Positions 1-64,000 of a DNA stretch of 64,000 bases are shown one piece after another. Source of the stretch: Corallochytrium limacisporum Hawaii. Taxonomy: Eukaryota; Protista; Pluriformea. Made by a program: the position numbers and the translations under genes. The notes under the pieces were generated by a model that searched no databases, was not told where the DNA came from, and saw nothing but the letters and a program-made list of their open reading frames with translations. Location: the NCBI GenBank assembly GCA_002811645.1, contig PDIP01000026.1:131035-195034 (forward strand). Reading direction: 5' to 3'. Every line of letters begins with the position of its first letter. The stretch's first letter is position 1.

Positions 1-1
1 G

Positions 2-1366
2 ATTTTTAAGGCCCTTGATGTCGACCCGACTTTGTACACTTTGGTCTTTGGTGAATCTATTCTGAATGACGCAGTTGCCATTGTTTTGACTAGAACAGTT
101 TTGGAATTTGCGAAGTACGAGTTTACCTTCACTGTGTTCATGTCAGCAGTGGGCAAGTTCTTCTTACTCTTCTTTGGTTCCGCGGGTATCGGAATCCTTG
201 CAGGCGTTTTTAGTGCGATCCTGCTCAAGGTCATTAACATTCGAAATCTACCAACGCTGGAGTTTGCGACGGTGACTATCTTTGCATACTTCCCCTTTGT
301 TATGGGTGAAGCACTTGAGCTATCGGGCATCATGGCAGTACTTTTTACTGGGATAGTGATGTCCCACTACACCATGTACAATTTGTCGCCAACAACACAG
401 ATTTCCACTCAGCAGTTTTTCAGAACGCTGGCCTACATCTCGGAGACATTAGTATTTGCGTACCTGGGATTGGCTATTTTCAGCTTCGAACACATTTTCA
501 AACCAGGGTTCTATATTTGTGCCATTATCATGGTCATGGTAGGACGAGGGGCCAATATCTTCCCCTTGACACGCGTGCTGAATCGCTTCAGAAGCCAGCC
601 TATCAGCGAGGCCAATCAATTTATTATGTGGTTTTCGGGACTTCGTGGTACGATTGCCTTTGTGCTAAGTATTCAATTATTGGAGGATCCTCCTTTCTCG
701 GAGGAGCAGCGGGTGGTTATTCGTACTACGGCCTTGTTCACAGTGTTATTCACGATTGTAGTTTTAGGTGGCAGCACGTTGCCTTTCATCAAGGCCTTTG
801 GAACTGATAATGTCCGTCGTTCAGTTGATCATCTGTCCATTGGCAAGACTCATGATATGGAAACGAATTTGCAGACTGAATGGAACTGGATCAATGATGA
901 CCAAAACGTGGCCCTAAGCGCCCAGAACGTTTTTGAATGGGTGGATCGGAAGGCCCTACGTCCTCTCTTAAGACGAAAGTACAACTTGGCAGAGATGGAA
1001 CGGGCCCATCGAGAACTGGGTCGTCTGCGTCAGAACTTCTACGACCGAGTGGCTATGCACTCCGGCAATGATGTACAGTTTGAGCAGACAGCCCTTGGGC
1101 GAGAGCAGTCATTCGTAGCGGGAGACCTTGAGAATGGGGATGAAGAGATGGCTTGGATGAATCCATCAGCGGAGGCCCTTCAGCTCGAGCCAATTGCGGA
1201 CGAATTCACAGGCTTTGAGACCAAACCTAGTGTCACTGGAGTACGTTTTGCAGACGAGCAGAACGGACATCCTTCGAACGGTCGCAGTCACAGCGATCGT
1301 CACGAAATTCGGGACAGCGACCAGGACGCAAGCGCGCTGATCGATTTGTCGTCCGAGCGATCGTAA
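2..1366 (+). CDS. Na+/H+ exchanger, CPA1/SLC9 family, NHE8-like (5' truncated by the window edge)
   Basis: The frame is open from base 2 (IFKALDVDPTLY). It contains the NHE signature LVFGESILNDAV, the WFSGLRG motif, multiple TM helices and an acidic cytosolic tail. Confidence 0.93.
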   Translation: MFKALDVDPTLYTLVFGESILNDAVAIVLTRTVLEFAKYEFTFTVFMSAVGKFFLLFFGSAGIGILAGVFSAILLKVINIRNLPTLEFATVTIFAYFPFVMGEALELSGIMAVLFTGIVMSHYTMYNLSPTTQISTQQFFRTLAYISETLVFAYLGLAIFSFEHIFKPGFYICAIIMVMVGRGANIFPLTRVLNRFRSQPISEANQFIMWFSGLRGTIAFVLSIQLLEDPPFSEEQRVVIRTTALFTVLFTIVVLGGSTLPFIKAFGTDNVRRSVDHLSIGKTHDMETNLQTEWNWINDDQNVALSAQNVFEWVDRKALRPLLRRKYNLAEMERAHRELGRLRQNFYDRVAMHSGNDVQFEQTALGREQSFVAGDLENGDEEMAWMNPSAEALQLEPIADEFTGFETKPSVTGVRFADEQNGHPSNGRSHSDRHEIRDSDQDASALIDLSSERS

Positions 1367-1494
1367 ATTTCCTGGCAGCTGGTCTGATCGCTAGACCCGG
1401 ATCCAATCCCAATATACAAAAATTTCGTGTAGTTCTATAGTACAAATGGTAGTTCCCCGCTTCTGTGCAAGGCTGCCGAACCCTGAGGCGAATC

Positions 1495-1507
1495 TTTTCG
1501 CGCCAAA
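1495..1507. promoter_or_regulatory. E2F-type site TTTTCGCGCCAAA upstream of WAPL
   Basis: Matches the canonical E2F consensus TTTSSCGC on both strands and lies about 300 bp before the WAPL ATG. Confidence 0.55.
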
Positions 1508-1798
1508 CCCCACGCAGAAAATATCTGTCAATGTCTCAGCCGCCCCGCACCCAGTGAGACCCCCTAGTCTCATAGCGAAGTGGGAAAGCAAAGACTGACC
1601 ACGTACGGACCCAGAATTCGTAGGCGTGCAGTTAGAGGTGAGCAAGTGGTATTTAAGTAACGGGACCATAGAAGACTCTTCCATGATAGACGAAGACACA
1701 TGTATTGTCTAAGTCGATGATTGAATCTATACCTTGCATGTGCCAGCGGAAAAGTATGTGACTAATAGACAACTTCATAGAACGTACACAAAGGCGTA

Positions 1799-4342
1799 AT
1801 GAAACGGTCTGGTATGCCCTCAAAAACAGATCCTTGTACAAAATCCCAAGAATCTAAGGCAAGCGTATACGAATTTGACGATGCAGAGGACGAACCGACC
1901 AAAGCTAAAATTGGTGCGAAGGTCCAAGAAGGTCAGGCCAGTGTATATGACTTTGACGATGAGGAAGACGGTTCAGTGGGTATCCAGGGGAAGAGCTTGA
2001 AGCCACCACAAGCACGTGGAAGGTCAAGAAGCCGGAGTAGAAGTGTTGCTCGTAGCAGATCAGTCAGTCAAAGCAGTAGCAGAGGTCCGTCACGGGCATC
2101 CTCAAGGGAGCGAAGTCCGGTGAACAAGAAGACGAAGGTAACCCCGACGGAACCAGCTATTGAAGAGAAGGAAGTCGATGAAGATCCCTATGGCTTTGGT
2201 GACTTCGCAAAAGCACAAGTACCCGAGTCAGCACCGCCATCGTCCCCGAAGAGCAATTCACCATCCAGGAAGGGAACGGCTAAGACAGGTGTCCCAACTA
2301 TGTCCTCACCGTTCAAAGACTCGTCCGCTACTCCTATTGCTCGTAGGCCTGGTGCTCGATCTTCTCCGAACAAATCTCAAGTTGTGAAGATAGATCCTGC
2401 CAAGCTGCATGCCTTAAGTCGTCTCAAAGACAGGGTTAAGTCACAAGCTAGTGAACACACGAAGACTCCACCGACTGTGCAGAGAAAGTCATCGAGTTCG
2501 CTATTCAGAATCGGTAGTTCGGGAAGACGGCCAGTCATGCGAAGTATCGTTGGACCCACTGATGTACACACTCCGACGCAGGCGGCCCAAGCTGCAAACA
2601 CAGGGTATGCTAGTCGGTTTCAAGAGGACTTTGATTACTACCTGGAGGGCATTGTGCCACCAGCAACCGCAGCGTCTGCTGCTTTGACAGTTATGGCTGT
2701 CGCAAAACTGGCTCAAAAAGACTCTGACTTCAACGCGAGGTTGCGACAGGGAAAGAATGGGGCATATCTCGACTCAGTCTGTAGTGGCATCATAGCTCAT
2801 GGATTCGGTGTGGACAACGCCGGCCTTGCTTTGGCTTCTGCGTATATCTTTGCGACGTTGGCACAGGACCCTAACGAAAGTTTTGTTCCTCCTCAAGGTA
2901 TTCGCGTTTTGGCCAATATCGTTCTGAAGCATGCTAAGAGCTTTACCATTGTCGGTGGACAATCACGGATTCCCAAAGCATGTGAGCCAATCGTAAACCA
3001 AATACGTCCCCAAATTTCTTTCTTCGATGTGGATGCTCCAAATATTGCGCCGGATCAGAACAATGAACATCTATTGTCAGGAATCCCATCTGAGATGGCT
3101 CTGTTCGCGGTTTATCTTCTGAGCCATCCGGAATCTCAGGGTATGGACAAGAAGCTGATCAAACAAATTCTGCGTGAGGATGCTCGTGTGATAGATCCGT
3201 CCACGTCTGCGTCATGGACGCCAAAGCCCGTATTGACGACAGCCAAAGGGTCTCCAAGCCTTCTCAGTTTCACTGTGGGACTGGCGATGGATTTGATGCG
3301 AAAGTTTCTGAAGGGTGACACATCGTTTACAAGACTTGATCTCTGTCTCAAGGTATTGGAAAATGCAACATTTGAGGATCAGGATAACGTTAACTTCCTT
3401 CTAAAGGACAGAGACGGCAGAATCGTGCAGGCAGTATTGGCCTTTCTGAACGGATTCCTGAAGGACCACCGCATCGAACAAGTAGCTGAAGTCGCTGACT
3501 TTTCACAGATAAGTGGAATTTCGTCAATCAATTCAAGCGCTTTGAACAACAACCTCAACAACACGGCCACGAGTGTGAGCAGTTACAAACAACCTGAGAG
3601 GGAGCCAGAATACTTCGACCTGGATGAAACTGATGCATGCATGTCGGCACTGCGTCTGTTAGTTAACCTAACCCATCACAATATGCATGGATGTCAGACT
3701 ATTGCCAACAGTGATATTGGATTGCAAATCATTTGCCACGCAATTATTACTTTACCTCTGGCAGTGGTGCCTGGTCGTCGGCACGACTTTCGTGCGATTG
3801 GAATTGGTTTGCTCATCAACATTGCCGAGCAACACCCTAACTTCAGCGAGAAAATCATCAAACAGGACCTGGGCAATGAGTTGGCGCTGGAGCGCTTCAC
3901 TAGAATATTGAAGCACTGCCTCACAGCTGACAAGGCATCGAAGGCCAAGAAGGATGCCGTAAACACCAGCACGTCTTCTGCTGGCGACGAAGGCATTACG
4001 GAGCAGTTTGTGATTGCAGCATACTTGTGTATGCTCTTTGGTATCTGCTGTCGCAGCTGCCCGCGCTATACGGACTATGTCCTCGACATGCTGCCGGAGC
4101 CAAAGGCTGTCCTCCTAATTCACACCTTGCAACATTTCTTAGAATTCAAAGAGGACTCTGGTCTCGCTCACGATGATGAGATCATCGCTGTTGTCCAGGT
4201 CGTAAAATTTCTAGAGGATCGCGTCGATCCAGACCTGGTGATCAAAGAAGACAGTGACAAAAACACCAAGGAAACGAAACGGCGAGAGTCTTCGGGTGAA
4301 AGTATCCAGGAAGTTATCCAGAGCGAATTGGGTGACATCTAA
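1799..4342 (+). CDS. WAPL: Wings apart-like cohesin release factor
   Basis: Disordered S/R/P-rich N-terminus with YxF motifs. The C-terminal helical domain has WAPL-type motifs LKVLENATF, LRLLVNLTHHN, IGLLINIAE and IAAYLCMLFG. Confidence 0.85.
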   Translation: MKRSGMPSKTDPCTKSQESKASVYEFDDAEDEPTKAKIGAKVQEGQASVYDFDDEEDGSVGIQGKSLKPPQARGRSRSRSRSVARSRSVSQSSSRGPSRASSRERSPVNKKTKVTPTEPAIEEKEVDEDPYGFGDFAKAQVPESAPPSSPKSNSPSRKGTAKTGVPTMSSPFKDSSATPIARRPGARSSPNKSQVVKIDPAKLHALSRLKDRVKSQASEHTKTPPTVQRKSSSSLFRIGSSGRRPVMRSIVGPTDVHTPTQAAQAANTGYASRFQEDFDYYLEGIVPPATAASAALTVMAVAKLAQKDSDFNARLRQGKNGAYLDSVCSGIIAHGFGVDNAGLALASAYIFATLAQDPNESFVPPQGIRVLANIVLKHAKSFTIVGGQSRIPKACEPIVNQIRPQISFFDVDAPNIAPDQNNEHLLSGIPSEMALFAVYLLSHPESQGMDKKLIKQILREDARVIDPSTSASWTPKPVLTTAKGSPSLLSFTVGLAMDLMRKFLKGDTSFTRLDLCLKVLENATFEDQDNVNFLLKDRDGRIVQAVLAFLNGFLKDHRIEQVAEVADFSQISGISSINSSALNNNLNNTATSVSSYKQPEREPEYFDLDETDACMSALRLLVNLTHHNMHGCQTIANSDIGLQIICHAIITLPLAVVPGRRHDFRAIGIGLLINIAEQHPNFSEKIIKQDLGNELALERFTRILKHCLTADKASKAKKDAVNTSTSSAGDEGITEQFVIAAYLCMLFGICCRSCPRYTDYVLDMLPEPKAVLLIHTLQHFLEFKEDSGLAHDDEIIAVVQVVKFLEDRVDPDLVIKEDSDKNTKETKRRESSGESIQEVIQSELGDI

Positions 4343-4425
4343 AAGTTTATATATAGCAGCGGAAGTCCTTAGATTAAAATTCTTGAAGTCGTTTATCACG
4401 ATGGCACTGGAGTTTGAGTTTGCTG

Positions 4426-7400
4426 TCAGGATCGGAATTCTTCCAGCACATTCCACAGCTCGTTAGTGACATTGGTAATGTCCAAAATGATCGCTCCGAC
4501 GCGACTGATGCCAACCAAACCGTGGGCCTTGTTCATGATGCGTTCTTCTCGGAGAGACTGCAACATTCGCACCGCACCACTCTGACGCACCGCGGTCTTA
4601 GCCCGTGAAGAATCCCATACCGTCATGTGCAAGCAATGCAGGGCCAAAAATGAACGCTCGCAAAACAGCACACGTTGGCGGGCATTGGCACGTAGCAAAT
4701 CATCCACCTCGGCAGCACCGACGATCCCCTGGATTAGATTGCGCTGATGTGTGAGGTAGGACGTTTCATGTGCTACCAGCCCAGCGAGGTCCTCGGTTAA
4801 GGCTCCAGCCAGAGCAACTACAGCTCTGACCATCTCAGCGTTTGTGAACCACGCGTGCTTGCCGAGACCACCACAGCCTTCCTTGTTAGCGCTCATGTTG
4901 CGTAGCAGGAGCAGAGCAATACATTGCAATTGATAGCTCACTGACGGGCTATTTTTGTCATTTACTAATAGGTCACTGATGACATCCAGAATATAGTCAC
5001 ATCGCCGCAGAACGGACCTTCCAACAGAAGACATGGACATGGCCATGAGCACGCGCATGGACCATTCTCGGATACAGCGTACCCAGACATTGAAGCTTTT
5101 GTTGTGTCGGCTGTACAGAGTCCTAGATTTCAGTAGTACTTCCTGGCACAGATATGCTGGCACACTGCGACGGGCCAGAGCCGCAACACCTTCCGGTGTT
5201 GAACACAAAGAGAGGAAGATGCGCATGCCGATCTCCATGATCGCACCAGACTGCTCGCTGCGCAGCTCGCTGCGCTGCACTAAAGTGTTGATGTGCTCTT
5301 GAACCGCGTCCAAAATGAGATCGTAGGCACCTAGCGCATGCGTCACCTTCTGATTGAGCTGACCGTTGTACTTCGAAATGCGGTTCACCATAGCAATTGG
5401 TAAGGATTCAGTGACTGGCACGCGCGCCGAGAGCAATGCAGTCGTGCCTTTCGTACCGGCATTGAGCAAAATATCCACTAGACAAAGGACTGCGCCCCAC
5501 AGCTCGACGTGCCATCCACTGCCGAGCATCGCCAAACAGTGTCTTATTGCATCCGAGCAAGAGCGACCACCGAAGTCTGGCAGATCTGCGTGCCCTTCTA
5601 CAAACGCGGCCAGTAGGCCAAGGTCATCTATCAGGCCGTTGACATTTACCATAGAGTAAGTCTTGCACAAATTTGAAGCAATTCGATTTCCGGCCGCAGT
5701 GACAATGCGCTCGTTGGCCTGACTGGCAATCCGCACATCAGTACGCATTCTATAGATCTGACCAAGTAGCCAGATTGTACCTGTTGCGGTGTCGTCCAGA
5801 CCGGTAGAATCGTAAGACACCCGGGTGCCAATGCTCTCCGACATGAATTCCAGAATAACTAAGACGTTCTGTCCCGTACTGAGAATGGTTTGCAGTTGCG
5901 TCTGGGGTCCAAGCTGTAGAGTCAGCATGATGGCTTGCAGCAAAGACTCAAGTGCCGCCATAAGTTGTGGCCTCAGGAATGCTGTTACATGTTGTCCAGC
6001 TACTTCGGTATCCAATGTCATAACGTAACCAATCATTTCACTGAGTACACTGAGCTCGCCAGTTTCCATATGGTTGCCAGGTGGATTTAGGAGAAACTTT
6101 AGGATGGGACCGTGGAAGTGTTCTGACGCACAGAGACATGCCCGCATCATGTTACTGGCTTCAATCAACAAACGCATCTGTTCCACATATGCCTCCCGCA
6201 ATTCACGCATGGGCACAAACGTCTCGTTCTCAGAAAGGAGGTCTTCATAATCGCTCAAGTCATCCAGTGATTCCTTCAAATACCGTATTAGTGTGGGCAC
6301 GAACACCTCAAAGTGCTTGATGAGACCAAGCAGTGTGTCCGCGTTGCGGTCGCCGAGACTGGACTCCGGGCCGAGTTCTCCAAGAGTCAGTGAAGGATCG
6401 CTGAATATGGATGTTATCATGTGACAGATCTCATTGAGTAGAGCATGTGCTTGTTGCATAGCGGCAGCATTCTCCTCGATCAACGGGTTCTCAAGGTGTC
6501 CCATGAAATCAAACAGTTCCGCTATAGGTTCAAGATTCACATAGTGGCGAGCAATACTGTCCAATGCCAGATTAGTCCAAGCACCCAATGCCTGGCGCAC
6601 CAGCGCAAACAGAGAGTAACGCAGGGACGAAGACGGATTTTCGAGCAACACGGTTAAAGCTTCAGTGAAAGTCCGCTCCACAAAGGCACAGAGAATGCTG
6701 GGATGGATGGCAAATGCATCCTGCAAAGCATCTGTCTTTGCCAGCAGAGACCGGGCATAGACATACGCACCAATCTGTCTCAGAGACTCGGTGCGATAGG
6801 CAATACAATCTGTTCGTCTGTGCAGGACTCCCTGTGCCAAAGCATCCAGGTATGTTTGGTTTCCGAGAAGAACATCATGACCACACATTGAGTGTGTCAT
6901 AATCAAGTTTGTCAATGCGGAGAAGGGATAGAAGGCGTCTCCCAACTCCAAAGCGTTTTTCAGAAGCTGTTGGCACAAAGCTTTCGCATCATCGACCATA
7001 GAAGATGATGGGATGGGGCCACGAATTAGTCCTTGGCTAGTTCGCATCAACGAGTGTAGAGCTGCGACAGCAATCGTGGTGCTTGTGACCAGCGATCTTC
7101 GGGCAAAATCGTTTGTATCGTGCTCGGCACATCGACGAAGAATTTTAACGACTACGGTGTAGGACTGCTTCAATGAGCCAAAGCCCTCGGACATCCGTCG
7201 TGCGCTCTCTGTACCCATCGTCACACTTGCTGCGAAGCTTTGGCCAATCTCTTGGCCACTATAGGCATGCGCGCCAAAATTCAACATAAACTGGCGTGAT
7301 TGTTCGACGTGCACAAGCACACGACAAATACACTGGGCAATTGTGGGATCGAAGACAGCTGCTTCTTCACCGAGAGCGTCCATCGCCTCGATGACGCTGA

Positions 7401-10400
7401 CGTGGATCTGGCCTAAAATCTGCAGGAATTCACCTTCCCACTCACATCGTCCCATCATGCAAGAGGACAAGAGCTTCTCTATTGTGCTCACAGTCTTCCG
7501 GATGCCTCGCCGCGTCAAATTTGGTGGTAAGGGGATGGACCAGCCTGGTCCATATGCATCGTATAGTCCTGGATGGCTGAAAGACTCGTGTACACTGAAG
7601 CCCTGACAGAGAGTAGTCAGGCACTCTCGTGCAAAATGTTCCCGAGCCATTCCGATTGTGCCATGTCGGGGAGTGCCTTGTTCAAAAATTGCACAGTGGT
7701 CAAGCAAACTGTCACAGAGATACATTAATGGAATGATGGCATCGTCGTCATGACTAGCACCCAGGTCTCTGGCATACAAGCCAACATAGCCTAACGCCTC
7801 AATGGCGGATTCGAGAGAAATGTACGAGTTCGTCATGGGAACAAGGGAAAGCAAATTCTCCAAGTCAGCCAAGAACGACATGCTTGAAGAAACCCCAAAG
7901 ACCGTGCATTGATCAACCAGAAGCCTTACAAGACTGGTGCCGGACGCGGGATTCGTTTCACGCTCGTACTTGGTTACAAGCATCTGCCGTAGGGCGGCAT
8001 GCAAATTGGGCACATACGGTTCGTAGACGCTGCGCATCTGATAATAATCGATAGATATGGGTATCTGAAAGTTGCGTCGAAGACTGTACGGCATCTTGAT
8101 GGGCCCTTGGTTGCTGAGATTAGTCTCCGGCTGCGGCCGATCACTGTTCGAAGGGCTCTGAACTCTTTCATCCTGTGTGAAAACATCCACACATCGGTGA
8201 CGCAAAGCTCGCATAACCTCATCATCGAAGCCAATGATGGAGAGGATAGCCATAACTTTGCCACTCAATGTCCCATCCGTAAACATCATGTGGCATAGGA
8301 ACCCGACGAACTGCGCAACCACATTCCGGCCCTCATGATGGTGCACATAAGCCTTACACAGCTCCAGGAAGATGAGTACGCACACTGCTCGCTCGCGGCT
8401 GGTTGCTGTTTTAGATTCACAACGGTCTTGAGCAGATTTCAAATGACTAGGGGTACAAAGCTCCTGTACCTCACCATCGAATGAGTACGCCGCGACAGAC
8501 GCGAAACGCCGGGCGAGGGATACCCGCAGCTCGCCCTCCAAGTGAGAGTCCCACATGGTAGCGTACAGATCACGAGCTGACTCGTGCGCTGTTGGCGGAA
8601 TAGGATCAATCTCTTCGTGTTCGGCCAGCTTCATGGCCTCTGCGAAGCGAAGAATCTCATCAAAAGTATGGTGGTCATGTCCCTTCTCCGATTGAGACTG
8701 AAGAAGAAGTTTCCGAAGCGCGTAGGCACGACATTCCGATGAGATGTGGAAGAGTAGTCGACATAGGCTGCATACGATAGAGGAACGAAGTAGCTCTTCG
8801 TCGGTGCGCTCGATACGGCTGTGCACATCCCTCACGACCTTCCACATATCAGTGTCCTCAACAATGTATCCTTCCAGGAATGGCAAAACGCAAACCAATG
8901 TCTTTTCGAGAGCACTGTTGTGGTTTGCCTTTGCATTTATATGCTTGATAATGTCGAAAGCATGGTTGCGAGTCTCAGTCTCAGTGTCATACAATCCAAA
9001 AGCTGCGATTTGATACACGCAATCCGTAGTGACTGCAAGTTCCCAGACTGGAGGTTCCTCCGTAGCGATCACTTTCTCTATGCAGGAATACATAAAACTT
9101 CTCACATTCGCGTTTGTGTGTGCTAAGAGCTTGAGAACTTGCAAAGTACCTTTTTGGATGCCGTCATCCGGATCAAGAGACACATGTGCCTGTTTAAGAA
9201 CCGCAAAGGCAGTATTCATGGCAGCTTCGTTATCCAAAATTCCGAGAGCGTCGATGAAGTTAAGGTAGTGATCATTAAGCTCTGTTGAGCTTTCCTCGCT
9301 CTGACCGACATCTTCGCCACAATGATACAGATGTATCGCCTGGATGGCCTGAACATACTTCATACACAAATCTAGGTCACCCATGAAGGAGTCACCCAAG
9401 CGATCAAGCAGGTCTCTACATATTGAGAATATCCAGGGCCGATTGTTCTCGATTGCGCCGTCGCAGATGACTAGACGTGCTCCTGCTTGTACCGCGATGG
9501 GAAGGGTATCACGTAACACATCGACTGGCACGGACCGACTGAGGACCTCTACAATACGGAATCCAGATAGCAGTATCCGACTACCTTGTGGGAATGGCGA
9601 TGTACCATTCATATGAAGCCGGACTTGGGGCCCGATACCACCAATAATACTCTGTCCACATTCAATCTCTGACATGAAGTTCAGTAAGTGTCCTAGTTCT
9701 TCAAGGAATGGCTTGAAATGCAGTAGGTCTAGGGGACAGTCGTTCTCTAAGCAGTGCTCACAAACTTTGGCAACGTACTCTAATCCCTCTTGAATAGTCC
9801 ACAATATGCCTGCCTTGGTTTGGGATCCTTGCTGGTAGCTCACGGTCGCCATCCGCAGAAAGATGGTTCCAACTACTGACAGTGTGTCAGATACCCCGAC
9901 TGCGTTCGGCGTTGAAGTCTCCGACCACAGCTCAGGGAAAGGGGGGGCAGTCATACCGATGCTTGTGCTGCGCATGCGATTAAGTGTGGCGCCCATCAAG
10001 GCCACCAAGGCCGTCACTTCCGAGTATTGGGACCACCGTGTCACTTCCTTCAGATTCTGAGATTGCTCTATCGACTGCAATCGTTTTAAAAGCAAACGGA
10101 GCAACATTCCATGGTGAAAAATGATCTCTGCTGGACAATCCTGGAGCACGACCGACTCAAAGAATTCCATGTCATCCGACGTTTCTTTCTGTAGTGATAT
10201 GAAGATCTCATCCAGTGATTTATAGGATGCCTTGAGAGTTGTCTCGTTTGGTGGCTGAGGCAGACACCGATACATGGCATCAGATTTTAAAGTCTCTTTG
10301 TCAGTTCGACCAATAGGTGCCATCAGAGATGCAGAAGGCACACCGAGGCCCACAGGTGAGTAGCGTGCTGTCTGTGTCTCGATCGATGCTGCCAGCTGGG

Positions 10401-11157
10401 AACCTACTAGCGGTGACAACTTGGTAGAGGGCGGTTTCGCTAATTGTGAACTTTGGGCCGAGGACCGTTTTGATGGGTAAGTTATAGGGCTTGACTGAGG
10501 CCTCCCATGGAATGGTGTGTCAATTGCTTCGCTCAATTCCTTCGCGATCTTTATGCTATTTGATGCCTCAAAGTACGGCGCATGCGATGATTCACCGGGC
10601 ATACGCGCCGGACCGGCCTGTACAACTCCAGATGTGGCCACTCCGTTCGGATCTGATACCTCCTGCTCTAACTCACGCTTCCTAATCGGCAGTGTTGCCG
10701 CTTTTGCCTTACCATTTAGTTGCTTTAAAGCAACTCGCACATCCGCAGGCACTGTCCGCGAAGCCTTCTCTTGCTCTCTCTCCGATGGTCCGAGAGCCAC
10801 AAGATTTGTGCCCGCCGCAACGTCGATAGCTTGAAGAGCATCTACTCCTCCGCAGCTTCTGAAAACAAGGTATGTTTGGGCATCCAAAAATAAGTACTTG
10901 AGTATGGTTTTCAAGGGTGGAGTGCTTTCATTTAACACCTGTACCGACCCGGAATCTGTCGTTGCTTCCAAGCACTTCACTAAATCTTCAATGAAGACAA
11001 TATCTGCTCTGAGGGCTTCGACACTAACTAAGCCTAGCTCCAGTTTTTGTGCCACGTTCTTTAAGCTCCGAATGCGAATTGCATCAATTGGATGAGAGAC
11101 CTTCCTTCGCACTAGTCGGTTGGGCGAATTCGGCCTCAGTGATTGGAGCACTTCCAT
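4426..11157 (-). CDS. RTTN: Rotatin-like (Ana3) centriole HEAT/ARM-repeat protein, 2243 aa
   Basis: N-terminus RKVSHPIDAIRIRSLKNVAQKLELGLV resembles RTTN_N ([26 protein letters not shown]). It also has the VVLQDCPAEI motif (rotatin QDFPAEI), a rotatin-like size and a helical-repeat composition. Confidence 0.8.
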   Translation of the reverse strand: MEVLQSLRPNSPNRLVRRKVSHPIDAIRIRSLKNVAQKLELGLVSVEALRADIVFIEDLVKCLEATTDSGSVQVLNESTPPLKTILKYLFLDAQTYLVFRSCGGVDALQAIDVAAGTNLVALGPSEREQEKASRTVPADVRVALKQLNGKAKAATLPIRKRELEQEVSDPNGVATSGVVQAGPARMPGESSHAPYFEASNSIKIAKELSEAIDTPFHGRPQSSPITYPSKRSSAQSSQLAKPPSTKLSPLVGSQLAASIETQTARYSPVGLGVPSASLMAPIGRTDKETLKSDAMYRCLPQPPNETTLKASYKSLDEIFISLQKETSDDMEFFESVVLQDCPAEIIFHHGMLLRLLLKRLQSIEQSQNLKEVTRWSQYSEVTALVALMGATLNRMRSTSIGMTAPPFPELWSETSTPNAVGVSDTLSVVGTIFLRMATVSYQQGSQTKAGILWTIQEGLEYVAKVCEHCLENDCPLDLLHFKPFLEELGHLLNFMSEIECGQSIIGGIGPQVRLHMNGTSPFPQGSRILLSGFRIVEVLSRSVPVDVLRDTLPIAVQAGARLVICDGAIENNRPWIFSICRDLLDRLGDSFMGDLDLCMKYVQAIQAIHLYHCGEDVGQSEESSTELNDHYLNFIDALGILDNEAAMNTAFAVLKQAHVSLDPDDGIQKGTLQVLKLLAHTNANVRSFMYSCIEKVIATEEPPVWELAVTTDCVYQIAAFGLYDTETETRNHAFDIIKHINAKANHNSALEKTLVCVLPFLEGYIVEDTDMWKVVRDVHSRIERTDEELLRSSIVCSLCRLLFHISSECRAYALRKLLLQSQSEKGHDHHTFDEILRFAEAMKLAEHEEIDPIPPTAHESARDLYATMWDSHLEGELRVSLARRFASVAAYSFDGEVQELCTPSHLKSAQDRCESKTATSRERAVCVLIFLELCKAYVHHHEGRNVVAQFVGFLCHMMFTDGTLSGKVMAILSIIGFDDEVMRALRHRCVDVFTQDERVQSPSNSDRPQPETNLSNQGPIKMPYSLRRNFQIPISIDYYQMRSVYEPYVPNLHAALRQMLVTKYERETNPASGTSLVRLLVDQCTVFGVSSSMSFLADLENLLSLVPMTNSYISLESAIEALGYVGLYARDLGASHDDDAIIPLMYLCDSLLDHCAIFEQGTPRHGTIGMAREHFARECLTTLCQGFSVHESFSHPGLYDAYGPGWSIPLPPNLTRRGIRKTVSTIEKLLSSCMMGRCEWEGEFLQILGQIHVSVIEAMDALGEEAAVFDPTIAQCICRVLVHVEQSRQFMLNFGAHAYSGQEIGQSFAASVTMGTESARRMSEGFGSLKQSYTVVVKILRRCAEHDTNDFARRSLVTSTTIAVAALHSLMRTSQGLIRGPIPSSSMVDDAKALCQQLLKNALELGDAFYPFSALTNLIMTHSMCGHDVLLGNQTYLDALAQGVLHRRTDCIAYRTESLRQIGAYVYARSLLAKTDALQDAFAIHPSILCAFVERTFTEALTVLLENPSSSLRYSLFALVRQALGAWTNLALDSIARHYVNLEPIAELFDFMGHLENPLIEENAAAMQQAHALLNEICHMITSIFSDPSLTLGELGPESSLGDRNADTLLGLIKHFEVFVPTLIRYLKESLDDLSDYEDLLSENETFVPMRELREAYVEQMRLLIEASNMMRACLCASEHFHGPILKFLLNPPGNHMETGELSVLSEMIGYVMTLDTEVAGQHVTAFLRPQLMAALESLLQAIMLTLQLGPQTQLQTILSTGQNVLVILEFMSESIGTRVSYDSTGLDDTATGTIWLLGQIYRMRTDVRIASQANERIVTAAGNRIASNLCKTYSMVNVNGLIDDLGLLAAFVEGHADLPDFGGRSCSDAIRHCLAMLGSGWHVELWGAVLCLVDILLNAGTKGTTALLSARVPVTESLPIAMVNRISKYNGQLNQKVTHALGAYDLILDAVQEHINTLVQRSELRSEQSGAIMEIGMRIFLSLCSTPEGVAALARRSVPAYLCQEVLLKSRTLYSRHNKSFNVWVRCIREWSMRVLMAMSMSSVGRSVLRRCDYILDVISDLLVNDKNSPSVSYQLQCIALLLLRNMSANKEGCGGLGKHAWFTNAEMVRAVVALAGALTEDLAGLVAHETSYLTHQRNLIQGIVGAAEVDDLLRANARQRVLFCERSFLALHCLHMTVWDSSRAKTAVRQSGAVRMLQSLREERIMNKAHGLVGISRVGAIILDITNVTNELWNVLEEFRS

Positions 11158-11425
11158 GATTAATCTAACCAGACTCTGTGACCTGAACGTCCCGTGTCCT
11201 ACTATTCATGTCATCATTGCTTTCATTTTCGATCCATTTTCAGCTCAGGACATGGTTTACCACATAGTCGTTCTTAGTTTTGTCCTGGACCTATTGATTT
11301 ACCTGCTGACTACTGTGCGGCCCGGGAGCCAACTGCAGGTGTTAGGAGTCAGAGGCACCCTCCCGAAGTCCTCACGAAGTCGCGGGCTTTTTGGAAATTC
11401 CGGCCCCCCCCCCCCACTCTTGGAC

Positions 11426-11533
11426 TTTTGGCGCGCTTCCTGTCACGAAGTTTCCCTCTTAAAATAGACCCCCGTTTGCTCTTTCTCCGTTTCAAAGGGA
11501 GCTAAAGAAGTTGCCCGGCGCCCGTTTTTTGAA
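11426..11533. promoter_or_regulatory. E2F site plus CHR-like elements in the divergent RTTN/NEK promoter
   Basis: TTTTGGCGCGC at 11426-11436, TTCAAA at 11491-11496 and TTTGAA at 11528-11533, with three CCGTT (Myb-like) cores between 11472 and 11526. Confidence 0.5.
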
Positions 11534-12015
11534 ATTCGGCGCCCGGTAGTGGAACTACCGCAATCTGGGAGGGAACCGCAATAGTCTCCAAACTGAGACT
11601 CAGTTCCGAGTGGGTACACTGAACCTACCGACCGCAGGCGGCGGAGGCCTCGGTCGCCGAGACTCGCCGATGGGCCAAAACCTCCCAAAAATGGAAAAGA
11701 CACTGACCTCTTTCGGGGGAGAAATGGTCCCGTGGGCCGTCGGGCAGGGCCCTACCTGCTAAACTGGTTGCTCCGATTGCGCAGGTAGGAAAGGGCTGCA
11801 GACGGACACATGATGGCAGATACCGGATCTGGAACGCCTATTTAATAGAGATAAGTCGACTAGTAAGTTTCAAAGGGCAGGTGTTTTGGGAAGATATGCA
11901 AAGGCTGTTGACCAGGGTGGGAGCTAAGGTGGGTTAGATCGAATGCTCTGCTGTCACGGAATTCTCTAATCAGAAGCCGGGCGCACAATCACGCACTGCC
12001 ATCGACGAAGGATAG

Positions 12016-13650
12016 ATGTATAAGCCTTCAGAACCTAAGGGTCCTGTGATCATTAAGCAGCACATACATGTTGCCATTGAAGAACAACGTGCTCACGTGC
12101 GCAAGGAACAAGAGTTCGTAAGAAGACGACAGCAGCGAGAGCTGCAGCAGCAAAGGGAGGAGGAGGAAGCTGGGATCCAAAGACATATTGAGCAGAAAAG
12201 GCCCAATCTTCCAGGCTGCGGCGCCCAACCCCCGGACACAAAATATCGCTTAGTTCACAGGTCAAGTAGCCACAAATCAACACAGCAACGCAAATGTATA
12301 GACGGCGATCAACGCTATCAAATCCTGGACGAGATCGGAGATGGTGCGTTTGGGAAAGTGTTCAAGGTCAGGTATGACCCGAAAGATGGTCACCCTCCAG
12401 ATATTGTCGCGGTCAAGAAAATTAACGTAGCCTCTATGACGCGAGAGGAGAGGTCCAGAGTTCTCTTGGAGGGCAAAATTTTGTCGGTGATGAAACATCC
12501 CTTCATAATTCGATTTCGAAGCATGTTCTACAGCCAGGACAAACAGAGCTTGTATCTCTGCATGGAGTTAGCTCCCGGGGGAGATATATGGTCAGCGATC
12601 CGCCAACGACGACGAGAGCTCCGCGCAGGCAAGGAGACTTACTTCGATGAGGGGCATGTCAAGCAATGGATGATTCAATTGGGCTTGGGGCTTGAATTCG
12701 TGCATTCGCTCAAAGTGCTTCATCGTGATATCAAGACACAAAATGTTTTTATCAACTCCAAAGGGATAGCGAAGATTGGCGACTTTGGCATTTCCACCGT
12801 CCTGTCAAATACGAAAGATCTTGCTTGCACGGTTGTTGGCACTCCATACTATCTTTCGCCTGAGCTCTGCGAGAGAAAGTCTTACAGCTTTGCTACTGAT
12901 ATTTGGTCCATGGGTTGTGTTTTCTATGAAATGATGAGCCTCAAACATGCGTTCTCAGCGCGGGACATTAAGCATCTCTTGGTTCAGATCCTCACGGGAA
13001 AGTATCCACCATTGCCCCATTTCTACAGTCGTCAACTGCGTGAAGTGGTCTATTCCATGCTGGCCATGGATCAAGCAGAGCGACCAAGCATCCGGGCTGT
13101 TTGTAAGCGACTGGTGCTCAGAACAGAGCTGCTGGCCAATATAACCTCACAAAAGCAGCACCAGAGAATCATGCAGACCCCAGACGATGGCAAGGCCAAT
13201 CCAAAATATACTCCTGACGATCGCGAGCTTGTCGGGGAAAGACTCCGGAAACCAAGTTACCAACCAAAAGAACCGCAAGACCTTGACATAAGTGAACCGG
13301 ACAATGTCCAAAGGGCATTCCTAGACCAGAAGCTGCCTGAAGACATTGTGGACTTGCTTGAAATGGTGTGCACCAAGATGGGACAGAAAAGCCCATCGGA
13401 TGCTACCGTCGGGCCTGGTAGTCTTTTCGGTCACATTGAAAACATCAGATTGTTACTGGAACGTCGCATTGGCATGTACAACATGATGTATCGATACAAA
13501 GCTCTTTCGCAAGGTCACATACAAGAGTGTGACAAATGGTATCCTTCGCACCTGAGACCGTATGACTTGCTTATTGTCCAGCTTATTAGATGCGAGCTGC
13601 GGCTATACTCAGGCTTCAACAGGAAAAAGATCATCATGCACGAGTACTAA
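12016..13650 (+). CDS. NIMA-related kinase, NEK1/NEK11-like
   Basis: Kinase motifs GDGAFG, VAVKK, HRDIKTQNVF, GDFGIS and VGTPYYLSPE (NEK-typical). The C-terminal SLFGHIENIRLLLERRIG resembles the NEK1 C-terminal helix. Confidence 0.9.
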   Translation: MYKPSEPKGPVIIKQHIHVAIEEQRAHVRKEQEFVRRRQQRELQQQREEEEAGIQRHIEQKRPNLPGCGAQPPDTKYRLVHRSSSHKSTQQRKCIDGDQRYQILDEIGDGAFGKVFKVRYDPKDGHPPDIVAVKKINVASMTREERSRVLLEGKILSVMKHPFIIRFRSMFYSQDKQSLYLCMELAPGGDIWSAIRQRRRELRAGKETYFDEGHVKQWMIQLGLGLEFVHSLKVLHRDIKTQNVFINSKGIAKIGDFGISTVLSNTKDLACTVVGTPYYLSPELCERKSYSFATDIWSMGCVFYEMMSLKHAFSARDIKHLLVQILTGKYPPLPHFYSRQLREVVYSMLAMDQAERPSIRAVCKRLVLRTELLANITSQKQHQRIMQTPDDGKANPKYTPDDRELVGERLRKPSYQPKEPQDLDISEPDNVQRAFLDQKLPEDIVDLLEMVCTKMGQKSPSDATVGPGSLFGHIENIRLLLERRIGMYNMMYRYKALSQGHIQECDKWYPSHLRPYDLLIVQLIRCELRLYSGFNRKKIIMHEY

Positions 13651-13673
13651 ACCAGGTAACAATATGTCCTCCA

Positions 13674-15389
13674 TTAGTCTATTGTCGCGAGCAGAAACTC
13701 CGATGTGCTGTTGATAGGATCGAAGAACTCGTCCTCGATCATTTCCACTTCTGCATCTTTCTCCTCGAGATGTCGCAGCGTAGATCGAATGTTCATGGTT
13801 AAGAAGTCTTCACCAGTGAGATCCGGAGTAAGTGATCTCAGGAAGTTCTCCAAGCAAAGTTTCAAGCCCAGGTTGATAAAATAAGGACGACATTCTACCT
13901 GAACAGACATCTTTTGAAGCAAGACACAGAGCCTCTCTTTAACGCGCTTGGTATCAAAGGACATATCGTTGATAATGTCCTTGATACTACTGAAGAAGAT
14001 TTCTGACGCCACAGCACTAACCAATGACTTCAACCAAGGTCCATTGGGCGTCAACAGCAGAAGGACCTCGCATGCATGAGGAAGAACTTGCTTGTGTTGC
14101 TTTGTGTGAATCATTTCAATGACGATCTGATGGCCGCGGAGTGCAACAAACATTTGCTTCAATTCTGGATTGTCAAGGTACTGTACAAGGTTCTTGAGCG
14201 CAAAAATTTGCTGCTCCACTACGCTAGAGGTGATCAGAATTGCCACACTGGTGAGAACGACATTGCGCTCGGCCTCGCCCGTTGAATGTAATGTAGTATC
14301 CGAAATCTGGTACACATCATTGTTAAGGATCTGCGTATGTAGTAAATCAGCCAGCCGCCTTGATGTCGCCGGTAGCAGACGTGAACGGACATTGTCCTTC
14401 TCTGAATCGCCCGCACGACCTTCAAGTAGCAAGAGCGAAGAGATTGTAAATTGTAGGGGCATCTGGCAATCCAATTCAGGTACCTTCGCACTCAATCGCA
14501 GGAGCTCGACTACACCTGGGAGAACCTGGGCGGCATGTTTCTGATGGCCATGCATTTCTTCTTGCATTTCCTGTGGTCCAATTACAGCCTCAAGCTCCAT
14601 CTGAATATCATTCATCCACGCGCACATAGCAGAGAAGCTCTTCCCCAGTGCGATGACGGCTGCCTTAGAAGAGCAGGAGCTTCCGCACTTTGGGGCGGCC
14701 TGTTCCTCTTTCTCAGCTGTTGGAGCCGTCGTTGTACTCTGTTGTGAGATCTCTCTAGTAAGCGACTCCAGTCTCCGGCTTTGCGATGAATTGAGATGTC
14801 GTAGAGCACGCACCTTAGAAGTGAGCTCCTCTTTTGCCCGCCTGAGCTGAGCAATCTCATCCTGCAAGTTCATATGGTTCTGTCTCATCTGCATATAGAT
14901 TTCACGGGCCCGCTTTTCATCACGTGCCTGCTCGTTGGCTTTATCTTTGGCACGCGAGAGCTCCTTATTGAGGGCATCGATTTCTCTATTCTTCTGACGC
15001 AAAAGACTGCTCTTTTCTGCCTCAGACTGGGCCCGCAATCGATCAGTCTTCCGCTTAACATCTTGCTCAATGGCCTCAATCCGTTCTTGGACTTGCTGAA
15101 GGTGCCCGCCAACAGATACGCCCGCTGTTTCAATGGCGGCTTCAAATTCCACTTCCCGGCGCTGTACTTCCGCTTCCCGTACGGTCACCTTGTACAGCCG
15201 TTCCTCTAATTGACTCTTAAGTGCAAGAGTTTCATCTAAGGCAAGTGCCAGACGGTGCTGTGCAGCTTCTTCTTCTATCACATCACCGAGATCCTCGTAT
15301 GCAAGGGGCTCCTGTCCCTCTGTGTCACTTTCGAGGTCGTCATTCCTAAGCATTCGACCCTCGTGTACATGAACGCTGGCGGTTGCCAT
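13674..15389 (-). CDS. CCDC138: Coiled-coil domain-containing protein 138-like (centriolar satellite-associated family)
   Basis: N-terminal coiled coil followed by an ARM-like C-terminus with CCDC138-like motifs (ATSRRLAD, ERLCVLLQKMS, FLTMNIRSTLRHL). Confidence 0.7.
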   Translation of the reverse strand: MATASVHVHEGRMLRNDDLESDTEGQEPLAYEDLGDVIEEEAAQHRLALALDETLALKSQLEERLYKVTVREAEVQRREVEFEAAIETAGVSVGGHLQQVQERIEAIEQDVKRKTDRLRAQSEAEKSSLLRQKNREIDALNKELSRAKDKANEQARDEKRAREIYMQMRQNHMNLQDEIAQLRRAKEELTSKVRALRHLNSSQSRRLESLTREISQQSTTTAPTAEKEEQAAPKCGSSCSSKAAVIALGKSFSAMCAWMNDIQMELEAVIGPQEMQEEMHGHQKHAAQVLPGVVELLRLSAKVPELDCQMPLQFTISSLLLLEGRAGDSEKDNVRSRLLPATSRRLADLLHTQILNNDVYQISDTTLHSTGEAERNVVLTSVAILITSSVVEQQIFALKNLVQYLDNPELKQMFVALRGHQIVIEMIHTKQHKQVLPHACEVLLLLTPNGPWLKSLVSAVASEIFFSSIKDIINDMSFDTKRVKERLCVLLQKMSVQVECRPYFINLGLKLCLENFLRSLTPDLTGEDFLTMNIRSTLRHLEEKDAEVEMIEDEFFDPINSTSEFLLATID

Positions 15390-15739
15390 TGCGCGAGGTT
15401 TATTTCCAACTCGTCTGCAACTATCGTCTTCTGATAACTACATCAGGTCGGAAATTTCCTCCGCCATATCATTTTATCCTACCAAGTGCCACCCTAGGAT
15501 CAGAGAGTGCGCCCTTCATGAGGTGGTCCGCCCTGCTCTCTTCTATACCTCGAGCGAAGTCACCATCTGGCAGAGCCTGCCGAAGGGCTCTCAGCACTGG
15601 GCGAACGTACGGACGGGGGACAGTAGGGAAGTGGGTCCGCGTAGGAGTCACGGCCTGCCAGAACGTCATATTTTGGGCACTTGGAATTTGCAGGGTGGGG
15701 AATTCATTTGCGGGGTTCCGGTTTTGCATGGTTATATTT

Positions 15740-15883
15740 TTTGGCGCGCCATTTTCATTTCTCTGCGCGGTCGCCAGCCTCGCGGACCGGCCAGAGGTCG
15801 CTGGGTGTTGGGAGGGCGGGTTCGTTTCCCTACACGGGCTTTCCAAGGGTATTTGAGGGATCCTTTGCGTATGAGAATTTGAA
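15740..15883. promoter_or_regulatory. Near-palindromic E2F site and CHR-like element in the divergent CCDC138/giant coiled-coil promoter
   Basis: TTTGGCGCGCCA at 15740-15751 and TTTGAA at 15878-15883. Confidence 0.5.
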
Positions 15884-16029
15884 GCCGGTGTGTAATATCT
15901 CTCAACCAGCCGACTTCGACGGCCTGCAGTAGTATGAATATCAACAGCTTTAATGAATAAATTCGAATAACAGACACGAACTAATGATGTGATCACTGCC
16001 GGGAGGAAATGAACTAGTTTCCAACAAAG

Positions 16030-19000
16030 ATGGCTGAAGGAGCGCGTACAATATCCTTCACGGAAGTCCGGCCGGGTCGGACGTATAGACGGCTCATTAC
16101 TATCACAAACGAGTCACGGTCTCAAGAATTGAAGAATTTACGGGTTCTTGTGGCAAATGGCACTGATCGACTGTTGCTGCGATCACCCGACCAGACCATC
16201 AGTACTGCGAACTCCAGTGAACCTATCAACGTAGATCCACTTAGAACTGTGACATTTTCAGTGGTTCTCAGGGAGCTGAATGACAATGACGTTGCGCTGT
16301 TGAAACAGTTGGGACCAAGACACCGGGATCTTTTACTTATTGAGGATGAGGAACACAAATTGCAGGAAGCGATATATGTCAATATTGCCGTTGCTGATAA
16401 TCTTTCAAGCGTGTCCTCGGCGTCCGAGACCGCCTTTGGGGTGAAAGACCGGTCTGGTTCAACTGAGTTCCAAGCTGAAACGAACGACGAAATTTTGATT
16501 AACCTGTCGGCAGATCACGGTACGAGCATCGCTGGAGAAGGCGAAGGCACAGAACACGACCTCACTGAGTCGAATCCGATGAGTTCGTTGGAACCTACAG
16601 AACCAGGAAGAACAGGGAAACCGATTCTTGGACCCGGCAGGCAAGTACCGCGACTAGAAATTAGGTCGCCATTGACGGCTTCCATGGCGGCCAGCAAGGT
16701 GGCATCTCGGTCACATGTCTCTTCCGGATCACTGCAGGAGAAAGTGGCGGGCAAATCAGTGTCTTTGGAACCGAGGCCGGTACCAACCTTAGAGAGAACC
16801 CAAGGCGGTTCAGCTAGAATTCCACAGCCGACACTGCTCACATCTCCCCCAGCATTCATCCCGGGTATTGATAAATATGCTGTGGATGAGACAAATGAGG
16901 ATAACCGCCAGACGCAGGAGCAGATTGTCAATGAGCTGACTAGGACGAACCGAAGTTTGCTCAATCAAAACAGCCTTTTGGAGGAACAGCTTTCTGAAGT
17001 TCAAGGGCAGTTGAGAAGTCTTATTGAAGAACAAACGGAGGAAGGACGACAGCATTCTATTAATGGGCGATCTCTTGAAGAAACGAAAGCCCAGCTTTCC
17101 AGGTCCAGAGCTGAGGTACGAAAGCTACGGGAAGACGTGGATGATCTCAAGATTGAGTTACAAAAGATGCGTAGTGTTGAAGAAAGCTTAGCAACACAAA
17201 AGGAAGCACTTATAGCGGATAATGAGAATCTGTCTCTTCAAGTTGTCCGATTGCGTAAGCAGAAGGCAGATGCAGAACTCCAGATCTCTACACTCCATGA
17301 GACCCAGAGAGAGCTTGAGAGAGCAAACACACGTATCGAGACTTTGAAGAAGGACAACACAGAGATTGGCGCAACTGCCTCATCCACGCAGCTGAATTTG
17401 GAAGATGCCTTATCTGCATTGAAACAGCGAGATGCCCAAGTGGAGAGCCTTGGTCACATATTGAACGAGGCTAGGTCCGCTGCGGCAGTTAATGAGCAGA
17501 AAATCAAAAATCTGAAGGCAAATTATATGATGCGCCTGAGATCAGAGCGTGCAGCAGTGGACAAGCTAGGATTGGAATTGAGTCATGCTCAACGGCGGGA
17601 ACGTGAGCTACTGATGAAGCAACAAATTCATGAACTAGAGAACGCAGTGCCAACTGTGTCAAATCTCAGAGGTCCATCTGGTCAAGAACGATCAACACGG
17701 CCGCAGAGACATGTTGCAGTCAGTGTTCAACAAGACGCTCCTGAGATACCGTCTTTTGTAGTTGACGATACGTCTTTCAGAACACCAGTATCGCCGTCGC
17801 GCGGGGATCAAGAGAATGCGACTTCAACCCCAATTAGACGATCAACTGAGAGGAGAACAGAAGACTCCGTTGTTGCCGAACCTGTTTTCCCAACCCATGA
17901 AGAGGAATCGAATACGGAGTCTTCGCATACTCAAAACTCAGTCCGGATCATGGATCTTGAAAGACAGGTGGCATCACTGGAGGCACAGCTTCAACAGGCG
18001 CGACGTGACGCATTACTACAGGTCACGGAACATAATGGTGAAATTCGGGGCATCAGAGAACACTTCGAGAAGACCAATCAGGCCATGCGTGAGGCCTTTT
18101 CACGTCAAATTAGTTCATGGCAGGCACGCCACTTTGATCAGAGTAGAATAGCAACAGCTCAAAAGAAGCAATTGGACGCGCTTGGACGATCCCTGCAGGT
18201 CACGCGAAACGATTTAGGCCACCTTCGCTCTCAGGTGTCAGAAGCTAATGCACAGAACAGTATCCTCTTCGACACGATGGAGACTCTGTCTGGATGCCGA
18301 ACGACTGAAGAACGAGAGGCTGTGTTGCTGCGAAGCTTCCAGGCTGTCATGATTTCTGCAAAGAATCTTGAAGATGTTGTGCAAAAGTTAGGTAGTCCGC
18401 ATGATCAAGGTGAAGCTGCAGATATTGCCGAAACGCGGGTATTACCCGAGGAAAGCGAAGGCATGTCACAGGCTGTCCAGGAATATGAACGCGAGATTAA
18501 GGCCCTCAGAGAACAGCTCGAGGCTCAGGAAACAGCGAACCTTCACACATGTATCGAAAAGCTAGATGTTGCTTTGAATGCTGATAGCCACATTGCGGAA
18601 CTGAAGGCTCTTGAAGCTCGATGTGCTGCGCTTCAAAGCATGGTCAGTAAGAAAGACGAGGACTTCGATGCAAGCCTTGGTGAGGTGCATCAGCGATTTG
18701 CACATGATCTGAATACCATTCAGGTCAGCATTGAGAGTGTGCACAATGAAAGTGCACATAATATGGGTCAGGCCGGCCAGGCGGCCTTCAAGCAGATAGT
18801 GACACTTGTAACTTCCGTGCGCGATTCTCTAATGAGTGGAAAGCCTGACTCACGGAACGTACAAGTTCTCCTCAGTCGTGCACTGCAGTGTGCGCATAAG
18901 GGCGGTGCGTGGAGTTCGCGAGCCCAGCGAAGACTGTCCGGGGCCGAAGAGATCATCCGACAGGTTTGCCAAACTCTGGCAAGTCGTGAACAGACAGTTC

Positions 19001-22000
19001 TGCGGACCACTTCCCAGCTTCGTGCTGCAGAGCTCGAGTTGGCATGGCATCGTGACCAACGACCTTCGCTTCTGTTCTTGAGACGTGGAGAAGCCAACAA
19101 GGTGATCGATACAATGTTCGCCCAACGCGCCCGCGACAGAGACCTGATGAATGAGCAGCAGCGTACTATTACTGCAATGCAACAACAATTGCGACAGATG
19201 GAGGATGGCAAAGGTCACATGGAGACCGCAACCAAAACATTGAAATCGAAATTCGAAGCAGTGAGCGAGGACATGTTGAATCGATTGGAAGAGTTGGCAC
19301 AGGAGATTGCCCGAAAATGGGAACGAGAAGCTGCTCAAAGCTTGACACAAGAGACGCTTCAGAATTTGATAGAGAAGGATGATGAAAACGCCGGGGTGAT
19401 TCGAGCTGATGCTACACTGCTTGCCCTCGCCACCTCTCGAGTGTCTGAGGCCATCCTCACCACTGGTAACACGTACCTGAAGGAATTGGTGCTCGACGCA
19501 AAATATCTTCTAAAGGACTGGCAAACTATTAACCGACAAACCCTGCCCCTTCGTCTAGATGACACAGCTGCCTCTGAGAGTTTGTCGCACGTCATCAACA
19601 CAGACGTATTGCGTGCTTCTGAAGCCCACGAGCGCTCTGTTGCTCTTGAGATGCAAGCGCTGGACCAGGAGAAGGAACTTGCAGCAGTGCGACAAGAACT
19701 ACAGGGATTACAATCACTACAGGAAGTGGTTCAGATACGAACAGGTGACAAGGAAGTGATCACCGAGCATCTATCAGAGTTCCTCAATGCAGATATCGCA
19801 GCCATGACCCGGGAAAGACGAGAGTTGCTGCACCGGGTGCAGCAGTATGAGATAGCGGAGAGTGAGATGAAGGCAGCTCTTGCAGAGAACGATCGCAATC
19901 AGGAAGCGGCAACAACCCGTATTAGCTCATTGCAAACACAGCTGGCAAGAGCGACAAGTTCACTCGCTCTCGCTGAGGAGTCTCGTGTGGAAGTCGAGAA
20001 GAAATTCGAAGACATTCAAGCCGATGCCAATCGTGCTCGTTTGTACCAAGAGAAACTGGAGATTTCTGAGAGACGGGCGCGAGAACTGGACCTTTTGGTG
20101 GTGGATCTTCAGGAGCAACTTAAGAATGAAAAGGATGATCATTATCATCTTGCGCAAATTGCCGCACAGTTGGAAGAGGCGAATGATCCCCAGCTGGGCA
20201 TGGAGCCTGAGGCTGCGAGTGAGAGCGCGCGTCTGGTCCAGCTTCAACAGGAGCTTAAGCAGTCGCGAATGCGTGAGATTCATGTAAATTCACAGCTACA
20301 ACGTGTGCTGGAGGACCTCAGTGATGCGAAAGTCAGTCCCGAACCTGGCAATAAGCCAGGTCGGCTGACTGATGATAAACAGATTTGCACAATTCAGACG
20401 CTCGAGAGCCAGATAGCCAGGCTCAGGGCAGAACTGGCCAATATGCGGCAATGGAAGGTACGAGCCCAGGAGTACCAAGCTCAGACCCGTGCCTCAATGC
20501 AAGAAGCTACTCGGACAGCTCAAAGACTCCGAGAGGCGGAACGTGATTACAATAGCAAGCTGCTGCAATGGCAAAGTTTATCTGAACACGTCGCCGATGT
20601 CTTCGCTCAGCAGTCAACCATTGAAGATCAGGATCACTATGACCGTATCGGACGCATCATTGACGAGCATAACCGAGGAGGTGTCCTTTTGCAGGAGCTA
20701 AATGTTCTCCCTGGAGCTCAGGCATCAGCTCACGTACCGCAGATGAAGGAAAATTTGGCAGAACTGGAAAGCAAAGTGCAGGATACCTTCTCCAAACTGA
20801 CAGACATCATTCCCAACGGCTTGTACGACCAGTTGACTTCTTGCTTGTCCCGTGCCAAGTGGATCGGCGAGCGAGAACCTGGTGACCTTGCCCAGGATGA
20901 CGAGCTCACCCTCTTTGCTCTTGCAAATCGCACGGCAATGCTCAAACTATACGCTGACACTGCGAAACTGTGCTTGACGTCATTAGAGAAGAATCGGAGT
21001 TTGAGACATGTGCAGCAGGAAAACGTTAGCCCAAATCTTAAGCCAGGAAAAGCGCGCGGTAAAGGCAAAGGTAGATCTGGCTCAATGAAGCGGGCCGGCC
21101 TGGTCCGGGTGGATCGCACGCTACTCATTGATTTGCGAGCCACAATCTTGGTTCTCTTGCGCCTTGTGTATAGTCAAATGGCTGGAGCGCAGTCCATTCC
21201 CTTCGATGCCGCGCAGAAGGTGATACAGGAAGACCTCTACAGTATGCAAAAACTTCAACAGGACGCTACAAAGCAGCTAATGAGACGACCTCCGTCCCTG
21301 AGCACCTCAACATATTCCTTGTTCGGCAACCCTGCAGTTGCTCAACACCATGATGATACCGAGGTCAGAAGCGAACCACCAGCAGGTGGAGTCCAGCAGT
21401 CGGAGGCAGAGACCGAGGGCAGCATCAGGGAGATGGTTGACTGTGGTGTCCAAGTGGATTATCTCAGCGAACGAGAGAACGATCTGCTTCGGGACATTGA
21501 GGAACGAGATCAGAGGCTGGTCCAGGCCTCACGGTCCATCGAGGAATTACGCAACACTGCCACCGAGGCTGCAGATCAATCGGAAGCATTTCGCAGGCGC
21601 TTAGTTGCGGAGAAACAAGGCCGTGAGAATCTTGTTGCTCAGCTTTCAGATGCTCGTCGCTTACTCAAGGAGGCCCATGATAACAATACTGTCCTGGATT
21701 CCGAACTACATAAGGAATCAGAGCGTCGCAGAAGAGCCGTGCAGGACAGCAAGACCAAGGAAGAGCTCATTGGCCATCTTCGTCAAAAGCTGGCCAGTGT
21801 TGAAAAGCAGGTGAATCCTTTGAGGGATGATGTCAATGCGCTTGCAAAGCAGAACGAATCATTTCGAGTCGAACTGGAGCGTCGAGAGAAGAGCATGAAA
21901 GACATGCGGGCGCGTCTGGAGGTTCAGTCCTCACGAAAAACGGATGAAGAGGCCATAATCAAAGATTTAGAGAACAAGTCTCACCGCATCCAGCAGCTCC

Positions 22001-22497
22001 TACTGCAAGTGGAGCAGGACGAGAAGGAAAAGAAGCAACTGCGGCTCCGGGTTAGAGATGAACAAGAAAGAGTTCGCAAGCTTCAGGAGGAGGCCGAGAA
22101 CGTGGGATTCTATATTGCACCTCCACGGCAGCTCCTCTTCATGCTGCGCCAGTTTGGTAACACGATTTTTGATGTTGCTGTACAGGGGATGAGGGAAAGG
22201 GGAGACACTACACTTTCTTCCGAGGTCACAGACGAGGGTCTGCAGCTTACAATGATGTCCATTGCTCACGATATGTTAGACATGGGAAGCATGGACTTTG
22301 CTACCTTCATGTCTTCTGATGAAGGTACGGAACACATGCAAGCGCTTGCCATGCAAGTGCCAGAGCTTGCCAGCCTGTACAACGTGATCCAGGAAGTCTT
22401 AGCACACGCCTTGCATCCGTCTGGGGACAGTTCTTTGCTGGACGCTTTCAAGGACCTCAACACTGTCATGCGGACCGCGCTCATGCCATCAGCCTGA
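16030..22497 (+). CDS. Giant coiled-coil protein (2155 aa) with an N-terminal ASH/Ig-like domain; possibly centlein-like centrosomal protein
   Basis: N-terminal beta-rich segment ISFTEVRPGRTYRRLITITN has an ASH-domain pattern, followed by long heptad E/Q/L/R-rich stretches. The tail SIAHDMLDMGSMDFATFM is loosely like the centlein C-terminus. The CDS is confident; the family is not. Confidence 0.6.
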   Translation: MAEGARTISFTEVRPGRTYRRLITITNESRSQELKNLRVLVANGTDRLLLRSPDQTISTANSSEPINVDPLRTVTFSVVLRELNDNDVALLKQLGPRHRDLLLIEDEEHKLQEAIYVNIAVADNLSSVSSASETAFGVKDRSGSTEFQAETNDEILINLSADHGTSIAGEGEGTEHDLTESNPMSSLEPTEPGRTGKPILGPGRQVPRLEIRSPLTASMAASKVASRSHVSSGSLQEKVAGKSVSLEPRPVPTLERTQGGSARIPQPTLLTSPPAFIPGIDKYAVDETNEDNRQTQEQIVNELTRTNRSLLNQNSLLEEQLSEVQGQLRSLIEEQTEEGRQHSINGRSLEETKAQLSRSRAEVRKLREDVDDLKIELQKMRSVEESLATQKEALIADNENLSLQVVRLRKQKADAELQISTLHETQRELERANTRIETLKKDNTEIGATASSTQLNLEDALSALKQRDAQVESLGHILNEARSAAAVNEQKIKNLKANYMMRLRSERAAVDKLGLELSHAQRRERELLMKQQIHELENAVPTVSNLRGPSGQERSTRPQRHVAVSVQQDAPEIPSFVVDDTSFRTPVSPSRGDQENATSTPIRRSTERRTEDSVVAEPVFPTHEEESNTESSHTQNSVRIMDLERQVASLEAQLQQARRDALLQVTEHNGEIRGIREHFEKTNQAMREAFSRQISSWQARHFDQSRIATAQKKQLDALGRSLQVTRNDLGHLRSQVSEANAQNSILFDTMETLSGCRTTEEREAVLLRSFQAVMISAKNLEDVVQKLGSPHDQGEAADIAETRVLPEESEGMSQAVQEYEREIKALREQLEAQETANLHTCIEKLDVALNADSHIAELKALEARCAALQSMVSKKDEDFDASLGEVHQRFAHDLNTIQVSIESVHNESAHNMGQAGQAAFKQIVTLVTSVRDSLMSGKPDSRNVQVLLSRALQCAHKGGAWSSRAQRRLSGAEEIIRQVCQTLASREQTVLRTTSQLRAAELELAWHRDQRPSLLFLRRGEANKVIDTMFAQRARDRDLMNEQQRTITAMQQQLRQMEDGKGHMETATKTLKSKFEAVSEDMLNRLEELAQEIARKWEREAAQSLTQETLQNLIEKDDENAGVIRADATLLALATSRVSEAILTTGNTYLKELVLDAKYLLKDWQTINRQTLPLRLDDTAASESLSHVINTDVLRASEAHERSVALEMQALDQEKELAAVRQELQGLQSLQEVVQIRTGDKEVITEHLSEFLNADIAAMTRERRELLHRVQQYEIAESEMKAALAENDRNQEAATTRISSLQTQLARATSSLALAEESRVEVEKKFEDIQADANRARLYQEKLEISERRARELDLLVVDLQEQLKNEKDDHYHLAQIAAQLEEANDPQLGMEPEAASESARLVQLQQELKQSRMREIHVNSQLQRVLEDLSDAKVSPEPGNKPGRLTDDKQICTIQTLESQIARLRAELANMRQWKVRAQEYQAQTRASMQEATRTAQRLREAERDYNSKLLQWQSLSEHVADVFAQQSTIEDQDHYDRIGRIIDEHNRGGVLLQELNVLPGAQASAHVPQMKENLAELESKVQDTFSKLTDIIPNGLYDQLTSCLSRAKWIGEREPGDLAQDDELTLFALANRTAMLKLYADTAKLCLTSLEKNRSLRHVQQENVSPNLKPGKARGKGKGRSGSMKRAGLVRVDRTLLIDLRATILVLLRLVYSQMAGAQSIPFDAAQKVIQEDLYSMQKLQQDATKQLMRRPPSLSTSTYSLFGNPAVAQHHDDTEVRSEPPAGGVQQSEAETEGSIREMVDCGVQVDYLSERENDLLRDIEERDQRLVQASRSIEELRNTATEAADQSEAFRRRLVAEKQGRENLVAQLSDARRLLKEAHDNNTVLDSELHKESERRRRAVQDSKTKEELIGHLRQKLASVEKQVNPLRDDVNALAKQNESFRVELERREKSMKDMRARLEVQSSRKTDEEAIIKDLENKSHRIQQLLLQVEQDEKEKKQLRLRVRDEQERVRKLQEEAENVGFYIAPPRQLLFMLRQFGNTIFDVAVQGMRERGDTTLSSEVTDEGLQLTMMSIAHDMLDMGSMDFATFMSSDEGTEHMQALAMQVPELASLYNVIQEVLAHALHPSGDSSLLDAFKDLNTVMRTALMPSA

Positions 22498-23497
22498 CTC
22501 AGTACGACTGCTGCGAGTACCGCTTAAGGGGAGACAGAGATTGCAATTAAAAGGCAGACAAGTGCACCGGCTTAATAATATACATTCAGCTTTAGGATGC
22601 CGCGTGATGCTTAGCGTGCCCTCATCTAAAGATCCGCTGCTTACGGCGGAGACGCAAAAATTCCTCTGCTCCCGCCTCTCATCCCTCCACTGTGCCTTTC
22701 CAAAAGGCATCCGGAGTGGTCAACCCCCATCGTATGCCTTGGCCAAAGAAATTGGGAGTCCTTTAATCCTTCCTTTCTTTTGGTTCTTGGTTCGGTGTAC
22801 CGTCGTATGACTGTAATTGCAAAATATCCCTCGCCCGCGGCGAGTGGGGAGGGGCGGGGGTGGGGTGCTGGTGGTTTTTCAACAGCCGTTGTCATATCCG
22901 AGGGAGGAAGACCCGTAGAAGGCAAGTTTTTGTCAATATGGCCTTCACCCCCGTGTTCTGGCACACGCGTACAGCAGAGTGGAGTTGGGGGCCAAGACTT
23001 CCCTCCGTCTGGCTGCTTTACTTGTACGTGGCGTGTGTTGGGTATGTTTTGTGTCATTTCCACTATTGCGCAAGCCGCGTTCGCACAGTCCACATAATTC
23101 TTGTGCCTGGGTAAACGTCGGCAGTGTGCCCTCCCCCGTGTCCCACCGCGGCCGAGCTTCGTTGGCCCGGGCCCTGTTTCCAAGATTTTGCGTCGTACAC
23201 CGATTACTATGAATGGGTGCCACTCAGAGTTGAGTGGGAGGAAGGAAGAGAAATCGACGGGAAAAGGGGGAGGGGAAGTGTGCGGTGAGCCTGCGTTGCG
23301 CATCCCCTCGGGACATCCCGATTCGTGAGCGCGGGTAGGCGGTATGATCATTTTGCATTTCACTTGGAAGAAAATTGCGTTGTTTCTGCGGTATTTAAAG
23401 GATTAGAAAGTATTCTAATTGTACCATGTGTCTTAAATCACATAACTAGACAAGACAACTCAAATGCAAATGTAAGAGAGAAGTTTCTTCAATCAAA

Positions 23498-24664
23498 ATG
23501 ACTACGGCTCCGATTGATTGCGACACACTGAAACAAATTGTGGCGGCAGATGTTTCCGGATCTATGGTAGCCACGGCTGTGGGCTACATTGGTGATGAAA
23601 TGGGTTTGTTTATGGGCCTTGCCAAGCTAGAAGATACGAAAAAGAGATATGTAACTCCTGTTGAACTTGCAGAAGCCCTAAACCTGCGTGAAAGATACGT
23701 GCGTGAGTGGTGTCGAGCGGCTGCTGGGGCGGGCTACATTAGTAAGAGGCCGCGAGAGGACGATTCAACGGATGAAGTTGGTGCCTTTGGAGTAGGTGAA
23801 GGCCAGCGGGAGGTGCTGTGCACTCCCGGTGGACCCCACGATCTCACTGGATACTTTGGCTTCCAGCTCTGCCTTACTAATCCGAAGGTCGCCGAGGGGA
23901 TCAAGAAGTGCTTCGATCTGTCTTCAGATATGGTGGGCCTCCCTTTCTCATCGTTTGGGGCAGGTCTAACCGGGTACATGACCCGCATGCACATACCTGC
24001 CTTTGAATATATGTTGGTACCGAAGTGGATAGCCCCCTGCATGCCAGACCTGCACAGAATGCTGCTTGCTCCCACCAATGGACATAAATCTCGCATCCTC
24101 GACGTCGGTTGCGGATGTGGTCACTCCACGCGCAGCCTTAGCCACTGCTATCCCGACGCAGAGGTTGTTGGCCTTGATCCTGACGAAGAGAGTTGCGAGC
24201 AGGCCCGCAATGACTCTAAGAACAGTCCAAACGTGTCTTTCGTGCAAGCAACAGTTCAGGACTGGCCGAAACAGGAGCCCAAATTGGACCAGGGCTATGA
24301 CCTCATCTTGGCCCACGACTGTGTGCATGACATGGCAGACCCTGTCGGCGGTCTAAGGGCCATGGGTGAATTGTTGGCAGGGGGCAACCCACATGCACGG
24401 ATTCTGTGGAGCGAGCCCGGTGGTAGCCAGGACCCTTCACAGATGACTTCAGCTAAATCACGCGGACGCGTGGCGATTAGTGTATTGCATTGCATGACTG
24501 TGTCGCTTGCACAGCCTGGGGGTACAGAAACTGGTGGTGTGGGTACCATCATTGGAAAGGCCGGTTGCCAGGAAATGGCCAGGAAGGCAGGGCTGACCTT
24601 TGAGGAGCTGCCTGCCTCTGACTTCAATCAATTCGTTTTCGCGCTCGGCCGGCCTAGCCATTAA
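23498..24664 (+). CDS. Class I SAM-dependent methyltransferase with N-terminal winged helix, Rv2258c-like
   Basis: ELAEALNLRERYVREW wHTH motif, motif I ILDVGCGCG, and the family motifs DCVHDMADP and SVLHCMTVSLA. Confidence 0.88.
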   Translation: MTTAPIDCDTLKQIVAADVSGSMVATAVGYIGDEMGLFMGLAKLEDTKKRYVTPVELAEALNLRERYVREWCRAAAGAGYISKRPREDDSTDEVGAFGVGEGQREVLCTPGGPHDLTGYFGFQLCLTNPKVAEGIKKCFDLSSDMVGLPFSSFGAGLTGYMTRMHIPAFEYMLVPKWIAPCMPDLHRMLLAPTNGHKSRILDVGCGCGHSTRSLSHCYPDAEVVGLDPDEESCEQARNDSKNSPNVSFVQATVQDWPKQEPKLDQGYDLILAHDCVHDMADPVGGLRAMGELLAGGNPHARILWSEPGGSQDPSQMTSAKSRGRVAISVLHCMTVSLAQPGGTETGGVGTIIGKAGCQEMARKAGLTFEELPASDFNQFVFALGRPSH

Positions 24665-24756
24665 GACACCTGTCTCAGGCAATAGATACTAAATCAACAA
24701 AATACAATGATGACAGGAATGACTTTAACTGTTTCAGCGAACTGTGAAGGCGGCGT

Positions 24757-26499
24757 TCAACTGATACGGAATCTCCGCCGGAGGGCACTGGTTAGGTAGC
24801 CAATGACTCCACTAGCACCATCTTCGCTCTCACGGCTGCTGCTTGTAGATGACTTTGATATAGAGCCGTCCTTGTACTCTTTCCATGAGCCTACTGCAAG
24901 ATGCTCATAGCTCTTCAAACTCTCGATAGCGTCATCCATTCGTGCCTCGTTGCGAATCTGAATAAGCACATTGTTCTCATCTAGGAACTTAAAGTTAAAT
25001 CCACCAACATTGGTCAGGAGCCGGCGGATCAGCTTGTTATCAAACGCATCTTTGCCCTCGTTCGGCGCAGAACTTAGACGACTGACCACAATAAACTGTG
25101 CGTTTTCGTAAGGAGGGCTCTGAGCTTGCGTCAAATGTAACTCCGGATACACACTAAAAGGGACCGCGATCCGGTTCCCCAAACCCTCCACGGCGTTTAA
25201 ATAATCACTAAAGCTGGGCTTTTTGGAGTTCATGCTTTCGGGATCGGCAACCTGCTGAGATTTTTCCCAAAGTGAATGCGCTAACCACAGGAAATTGGCA
25301 CCTTGCATGTACGAATCATATCCAGCTTCATGCGCTTGTGCATTCTCGATATAATGGTCTTGTCCCTCGGCAAAGGTGATCTCGGGAATTAGGTTTGCAT
25401 GGTCTGACCTCTTTTTCTCGCTCAAAAAGTCGTACAGCATGTCAACGCTTGTAGACTTCGAGCTGCCACTCACGGTCAAGTTAGCCTCATCTCGCGCATA
25501 CAAGGCGATGAGCTTTGCGTCATACAAGTTTGGAAAAGCCTCATTCACACCAGCTTTGAATTGTGTCAGCGTATCAGGAATGGAGCCTTCAAAATGGTAC
25601 CAACTAAGTGTTAAATCGAGGACCATATTGTGTCCAATGAGGGGTTTCTTCGACGACTTCATCGCATCCCATATCGCACCAAAACCCCATTGTTCCTCCA
25701 ACATTTCAACCTCCCAATCATCTTGATCAGCCGCTCTAGTTTGCATCGTTGATTTACGCACTCGTAGTCCACCCTCCTGGCGAATGAAGCACAATTCAGG
25801 GAATCGCTTGGCTAGCTCCTGCCGAAGAATCAAAATGCGTACTTTACCACGAGCCCGGAGAAAGTAGATCTCGCCAACATTAGCATTTTCATACCAGTTC
25901 TTGATTTCCTTGATGGCAATCTCTACTGCTGTCTTGTCGTCATCCCTTTTCACGTCAAATTCTTTCTTTTTCTTGGACTTGATTCCACGATCACGCCGGA
26001 ATTGCAGTGTACGACCCGATTCATTGATCTGCATTTGCTGGCTGTCAAGCACGGTCTGCAGCTGATCTGTACTTAAATAGGAAAGCCCATCCTTAAAGGT
26101 CTTGTTCCAATCAAATCCATTTTGATTTAAGAATTCAATGGCCGATGCCTGCATTGTAAACCTTCGGTCACCGCTTGCCTCCGACGTACTCGGAAACAAG
26201 TTGAAGTTGTAAACGTGGGCATCAAAGTTCTGTGTGTCCGGATTTTGCTTGTAGAGTGCCAAACCAAACTGTAAGACCTGAAAGTTGGATGCAAACGATT
26301 GCCAGCGCTGATATTTCTCTTCCAGAGAGTCAAGGATTCCCGACCCGGTCGGAGTGATAAAACTATTGGAGGTGTCACCGGCTGGCGTCGCCAGACTCAT
26401 CCCAGAGAACTCCAAGTCAAATGCCATGAACGTGCATCCAAGGATATTCTTTTTGATCTCAGGAAGCTCCTGACGAAAGTTTGCCCTGGTGATATCCAT
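24757..26499 (-). CDS. PARN/PNLDC1-family DEDDh deadenylase (CAF1 family)
   Basis: True start is most likely MDITRANF at 26499 (PARN-like N-terminus). Catalytic motifs AFDLEFSG, HNMVLDL and HEAGYDSY are intact. Confidence 0.9.
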   Translation of the reverse strand: MDITRANFRQELPEIKKNILGCTFMAFDLEFSGMSLATPAGDTSNSFITPTGSGILDSLEEKYQRWQSFASNFQVLQFGLALYKQNPDTQNFDAHVYNFNLFPSTSEASGDRRFTMQASAIEFLNQNGFDWNKTFKDGLSYLSTDQLQTVLDSQQMQINESGRTLQFRRDRGIKSKKKKEFDVKRDDDKTAVEIAIKEIKNWYENANVGEIYFLRARGKVRILILRQELAKRFPELCFIRQEGGLRVRKSTMQTRAADQDDWEVEMLEEQWGFGAIWDAMKSSKKPLIGHNMVLDLTLSWYHFEGSIPDTLTQFKAGVNEAFPNLYDAKLIALYARDEANLTVSGSSKSTSVDMLYDFLSEKKRSDHANLIPEITFAEGQDHYIENAQAHEAGYDSYMQGANFLWLAHSLWEKSQQVADPESMNSKKPSFSDYLNAVEGLGNRIAVPFSVYPELHLTQAQSPPYENAQFIVVSRLSSAPNEGKDAFDNKLIRRLLTNVGGFNFKFLDENNVLIQIRNEARMDDAIESLKSYEHLAVGSWKEYKDGSISKSSTSSSRESEDGASGVIGYLTSALRRRFRIS

Positions 26500-27356
26500 C
26501 CTTCGCACGGGGAACGCGCGGAGCGCGTGCCGCAGGAGTGTCCGGCTTACGGACACAATCGTTACGTCTCTGATATGTGACCCTGAACAACCACTCACAT
26601 AGTCGTCAGAGGTACCAACAACGGTGTGGAACCATAGAATAGCGCCTGGGAGTTGTGAATAACCACTGAGCCAATGGATCGGAAACAAACCCTGAGCGTA
26701 CCTTTGAAGTACCCGCGTGGGGTAGCTTTTGCAGAACCTCCGGCGGACAAATGGGTACGGTTGGGCAGCCACCGGAGCTAAGGGGCTCCGATTTCCTCAG
26801 ATGTCCCGCCTTCCGGAATAAAATAGGCCCCGGTGTGCACTTCCTCTCCTTTCCGCCGAGAGTCAAAGGAGCCCCTGATGTAAAAGTCAAAACACCGGGG
26901 ACCCAGAACAAAAATGGCCACGGATACAACCATTGTATTGGGTATCGCCCGCTTGACGTGGCGGGGCCGAAAAGAAGAACCTGCACCTCCGTCGGGTGGG
27001 CCGGTAGTCATTGTACCGGCAATGGTGCGGGCGCGGGCGCCACAAAGGGAAAACAGTGGGGGGCGCCCTTGGCCCCGAAAAGCCAGAGCGCCACGGCAAG
27101 GTCAACTACTGCGTACGGAACACAAAAGGGGGATTAGAACACCTGGAACAAAGCACAGGCCTGTAATCGCTCTCAAACCATTTATAATCCCTGATGCTTG
27201 TGTTCCGTCCCTAGGAAATGCTGTCTAATGGTAAATAGAGACTCAGGTACTTGGGTGTAGGCCACAGTTGTGGATGTTGAGAGAGCTCTCGCGTGTGACG
27301 TGCATCGAAACATCAGGCGGTCTTCGAGAAGGCATTGACTAGTTTGGAAATACACA

Positions 27357-27956
27357 ATGGAATTTCTGGTGGGAGTTACGGGTAAGGGGTTCACCCTTCT
27401 GGCCGCAGACAAGATGTCTGCCCGCTCTATTGTAATGATGAAGGATGACGAAGAAAAGATCAAAGACGTCTCTGGTCACTTGGCTATGGCCGTAGTGGGT
27501 GAACCTGGTGACAACGTTATTTTCCCGGAGTATATTGCAAAGAACGTTAGGTTGTATGAACTGCGGAATGGAATCACTCTATCGACACATGCTGCTGCTA
27601 ATTTTATTCGCAGTGAACTGTCACGGTACCTACGCTCTCGCACTCCGTATCAGGTAAACTTGTTGCTCGGCGGTGTTGATGGTGATGAATCCGCCCTGTA
27701 CTTCATGGATTACCTAGGCGCCATGCAAAAGGTTCCATTCGGAGCCCACGGATATGGAGCTTTCTTCACCATGTCTACAATGGACCGGTACTACAAGCCT
27801 GATATGTCTAAAGAGGAAGCATTTGATCTGATGAAAAAGGTACTCGCGGAACTAAACAAGCGGTTCTTGATCAACATGACCAAGTTTAGCTTTGCCCTGA
27901 TTACCAGCGAGGGTATTGTGCGTATGGATAGCCTAGATGAGGCCATGGCTGCATAA
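27357..27956 (+). CDS. PSMB2: 20S proteasome subunit beta type-2 (beta4/Pre1)
   Basis: ARSIVMMKDDEEKI, YIAKNVRLYELRNG, LRSRTPYQVNLLLGG, AHGYGAFF; 199 aa. Confidence 0.97.
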   Translation: MEFLVGVTGKGFTLLAADKMSARSIVMMKDDEEKIKDVSGHLAMAVVGEPGDNVIFPEYIAKNVRLYELRNGITLSTHAAANFIRSELSRYLRSRTPYQVNLLLGGVDGDESALYFMDYLGAMQKVPFGAHGYGAFFTMSTMDRYYKPDMSKEEAFDLMKKVLAELNKRFLINMTKFSFALITSEGIVRMDSLDEAMAA

Positions 27957-28036
27957 GGTGCTTTCTGTATAAGTCTTAAGCAAATTGTGATCGGGCCCTA
28001 CACATGAACATACAATGAAGTCTATAATATAGCTTT

Positions 28037-29140
28037 CTATCCTGAACTTGAAGCGTTCGGTTTCTGTACCGCAGCGACTAACTGTCGTGGGATATGTTTC
28101 TTTGCTCTGTGGTGGCGACCTCGGAAAGGGTCTGTAGGCAGCACAGGGCTAAGAGTGCAATTCCGAGATGACATTCCCGGCCTACCGAGGTTGCCGCGGC
28201 GTGTTAGACCCTCAACGGTGCCGTAGTCGCCATCGAAGTTGATCCAGTTTGGTTGTCCCATTTCTTTATCGATGACCTCAACATTCTTCCAACATTGCCA
28301 TCGTCGACCCTTCCCATTGTGTAGGTCATTAGCAAACCCCAGGATGCGGAAAGTCCATCCAGTTTCTGAATACGACGCATGTGATTCCGTTGCGGGATAT
28401 ACAATGGGGTGACATCCCGGAATTCCATCGATATTCTGCGTAAGTTGTAGTCCACTGCGGTTGGTCACAAAACGGCCCTCTCCAGCATGGCGATAGTAGA
28501 AGACCGAAATCAGACTGTTCATATCTTCATCGGTTGCTGGCTCTTTTGCAAACACGACCACTTGCTCCAGATCACCCTCGTGCACGCCGACTTCAAATGG
28601 GCACCCCAGGCCACAGAAACTAAAAATGTTCCCGTTGTACGCATAAATGAAGTAGTAGGTGATCTCATACACATCCTCGCAGACAATATCACAGCCGTCC
28701 TCATCAAAAATGTTGCACGGTGCCCGTGAAACAGAAGCATAACACGGTACGCGTCCCCGGGAGAGATCCTCCTCACCCTGTCCTTCCCACATTGTAGAGT
28801 CCGGGCGCAGACGGTGCTCATGCCACAGTGCGGTTTGGCCATCAACCTCATTGAGGCTACACTCCGAGGCACTGGCTTCCACCGGGTCGACAAGTTCACC
28901 AACACCGGCTATTTGAACATCAATACGGCGACCTCCTTTGCGAATTGCAGAACTGCTGCCATCCGACTGCTGCCTCCTGTACTCCTTCTTATGCCTATCC
29001 CAGCCCGTCTTGCACCACACTGCAGAGTTATCAGCAAGCCATTCTAAGCTGCATGGAAAATACTTTTCACGACTGTCGAAGCGAAGCTCGGGAGCATAGA
29101 ATTCGGCTAACCGCTGCGCAAGCTCCGGCCTGATTGCCAT
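28037..29140 (-). CDS. Vps62/DUF946-family protein
   Basis: YAPELRFDSREKYFP, YYFIYAYNG, HEGDLE and HPIVY...SHASY motifs. Confidence 0.8.
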   Translation of the reverse strand: MAIRPELAQRLAEFYAPELRFDSREKYFPCSLEWLADNSAVWCKTGWDRHKKEYRRQQSDGSSSAIRKGGRRIDVQIAGVGELVDPVEASASECSLNEVDGQTALWHEHRLRPDSTMWEGQGEEDLSRGRVPCYASVSRAPCNIFDEDGCDIVCEDVYEITYYFIYAYNGNIFSFCGLGCPFEVGVHEGDLEQVVVFAKEPATDEDMNSLISVFYYRHAGEGRFVTNRSGLQLTQNIDGIPGCHPIVYPATESHASYSETGWTFRILGFANDLHNGKGRRWQCWKNVEVIDKEMGQPNWINFDGDYGTVEGLTRRGNLGRPGMSSRNCTLSPVLPTDPFRGRHHRAKKHIPRQLVAAVQKPNASSSG

Positions 29141-29600
29141 GCTCCTCTTCTACCGACACTTCAGAGGACACTTCGAGACATTCCGCGAAATAGGACCTTT
29201 TGGTCGTCGTAGACACTATTTGTACAGATCTCACGGAATTTTGCACATCTTCTTTAAGCACCTCAATTGATTGGTGAAACGGCAGCATGTTGCCACGATT
29301 TCTGGGGACGAAAGACTTTAGTGTGAGGTGCTCCGCAGTTGGGAAACCCACTCCCCAATGCCGTTCAAGATCTGAGTTTTCCGCGCCGGCGGAATCACCC
29401 GCTGGGGAGAGGGCCAGCGAGGGTGCCAGCCAGCGGATCAGTCAACAAATATATACAGCTATTTGCAATGTGGAGTGAGGACGGTCTTCGACAGGTCGCT
29501 AGATCAATGCGACTGAATTGTCTTGCTTCTACGGTGAAGGATACCAGTGGTCTTGGATCACCACGCTGTGTCGACGTACATACTACGACGACGTACAGCG

Positions 29601-30788
29601 ATGGCACCCATGTCACGGGGAGCAGGGCCGTTTGCGGGCACAGGCACTCTGCTGCCACCGTTCCGCTATGCAATTGTAGAAGAAGGCTTGCATCGGGGAG
29701 CGTGTCCAAGTACCAGGAACTTTAATTTTTTAAAGTGCCTCAAGCTTAAGACTATGATTAGCTTGGTTCCACAAAAGATGACTTTGCATTTGCAGCCTTT
29801 CTGTGTTGACGAGGGAATCGAGTTACTGCATTTGGAGACTGCACAATTCAAGGAGGAAGTTCCTCTCAAGGTTGACAATATTGCGGTTGTGCTTTCAAAA
29901 GTCATTGATGTTAAAAATCATCCAATCTACATGCACTGCGTGGACGGTACTCATGTTGTAGGTCTGCTGGGCGTAATGATCCGGCTTCTGCAACGCTGGA
30001 CTCTTTCAGCTGCCATCAATGAATACACCCGCTTCTTGCGTGAGGCCGTTGTATCGACTGAGGAGGAGAAGTTTCTTAAATCCGGGTGGAAGAAGGAGAT
30101 TATTGTACCATTGGATGTACCATTTTGGCTACGCAAGCATTTCTTTGCGGAAAAGGATGGAGGCATGGTTCTTGTACGACATCCTCACTTCAAACTTAAA
30201 GCCTCTGATGAGGTGGCTGATGCTACGATGGTTCAGCAGATCACTCAGCAGGTACAATCGAGCGTTCAAGGCACACCCAAGAAAGGTGTCAGTCCCAATA
30301 TGTACAACTCGACACAAACTCCGGTGAAAGACACAGAGCAGGTTGGTGCGTCTGGTGCAAATGACGTGCGCAAGGTGTCGTACATCGCCTCAGGCAGGGC
30401 CTCGCCGGATCGCTTTCCGTCTCCCGGTCCCCGTGGTGCTGAGGAGTCCGAACTTGACGCCAAACCCTTCTATCCAGGTATGATTGAGAGCATCCAGCGC
30501 TGGAAACAAGGCGGTGGTGTGCAGAGCCCGGAAGGTGGGTTGGCCCGGCGAAAGCAGGCCTTACGAAACCTGCGAGCTGCAGGCAAGCTCGAGAAGGCTG
30601 ATCTCAGCCTCGAGGTCCGAGCGTTGAGCCTAACGGGCCTAGGGCGCAAGAATACAAAGGGCATCCCAGCGCTGCCATACGAGCGATTGAAAGACCCGCA
30701 GATCGTGCCAAACAAGGCGGCTTCCCCAGAGCTCCACACCCCGTCGAGCTCGGGGGTGGGTGGGGAGGCACCGTCCGGCGCGAAATAA
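29601..30788 (+). CDS. Siw14/OCA-family atypical dual-specificity phosphatase, OCA6-like, probably catalytically inactive
   Basis: PPFRYAIVEEGLHRGACP...NFNFL...LKLKTMISL is the family N-terminus. The P-loop HCVDGTHV lacks the CX5R arginine. First ATG is at 29601. Confidence 0.8.
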   Translation: MAPMSRGAGPFAGTGTLLPPFRYAIVEEGLHRGACPSTRNFNFLKCLKLKTMISLVPQKMTLHLQPFCVDEGIELLHLETAQFKEEVPLKVDNIAVVLSKVIDVKNHPIYMHCVDGTHVVGLLGVMIRLLQRWTLSAAINEYTRFLREAVVSTEEEKFLKSGWKKEIIVPLDVPFWLRKHFFAEKDGGMVLVRHPHFKLKASDEVADATMVQQITQQVQSSVQGTPKKGVSPNMYNSTQTPVKDTEQVGASGANDVRKVSYIASGRASPDRFPSPGPRGAEESELDAKPFYPGMIESIQRWKQGGGVQSPEGGLARRKQALRNLRAAGKLEKADLSLEVRALSLTGLGRKNTKGIPALPYERLKDPQIVPNKAASPELHTPSSSGVGGEAPSGAK

Positions 30789-30947
30789 AAACTGCCACCG
30801 CTCTGCGAGAGAAATACGGACACTGGATTACTTTGGTTCTTCCGGATCTACTGGTATGTCAAAGTATGCTTGCGCATGTACGTGAAATGTAAAGAAAAGG
30901 AGTCCGAATTATGACTAAAGAATACAGAAACAGTTATACGATTATTA

Positions 30948-31535
30948 ATGACAACCATGGACCCGGTGTATAAGAATATGGAAGCGGTCGAAGAGCCATC
31001 CACAGGAGAGCGAATCGTCTTATGGCACGAGGACGCGGATGGCACTCCACATCTTGAGGAATTCGAAACATTTCAAGAGTGGGTAAACAGCATCAACTGG
31101 CTTGGTGAACCCGTATTAATTGGAGTTATCACGTTTCATCTTGTGATTATGGTGATGGTGCTGCTCATGCCTAAAGCCAAGAATCTTTCTAGAGAAGCCA
31201 CCTTTTTCGTGAGTCTTATCGTTCTCGCGTTTGTATCGGAACGGGCGAACGAGGAGTGCATCAAGTATTGGCCCATGCTATTCAAGAAGAACCACTGCGA
31301 TAAGGCCGGGATCTTTATGTCGCTGGTGTGGACCTTCCCACTGTGCGTGAACGCCCTACTGATGATCTTGGGCTGGATGGTTGCCTCCTTCAATGATGCC
31401 GCGAACCTTAAGGCAAAGCAGCTCCGGGCGCAGCATGCGCAGCGGCTGAAAGAGATCAGAGAAGGTAGCAAGGCACCGACAAAGCCAGCACCAAAGGCGA
31501 AATCTGCCAAGGCTAAGTCGAAGAAGCGCGACTGA
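30948..31535 (+). CDS. TMEM18: Transmembrane protein 18-like
   Basis: INWLGEPVLIGVITFH and SERANE...YW...F...DKAGIFMSLVWTFPL motifs, three TM helices, basic C-terminal tail. Confidence 0.8.
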   Translation: MTTMDPVYKNMEAVEEPSTGERIVLWHEDADGTPHLEEFETFQEWVNSINWLGEPVLIGVITFHLVIMVMVLLMPKAKNLSREATFFVSLIVLAFVSERANEECIKYWPMLFKKNHCDKAGIFMSLVWTFPLCVNALLMILGWMVASFNDAANLKAKQLRAQHAQRLKEIREGSKAPTKPAPKAKSAKAKSKKRD

Positions 31536-32048
31536 CCCGGATACTCAAGGGCCGAGATCATCTAAGGGACTCTGATCTGAACACCAACCTAATCACAAAC
31601 TAATATAGAAGTACAAAACACCATTCCCCTTCCTTGATTTCTTTTCTCTTTTATTCCTTTTCCTTTTCTTTGGGGTGGGGTGAAGTAGCGTGTCGAAAAA
31701 GGCTACGGAAGTCAAAGATCTGACACTCGGTGGATTAGGCCGCCCCAGAGAGCTGATGAACGGTTTTGTGCTGTGCAAGAATACTGTACTCCTGCAGGAC
31801 ATGTCCTTGATCTGTCCGTCATTTTGAGACATCGGTCATCGAGATCACAGTCGGTACTTTTCGATGCGGTCGTGCACAAGGTGATAGATTACAAAGCCAG
31901 AGGCACGACGTATGTTCTTGGCTATTTACAAGACCTGATCGCCAGCGACGTCAAAATTGAAGCTCCCGGCACTAAACCTTTTCTGCATTTCATCGAGCCC
32001 ATAGTTTAAGCTTCGCCTTAAGAGGCTCATTTCCAAACACTACTTGGT

Positions 32049-32765
32049 TCACTCGCCGAGCAGAGATGTGTTGCCTGACTCGACCTTTTCCAAGAGGGCC
32101 TGGTCGGCCAGCAGGATGAAACCAAAGCCACACTTGGCAATGATGTCAAGGACCATGTAGGCAACGACCTCAACATCGACGGATACGACATTGGCACCTT
32201 CTGCAGCGGCCCAAACTATGGGATACGCGATCCACAGGACAACGGTCATGTTAGCCAAGGTGGCGAACTTGCTCTTAACATCCTCACCAAAGCGCTCGGC
32301 ATTCTTTGCGATACCGGTGTAGAGGGACATAATGATGAAGCCGAAGAAAATGCAGCCGTACACAAAGAATATCCACTTCAGGCCGTTGTCGTACAGGCCA
32401 CCAAGGACACCAGCCACAACCATCATAATGTCAGCACCGATCAGGAAGATTAGCTCGTTTTGATGGGCGCCTGCCAGCAGACCGAGGTCCAGCAGCAACA
32501 ATGGTGTTGTCACGAGCCAGTCTAGGTAACGGGCAAACAGGAAGTGGCGGTCACCAACATGAGTTCCACCGAAGCCGAAGGCCATGGTCATATACGCTAC
32601 GGAAGCGAAGCCGGTGATGAGGAAAGTCAGGTTGTGGAAGCGGCGGTACTCAACATCAACACGTAGACCACCGAAGTAGAAGGCGAAGGTGGACACTAGC
32701 ATGCAGGCAAAGCCAATGTACAGGAACATGAATCCTGTGGAAGAGATCTCTCCGTGCTCAGACAT
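32049..32765 (-). CDS. Type-1 (microbial) rhodopsin, bacteriorhodopsin-like DTD proton pump, 238 aa
   Basis: Seven hydrophobic segments. Helix C ARYLDWLVTTPLLLLD supplies R82/D85/T89/D96 equivalents, helix G LDIIAK supplies D212/K216, and AEG...VDVE matches E194/E204. Confidence 0.96.
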   Translation of the reverse strand: MSEHGEISSTGFMFLYIGFACMLVSTFAFYFGGLRVDVEYRRFHNLTFLITGFASVAYMTMAFGFGGTHVGDRHFLFARYLDWLVTTPLLLLDLGLLAGAHQNELIFLIGADIMMVVAGVLGGLYDNGLKWIFFVYGCIFFGFIIMSLYTGIAKNAERFGEDVKSKFATLANMTVVLWIAYPIVWAAAEGANVVSVDVEVVAYMVLDIIAKCGFGFILLADQALLEKVESGNTSLLGE

Positions 32766-34793
32766 GATTGCTGTTCTTGTACGCTCCGTCTACTACTGCG
32801 AACCAATGATACACAACCTTTACAACTTTGCATACATCTACCGATTCCATTTTGAACAGCATTATACCGTTTACCTCATGTACCTCATCGTGTGCACACA
32901 CCTACACAGCTCCTCAATACGCATCACCGAACGGATGACAGATGATTACGCAGCCCCGTCACATCTGGGTCCACCAGCAGCTATCAACACAGGCCGGTTC
33001 CCCTACAGGCCACGCAGGGCAGCAGAACCGATTGCGCGGGCCGCTCATCACAGGTCCGAAGTTTGCAGCACGGTACCGGTACTGACATTCCGTCACCCTA
33101 ACAAGCCTCTGTGACACACATACGTGTACCCTCCCTGCGCAGAACTTACCGGACATGTACTGCTCTTGCTGTATTGTTACCCGCAGCATTCCGACCCAAC
33201 CCAAGAATCCACATCGGGGGGAGGGGGGGCAAGCCATACTGCATTGACTCAACGCATGGCTGGATTTTCTTTACCACCGTTCTGCTGCCTTCTGCACCCC
33301 AGAGTGAGTATCACTTGTGGCCGGTGCGGGACGTCAACGAATTACGAACGTCGGTGTCGTTAATTCTTCTCGGCACGCTCATTATGTTCACTCAGCAGCC
33401 ATCCCTACGGGCTCACACTTCGTCACTATTCACAAGCGGCGGTACTTTACTGTTGGGCAATCCTAGTAGGCTGTGAACGCATGTATTGTCTGCAGCTCAC
33501 AATGTCTCAGATGTTTCGAGCAAAGAAGTGAGATAATGATCTTCAGATTTCAAATTTGCCAGCGGAGGAATTATTGCAGGACGCGACGAGTGGCGTGCCG
33601 ACTTACACAATTTAGCCAATCCTCCTTACCGCACTACATTGGGTTCTCACAGCGCGCGGTGCAAATTGTTGTTGTTGTTCTTCATCGCCAACCCCCCGGC
33701 GGTGGGATAGTTGGTTTTTCTATTTTGAAGTCGATTGCGGTGGGCATATAAGAACAACATCACCCACCCAAGCGTCTTCTTAAATTTAAGGCCGATGATG
33801 ACTCATGCATCCGCTTACCATTTCCGAACCGCCGCTCCCAGCGTACGCCCGCCCGCGGGCGCAGAGCCCCCCAGGGGGGGTGGGGGCCGGCATTGTTCAA
33901 CACGTATCGCCCGAGGGAAACACCGACAATACAGCATTCGAGCAGTGGGACTGGGGCATGGTAAGGTAAGTGATTGATCTACCAAACGTTTAATGTTCGG
34001 GATTGGGTGAGGACACAACCTGTGTTTGCTGTCAGAGGGTCTCCAGAGTGTTCGCTTATTAAGTCTTCCTCATGACAGATGGGGACCCACTGCACAGCGA
34101 CTGTGACTCATGTAGCACACGTACCCAAGACCTGCCAGGACAGTACAAGACGCGTGGTGTTCCTATACGATTGCTTCATGCAGGTCACCTGCTCAGTGTA
34201 CGCAACCCTTGGTGGTGCGGCTCGTTCAATAAAAGGGCCGCCGATCTGAATCCTGCTCTCCCACACCATTACATCAACGGCTCTCTGATCTGATGCACCT
34301 TGCGCACTCTCAGAGCGCAACAGTGCTGTCTCATTCCGCCCACCGCCTGCTCCTGGACTTCAACCGTGTCTCCCTACCGAACCACCGGTCCATCATTGGT
34401 AACGAACACCTAATAGACATCATTATTTTTTGAAGTTTGGTTGCTCTCGTAAATCTTTTTGGGATTTCATCACCGGCAAGAGTGCGCGTCAGGACGGGGG
34501 AAACTCTGTCCAAACTATTCCCTCTGTCGGTCGCGCTGTGGGCACACTGACTGCGGGGTAAGAGGGGGGGGGAGGTGAGTTTCTGGGCGCGAATAGTTTG
34601 CGTAGGCTTGAGGTGGTCGGGTGTGACGCTTGTCCTTAGCATCAATTGTCGGGCTATTTAACAATCCTTGATTGACCTTACCCATATGTTTCATACTTTT
34701 TTGATTGATTTATTTAAAATATTGTATTTTTGACAGGCAAACATGTAAGAAAATATTTCTTGTTTTTGAAATAGAGACAAAAGCACATGGACC

Positions 34794-36113
34794 ATGAATA
34801 GGGTGGTCATTGAGCGGACTCGCGGGGCACAGGCCGCCAGACCGCGTCGATCAGGCCCACTGACGCGGAATTCAGAATTGGAAAAGGAGCTCAAGATCAG
34901 TAAGGAAAAGGCAAAGCAATTGATTGATAAAGTTCAGAAGTATGAAGGACAAATAGCTGATCTGATGGCACGGAATAGGCAACTCGAGCAGCAAGTGCTC
35001 AAGCAGGATCGGAGCTACCACATGCACAACAATGAAGCAGAACGCGCAAAACGTGATCCTCTCCTCGAAATGGGCCAGACTCGGCAGGTCCGCGACTCAG
35101 AATTTCAACAGGAACCGACGGAATTCCACAAGGAAATTGAACGACGAGAGCGACTTCATGAAACACAACTTAGCAACCTTCAGAAGGAGATGGAACTCCG
35201 TGAAATCAACCGTGCCCAAAAGGAGTCTACAATTGGTGAATTGCAGGAACGAGTAGGTGATCTACAAACACGCATTCGACGCCTGGAAACGGAGCTGTCT
35301 TCAACTCAGAATGAGCGTGATCGGATACGTTCTGACCTCATCAAAGAACGGAAGACTGTAAATGTTGTTGATAAGCGCCAGTACGACGACGTTTTGGTGA
35401 AGTATGAGCGGACTGTCGAGGGACTCCGGCTTCTGCGACAAAAATACAACCATCTCAAGCGTCGCTACGGAAATCAGTGTGCTCGAAGCTCAAAGTTGGC
35501 AGAATCTTTGGGCGAGCATGCCAAGTATGTGGTACAGATGGAAGCCAAGGTAAAGGTGTATCAGAGCAAGGCAGCAGACTTTGTGGACATGAGCTGCCAG
35601 GATGCACTACAGGTCCTGGGGAACATTGACAATGCCCAAGCCCAGAGTGAAGCTCGACAGCGACTGCGCTGTCTGTTGGAGATGTTCCAGGCCCAATTGC
35701 GCAGCCAGAAGATTGCTCTAGAGGACACCATGCTTCAGTCGACCAAGGCACATCAAGACATGGCCCGGCTGGCCGGGTACGTCGCGAGTTTGGAGCGCAT
35801 TCGGGCTGAGGAACTGACGATGTGGGCCCGGATGACGACGGCTGTATCATCACCAGTGCAGCAGTCGTTACAAAAGCCAGCTCTGGGCAGCAATGTAAAG
35901 TCCAAGCAATCGAATTCGTGTTTGAATCAGACAAGCCTTGCGACAAAGGAAGGCATCCCGCATCAGCCTTCGAGAATACCTTTGGCCACCAAGTCCGTGA
36001 TCGCCAACGTCCACGGCTTCCAGAAATCGACTCAAACAAGCCACTATATAGGCGGTGGTGGTCAGGTGCGGAAGTCAGTTTCGTTTTCGAATGTAACCAT
36101 GGTACCTTCTTGA
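34794..36113 (+). CDS. Uncharacterised coiled-coil protein, 439 aa
   Basis: Long ATG-initiated ORF with heptad-rich E/Q/R/L composition and a disordered S/T/K-rich tail. An E2F-like GGCGCGAA lies upstream at 34586-34593. Confidence 0.75.
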   Translation: MNRVVIERTRGAQAARPRRSGPLTRNSELEKELKISKEKAKQLIDKVQKYEGQIADLMARNRQLEQQVLKQDRSYHMHNNEAERAKRDPLLEMGQTRQVRDSEFQQEPTEFHKEIERRERLHETQLSNLQKEMELREINRAQKESTIGELQERVGDLQTRIRRLETELSSTQNERDRIRSDLIKERKTVNVVDKRQYDDVLVKYERTVEGLRLLRQKYNHLKRRYGNQCARSSKLAESLGEHAKYVVQMEAKVKVYQSKAADFVDMSCQDALQVLGNIDNAQAQSEARQRLRCLLEMFQAQLRSQKIALEDTMLQSTKAHQDMARLAGYVASLERIRAEELTMWARMTTAVSSPVQQSLQKPALGSNVKSKQSNSCLNQTSLATKEGIPHQPSRIPLATKSVIANVHGFQKSTQTSHYIGGGGQVRKSVSFSNVTMVPS

Positions 36114-36160
36114 TCCCAACAGGTCAATGTATCCTAACATAAAGCTTTATATTCTTCTGT

Positions 36161-37237
36161 TCAAATCAGTCCAGCGTCAGCAAGGTTGGCTTCAATGATG
36201 ATGTTCACTACGTCATCCCAGATCATCTTCATCTGCTTGCCATCTGTTGCCGTCGTCATGTGATGATATATTGACGTTTCCTTGTTCGGAGTCCTTTTCT
36301 GAAACTGTCCCAGAATGAATTCTGAGGCCTGATCCTTGTCAGTGCCACCCGTGTAGCCAGGGAAGCATTCCTTCAGGGGATATCGCTTCAGTGTCCGCTT
36401 CAACAAATCTTGCTTGTTCAGGAAGAGGATAACTGGAATGCCCTGAAGAGACTTGCTTTTCAAAACCTCTTCAAAGAGATTGAGTGTGTCAACCATGCGA
36501 TTCTCATGAGGTTCTTCGGTCATGGTCTGCGCATAGCAATTGACAGCAGCAAAGAAGATGATGGCATTTACATGGTCAAAGTAATGAATCCATTTCCGGC
36601 GGGATGCCTTCTGACCAGCCACATCAATGATTTCGAAATGCATTTGGTTAATATGAAAGCGTGCCTCGACCACACCACAGGTCATTTCGCGACAGTGTAG
36701 GATGTCTTGATGATCGGGAAGCCATGCAGGATCCTTGAGATCAACCAATTTTTGGAAGAAATATATGGCAGCTTCTTGCAAGTTGAAGCCTTCTCCGTGC
36801 TCCATGGCTTCCTTAACCAAATCGTGTTCAATAAAGCGCTCCACCTCTGCCGCAAGTTCCGTAGCGAACATTTCAGGATTCAGATCAGGGCCAAGGCTTT
36901 CCTTGCAATGCTCGGCAATCTCGTTTAGAGCTGCTGGGACTTCCGTACCTTTCTTTTCAGTCAGGGTGTCGGCAATGAGCACCACATTCTCCAAGACGTT
37001 GCGATAAGCGATCAGACGCATACGCTCACGCTCATCTTTGCTGTATTCCGCGCCATGAAAGTGACGGATCTGTTTGAAGAACGTACTCTTTCCGCTCTCA
37101 CCCGGTCCAAGCAATAGTAGCGAAATTCTGTTCTTCCGCTCCTTGCGGTCCTTCTCTATTTCCTTTTCAATGTGGAAACTCTTCACATACTGCACCTTCA
37201 GGTCACTATGGGTCATATCAATCGGCTTTTTAGGCAT
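36161..37237 (-). CDS. Heterotrimeric G protein alpha subunit, divergent
   Basis: G1 LLLGPGESGKST, switch I REMTCG, G3 DVAGQ, RRKWIHYF, G4 FLNKQD, G5 TTATD; C-terminus NLADAGLI. Confidence 0.95.
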   Translation of the reverse strand: MPKKPIDMTHSDLKVQYVKSFHIEKEIEKDRKERKNRISLLLLGPGESGKSTFFKQIRHFHGAEYSKDERERMRLIAYRNVLENVVLIADTLTEKKGTEVPAALNEIAEHCKESLGPDLNPEMFATELAAEVERFIEHDLVKEAMEHGEGFNLQEAAIYFFQKLVDLKDPAWLPDHQDILHCREMTCGVVEARFHINQMHFEIIDVAGQKASRRKWIHYFDHVNAIIFFAAVNCYAQTMTEEPHENRMVDTLNLFEEVLKSKSLQGIPVILFLNKQDLLKRTLKRYPLKECFPGYTGGTDKDQASEFILGQFQKRTPNKETSIYHHMTTATDGKQMKMIWDDVVNIIIEANLADAGLI

Positions 37238-37852
37238 GATGGCTAGTGATCACCCACCAGTGGTCACAAGCATGTGTAAGTCCAGGAGTGCTAGGGGCCT
37301 TAGATCGTCTAAGCAATTGTCAACTTCAATGGCGCTGCATCCAACGTCACAAGCGCAGTTGGACTCGGAAGTAGCTACACTGCACATCTCTTCATCATAA
37401 TAACCAGGTTACTCGCATTCTTCGTCATATTTTGCGATCTGTCAGCCGTATTTAAGGATAAGATTGGCACGATCTATAGGCACAGAGATCGGTAAGTGTT
37501 CTACATCGGGAGGACGCTAGTGATTGGCTGGAAACGAAATTGGGATTAAATTTGTAGTACTTTTTGTATGGAACCACACCCCCGTCCGTATTTCTCGTAA
37601 TATACGGCTATGCTGAACCTCGCCCCATTGGTCTGCTTCCCGCTCGCGGGGCGGTGCGCGCTGCCACAGTATGCTGACCGCAGCGGGGTGCCTTGGGAGC
37701 CACGCGGAGGCGTTAGGGTACATCAAGCTGAGCATGCCGAGCAAGCTTTTCATGAACAGCACCTATGCAATAGATCCGGCTTAAGGCTTCCTGCAAGAGA
37801 CGATATCCTTATGGGTTACAGAATGGGTTGAAATCTCAGTTTTTGCGCAATA

Positions 37853-38077
37853 ATGTTGGACAAGGAACGAAGGAACGCTGCACTTGAAGCTGAAGTCGTG
37901 TCCTCCCGGGACAAATTCATGGAGTCGTATGAGGCATTTCAAGAGGTGGCAAGACAGACCCTAGCATTTTCTGAAGCTCTCCGGAGACATCGGATGGAGT
38001 GCGATCGGCTCTCCCAAGGATTACAAACAATGGATGGCAGCATGTCCCGGGCACTTGCACGACAATCCGATGACTAA
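37853..38077 (+). CDS. Small helical/coiled-coil hypothetical protein, 74 aa
   Basis: ATG start with A at -3, amphipathic helical composition, no overlap with other genes. No family recognised. Confidence 0.45.
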   Translation: MLDKERRNAALEAEVVSSRDKFMESYEAFQEVARQTLAFSEALRRHRMECDRLSQGLQTMDGSMSRALARQSDD

Positions 38078-39662
38078 GTGGCGTCCATATGAATTAAAGA
38101 AGTGTATACACGGCTACGGCAGTGCACAACAATATGCCTGGTCATCATGGCCCACTATGCAAACACAAAGCAAAACCGCAAAGATTCCTCAATAAAACGG
38201 GCGGGACTTACTCTCTATATACGGATATCTTTAAAATGTCCCGTTATTCCGCACGGCCCGATCTTATATTTTAAGGGGCAGAGTAAGAAATTCTTCGTTT
38301 CTCCAAGAAAGAAAAAGAAGGAGGGGAGGGGAAGGGGGCGGGGCACCTTCCTCTTTTCTATTTGCAACGGCGGGTTCATTGGCCTGCTCTCTCTCTCCTC
38401 CAACTCGCACCCCTTCCCCTGGCTGCCGGGGGCCTTCGCCTTTCCTAATTTTTGTGTCTCCTTTGCGGAGGTCGCCGCCATCTTTCCCTACGTTCGCCTT
38501 TGGCTCCCTCGGCTTTGTGTGGCCGGTGTTTTGCTTGCGCCGGTAACTCTTTTTTTTTTTCTTCCCCTTTTTTTTTTTTGCGCCTGTGTTCCTAACACGA
38601 TTCGAAACGTCATCACTGGTGGCTGCCGTACGTTCTCTATCGTGTCGCTAAGGGAGATGTGAATTACCCAAGGAAACCCAAAACACAACGAAACAAGGAA
38701 TATTGGGAGACAATAAGAGTCGTGGGGTACACTGAGAATACGGGGAAAACCAACGGCTGAAAGACAGGCCAGCCAGACCAAAGCGACAGATCTGCAACGG
38801 AGTCCAAAAAAAAAACGAAAAGGATAAGAAAAAGTGGGGTGGGCCAGCCGCTGGACAAGAAAAAAAAAGGGGCGTTAGGCGGGGTGGAACCACGGACGGA
38901 AACGATCCAAAAGAGCAGCGGGCCGGGACGGACTGGGCCGTTTCCCCCCCCCCCCCGGGGGGGCTTGGAGAAGGGGAAGTGAGGGAAAGGCCCTAGGGCC
39001 GGCAAGTGAGCACGGCAGAGACCGAGGTTTCCAATATTGCAGGCAAGGAGAAAGAGAGCGGGACCCTCCTCCCCCCGGGAGGGGGGGGGGAGGGGCCAGG
39101 TACTTGGACGGAGGTGGCTGAAAAACAAAGGGCGGGCGGAGCAGTTTGCAAGGAGAAGAGAAAATGAAGGAGGTGGGGGAAGGGAGGGAGACGCAGGGAG
39201 CCAGTCTACACGGGGCGAACGGTGCAAATAAGGGGCCGCGTGTCCCTGGTTGAGTTCGGCGGTGGTTGTGTGCGCATGCACGGCCCTGGAATTCTAGGCG
39301 TGCCTAAGATCGCCGAGGGAAGACACCGGGTGAGCACGGTGTCAAAAGGCACGGGGAGGATCGATGTGGCCCAGGCTGAGAAGACTGCCGGGTCCATTGG
39401 CTCCATCAGAGCGGATGTCTCATGCACCCAGAAAGGTTTCTTTGTCTTCTTGAATGCCTGCACCCCTCTCATTTCTCCATGTCATGAGTAGAAGTTACTG
39501 TTCTGATGAACCGCCTGTGTGGTTGTCTTGTCAGGCATTTGAGGCCCAAACGTAGACCATGGCGGTCGCCTGAAAATTCATGTATGTAGAAGCGTGTGTG
39601 CATCGGGACACCAAGGAACCCTAGGATCGTTTTGTCGTTCTCTGACCAGGGTTCCCCGGAGA

Positions 39663-40660
39663 GGGTCTAGCAAGCCGTCCGAGACGGTCAAAGTCGTCGT
39701 ACGATGTCGGCCTTTGAACTCCCGCGAGCAGGACGTCGGGGCTTCTCAAGTTCTTACCGTTCACAAGCCTGAAGGTCAGGTGCAACTGACGAAGCCGAGC
39801 GATGTGAAGGAGCCGCCAAAGAGGTTTACATTCGACAGTGTCTACGGCCCGAAACACACGACTCCGCAGCTGTACGATAGGTCGGCTTCACTTTGGTTGA
39901 CAGCGTTCTGGCAGGGTACGATGCAATCGTCTTTGCGTACGGACAGACAGGTTATGGCAAGTCCTTCACAACGGAAGGTGAGCGAGAGCCAGTCGATAAG
40001 CGTGGCGAACTCTCTTGGGGCCAACTCTAAGACCCTCATGGTGGCGTGCATCTCTCCAGCAGGAGATTCCTGCGATGAGACCTTGAGTACCCTGCGCCAC
40101 GCAAACCGGGCCAAGAATATTAAGAATAAGCCAGTGATCAACGAGGATCCCAAGGATGCCCTCATTCGCAAATACCAGGATGAGATTATGCGTCTAAATG
40201 CTCTGTTGGAAGGCAAACAGGTGGATTGGACTGTGATATACAGGACTCTCAGTGGAATGGATCTGGCCGGAGCCGACATTGCCCCGGAGCCGGGCACAGC
40301 ACAGAAGGACGTGAACCTCTTGGGTCAGACTGAACTCGATATGTCTGACGTGGTCGAACAGGCTGAAGAGGACGGTGACGAGAGTGCCATCAACCTAAAG
40401 AAAAAGATGGAAATGATGAGCAAAACTGGCACCCATTGAGGCCATGCTCAAAAAGTCTCTGCTTGGATCCCGCAAGAAGGGTTAGGCGTTTGAGGGAGAA
40501 TTCAAAGGCGAAGGCTCGGCTGGACGGTGACATCATCAAAAGAGAGAACATGTCTTCAAATACCGTAGCAGTTAATAAAAACAAACAGCGCAATGAGTTC
40601 TAGTTACACAGACCTGGGATCAGGAGAATGAGGAGCCTGGTTGAACAGCTGCAAATATGA
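39663..40660 (+). pseudogene. Kinesin-2 (KIF17/OSM-3-like) pseudogene
   Basis: [13 protein letters not shown]...KRFTFDSVY is followed by a frameshift near 39891. The P-loop [11 protein letters not shown] (GQTGYGKS at 39941-39964) is in another frame. Near 40007 the sequence jumps directly from DKRG to [17 protein letters not shown]...[20 protein letters not shown], so switch I/II are absent. There is no ATG at the expected start, and there are further shifted tail remnants. Confidence 0.88.
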
Positions 40661-40830
40661 ACCCCATACTGTAAATCTGCTTGAACTTTTATGTATGAAA
40701 TTTAAAGTCCGACAGTTTTTGTGAGTAACTATTTCACCGACACATTCAGAGGTACCATGTGTCCCCTTTTCCCAATGGGTGATCGTTGTGTAATAAGTAT
40801 GCTTATGCAAGATCAAAATATGCTGACCAT

Positions 40831-40989
40831 TTAGTGTCCGTCACCGTGGGCGTGAGGGTTGGAGTAGGGAGAAGTCTCCTTCATTTCCTCGGAGATAGGG
40901 ATGCTGCGGTACAGTACGTAAGTTACTGCAAATCCAGCCACGAATTCCTTGATGCCCATAAGAGCCCGTCCTGCTGTAGGTGCTGCCAT
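40831..40989 (-). CDS. 52-aa single-TM microprotein, mitochondrial ATP synthase subunit j (Atp18 / 6.8PL / plant 6 kDa)-like
   Basis: Own translation: MAAPTAGRALMGIKEFVAGFAVTYVLYRSIPISEEMKETSPYSNPHAHGDGH*. The start context aaatcaccATG is like other genes here. FVAGFAVT and the ..EE.K.S...NP tail resemble subunit i/j. Confidence 0.7.
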   Translation of the reverse strand: MAAPTAGRALMGIKEFVAGFAVTYVLYRSIPISEEMKETSPYSNPHAHGDGH

Positions 40990-41696
40990 GGTGATTTTGT
41001 CTATGCTAGTGTGTGATTTATCCCAGTAAACCTTGGATAGCCACTATCCCACGCTGGCCCAATACAGTTGTTTGGACCAAAAAATACCATACTGTTACCC
41101 AGGTTTGTTTTCCAATAATTTACCAAACTATTCTAACCACATATTCAGTGTTGACCAGTTCGATTTCACCGACTTCGGAAGCGGTCATCAAACAGTCAAG
41201 CCGAAAATGGGATACATCATGATGGCCAGTGGGTCCTCTCGAAACCCCGCAAATCGCGCACAGGTGGACCCCAAGCAAGAGATTACCCACACACTGTGAG
41301 CCCCTCTGCTTAGCTCCTGGGACCCCTCCCTGTGAAGGTTTTTCAGTTTTGTTTTGTTTATGGAGAGGGATTGCCAATAGTGAATGTACTAAACACGGCG
41401 GACAGCTGAGACTAGGGAGTACTCGGCAAGGCAGGAATCAAGGAGGTTTGGGGAGGTTGTGTGGAAGGGAGAGACTGCGTGCTGGCCATAACACGAGATT
41501 GCCTCCTTCCCGGGGGGTCTCTTTGCACCGTTGATTCAATTGATTCCATTGAGTTTTGGTTACTGATTTCATATGATTTAATAAATCTGTTCCATTTGAA
41601 TTCCTTCTTCGAAAAAAACTATATTACTTAGGTGATTTATAGATGAAATCAAACAATCAAAGTACCGGAAAGGGACAGACGGGCAGATGTGGTCTT

Positions 41697-42713
41697 TCAC
41701 ATCTTCACCACCATCTTGCCTGTGTTCTCACCTTGGAAGAGACCAATGAAGGCATCGGGGAGACTATTAAAGCCTTCTCTCACGGTCTCCTCGCTGCGCA
41801 GCTTACCCTCCTGCACCCACTTGCCGAGTTCGGCGGCTCCAGCAGGGAACTCACTGAGCCAGTCGCTCACGATGAATCCCCGAACGGTCAGGCGCTTGGT
41901 GGTAATGAAGAACCAGTTCTTCACACCAGCAACATCAGCACGGTTACGGTCGTAGTTGGAAATTGATCCGCATGCAATGATCAAACCATTCAAGGCCATA
42001 TTCTCCAGAGCAGCCTCCAGCATGGGGCCTCCGACATTGTCAAAGTACAGGTCGATACCGTCGGGGCACTCCTTCGCAAGCCATTGGGAGTAGTTTTGTT
42101 CCGTCTTGTAGTTGAAGCAAGCGTCGATGCCGAGGGACTTCGTGTATGCAACCTTTTCATCGGTTCCAGCGGAACCCACAACCTTCATACCGTGGATCTT
42201 GCAGAGGCCAATGACGGCGGAGCCGACAGCACCCGCGGCCCCGGAGACAAAACAGGTCTTTCCGGGCTTCAGATGTTCCTGAGCAAAGTGCTTCATGGGG
42301 AGCCAGGCGGAGAGACCAGTGAGACCGAGGATACCCAGATACCAGGACAGAGGGACGTTGTCCTGGACGGGATATGCACGGGCTGGGTCGAGGGTCTGGT
42401 AGGGGATCCACTTTAGTAGGGCCTGCAGCTTGGTACCGACTGGGAACTTGTCGTTTTTGGAGACAACCACTTCAGCAACACAACCGGACTCCAGGGGTTT
42501 GCCGAGCTCAAAGGCCTCAAAGTAATTCTTTCCGGCGTTTACACGAGCGCGCATGTAGGGGTCAACGGAGAACCACAGAGGCTTAACTGTAATCTCTCCA
42601 TCTTTGGGCTCAGGAACCTCAACTTCCTGCTTCTCAAAGCACGCAGGTGCCAGCTTGGGATCCGGGCGCTTCTTCAGGATCCAAGCTTCGGCGGTCTTGG
42701 GAACAGCGGTCAT
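41697..42713 (-). CDS. NADP-dependent alkenal/prostaglandin reductase-family oxidoreductase (PTGR1/CurA-like MDR)
   Basis: SVDPYMR, LGILGLTGLSAW, VSGAAGAVGS, YFDNVGG and GENTGKMVV. ATG is at 42713. Confidence 0.94.
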   Translation of the reverse strand: MTAVPKTAEAWILKKRPDPKLAPACFEKQEVEVPEPKDGEITVKPLWFSVDPYMRARVNAGKNYFEAFELGKPLESGCVAEVVVSKNDKFPVGTKLQALLKWIPYQTLDPARAYPVQDNVPLSWYLGILGLTGLSAWLPMKHFAQEHLKPGKTCFVSGAAGAVGSAVIGLCKIHGMKVVGSAGTDEKVAYTKSLGIDACFNYKTEQNYSQWLAKECPDGIDLYFDNVGGPMLEAALENMALNGLIIACGSISNYDRNRADVAGVKNWFFITTKRLTVRGFIVSDWLSEFPAGAAELGKWVQEGKLRSEETVREGFNSLPDAFIGLFQGENTGKMVVKM

Positions 42714-45700
42714 TGTGATTTGTTTTGCTTCGTGTGGGTAGGGACCCGGAACGATGGTATACTTCCGAACTTCTGTAGTCAAATGGATCACTTCACAAAC
42801 TAGTCTTAAATACCTACTACATCCAAGAAAGCCGGTTTCTCAGCTGACTCCCACTCATCTGCATGCCATGGGATACATGTGGGAACTGTTTTGCACACAC
42901 AGATAAGCCCCAAAAGTGCGCAGACTGATGCACTGGTACGAAATTCTATAGGCTCCATCACTGTTTTGTCCGAAAAATCCGTGCTGAAAGTATCAACGAG
43001 TATAGCAAGCCCATACAGCGAAGGGTATCCTTGTTGATATGCTATAGTAAATGTGCGAGTCGGGTCACAAATCTAGAGCCTTCTCACTTTGTTCGCTGTT
43101 GTTCCTCACCACCTCTTTTCGCTGCAGACGAACTTCAAATTTTGGGCTACTCATAGGAAGGGGAACTACAATATTCGCACTGTCGGTCTCCATCTGTGAA
43201 GGGATCGTCATGTGACGGTCGAATGACTAGCGCAAAACGCTCTTGACTCCGTGTTACACCTACCCAGGCGACACACATATAACAAATCCCAAAAACCCTG
43301 CTGTGTACGCAAGCGACTCCTCAATGGGCACGAAACATGAACAACTGAACACCTAATATATATTTTGAATTAGTCTCCCGTCCCCCGTTTGCAAACTCAC
43401 CGTGCCCATTGGTAGTAGCAAAGGAAGGCCCACCACCACGGAGATGTTGGCAATACGCACACTGAATGCACAACTGGCATCGACGTTGGTTCCATTGTTT
43501 CCATGTCCCTCATGCAACTGTTTGTCTTTTGCAGCAGAGTAACCATGACCAAGATCTCAAGATCCGCCGGCCCGGCAAGAGTAACCTCGGCCAATGGACA
43601 GTTGTCAGACGGGAGTCTATTTTTGACGCTCCACCCCCAACTTCCGAAATATATTGAGGTCGGCTATTATCTCGCGCCCAAATTCGTAGGTGCCTTCCCA
43701 AGAAATAGCCTTCTCCACCACCACGAACTTTATACCTTCTCCTGTGCAATTGCGAGTACTTATAACTCCGGGCGACTGAACGCCGGACTCCTTGCCAAGC
43801 TTTTGGTAGTGAATGAACCGTCAAACGTTTACCTTCTTTGGAAGGTTTTCTTCATTCCTCCTTCCGCAACGTCCTCCTTCGTCTGGTGATACCCCTCCTA
43901 TACATATCGCCGAATGTACACGAGCATCCGAACTCGCACGACTGCATATCTATTCTATTACGGGTCGAACCGTCATGTGCCTCCCAGAGAACGCTTTCTG
44001 TGACTTCCAAGAATTGTTCCCAATTATCTCCGTTTAATTTCCTTCACTCTTACTTTATTGGGGAAGGCTGGGGGTTGGCTCCACAGTGCTCCCGTTTAAG
44101 CCGAAACTCCAAGGTGGATGCACCATTGGGTATAGATCCACACAACAGTAGGCTCACTCAGAGGTCTGCCTGAGCGGGTGGCTTTCGCTGCGGTGTAGGC
44201 CACAGGGAACCCACGGTGGCGGTGAAGAGGGCAACCGGTACTCAAAGTACCGAATGCCGAAACTTGGCATCAGCGGAGGTGGTTGCAAAAAAATATTCCC
44301 GGTTGTTTTGTTATTAATACTCTTCTTAGAGTAGGGGTGGTGAGATGGGAAATTCGGCCCCTGATATGCATCTCCAGCTCCTGCTAACTGTCGCTCCCCC
44401 CACTACTAAATATGCAAACCCAAAATCCCCTCCCCTCTCTTCCGTTTTCCGGGGGGAGCAAACATTGGGTGAATGGCGGGGAGGATGGGATGCGGATCTC
44501 TGCGGGGCCATTTTAAAAGATTTTATCAAACTTTTCTTGGCGAACCCGGAAAAAAAAATCCTAAGGTGGGATAAGGATTCTCTCACCCAACCCCCCCCTC
44601 CCGCGGGGCTCCCCACAAAGAGCCGGCACCTGCGGGGAACCGTGTGTGCCGGGGACCGGATGAGCAATGCCATCCGCCCTGATCCCAAATCTTTTTTTTT
44701 CTTTTTTCTTTTGCTTTCGGTTTCGCCGCACACACTCTTCATGTAGAAGTAGACAGTCATCTACCTTAGGGGGGCTCTACGACATTCCATTTTTCTTTCT
44801 AGTTCGGTCGTTGATGGACGGGCAGGAAGCTGGTTCCACGTCCATACCCCTGTTTCATCACTCACGTCAGTGGGTATGAATATTTATATGATCAAAATAT
44901 AGATACCAGTTCACCAACGTGCTCTGCCACTGGCATTTTCAGTTATTTTCGTACGCCGACGGAGTCAAAAGACTGGCATCTTTGGACGGGACCCGCCCCG
45001 GTTTCCTTTTCTCTCTTTCTCTGACGTCCTTTCCCAGTGCTTCCTGACTGCAGCATACACGGCAAAGCCGCAGGATCCATAGTGCCTGTACTCCCATTTA
45101 TGGCCCACAAATAAAGAACCGTTCACTGCAAACTCCCCCCCCCCTCCAACCCTCCCCCACGGGGGAGGAGGAGGTTTTTGGGGGAGGGGTGAGAGGGGGG
45201 ACCGACGGGGAAAGAAAGGGGAGGGGACGGACTACAGGTACAGGTTGTGGAGGAACATCTCTATTTTGGTGTGGGGGCGTTCGGAAGGTTAACATTTTTT
45301 TTCGGACCTGTGAAGTGGTCCCATTCTGGTTCCGTAACACGGTTTGAAGGAACTCGCCAATGATGTTTGCTGACGACGTGGGAGTGGACGATTCACTGTT
45401 TCAGACTCGGTACTAAATGTATAGCAAACTAATCTGCAGAAGTCGATGAATTCTCCTGGTGAGGGTCGTCGGTTTCAGGTTGCTGGGGATTTCAATGACT
45501 GGCCCCAGCGCTTTTTGCGCCTATTTTACATGTCTTTGCTTCCTTGGGGGCGGAACGCCTTAGCTTCTGGCCGGGGTGGAGGGTCCCTTTTGATGCGCGG
45601 CTTGCAAGGAGGATGCGAGCCGTCCTCTCGTCCTGGTTTGCCACTTCTGTTGTCTGTAGCTTTCATATAGAAATAATGAAACATTTTGCAGCGCGGATCG

Positions 45701-46740
45701 GCCAGCGAGGTATCCTCTTGCACTCTCGCTTCCTTGCCCAATAGTCACAACGTCAAGAGTTGCCGAGTGAGCGATTGGAGGCAGGGCAGGGGGCGTGCAG
45801 AGAAGCATGAGATACGGAAGAAACGCGGAAGGAAGGAAAGCGGACAGCCCCGCTCCACGGGACCATTGTTAGGGGGCCCGCTAGGTTGTTGATAGCACCG
45901 TCCTCTTTTTGCTCCACGTCTGCAAGAAATGACAGGCAATCTCTTACGGAAGGCAGTGGTTCGTGGACAAATCTCAGGCAGAACACGTAGTCAGTGACGG
46001 ACACAGGACGGTGGCATACGCGGGAAAGCAGTGACGAGCAAGCAGGAAGTCGCGGTGGTACTATGAAAGGTGGTCCCGCGGCCAGATCCCTGCCCTCTCC
46101 TCTGGGGGGGGGGAAAGGACGCGATTTTTTTTTCTCTTTGGATGTGTGGCGGACAACTGGCGAACATTGGAGGGGAGGGCGCGTGCAACGCAACGCAGTC
46201 TGGCTCATGTGCCCCATGAGATCCCTTCTTATTTGTGAGACATCGTCAGAACTCGCCACCATTTTGCTCATTTTGCCATATGTTCACTACGGGGCTTGCC
46301 CCACATGCAAAAGCGATCCGTCGTGGCCGGAACTAATTACATCGCTACAATTCCGAAAAAGGGAAGAAAGAGAGCGCTACACCAAACAGAAGTGTTACAC
46401 CTTGGAAGAGCAACAAGGAGGCCAGCTTTTAGGGTTTGCACACGGCCAAAATGTTACCGTGTCCCGAGCGGTCAAAATAACGGCATGTTTAAAGTCCTCA
46501 CCAGCACTGTGCGTCCACATCGGTCGCCTCCCTTCCCTGCCCTTGGCTATTTGAAAAGTGAGTAAAAGGGGGAGTACGACTGTGACATGCGTGTTTCGAA
46601 GGAACTTGAGGGAGGCACCACCACCCCTGCCTTCACACATACACACACACACATTTTCCGTCTCTTCTTGCCGTTTCGTCCGCATACCGGATAGTGAGTA
46701 GAGAGAGAAAAGGGAGGGGTACTGAGAGCGAGGGTGGGGG

Positions 46741-46961
46741 NNNNNNNNNNNNNNNNNNNNNNNNNNNNNNNNNNNNNNNNNNNNNNNNNNNNNNNNNNNN
46801 NNNNNNNNNNNNNNNNNNNNNNNNNNNNNNNNNNNNNNNNNNNNNNNNNNNNNNNNNNNNNNNNNNNNNNNNNNNNNNNNNNNNNNNNNNNNNNNNNNNN
46901 NNNNNNNNNNNNNNNNNNNNNNNNNNNNNNNNNNNNNNNNNNNNNNNNNNNNNNNNNNNNN
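46741..46961. other. Assembly gap (N run) flanked by G-runs
   Basis: 221 N bases, with GGGGG on both sides. Confidence 0.99.
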
Positions 46962-47484
46962 GGGGGAAAGCGGCCTGTGCGAGTTGTGTGAACGCAACCT
47001 CTCGCACGGCAGCTTGCTTAAGTCCCGTGCGTGTGTGCGGGCTTGCAGAGAACTCAATTCTAGCCCCGCTACTGTCCATTGTATCACCATATAGGAGGGG
47101 GGGTCTTTGAGTTGGTGGGTGTGGGGGTGGTATCTGCCGCTGCTGGACGACGGGGAGGGACGGGAGGGGGGGTATGACCTGGAGGTTCTGGCCAAGGAGC
47201 GGCAATGAGTGTTTCGTCTCGAACTTGTGACATGAAGCATAGGCCTCTGAGTATGCGTGTGTGGTTCGTGCGGCTGTGGACGATGGGGTTCGACATTGAG
47301 GGCGCTTCAAAAAGACTTACTTCGAGTCGTTTTGACCAATGTGAAAGGAGCGACAGGTATTCAGGACCATGAGGCATCTCTTTTGTGTTAGCGTACGAGG
47401 GATCCTATCTACAACAAACGGGAACAATTTAGCTCATTTGTGTACTGCTGGTCGGAACACAAATTACACACTATCAATTCCATC

Positions 47485-49089
47485 ATGGGGTGGTTTTGGT
47501 CAAAAGAAACGAAACCTGAAATAGTCAGCGAGTGGGCTGAGAAAGGCTTTAAGATCCATGGCACAGAAGGCGCACGGGAAATTGATAAACAGACGAAGCA
47601 TGTCTACTCGCGCCGCAGGAAGCTTCTGATCACGGGTGCCATTGTCGCCAGTGTTGCTCTTGTGGTGACTATTCTCTTGGTTGTATGGCTGGTAGTGGCC
47701 CCACAGCTTACGACCCAGAGCCTGAACAGTGCAGTTTTTGATTTTAGTAGCATGCAGATCGGCTTCAATAGTACAACAGGGCAACCACTTATCTCCGCAA
47801 CAATGGTTACCACTGGCTGGAAAGGTTCATTCACGGCAGAGGGGGTCAAGATCAAGGTGGCGACTGGCAATAGGGGAATGACCGACAATCTTGATGACGG
47901 GCAGGTGTACTTCACGCTACCCACATTTGACGTTGGTGGCGACGACAGTATTGCCGAACAAACGCCGTATGTGACAAACTTGACAAATTTAGAGCTCAAC
48001 GAACTGACTGACGGTGGTCATGCTGACATTCTCAACTATTGTGTGCGCATGCTGTCCACCCTGGGAGATCAACCCTTTATTGGCCTTCCGCTGACTCTAC
48101 GAGCTGAGGTGGATGTCAAGCGCACTACTCTGGGTATCACAAGGACGCACCACCTTAGCAGGAATTGGTATTTCAGCCTGATACCTGTGCCAATCTCGGA
48201 CATGCATATGAACAATGTCACTTCGGGAGGGGAGAATGACGAACTGATGGGCGATTTCAACTTTGAGGCGTACCCGGGAGGGTTTGTCATCGAAACACCT
48301 CCAAACATGACCATCTACAACTCAGACAAGACTTACATTACCGTTCAAGATTCCTTCACATTCGGGGGTCCGAACAGTGCCAACGTGGTTCAACAGGGAA
48401 CGTCCTTGGGCATAATTGATGGCGTCACTGGAACTGAAGCCGGAGATATCATCGACGCTATCCTCACAGCACGAGACTCTGTGACCAAGGATTCAAGTCC
48501 AGTCTCCTACGACACCATTGCCTCTGACAGCTATCAGTACCAGATTGACTACCGCAATGTCTTTTATGTGGCGAACGAACCTGATACCTCTGGCCTGTTT
48601 CCAAAGGATATCGGAGTACCAGTTGATATGGATCTCAACACCCAGTTAGTGTACGTCGTAACCGTGGCTCAAAACAACGACACTATCACCTACGACCTCC
48701 CAGATGCATACCTGACTCCGAGCTCACAGAGCACCTCTTCGATCATCTACTCGGATGGAACTCAGCGAACGGTGTGCACCGGTGAAGATCTGCGCATTCC
48801 TCTCGACCCCTCGAGTGAGCTGCAGACTGTCAGCTCTGGAAACAGCACTTCGATGGTGACTGTCGACACTGAAACCACGGACACGACGGATTGTCCCTCT
48901 GTCCTGTACTACGCCTCACTCTGTAGCGGTATCCCTATGGATCTTGTCATCGCCAGAGGATCGATTCTCCTTGGCACCTCTTCGTACCCAATTGCTGATC
49001 AAGTTCTCCCATTCAATCTGGACATCGCAGCTACCGTCAAAACGGAGGTTGACAATACCTACGGATGTGGAAATTTCACCATTTCTTAG
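47485..49089 (+). CDS. Type II single-pass membrane glycoprotein of unknown function (loosely DUF3712/LEA-2-like)
   Basis: ATG at 47485. RRRK precedes one long TM helix, followed by an acidic T/D-rich beta-type ectodomain with several NxS/T sequons and C-terminal cysteines. Confidence 0.75.
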   Translation: MGWFWSKETKPEIVSEWAEKGFKIHGTEGAREIDKQTKHVYSRRRKLLITGAIVASVALVVTILLVVWLVVAPQLTTQSLNSAVFDFSSMQIGFNSTTGQPLISATMVTTGWKGSFTAEGVKIKVATGNRGMTDNLDDGQVYFTLPTFDVGGDDSIAEQTPYVTNLTNLELNELTDGGHADILNYCVRMLSTLGDQPFIGLPLTLRAEVDVKRTTLGITRTHHLSRNWYFSLIPVPISDMHMNNVTSGGENDELMGDFNFEAYPGGFVIETPPNMTIYNSDKTYITVQDSFTFGGPNSANVVQQGTSLGIIDGVTGTEAGDIIDAILTARDSVTKDSSPVSYDTIASDSYQYQIDYRNVFYVANEPDTSGLFPKDIGVPVDMDLNTQLVYVVTVAQNNDTITYDLPDAYLTPSSQSTSSIIYSDGTQRTVCTGEDLRIPLDPSSELQTVSSGNSTSMVTVDTETTDTTDCPSVLYYASLCSGIPMDLVIARGSILLGTSSYPIADQVLPFNLDIAATVKTEVDNTYGCGNFTIS

Positions 49090-49465
49090 TCTTTCTGCCA
49101 AAGTCATTTGGTTACCTTTTCAACATCAGCAACATCTTGCATTGCATTTCTTGCATCGCATGCACTCATTTAGTTCATAGCAATATTCAAACATCATGTA
49201 CATCATATTCATAGTTCATCCATTAAAGCATCATCATACAGCTCTTTAAGGCGCATAGAGTGGTCACTGTTCCTCAGGTTCTCCTGATTTTCACAGTGCA
49301 TTGACAAGTAAGGGAGAAGGTCGCTAGGATTCTCCCGCTCCACAATCATATTCATCAAAGCATAAGTAAATGGTTCTTGGCATTGCGAATTCTATTCTAA
49401 TTTCCAGCAGCAGTATATCGTCCACGGTTACTGACGGACACCGTTTCCTCCCGTCCTCAAGCTCA

Positions 49466-50248
49466 CTATTGCCTCTCATTTTGGAAAAACGCCGCAGTGC
49501 TGAATCCACCATCAATGGCAACGGTCTGGCCGGTTATGTAGCCAGCTTGGTCCATGGCCAAAAAGGCCACCAGGCCGCTGACTTCTTCGGGGTCTGCCAC
49601 ACGATTGGCAGGAGTCACGTCAAGGACCATCTGCAGGTAGTCACCCTTCAGGACACCCTCGGTGAGAGCTGTGCGGATGTACCATGGAGCGATGCAGTTG
49701 ACCCGGATGTTTTTCGGTGCAAACTCATGGCCCCAATTGCGGGTGGCCTGGGTCATAGCGGCCTTGGTCATTGCGTATGGGACGCCAGAGGCGACACCAA
49801 TGATGCCTGCCACACTGCCAATGTTGATGATGGAAGCGCCTTCACTCATGGCGGGCACCAGGCGACGGGTCAAATGGAAGAAACTAAACAGATTGGTATT
49901 GAAGATAGCCATTACCTCGCTGTCCTCGTAGTCCAGGGTGGGCTTACGATTGTTAGTTCCCACGTTGTTAACGAGGATGTGAAGGGGACCAGCCGCCGTG
50001 ACGGTGTCCACGAGCAACTGACGGCCCTCCGCGGTGGACAGATCTGCAGGCAGTGGGATCACCTCGGTGACATCGTTGGTGAACTCCTTAGCCACGCGCT
50101 CACAGTCTTCCTTATTGCGGGCATTAACGAAGATCTTGGCACACTGCAGCTGCACAAAATCATCGACAACAGCTTTTCCGATACCCTTGGAGCCACCAGT
50201 CACGACGGCGGTCTTACCCCTAAGACTCCAGCGATCGTTCACAGGCAT
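49466..50248 (-). CDS. Tropinone-reductase-like short-chain dehydrogenase/reductase
   Basis: RWSLRGKTAVVTGGSKGIG, NNVGTN.RKP, catalytic YAMTK, NIRVNCIAPWYIRT and YITGQTVAIDGG. Confidence 0.93.
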   Translation of the reverse strand: MPVNDRWSLRGKTAVVTGGSKGIGKAVVDDFVQLQCAKIFVNARNKEDCERVAKEFTNDVTEVIPLPADLSTAEGRQLLVDTVTAAGPLHILVNNVGTNNRKPTLDYEDSEVMAIFNTNLFSFFHLTRRLVPAMSEGASIINIGSVAGIIGVASGVPYAMTKAAMTQATRNWGHEFAPKNIRVNCIAPWYIRTALTEGVLKGDYLQMVLDVTPANRVADPEEVSGLVAFLAMDQAGYITGQTVAIDGGFSTAAFFQNERQ

Positions 50249-51633
50249 AGTTATTTCGAGTATTGTCCCCTGACTAACCTTTTCCAGTTCGTTATCAGAC
50301 TACAGAAAGGGCTCTATCCCAGTGCGTGTTTGTAGCGGCAGCCACAAAACCTGAATACCAGTGCTGCTGCAGCTATGAACCCTCAAATGACTCCCGTACG
50401 CGTCACACAACTTCCGCCCCGAAGGCCCCCATCCGTCCCCCTCTCCCCGGGACCCCCCGCGGCCACCAGAACAGAGCGGATTGGTAGTTGCTCAACGAAT
50501 CTTCCTCGACTGCCCAGAGGTGAAGAGCGGCGAAGATTGAGGCAGGGCACCGAAACTCAAAGTTGGGAGAGACGCACGCGGAGGATGTCAACACAAAATT
50601 ACGTCGAGTAGGGTGTCTGTTTTTGAAACCATACACACGTCACAACTACGCTTTGTTTTGATTGCTGCAGTTCCTTACGACCGCAAGGTTTCGATTTCCG
50701 CCAACAAAGACCCTCAGTGGGTCAGCTCTGGTACGCAAGCGAGTGACTGGAGTACGTTGCCCCAGACCCTAACAATTGAACCGCACAGGACCACGTTTGC
50801 GCTCTCGCTGTTGTCCATCACACGAGCGACTGCTTCCACTATTTTACTTCTACGCAGATCAATTTCACAATACACCGGCAAGGACCAAGGCGCAAGACAA
50901 AGCGAAGCCCCAGAACCCAAGGGACGAGGGTGGCATACTAGAGTTCACGTTGAGAAGGATTCGGGCGCGTTGAGGGCCAGCGGACAATCCACTTCGTCGT
51001 CACCGGAGAGGACGCGTATGAATGGGAACCTTATCCGCTGGGAGCCGTTTCTGTAAATACATTCCAGGTGGCCCTTTTCCCCGTTGCGGGAGCCTGGACA
51101 GTCCAGTCCCGAGGGGCAAAATTTTCATCACCCTTGCGTCCCATTTCGGCGGACCTCTCTCCAGCGCAAAAAGATTAGTCCCTTGCGACAGAGTTAGCAC
51201 GAAGGAGGTCTGTCTCGCTTTTCTGCGCGCCCGGCCCCCCCCCCTCCCTTCCCCTTCTCTCCCTTTTAATTTTCCCCGGGGCCTCCCTCCGGGGGTGGCG
51301 GGGAGGGGGGCCGTTTCCCTAAGTCGCACTTCCCTCGTGCACCCGATTTGGTTTCGCGGACCAAGCCGAACCGAAGTTGGGGGGGGGGCTCTCATGCGGG
51401 GCATAAATGGCTTCGATTCGCGTGCGCCCTGTGTCTCCCACTGGTTTTCTGCTGCTATTGCCGTAAGGCCGAACATCTGCTACCATCGCAAAGCATCTGG
51501 ACGCACTTGGTTACGTTAGCTCGATCATCATGGTATCAGTTTTATCAGAAAACATACTGCCGAGTGATGACGAATCGAACAACTTACTGTGCATTACATT
51601 GGTATCTCATAGTTTCTTTATACATTTGATTGG

Positions 51634-53631
51634 TCACCTACTGGTTTCGACAGTGTGCGGGTTTGTGGGAGTGTCCAGGCATGGTGGCAGGCCAGCCAGC
51701 TCACCCAGACCACCAGACCGAGTTCGGTCATTTAGCACGCCAGTTTCATTGATCTTCTGCTCAAAGGCAGCGGCGAGACAGATGGGGAAAACCTGTTTGG
51801 GGCTGGAGATATCAACCTGTGTACCGACATTGACAAAATCGGCCCGGACCAAGTCCTTGGTCAAGGTGAGTACAAAGTAGCCCTTGATGGAGGTGTTTAC
51901 GAACCGAACGTGGGGATTTATGGCGTAGAGGTCTTCCCCTCTTCCGCTGGTGAAGCCAGCAGATGTGACAGAGGTAGCCACGTACTCCACAGCAAGCCGC
52001 TCGGAATTTGGGTACGCCAAAGAGTCGGCAACGATTTCGTTAGCCCAGAAAGAATGAATATCGCCTGTCAGAATGACGGTATTGGACACCCCACTCTCGT
52101 AAGTCCGGCCAAAGGCATCGGATACGGATTGGTTAGGGGACAGGAGAGAGTACATGCGCCCGCGGGACATGTCGTAGCCCTCCCAGGCGTCTGGGTTGAA
52201 GTGATGTCCCGTGGGGGTGATAAAGAGGTCAGCAAAGACAACTTGTTGACCGAGCACTTTCCACGGGATTCCTTCAGCTTCAGCTTTGGTCAGTTTGTCA
52301 AAAACGAACGCCTCTTGCTCGTCCGAGATGAGCTGATGGCCTTCCAGACCCTTTGACTCATCGGCAGAGGCCAGCTGCTGAGTGCGACCACTTATGCGAG
52401 TGTCCATCATGATTAGATCGGCAAGGTCGCCAAACCGGAACTGACGCCAGAGCTTGGGATACCGCCAGGCACGTGCGCGCTCATCAACGCCATCAGTGGC
52501 AGGCTCGCCGAGGAGCGTGTCTCGTACGGGCATGTATTCGAAATAGGCACGGATGGCGACCCCTTTGCGATCCTCCCAGGTGCATCCGTCGAGCTCACAC
52601 TCACCCTCACTGTGGTTTTCAGCACCACCAAGAGGCCCTTTGTTGTCAGGATCCCAAGAGTCGTTGCTGGTCTCGTGGTCGTCCCAAACCGTAATGAAGG
52701 GGAACGCAGCGTGTAGGTCCTGAAGATCCTGGTCCTTCTTGTAGTTCTTGTGGCGCATGCGGTAGTCAGACAGACTTGTGAGCTCGTGGTCGGGCTCGTG
52801 TCGGCGACCATAGACTCCAGCTACAATCGGGTCAGCACGGTCATTGCCGTACTCATACAGATAATCACCCAGATGCAAAACAACATCAATGTCACTTAGA
52901 GTGGCGGCGTGGCGATATGCGTGGAAGAAACCGACGGAGAGCCAGGAGCACGAGAAGACGGCCATGCGCACATGCTCGGTCTCTCCGACCGGCAGAGTCT
53001 TGGTTGTGCCTTCCCTGGAAGTTACTTGGCCATCACCACCTTCGGTGACGGTGAAATAGTATTTATACTTCTGGTTGGGGGCCAAGCCGACGGCGACGGT
53101 TTTGACTGTGAAATCGCGGGCAGCAGTGGTGACAAACGTGCCGTCGGTGACAAAGCCGCCGTCCATGTCACGGACTGTGTAGCTTACATCGATAGACAGT
53201 TTTGAGTCACAGGTGCCATCGATCTCGCAGGACGGTGTCACACGGGTCCACAGTACTACGCTATCCGAGTCCGCATCACCGGAAGCTACACCATGGTTGA
53301 AGGCATAGGTACCCTGTTGAACGCGATTGCCAGACTCAGACTGCTTGCCCTCGGCGGATGTACCGGAATCTGCGTCAGTTGTGGAAATGCTGGCTGTAGT
53401 GGTGGCTTCAGGACTGACAGTGTCTTGCCGTCCATCTGCGGTAGGACCCACTGTTGTATTCGAATCGGAGGTCTGGGACACCACCACAGCGACAACTGCA
53501 CCGGCGAGAGCCAGACCAGCCAGACCCAACAGTGCCTTTTTCCAGACCTTGGATCCTCTCTGAGGGGGCCCGGGAACCTCCTCATCTTCCAAGAACCCGT
53601 CATCGGACGTCAGTGGGTAAAGATCACTCAT
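51634..53631 (-). CDS. PhoD-family alkaline phosphatase with N-terminal membrane anchor
   Basis: FNHGVASGD, LWTR, HLGDYLYEY, WDDHE, MMDTR, DAWEGY and LTGDIH. One TM helix follows KVWKK. Start is at 53631 (alternative ATG 53673). Confidence 0.94.
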   Translation of the reverse strand: MSDLYPLTSDDGFLEDEEVPGPPQRGSKVWKKALLGLAGLALAGAVVAVVVSQTSDSNTTVGPTADGRQDTVSPEATTTASISTTDADSGTSAEGKQSESGNRVQQGTYAFNHGVASGDADSDSVVLWTRVTPSCEIDGTCDSKLSIDVSYTVRDMDGGFVTDGTFVTTAARDFTVKTVAVGLAPNQKYKYYFTVTEGGDGQVTSREGTTKTLPVGETEHVRMAVFSCSWLSVGFFHAYRHAATLSDIDVVLHLGDYLYEYGNDRADPIVAGVYGRRHEPDHELTSLSDYRMRHKNYKKDQDLQDLHAAFPFITVWDDHETSNDSWDPDNKGPLGGAENHSEGECELDGCTWEDRKGVAIRAYFEYMPVRDTLLGEPATDGVDERARAWRYPKLWRQFRFGDLADLIMMDTRISGRTQQLASADESKGLEGHQLISDEQEAFVFDKLTKAEAEGIPWKVLGQQVVFADLFITPTGHHFNPDAWEGYDMSRGRMYSLLSPNQSVSDAFGRTYESGVSNTVILTGDIHSFWANEIVADSLAYPNSERLAVEYVATSVTSAGFTSGRGEDLYAINPHVRFVNTSIKGYFVLTLTKDLVRADFVNVGTQVDISSPKQVFPICLAAAFEQKINETGVLNDRTRSGGLGELAGLPPCLDTPTNPHTVETSR

Positions 53632-55016
53632 GACTAATTCTGTTTCTTTAAGTGCGAGTTGTGGACTTATCATCGAAGGACTGAACAAACCCAGTCCCTG
53701 TCGATTGTTGCCACTGTCCCAAGTACTAGGACAGATCTCCCACGAGTCATACAACCATGCACAGTGCACTCTGATCAACAGGGCAGGGTATATCACTTCC
53801 TCTACCATCCGTCGAGAGCGTGTTTCAGTATCTATCGACTCCCTTGCTGCTATGTGCGATCAAATTTCATTTTTCATGCGAGGTGTATGAGAATCCCGCT
53901 GGAGGTTTACTTGCTACGGGCCTAGAAGAGTGAGACGAGAGCGGCTTTAAAGCCACTGTGCGGGGAAGTGAGACGTCAGATGGCTTTCAACGAGAGTTTT
54001 GCTGGAGAGTTAGCTCGCCCCAAGGCTATAAATATAAAAATGCCCCGAGAGCTCCTAGGATCCCAGTGTACAAAACCGCCCTCTGCGAATTTCTTTCGAA
54101 TCAACGCGGTCGGTGTCCCTCCTCCCCCTCCATCTCGACGGGGCGCAAAGCACGCAGTGTGTGCCAGTGATGGCTGTGTTGTGGTTTCCACTCCCGGATC
54201 TCCGCCATAGCTGACAATCCGCTGCGAGGCGTATCATCATATGCGCGGCTGTCCTATCTCTTGTGGACATGATGTTTTTCTTGTTGCTGCGGAAAGGCGA
54301 CGGCCTTGCCACACTATGCTATCAACGCGGCAGCTGGCGTATTGTATGGTTTAAGCATGGCGAATTCTTTGATGCTGTTGTATAGTCTGTCGCACACTGT
54401 GCAGAAAGAGCGTAGTTAGTCCTGGTTGTTGCTCAACTGAAAACGAGGAATTGCCCTCCTTCCTCAGAAAGTTTCCAGTGCACCAGTTGTGTAGATTCGG
54501 TACTGAATGTATTCTCCATTGCTGTGCCCCCACGACATGGGCTTTTGCCATGACAATGATATGGCAGACGTACGGGTCAAGGGAGGGCCTCAACAGGGAA
54601 GGGGGAAGGAACAGAATCAAACCCGCCCCCTCCTCCCCCTCCCCGAAATTTCTTTTGCCAGAGCGCCGTTCACCTCAAAGTATCTCCAGTGTCTCTCCCA
54701 CACACTCACCATTGAAGTGAGACAGTGCCCCACTTCTCCCCCCGGGGGTTGGGGGGAAAGAACCGACTGCGTGTCTTTCTCTGTAAGGAGTGGCCTGTCC
54801 TGGAGAGATTTACTGGGAATACCTAAGCTATGCGTACCTCTTCCGTACTTTAATGAACCGGCGTCCTATATAAGGGCCCTCCGCCGAAGGCCACGGGGTC
54901 GGTCAGGTTCTGGATGTTCACTTGGGGATGCGTGCGGGGAAGGGCGATGACGATGGGCTACAAGGGTTACATGAATTCAATTATATCTATGCTTTAATAT
55001 TTACAGTGTTTGAATT

Positions 55017-56270
55017 TCAATCATCACGTTCGTGAGACGGAAGCATGTCAACCGCTTCAGGATCTTGAGGTTCGGTAGCAAGGGCGGTCAGTGGCAGGGC
55101 ATTGTTTCCGATGACGAACGCATGAATCTCGAAGCCCTCACAGATTTCTTTTGTCACCATGACAGCGTAATGAGCTAAAGCTGCAAGAACGACTCCAAAG
55201 ATAACCCATAGTGTTAATCCGACGGGGAAAACAGACTCTTTGCCGCGTAGCAGCGGACCTAGCCACAAGTTCAAGACCTCAACCAGTAGCGGGACAATAG
55301 CTTGATGATAAATTGGAAAGGGGTCGTGCGTCATATGCGTAAGAATCATATGGCATGTCACAATCGCAAATGTGAAACCACCAGTGAGATATACAACCCA
55401 GATATTCAAGCCCCACGCATCTCTGCGTGCAAACAAAAGAGCCGCCATCAGGGAGAGGATCACAAAGATTGGAAGTAAGCGCTCGCCAGCGAGCTCTTTC
55501 CGGTTACCCACTAAATCTTCTTTCCGAGCACCCTCTACCCGCCGGTAATCCCGATAGCTCTGGATCAATGATCCAATGCCCAAGCACACAACCAGGAGCT
55601 GCGCAAGGGTGAGGCCGAATGCAGGTTTTACGACCCAGATTTGCGGGCCAAGAAAGGCGGTGATTATGTACATGCAAATGGTGAGCCATACACCTTCATC
55701 AGCTCCGTTGATCACATCAAAGAACATCACACCAGTGTGATATTCACTCCAGGTTGCCGTGTAGAACGGCAACATTGTTCCCGCGAGAGCCAGAAGCATC
55801 CATTCCGGGCCTAATTGTAAAGCGCAACCGCATACAAAAGTGCTCAGCACTGTATTGACACAGTCACAACCGTGGTCCATAAGCTGACCTAAAGGACCAC
55901 TTGTCCCGGTACGTCGAGCCTGAAGTCCGTCCAGCATATCTAGAGAAACATACGTAAATAGATTGAGACCAAACATGAAGTAGATCCAACTCGGCATGGC
56001 CTCCGTCATGTTTGGACAATAGAGACGGGCAAAGATGAAGCTTGTTCCCGTAAATGCAAGACCACCGACAGTAAGAACGTTCGGTGCAATGTTTTTCGGG
56101 ACGTACTCGATCATCCATTGACTCATTGGTCGTCCTACATGCTTGTATATTATGGAGAGGCTCACACTGTTGTACTTGTGTTGCCGAAGCTGTTCCATAC
56201 CCTCTGCAGAAATATACTGGGTTTTAAAAATATGCGGGTCCCCGCCGCCAAATCGCAATCTTCCGGCCAT
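55017..56270 (-). CDS. Choline/ethanolamine phosphotransferase (CEPT1/EPT1/AAPT, CDP-alcohol phosphotransferase)
   Basis: APNVLT and DMLDGLQARRTGTSGPLGQLMDHGCD signature, WSEYHTG, multiple TM helices. First ATG is at 56270. Confidence 0.95.
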   Translation of the reverse strand: MAGRLRFGGGDPHIFKTQYISAEGMEQLRQHKYNSVSLSIIYKHVGRPMSQWMIEYVPKNIAPNVLTVGGLAFTGTSFIFARLYCPNMTEAMPSWIYFMFGLNLFTYVSLDMLDGLQARRTGTSGPLGQLMDHGCDCVNTVLSTFVCGCALQLGPEWMLLALAGTMLPFYTATWSEYHTGVMFFDVINGADEGVWLTICMYIITAFLGPQIWVVKPAFGLTLAQLLVVCLGIGSLIQSYRDYRRVEGARKEDLVGNRKELAGERLLPIFVILSLMAALLFARRDAWGLNIWVVYLTGGFTFAIVTCHMILTHMTHDPFPIYHQAIVPLLVEVLNLWLGPLLRGKESVFPVGLTLWVIFGVVLAALAHYAVMVTKEICEGFEIHAFVIGNNALPLTALATEPQDPEAVDMLPSHERDD

Positions 56271-57042
56271 ACTTGCCAGTGACTTGTGTCTCAGATTTAT
56301 CACCTACACCATAACTCAACAAAACAGACAATGACGCCACCGTAAAGATTCCCAAGTCTATCGCGCATTCGTCAGTTTCTAGCCAATTATGGAACGCTTC
56401 TGCCAAACAGAACATTGGAAATGAACATTTACCAAATAGCTATACGAATGAACCTGAGCATATCACCATGTAGTTTACCAATATACCAAATCTCCCAACA
56501 ACAAACAAACACGTGAGTATGATGGCGTCATACTGCGGGGTCACGGGGCGCCGCCGCATTTCTCTCACAGACCCATGCCCCCCTTTCCTCGGCACAGAGA
56601 CAGGCGGACCCAGCCTACGCACACGTCCCCCAGAGAGATCATCACCAAATCGCTTCAATATCCCAATATCCCGTCCTCAACAGGGACACCATACCTCGGT
56701 ACTTTCACTACCAATCGTACTGGTTGTGTCCTAAGGGACCCAATCACCGCGGCTCACCGACACACACACACCAACCCTGTGAGGGCGGCACCCAGCAGCG
56801 AAAGCAATCGATTTTAATTCGATTTAATTTTGATTGTTAGGTTTTTCAGTTTTATTCATTTCCAAAGTGTTGCGGAAAGAGAGGTCAGCAGTTACCGAGC
56901 CCGAGACCGGTGCCCCCAGGAAGGGTTCGTTTGGCGCTTTGCACAGTATTCCTGCCCGTAATGGGATTTCTATAGGAAGAACTGGAGACCAGTCTGGAAC
57001 ACCGGTCGCCTCCCTCAGTAAATTGGCCGTGTCCCTTTAGGA

Positions 57043-57208
57043 TTTTGGCGGGAAGGGTTTGAAGGAAGCAGTAAGCGTACGGCGGGTCTGCATTGCCCGG
57101 CAGGTAATTTCACTATGAAAAATGGATGCCGTATTTCAAGCACAAAAAGAAAATGGGCAGGGTGGGGGGGGTCTCGTTTCGTTTTTCCTCCCTCTTGTTT
57201 TGGCGGGA
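57043..57208. promoter_or_regulatory. Two E2F sites and an adjacent CHR-like element upstream of ASPM
   Basis: TTTTGGCGGGAAGGGTTTGAA at 57043-57063 and TTTTGGCGGGA at 57198-57208. Confidence 0.55.
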
Positions 57209-57572
57209 GGATCCGGACGGTAATCAATGTACTGCGCAGGACGGTCACCGTTTTGCAGATCAGCGGTCGTCACGGACAGGGCACGGAGGATAAGAAGCCG
57301 GGGGAGACCCTTGCAATTCCTAGGCCTATGGGCGCAAAGAGTGGGCCTAGAGGAAGTGACCTATCTTGGCAGAGAGATGACAGATATCAGTTTTTCGGAT
57401 TTGTAGGCCAGAACTAGCTCAAATCATTATGGTATAGCAAGATCAGTGAAGCTATTCAACCTTTAACGACGAAGAGTTGGTAGTTAATACGTATGATGCA
57501 GGATATACTGACCGGGTTCTGATCGGGTGACGAGTACACGGACAATAAGAAGTACCTCACCGCATAGCCAAG

Positions 57573-60500
57573 ATGGCTGATACCAAGGCTGCGGCTATGT
57601 TTTCCATCCCTGTCAGCCCAAAGGGTAAACCTTATCAGGAAGCAGCACCTATCTCTAGCTTTGCTCCCGAAGCCACCGTTCTGGAACTCAAGAAGTTTGC
57701 AGGTGTTCCCACTGTAGATCTCGGTGAGCTTGATGTCAATAGGGAGTGTCAGGCTAAGTTAAACCTGGTAAACAATAATGAAGACACACAGATATTAAAA
57801 CTTCAGGCTCGCGGAGCCAATCAAGATGCGACTTTGCAGCTGTTCAACGAGGCGGGTGACAACCTTGAAACTGAGGAAATGCAAGACCAGGAATTTGCTG
57901 TTGAGGGCTCTAGCACAATTCAACTGACTCTGTCTTGGAAGCCAGTCGCTCAGGGCGGCTTGCGTCAAAAATTTACTCTCCTTTGGAACGGACGGCATCG
58001 TTTACAGTTCATTGTGGCTGGTTCAGCGTTCAGCCCTTACGAAGCCACCACCAAAACAAAGCATAAGTATAAGGTTATGAAGCCTTTCGCCAAGCGTGCT
58101 CCTTTGGGTGAACGACAAAATAACATTCAAGCACAGATGCAGAATGCAGATTTAAACAAGCCCGAGCAGACCAAGAGGAAAAGGCTTCCGTCTGTTGATG
58201 TTGTGCGACGCAACCGGACGGCGATGGCACCGGGCCCTCACAAGCGGGACAGGAGCCTCGACGCTTCGTTCAGCAGTGCTGTATCTGACTTCGGACACTT
58301 TAACAAGCGTCGTAGTACACACCCCAAGAATCAATTTGAAGCAGAGGAAAGGATCTTTGTCGAGTGGTGCAATGATGTCTTGGCAAACAAATCTAGCCCT
58401 ATCAGCCAAGGAAGTCAGGAGCGTCAGATGCTCCGATCGATTCGTTCCTTTGCAAACGAACTCTTTGTTGATGAGCAGACCTGCGCTGTCATTGAACGAC
58501 TGGAGAATGAATTTGAAAGCGGCCGGCTCACTGTCAACAGTGATACTGACCTGTTAGCCGACTATGGCATTCGTGATCACATTTGTGACTCGCTAATGAT
58601 GTACAATGCTCTCTGGCTGACCGCCGGTCTTGAGGTGATCATGGACACTGTTGTCTCATCCACATCAATTCCCAACAGCGAGTCCCTGGAAAATTTTATT
58701 CAGACTCATTTTCTGTCCTACATTCAAGCTGCTGAAGGCAATTCTGCGGCCACTAGCCAAGAGATTGCTTGTCGCTTCTTCAAATTGGTGTTTTTCTTGG
58801 ATCGCTTGAAAACTAGAGGTCAGAATATCCCTGGGTTACCTCCCATGGCCTTATTTGTGCCAGGAAGTAAATTGAAGAGCAGTCGCGAGCAGATCCAGAA
58901 GTTTACACAGAAGTACCTGATTGGAGTTGGCGATGTGATCCGCCAGCTCCAGTATCAGGGTTGCATTTTGACCTACGTGCAAACTCCCTTGGATGAATAC
59001 GACTTTACAGTGAAGTCTCTTTCAACAGACCTACGCAACGGTGTCATTCTGTCGAAACTAATGTCTAACGTTTCTGGAAATGCAGAACTGATGAACGACA
59101 TGCGTCTACCTGCAATTTCTAGACTGCAGAAGATCCATAACGTTGCTGTGGCCCTTGATGCCTTGCGAGACATGGACCTGGACACACTAGGAGGACACGC
59201 AAATATGTTCAATGTGAAAGCAGAGGACATTGTGGATGGTCATAGGGAAAAGACATTCTTTGTGCTGTGGACCCTGCTTCTGCAGTACAAGGTGGGAAGT
59301 CTGATTAATGAGGCGGCCATTGAGAAGGAAATTGAGTACATTTACAGCCTGAGAAATGATGGTGAAGAGTGTCAGACCGTACCGGAGATGGACCTGTACT
59401 TCCGGTCGGAGAAATTGAGCGCTGTATTGCGCTGGATGAAGGTTGTCTGTGCTCAGTATGACGTTGTCGTGAAGAACTTCACCTCATCACTTAGTGATGG
59501 AAGGGCCTTTTCTCACCTCATTTATCATTACCACAAAGAATCTTTACCATTTGAATGTATTCAACAAGAGACCACGAGTAATCGCACCCAAGAACTGTTT
59601 GATGAGGCTCGTCACCTTGAGAATGACAAGGAAACTGCCGGAGGTCTGGCATTTACTTTTAGCCCCGGCTCTGGACACATTGGAGGTCGTGATCAAAGCA
59701 TGCGTGTTGAAGCAGAGAACCAAAATTGGAAACTGATCCTAAGAATCTCCCAGGAGCTTCAACTTTTGCCCTCCTGGTGCTCATCTGCATCAATGCTGGT
59801 CAGACCAAATAGGTCCGGAAATAAGAGCATGCTAGAAGCCCGCAGCAATGAGCGTCTCATGATTGCGTTTGCTTGCTACTTGTGCGACTCACTTTTGGTT
59901 GATGTGCATCGTCATCGTGCTGCTCGTGCAATTCAACAGGCATGGCAGGTCCACAAGGAAGCCGCCGCCGAACGCCGTGCCGCAGAAATCGAGGCTCAGC
60001 GTGTTGAGGAGGAACGAAAACTCATGGAAAAGCTGCGCCGGGAGAGCGCCGCAGTCGTTATCCAAAGAAACTGTCGTCGAATGTGGGCCATGCGGAACTT
60101 TAATGCGTGTCGTCGGGCTATTATTGTGCTTCAGAGCCGAGTACGATGTATGCAGGCCCGGAAGGCATATCTACACAGGCGCAAAGTGATAATTTGCATT
60201 CAAAGCCGCGTTCGAGGCCGCCTGATCCGGCAGAGTCTGTGTCAGAAGCGCAATGCTAGCATTACTATTCAGCGTGCATACCGTGCTCATGCTCTATGGA
60301 GGGGCATTCTTGCTGCTGCGGCTCAGTTCCGCATTGAGTCGACGGCTGCCATTACTCTGCAGTGCGCAATCCGTGGCTTCTTTGCCAGGCGCACGCTAGT
60401 AGTGTTGAGAATCGAAGAGGCTGAGCGACAACGTGTTCAATTTGAAATGGAAAGTGACGCCGCTGTGAAGATTCAATGCGCCTTTCGAAGCTATCAGGCC

Positions 60501-62720
60501 CGGCAGGTCCTCTCCTATCTCCGACTTGTCGAGGCCGATCGAATTGCTGCGCTGCGTCATCACTGCGCCCTCATCATTCAGTGCGCATGGCGCCAGTTCC
60601 TTGCTCGTCGGGAACTCTTGCAGATCTTTGAAGAGAAATGTGCTGAGGAGGAAGCCCGTCTGCGCGCTGCCCTAGAATTCGCGGCCGCCCGCACGATTCA
60701 GTGCGCATGGAGGCAATTTGTGGCCCATCGAAATTTGATCGAACTGCGAACAGAGCGAATGGCTCTTGAGAACGCGGCTGTGACCACCATTGCAGCTAAC
60801 TGGCGCTGCACCGTCGCCCAACGGCACTACCAGCGTATGCGTGGCGCCGTTGTGTTACTGCAGGCCCAGTACCGTAGCCTATGTGTATCCCGTGCGTACA
60901 ATGCCCAGCGCAAGGCTGCCATTGTGCTGCAGTGCCGTTTCCGTGGCGTACAAGCTCGTAATGCCTTTACCACTCTACGTCAGGCCGCCATTGTCGTGCA
61001 GACGCGGTGGCGCGCTACTTTGCAGCGCCGAGCTTACCTGGCCCTTCGTCAGCGAATGGAAGAGGAGGCCTGGGCTGCCTTTCAGGAGGAGAAGAGTATC
61101 ATAATCCAGTCAGCCTTCAGGGGCTACTGGGTTCGTAAGGAAATTGCCAATATGTGTAGTGCGGCCACCAAGATTCAATCCCAATGGCGCTGTTATTCAG
61201 CCCGTGCAACGTATCAGACACAACTCCAGGCAGTCGTCTCCTTGCAATGTGCTTTGCGTGGCCTAAACGCACGTCGTACCCTTGCTGCTCTTCAGCGGGC
61301 CAAGGCTGAGGCTATGCAGGCCGCAGCTGAGCAAGCCGCGGCAATTGTATTGCAAAGCAACTGGCGCCGTGTGCTGGCTACTCGTGAGCTTGCTATCCTG
61401 CAGCAGATTGCTGCGGAACAGAAGGCTGCTACTGTACTCCAAGCCCACTGGCGCCGAGTAGTGGCTATGCGACAGCTGGAATCGTTGCGTCTGGACGCGG
61501 CCGAACTCCAGGCCACCATTGTGCTGCAGTGTGCCTGGCGCAGGTTGTTGGCTACGCGAGAGCTGGCCGTGCTTCGCCAGCATGCTGCTGAGCAGGAAGC
61601 TGCCATTGTGCTGCAGTCTGCCTGGCGCAGGGTGGTTGCCATGCGAGAGCTTGCTGTACTTCGTCAAGACGCTGCTGAGGTGCGCGCTGCTGTTGTGGTC
61701 CAGAGTCACTGGCGCCGCGTTGTCGCACAGGGCGAATACGAATGTATGCGGTGGGCTGCGTGCGTCGTCCAGGCTCACTGGCGTCACATTCTGCTCTGCC
61801 GGCGTGAAAACCGTGCCGCCGTGGTCATCCAAGCCGTGTTCCGTGGACACAAGACCCGCCGGCAGATGGCCCTCTACCAGGCGAAGCGAGTTGAGGCCGT
61901 TGAAACCATTGCCAATGCGCTGTATAGTTATGTCTGCCGTCAACGATACCTACATCTGCGGCGTGCTGCCCAGTTTGTGGCGGATCGCTACGCCTACAAG
62001 CTGTATCTGCGATCTGTGTACTTCCGAGATTACGCCGCTCTCAAGATTCAGGCTCTGTGGCGCGGATACCGGGTCCGCAAAACCCTCAACCGGAAAGGGC
62101 TACGAGTCTTGCAGCGTCTTCGCCAGGCCAATGCTGCAGCCACTGCCGACAAGCGTCTTGGCAACCGCATGCGAACAGCACTTAACCACCTCCTGGACGA
62201 GAGCCAGATGACGAAGCTAATTGAGTCCTGCAAAAGCCTGGAGGTCGTGGCGCGTCTAAGTGAAAGCTGCTGCGATTGTGTAGTTGAGCATGGAGCGATT
62301 AGCATCCTTTTCCGCCTTACCCGCTCCTGCAACCGGTCCAAGCCGCATATGGAACTGTTGAAACACATATTAGCCACCCTCAGTCGCATCAGCGCATATG
62401 AGCAACACGTTCAGGCGATTTTGACCGAAGTCGACGGTCTGAACACAATTGTGGAATTGCTACAGATGTACCGCGACAAGGACGAAATCTTTGTACATGC
62501 GGCCCGCTTGATGGTCCACTTGGCCACCCATGAGGTTGGTCGCGAAGTCATAACTTCGGACGTTACCCTCATGAGCCGTCTTCGTAAAATTGATGCCATT
62601 CTTACCCGTCGGCGTGCTCTGCAACAGCGCCGTCTGCCTCCTGTGAGCGGACGCGGCCAGCAGAGCGAGGCAATCTGCAGCGTGACTGCTATGGGACAGC
62701 TCATGGCTGTACTAAATTGA
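57573..62720 (+). CDS. ASPM: Abnormal spindle-like microcephaly-associated protein (ASH + CH domains + IQ repeats + HEAT)
   Basis: YVQTPLDEYDFTV, DLRNGVILSKL, PAISRLQKIHNV, DIVDGHREKT, NFTSSLSDGRA, many IQ motifs, and C-terminal SCNRSKPH. Confidence 0.96.
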   Translation: MADTKAAAMFSIPVSPKGKPYQEAAPISSFAPEATVLELKKFAGVPTVDLGELDVNRECQAKLNLVNNNEDTQILKLQARGANQDATLQLFNEAGDNLETEEMQDQEFAVEGSSTIQLTLSWKPVAQGGLRQKFTLLWNGRHRLQFIVAGSAFSPYEATTKTKHKYKVMKPFAKRAPLGERQNNIQAQMQNADLNKPEQTKRKRLPSVDVVRRNRTAMAPGPHKRDRSLDASFSSAVSDFGHFNKRRSTHPKNQFEAEERIFVEWCNDVLANKSSPISQGSQERQMLRSIRSFANELFVDEQTCAVIERLENEFESGRLTVNSDTDLLADYGIRDHICDSLMMYNALWLTAGLEVIMDTVVSSTSIPNSESLENFIQTHFLSYIQAAEGNSAATSQEIACRFFKLVFFLDRLKTRGQNIPGLPPMALFVPGSKLKSSREQIQKFTQKYLIGVGDVIRQLQYQGCILTYVQTPLDEYDFTVKSLSTDLRNGVILSKLMSNVSGNAELMNDMRLPAISRLQKIHNVAVALDALRDMDLDTLGGHANMFNVKAEDIVDGHREKTFFVLWTLLLQYKVGSLINEAAIEKEIEYIYSLRNDGEECQTVPEMDLYFRSEKLSAVLRWMKVVCAQYDVVVKNFTSSLSDGRAFSHLIYHYHKESLPFECIQQETTSNRTQELFDEARHLENDKETAGGLAFTFSPGSGHIGGRDQSMRVEAENQNWKLILRISQELQLLPSWCSSASMLVRPNRSGNKSMLEARSNERLMIAFACYLCDSLLVDVHRHRAARAIQQAWQVHKEAAAERRAAEIEAQRVEEERKLMEKLRRESAAVVIQRNCRRMWAMRNFNACRRAIIVLQSRVRCMQARKAYLHRRKVIICIQSRVRGRLIRQSLCQKRNASITIQRAYRAHALWRGILAAAAQFRIESTAAITLQCAIRGFFARRTLVVLRIEEAERQRVQFEMESDAAVKIQCAFRSYQARQVLSYLRLVEADRIAALRHHCALIIQCAWRQFLARRELLQIFEEKCAEEEARLRAALEFAAARTIQCAWRQFVAHRNLIELRTERMALENAAVTTIAANWRCTVAQRHYQRMRGAVVLLQAQYRSLCVSRAYNAQRKAAIVLQCRFRGVQARNAFTTLRQAAIVVQTRWRATLQRRAYLALRQRMEEEAWAAFQEEKSIIIQSAFRGYWVRKEIANMCSAATKIQSQWRCYSARATYQTQLQAVVSLQCALRGLNARRTLAALQRAKAEAMQAAAEQAAAIVLQSNWRRVLATRELAILQQIAAEQKAATVLQAHWRRVVAMRQLESLRLDAAELQATIVLQCAWRRLLATRELAVLRQHAAEQEAAIVLQSAWRRVVAMRELAVLRQDAAEVRAAVVVQSHWRRVVAQGEYECMRWAACVVQAHWRHILLCRRENRAAVVIQAVFRGHKTRRQMALYQAKRVEAVETIANALYSYVCRQRYLHLRRAAQFVADRYAYKLYLRSVYFRDYAALKIQALWRGYRVRKTLNRKGLRVLQRLRQANAAATADKRLGNRMRTALNHLLDESQMTKLIESCKSLEVVARLSESCCDCVVEHGAISILFRLTRSCNRSKPHMELLKHILATLSRISAYEQHVQAILTEVDGLNTIVELLQMYRDKDEIFVHAARLMVHLATHEVGREVITSDVTLMSRLRKIDAILTRRRALQQRRLPPVSGRGQQSEAICSVTAMGQLMAVLN
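61323..61757 (+). repeat. Five tandem 87-bp (29-aa) IQ-motif repeats inside ASPM
   Basis: Units start at 61323, 61410, 61497, 61584 and 61671, consensus AAEQxAAIVLQSxWRRVxAxRELAVLRQx. Confidence 0.9.
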
Positions 62721-62905
62721 GCATATACTACAACTCTGACATGTGCCCTCTAGCGTTTGTTGGGGCAAATCCACATGACTTTGTAATACACATTCACACA
62801 TAGAACCGTCTCATGCTTCTATGATATTTGTGCCATTGAAACATCGTTACGTAAGCTACAGTCTTTCAATAATTCTTGTATTTTCTTTCTGTTTACATTG
62901 AATTC

Positions 62906-64000
62906 CTATTGAGGCCCCTTAGCGGGCTGTGGGCTGTCCGCCACTGCCGCATCAAAGGCCTTTTTGAAGGACTCGGCATCCTCATCCTTTCGGAAGCGAA
63001 TCATAAAGATGGTGTGCTCACCCATTGGGCTGTCACTGATATCGGCAGCGGTCATCCATGTGAATAGTTTGTTATTTGAGGGCACGTTCTCCAGCTTCAT
63101 GCTGCCATTGATCGCATGGTTCGCACCGAGCTTGTGCACGACGTCGCGGCGCATGATGAATCTTTTGCGTGTGCTCACTGGGTCCTGAAGGATACGGGCT
63201 GGACCGATACCACGCTCCTTCCATTGCTTCTCTTCGGGGTCCATGCGGAAGAGCTTGACACGATCGCATTCCCATAGTACCTCCTCGTCTTCCTCACCAG
63301 TTACGGTCTCAACCTTGTCAAGCTGAACAACCGGCTTGAACTCGACTTCCGGTTCATAGTCCTCGACATAGTCGCGCTCCTGACCTTCTGTGTTCTCACC
63401 AGCTCCATCTTTGGCTTCTCTTTCATTCGAGCCAGCCGAAGTTACGGCGCCTTCAAAGAGCGGCTTCACTTCACCTGCATTCTTCTGGCCAAACAGACCA
63501 CCCTCGCCAGGCTTGCTACTCCATGAAGCCCCAGAGTCTGTTCCCTTCTTAGCAGCAAGGGCGGCAAAATTGAAGCCCTCACCACTGCTCGCTGCACCAA
63601 ACGGGTTGGCCGCAGGTGGATTGTTACTGCTTTTCGCAAGGTCAGCGAAAGAGAAGCCGCCACCAGCTGCACTGCCGGCAGCACCACTGCCAAAAGTAAA
63701 CGCAGCCGCGGGGGATGCCTGCGTCTTTGAGGTCGAGGAGACTGTCTCTGATGCCTCCTTCACTGGAGATGACGCCGTAGCCTCAGGGACTGTTTGATCC
63801 TGCTCAGAAGTACTTTCATCTTCCTTCGGTTGAGCCTCCGGGGTCTTCGGGGCTACCTTCGGGGGACTGGCTGGTTGGCTTGTGGAAGGGATGGAACCAG
63901 CTGATTCCGAAGCCTTCTCAATCACCATGGGGTTTCCTGCCACACAGTCATCAAAGGCTTTCTTGAATGCTTCGCCGTCCTCTTCCTTCTTAAAGCGGAT
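62906..64000 (-). CDS. FG-containing protein with at least two Ran-binding domains, RanBP2/Nup358-like (5' end beyond the window)
   Basis: Complete RanBD: FKPVVQL..VETVTGEEDEE...KLFR...WKERGIG...MRRD.VHKLGANH. FTFG, FSF and GLFG motifs are present. The frame is open to 64000 and begins IRFKKEEDGEAFKKAFD, the end of a previous RanBD. Confidence 0.85.
   Translation of the reverse strand: MRFKKEEDGEAFKKAFDDCVAGNPMVIEKASESAGSIPSTSQPASPPKVAPKTPEAQPKEDESTSEQDQTVPEATASSPVKEASETVSSTSKTQASPAAAFTFGSGAAGSAAGGGFSFADLAKSSNNPPAANPFGAASSGEGFNFAALAAKKGTDSGASWSSKPGEGGLFGQKNAGEVKPLFEGAVTSAGSNEREAKDGAGENTEGQERDYVEDYEPEVEFKPVVQLDKVETVTGEEDEEVLWECDRVKLFRMDPEEKQWKERGIGPARILQDPVSTRKRFIMRRDVVHKLGANHAINGSMKLENVPSNNKLFTWMTAADISDSPMGEHTIFMIRFRKDEDAESFKKAFDAAVADSPQPAKGPQ

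Follow-up and report, generated by a model that had tools for sequence, protein, structure and literature searches.

A predicted bacteriorhodopsin-type proton pump and a candidate retinal pathway in Corallochytrium limacisporum, an osmotrophic relative of animals

The window analysed here, i.e. the whole stretch of 64 kb of Corallochytrium limacisporum DNA, contains a gene for a stand-alone type-1 (microbial) rhodopsin which, as judged from its sequence and its predicted structure, is likely to bind retinal and to function as a light-driven, outward-directed proton pump of the bacteriorhodopsin (BR) type. Proton-pumping rhodopsins are well established from fungi, algae and dinoflagellates; the mechanism class is already familiar, while the lineage and the context are new. 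The host is an animal-related heterotroph, as a preliminary description of the window had supposed, and C. limacisporum is regarded as a specialised osmotroph (PMC13345962). The sole type-1 rhodopsin class named for holozoans in the reviews consulted is the choanoflagellate rhodopsin-phosphodiesterase, Rh-PDE (PMC10770216, PMC12557545): a 2023 review presents it as the holozoan microbial rhodopsin, the family having been lost in animals (PMC10770216), and a 2025 paper on rhodopsins of heterotrophic protists deals with channelrhodopsins, choanoflagellate Rh-PDE and the pumps of Oxyrrhis (PMC12557545). A survey of fungal rhodopsin-cyclases covered 44 species, all of them fungi (PMC9616733). Our literature search, which covered sources other than subscription journals, returned no paper tying Corallochytrium to type-1 rhodopsins, carotenoids, retinal or pigmentation.

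The opsin gene, its active-site residues and its paralogues

The opsin gene is located on the minus strand at positions 32049-32765 and consists of a single exon that runs from ATG to stop over 238 codons, its identification being based on the open reading frame, a Pfam search and an AlphaFold2 model. PF01036 (Bac_rhodopsin) was the only Pfam family recognised, with an E-value of 4.5e-53 and a score of 180 bits (cut-off 24.6), and the match extended over profile positions 6-219 of 224. Since the open frame totals only 246 aa, a fused domain has no space at either terminus of the protein, in line with the earlier statement that no enzyme domain is attached.

The closest solved relatives by sequence were archaerhodopsin-2 (E 6.5e-46), followed by archaerhodopsins 1 and 3 and BR (E about 1e-40), with identities of 37-43%. 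BR numbering was transferred by pairwise alignment, in which residues 12-231 of the query correspond to residues 10-236 of the BR chain. The counter-ion, acceptor and donor set is identical to that of BR and comprises R79 (BR R82), D82 (D85), T86 (T89), D93 (D96) and D207 (D212). The same holds for the further polar positions T47 (T46), Y58 (Y57) and D112 (D115), for the pocket positions W83 (W86), W178 (W182), Y181 (Y185), P182 (P186) and W185 (W189), and for the proton-release pair E189 (E194) and E199 (E204). The Schiff-base lysine K211 (BR K216) is found within the helix G motif DIIAK.

As delimited from the sequence and the alignment with archaerhodopsin-2, the helix C motif RYLDWLVTTPLLLLD occupies positions 32487-32531 on the minus strand and carries R79, the proton acceptor D82, T86 and the proton donor D93, including the DTD motif. 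The alignment placed the proton-release pair at 32169-32201 of the same strand, a segment that reaches from the last part of helix F through the F-G loop into the first part of helix G, with the E189 codon at 32199-32201 and the E199 codon at 32169-32171. The DIIAK motif follows from the alignment at 32133-32147, again on the minus strand, and provides the second counter-ion D207 and K211 (codon 32133-32135). Invariant columns in alignment A1 comprised R79, D82, W83, T86, T87, P88, D93, E199, D207, A210 and K211, and the lysine was conserved in at least 90% of the rows of alignment A2. The BR-type residue set predicted to serve outward proton pumping is therefore complete, with no fused domain, and the intact 238-aa seven-TM opsin first described from the window, with the Lys of DIIAK, the DTD motif, R82 and both release Glu, was recovered by the open reading frame, PF01036 and the BR alignment alike.

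The retinal pocket differs from that of BR at four sites, where W138, S141, T142 and M145 are replaced by F134, G137, C138 and F141 respectively. This state corresponds to the alignment consensus among the eukaryotic and uncultured relatives of the opsin.

Genome searches were carried out on the 24.1-Mb, 286-contig assembly of C. limacisporum, in which the window corresponds to positions 131035-195034 of contig C171. Two further full-length opsins were detected on contig C77, arranged head-to-head about 4.8 kb apart; they share 62-63% identity with the window copy and match the EukProt models Clim_evm45s77 and Clim_evm46s77 at 100%. All three stand-alone opsins carry the DTD motif and the lysine, the cytoplasmic donor (BR D96) and the E194/E204 pair. 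Values of dN/dS between the paralogues ranged from 0.17 to 0.23 with dS of at least 0.98, indicating ancient copies maintained by purifying selection. The fourth match, a distant one on contig C57, corresponds to a rhodopsin-guanylyl cyclase and is 100% identical to the model Clim_evm8s57, this match spanning only 89% of a longer, TTG-initiated cyclase ORF.

Predicted structure and function

An AlphaFold2 model was calculated from a 61-sequence alignment and returned a mean pLDDT of 96.5 and a pTM of 0.91, with seven helices and a short BR-like beta-hairpin in the B-C loop. Foldseek matched the model to deltarhodopsin, cyanorhodopsin, the archaerhodopsins, BR, Coccomyxa CsR and Leptosphaeria maculans LR with TM scores of 0.86-0.91 and rmsd values of 1.1-1.8 Å, or 4.3 Å in the case of LR. 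A second, independent structure alignment was run against all library representatives, yielding Z, rmsd and percentage identity. High values were obtained with CsR (Z 33.5, 1.1 Å, 34% identity), deposited as a proton pump, with the Rubrobacter rhodopsin (Z 33.2, 1.2 Å, 41%), deposited as a thermophilic rhodopsin, and with LR/Mac (Z 33.0, 1.0 Å, 37%) and Acetabularia AR2 (Z 30.6, 1.8 Å, 32%), both deposited as proton pumps. By comparison, the enzyme rhodopsin Rh-PDE gave Z 22.8, 3.2 Å and 17% identity, and the DTD channelrhodopsins GtCCR2, GtCCR4 and ChRmine gave Z 21.9 (2.8 Å, 23%), Z 21.2 (3.6 Å, 19%) and Z 21.1 (3.0 Å, 22%) respectively. The DTD motif is also carried by cryptophyte pump-like channelrhodopsins and by itself is no proof of pumping; we assign the opsin as a putative pump mainly because of this structural ranking and of the retained E194/E204 pair. 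The earlier proposal of a stand-alone outward pump of the BR type thus finds support in the full residue set and in Z values of about 33 to CsR, LR and the Rubrobacter rhodopsin, as against 21-22.8 to the channels and Rh-PDE.

Comparison with known systems places the protein among several related types. LR has the same carboxylate triad as BR, and in fungi retinal is made by an RPE65-family oxygenase. Coccomyxa CsR (PDB 6gyh) and Acetabularia AR2 (3am6) are, like the C. limacisporum opsin, stand-alone proteins of about 230-250 aa and share its fold, but their identity to it is only 32-34% and the host considered here is no alga but a holozoan that does not photosynthesise. LR/Mac of L. maculans (PDB 7bmh), which superimposes at the Z, rmsd and identity values given above, has an opisthokont host in common. 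However, both Dothideomycete opsins of alignment A1 have Asp at the position of BR E194, where the Corallochytrium opsin has Glu, the long N-terminus of the fungal opsins is absent, and the Corallochytrium genome contains a Brp/Blh enzyme and no RPE65 homologue, unlike the fungal retinal route. The haloarchaeal BR and archaerhodopsins (PDB 1ap9, 3wqj) have pump residues identical to those of the opsin, and Brp/Blh retinal synthesis occurs in both; the differences consist of W138F, S141G and M145F in the ionone-ring pocket and of a shorter B-C loop in the opsin. Choanoflagellate Rh-PDE (PDB 7d7q) is a non-pumping enzyme fusion with an extra helix, whereas the opsin has no fusion and is 17% identical to it.

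We infer retinal binding and transport direction from homology, and the membrane location and physiological role suggested below are likewise put forward as predictions. By analogy with BR and with the eukaryotic relatives, all-trans retinal would be held at K211 as a protonated Schiff base and would be isomerised by light. The Schiff-base proton would then pass to D82, with D207, R79 and T86 forming the counter-ion complex, and a proton would leave through E189/E199 on the extracellular or lumenal side; D93 would reprotonate the Schiff base and subsequently draw a proton from the cytoplasm. The resulting gradient would be built up across the plasma membrane or, should the protein be targeted to an endomembrane instead, across the latter, and may add to ATP-driven proton pumping in this walled osmotroph of sunlit reef lagoons.

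Among the alternatives, the one that fares best is a slow-cycling photosensory rhodopsin, comparable to Neurospora NOP-1 or to haloarchaeal sensory rhodopsins, which would signal light to a transducer. Slow-cycling, sensor-like opsins do occur among the fungal relatives within the superfamily, the genome also invests in light sensing through the rhodopsin-guanylyl cyclase, and the roles of the three paralogues could have diverged. A sensor is nevertheless unlikely: the D96 donor and the E194/E204 pair, which sensory rhodopsins typically lack, are kept in three out of three paralogues, the 246-aa open frame includes neither a transducer-like extension nor a fused domain, and the closest structures were deposited as pumps. 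The seemingly high transcript depth described below would also suit a bulk energy protein more than a receptor, although this is a weak point.

Much less probable is a pump-like, light-gated ion channel of the kind represented by cryptophyte GtCCR and ChRmine. Such a channel would share the DTD motif that is common to cryptophyte cation channelrhodopsins, but C. limacisporum is mostly walled and non-swimming, and fast phototaxis currents would be of no obvious use to it. Several heterotrophic protists do use channelrhodopsins (PMC12557545); the structural comparison points the other way, with Z of 21-22 and 19-23% identity for GtCCR and ChRmine versus Z of about 33 and 34-41% identity for the pumps.

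Genomic setting, transcription and relatives

The opsin gene is flanked by genes for TMEM18 (PF14770; 30948-31535, plus strand) and for a G-alpha subunit (PF00503; 36161-37237, minus strand), both assigned by Pfam. The other neighbours encode an Oca-like phosphatase (Y_phosphatase2), a proteasome subunit and Vps62, all of them ordinary eukaryotic genes. The GC content of the opsin is 0.53, within the 0.47-0.55 measured for its neighbours, and its GC3, at 0.67, slightly exceeds the 0.49-0.65 obtained for them. Upstream of the gene, an intergenic region of about 2 kb (32766-34720, with no strand assigned) presumably contains the promoter; it showed no convincing ORF, scans for Rfam families (E <= 0.1) and for tRNAs gave no hit, and the repeat scan returned short, chance-level repeats only.

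Transcription was evaluated with two public runs from 2015, which belong to separate studies (X1 and X2), were used as contigs and are presumed to be RNA; the contigs were compared across positions 30000-35500. The opsin was covered by a contig at 31693-32646 in run X1, with no differences from the window, and by one at 31626-32705 in run X2. Gene-sized contigs were also found nearby, corresponding to the phosphatase (up to about 30930), to TMEM18 (from 30913 or 31019 to 31630) and to a coiled-coil gene (from about 34720), while coverage was zero at 32760-34600 in the contigs of both runs. We read both runs as transcriptomes because a DNA library of a 24-Mb genome would have covered the 1.9 kb left bare between genes present at 20- to 800-fold depth, and the opsin gene is probably transcribed. 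Word depth was 770-800 for the opsin versus 20-185 in the neighbouring genes, contig depth being a poor measure of expression.

The opsin contigs showed no joints, so that the covered part of the gene is intronless, with the first 60-120 nt of the coding sequence at its 5' end lying outside the contigs. Beyond the stop codon the contigs extend for about 360-420 nt, and the interval 31626-32048 (minus strand) therefore looks like the 3' UTR of the opsin rather than the relic of a separate gene. This presumed UTR, delimited by co-linear contigs of X1 and X2, lies tail-to-tail with the TMEM18 transcript, whose contigs stop at 31629/31630. The strain of run X2 is about 1% diverged from that of the window. 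In the opsin coding sequence it differs by three synonymous changes and a single change in the B-C loop (D72G), and in the UTR, which is shorter, by six substitutions and two indels.

The eukaryotic neighbours, the host-like composition and the presence of the gene in two runs from separate studies indicate that the opsin is an integrated host gene, as first proposed from its flanking genes, and make contamination untenable.

A word-indexed database search returned haloarchaeal BRs, Dothideomycete opsins, one cyanobacterial protein and one Chaetoceros protein, all at about 37-43% identity, the haloarchaeal sequences being the most numerous among the top matches. An exhaustive search of 1.84 billion cluster representatives yielded 1836 relatives, the nearest of which were from the chromerid Vitrella brassicaformis (50% identity), an uncultured marine sequence (47%) and the haptophyte Pavlovales sp. 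(45%), with Pelagophyceae and the coral symbiont Durusdinium also among the nearest. Apart from the three Corallochytrium opsins themselves, no sequence more than 50% identical was found among these representatives, holozoan and environmental ones included.

Two trees were inferred, a quick one of 147 rows and a careful one of 71 rows under LG+C20+F+G4, and both agreed on the following clades. The three Corallochytrium opsins form a single clade (100/99), with the C77 pair as the sister group of the window copy (98/85), and this trio falls outside the haloarchaeal (100/99), the wider prokaryotic (98/96) and the fungal (100/97) clades. It groups weakly, with branch supports of 44-85%, with the marine algal sequences from Vitrella, Pavlovales, Pelagophyceae, Chaetoceros and Durusdinium. 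Forcing the trio beside the fungal clade cost 7.6 lnL with a p-AU of 0.276, so that this position is not rejected. The phylogeny proposed at the outset therefore resolved the trio and its exclusion from the haloarchaeal, prokaryotic and fungal clades, while the deeper branches stayed at the modest supports given above. The accompanying suggestion that the gene was possibly acquired laterally stood in part, as it agrees with the position of the trio outside haloarchaea and fungi, whereas the sister position to fungi survived the AU test. These sequence relationships may reflect either inheritance from an opisthokont ancestor or a eukaryote-to-eukaryote transfer from a marine alga.

Other sources were also considered. 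A recent haloarchaeal transfer is unsupported, given the branch supports that exclude the trio from the haloarchaeal clade, and a scan of IMG/VR for a giant-virus or other viral source returned distant relatives only, at most 32% identical. Although haloarchaeal bacteriorhodopsins of about 40% identity lead the top matches by count and the Blh enzyme is of prokaryotic type with bacterial nearest relatives (at most 31% identity), the opsin can hardly be a contaminant or a recent foreign insert of haloarchaeal, bacterial or giant-virus origin standing outside host biology, as it is enclosed by TMEM18 and G-alpha on a contig no shorter than 195 kb, matches its neighbours in GC, occurs in the runs of two studies, one of them from a diverged strain, has paralogues that bring the copies to three over two contigs, is kept apart from the haloarchaeal and prokaryotic clades, and has no viral relative above 32% identity in the IMG/VR scan.

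Retinal synthesis and significance

No retinal-synthesis gene was found in the 64-kb window, just as had been noted before, and the search for blh and crt genes suggested at that stage located Blh, CrtB, CrtI and a CarR-type cyclase elsewhere in the genome. A Brp/Blh beta-carotene 15,15'-dioxygenase of 400 aa is encoded on contig C64 (PF15461, 146 bits; TIGR03753, 147 bits against a cut-off of 95) and is 100% identical to the EukProt model Clim_evm8s64. Its relatives are bacterial-type proteins only, at no more than 31% identity, and for this reason they do not point to any particular source. An RPE65-type carotenoid oxygenase (PF03055) had no match anywhere in the assembly, so that retinal production would have to depend on Blh.

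Contig C230 carries a carotenoid cluster in which a CrtB-like phytoene synthase of 474 aa is accompanied by two desaturases of the CrtI family, 607 and 530 aa long; the shorter one exceeds the NF058655 equivalog cut-off (692 versus 640 bits). Contig C175 encodes a two-domain CarR-type lycopene cyclase. As the carotenoid enzymes mostly score below the NCBIfam equivalog cut-offs, the exact compounds that they form, and especially beta-carotene, are presumptive. Two other SQS_PSY matches were obtained, one corresponding to squalene synthase (TIGR01559, 468 bits) and the other weakly to HpnD, the latter being most likely a different member of the family. At gene level, the predicted pathway covers all steps between geranylgeranyl diphosphate and retinal. 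The chromophore would thus be made in-house, with the phytoene synthase and the CrtI-type desaturases of C230 and the CarR-type cyclase of C175 leading to beta-carotene, which Brp/Blh would cleave to retinal as the last step.

We tentatively propose, as a possibility raised by the gene content, that C. limacisporum might live as a self-sufficient retinal photoheterotroph and would then be the first one in Holozoa; three BR-type pumps supplied with retinal by its own Blh-type pathway would bring this osmotroph a benefit in energy or survival that depends on light, and a chytrid-type rhodopsin-guanylyl cyclase would serve cGMP light sensing. If this were true, the opisthokont stem or early holozoans would have possessed microbial rhodopsins of the energy type as well as of the sensor type, with animals losing them later. 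C. limacisporum may take some of its energy from sunlight. Transfection of the species has reportedly been achieved. This, and the occurrence of three pump-type rhodopsins alongside a retinal pathway and a rhodopsin-cyclase in one culturable holozoan, make two questions testable, namely whether non-photosynthetic relatives of animals harvest light energy and which light systems the opisthokont ancestor had. The opsins are also compact eukaryotic proteins of the proton-pump type that is used for optogenetic silencers.

Finally, two minor observations were made on the loci discussed above. The ORFs located beside the cyclase and between the crt genes have no Pfam family, except for an unrelated TRM13 methyltransferase. 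The C77 opsins, Blh and the cyclase were already public as unnamed proteome models of Corallochytrium.

Further rhodopsins in the assembly

Two other stand-alone DTD rhodopsins (BR D85/T89/D96 motif) were located on contig C77 of the C. limacisporum assembly (G000), namely Clim_evm45s77, a protein of 242 aa encoded on the minus strand (L002:1495-2223, G000:C77:155999-156703), and Clim_evm46s77, a protein of 261 aa encoded on the plus strand (L003:1414-2199, G000:C77:161523-162212). The two genes are arranged head-to-head at a spacing of about 4.8 kb, with a P-type-ATPase-like gene on one side and a DEAD-box helicase on the other. The C-terminal tail EKVE-x-G-x-x-SLL is conserved in both paralogues and in the window opsin.

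A rhodopsin-guanylyl cyclase fusion, Clim_evm8s57, was found on contig C57 (L004:1033-2637, plus strand; G000:C57 about 25.4-27.0 kb), with matches to PF01036 (E 1e-20) and PF00211 (E 3e-50). The structures nearest to its cyclase domain were the RhGC of Blastocladiella and Catenaria (6ao9, E 5e-55; 6sir), and for the rhodopsin part the nearest was the Rh-PDE of Salpingoeca (7d7q, E 3e-28). The full-length relatives bearing a taxonomic name all belonged to chytrid fungi, with identities of 31-41%. Within the cyclase, the substrate Glu is present in ETIGDA, and Ser replaces Cys at HWCLVGD. A published fungal survey (PMC9616733) does not extend to a holozoan with a light sensor of the CyclOp type, and such a sensor is relevant to the question of whether the system is older than the divergence of fungi from holozoans.

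Carotenoid and retinal genes

A carotenoid gene cluster on contig C230 (L006, L009 and L010; G000:C230 about 21.2-29.4 kb) comprises a CrtB-like synthase together with a divergent pair of genes for CrtI-family desaturases, and one desaturase scored above the bacterial equivalog cut-off NF058655. Unlinked to this cluster are a two-domain CarR-type lycopene cyclase on C175 (L015:967-1857) and a Brp/Blh dioxygenase on C64 (L005:1261-2463), whose closest relatives are bacterial, with identity not exceeding 31%. These prokaryote-type carotenoid and retinal enzymes may represent old lateral acquisitions in this holozoan.

Probable opsin transcript and strains

Opsin contigs from two public runs of separate studies, X1 and X2, both presumed to be RNA, covered window 31690-32009 co-linearly, and the stretch between TMEM18 and the opsin (31626-32048) therefore looks like the 3' UTR of the opsin rather than the remnant of another gene. 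The opsin and TMEM18 transcripts end tail-to-tail, a few bases apart, near window 31626-31630. Over window 30000-35500 run X1 was identical to the window. Run X2 carried 23 substitutions as well as 3 single-base indels in the parts that it covered, a difference of about 1% of positions. This comparison indicates that the public data contain two strains of C. limacisporum.
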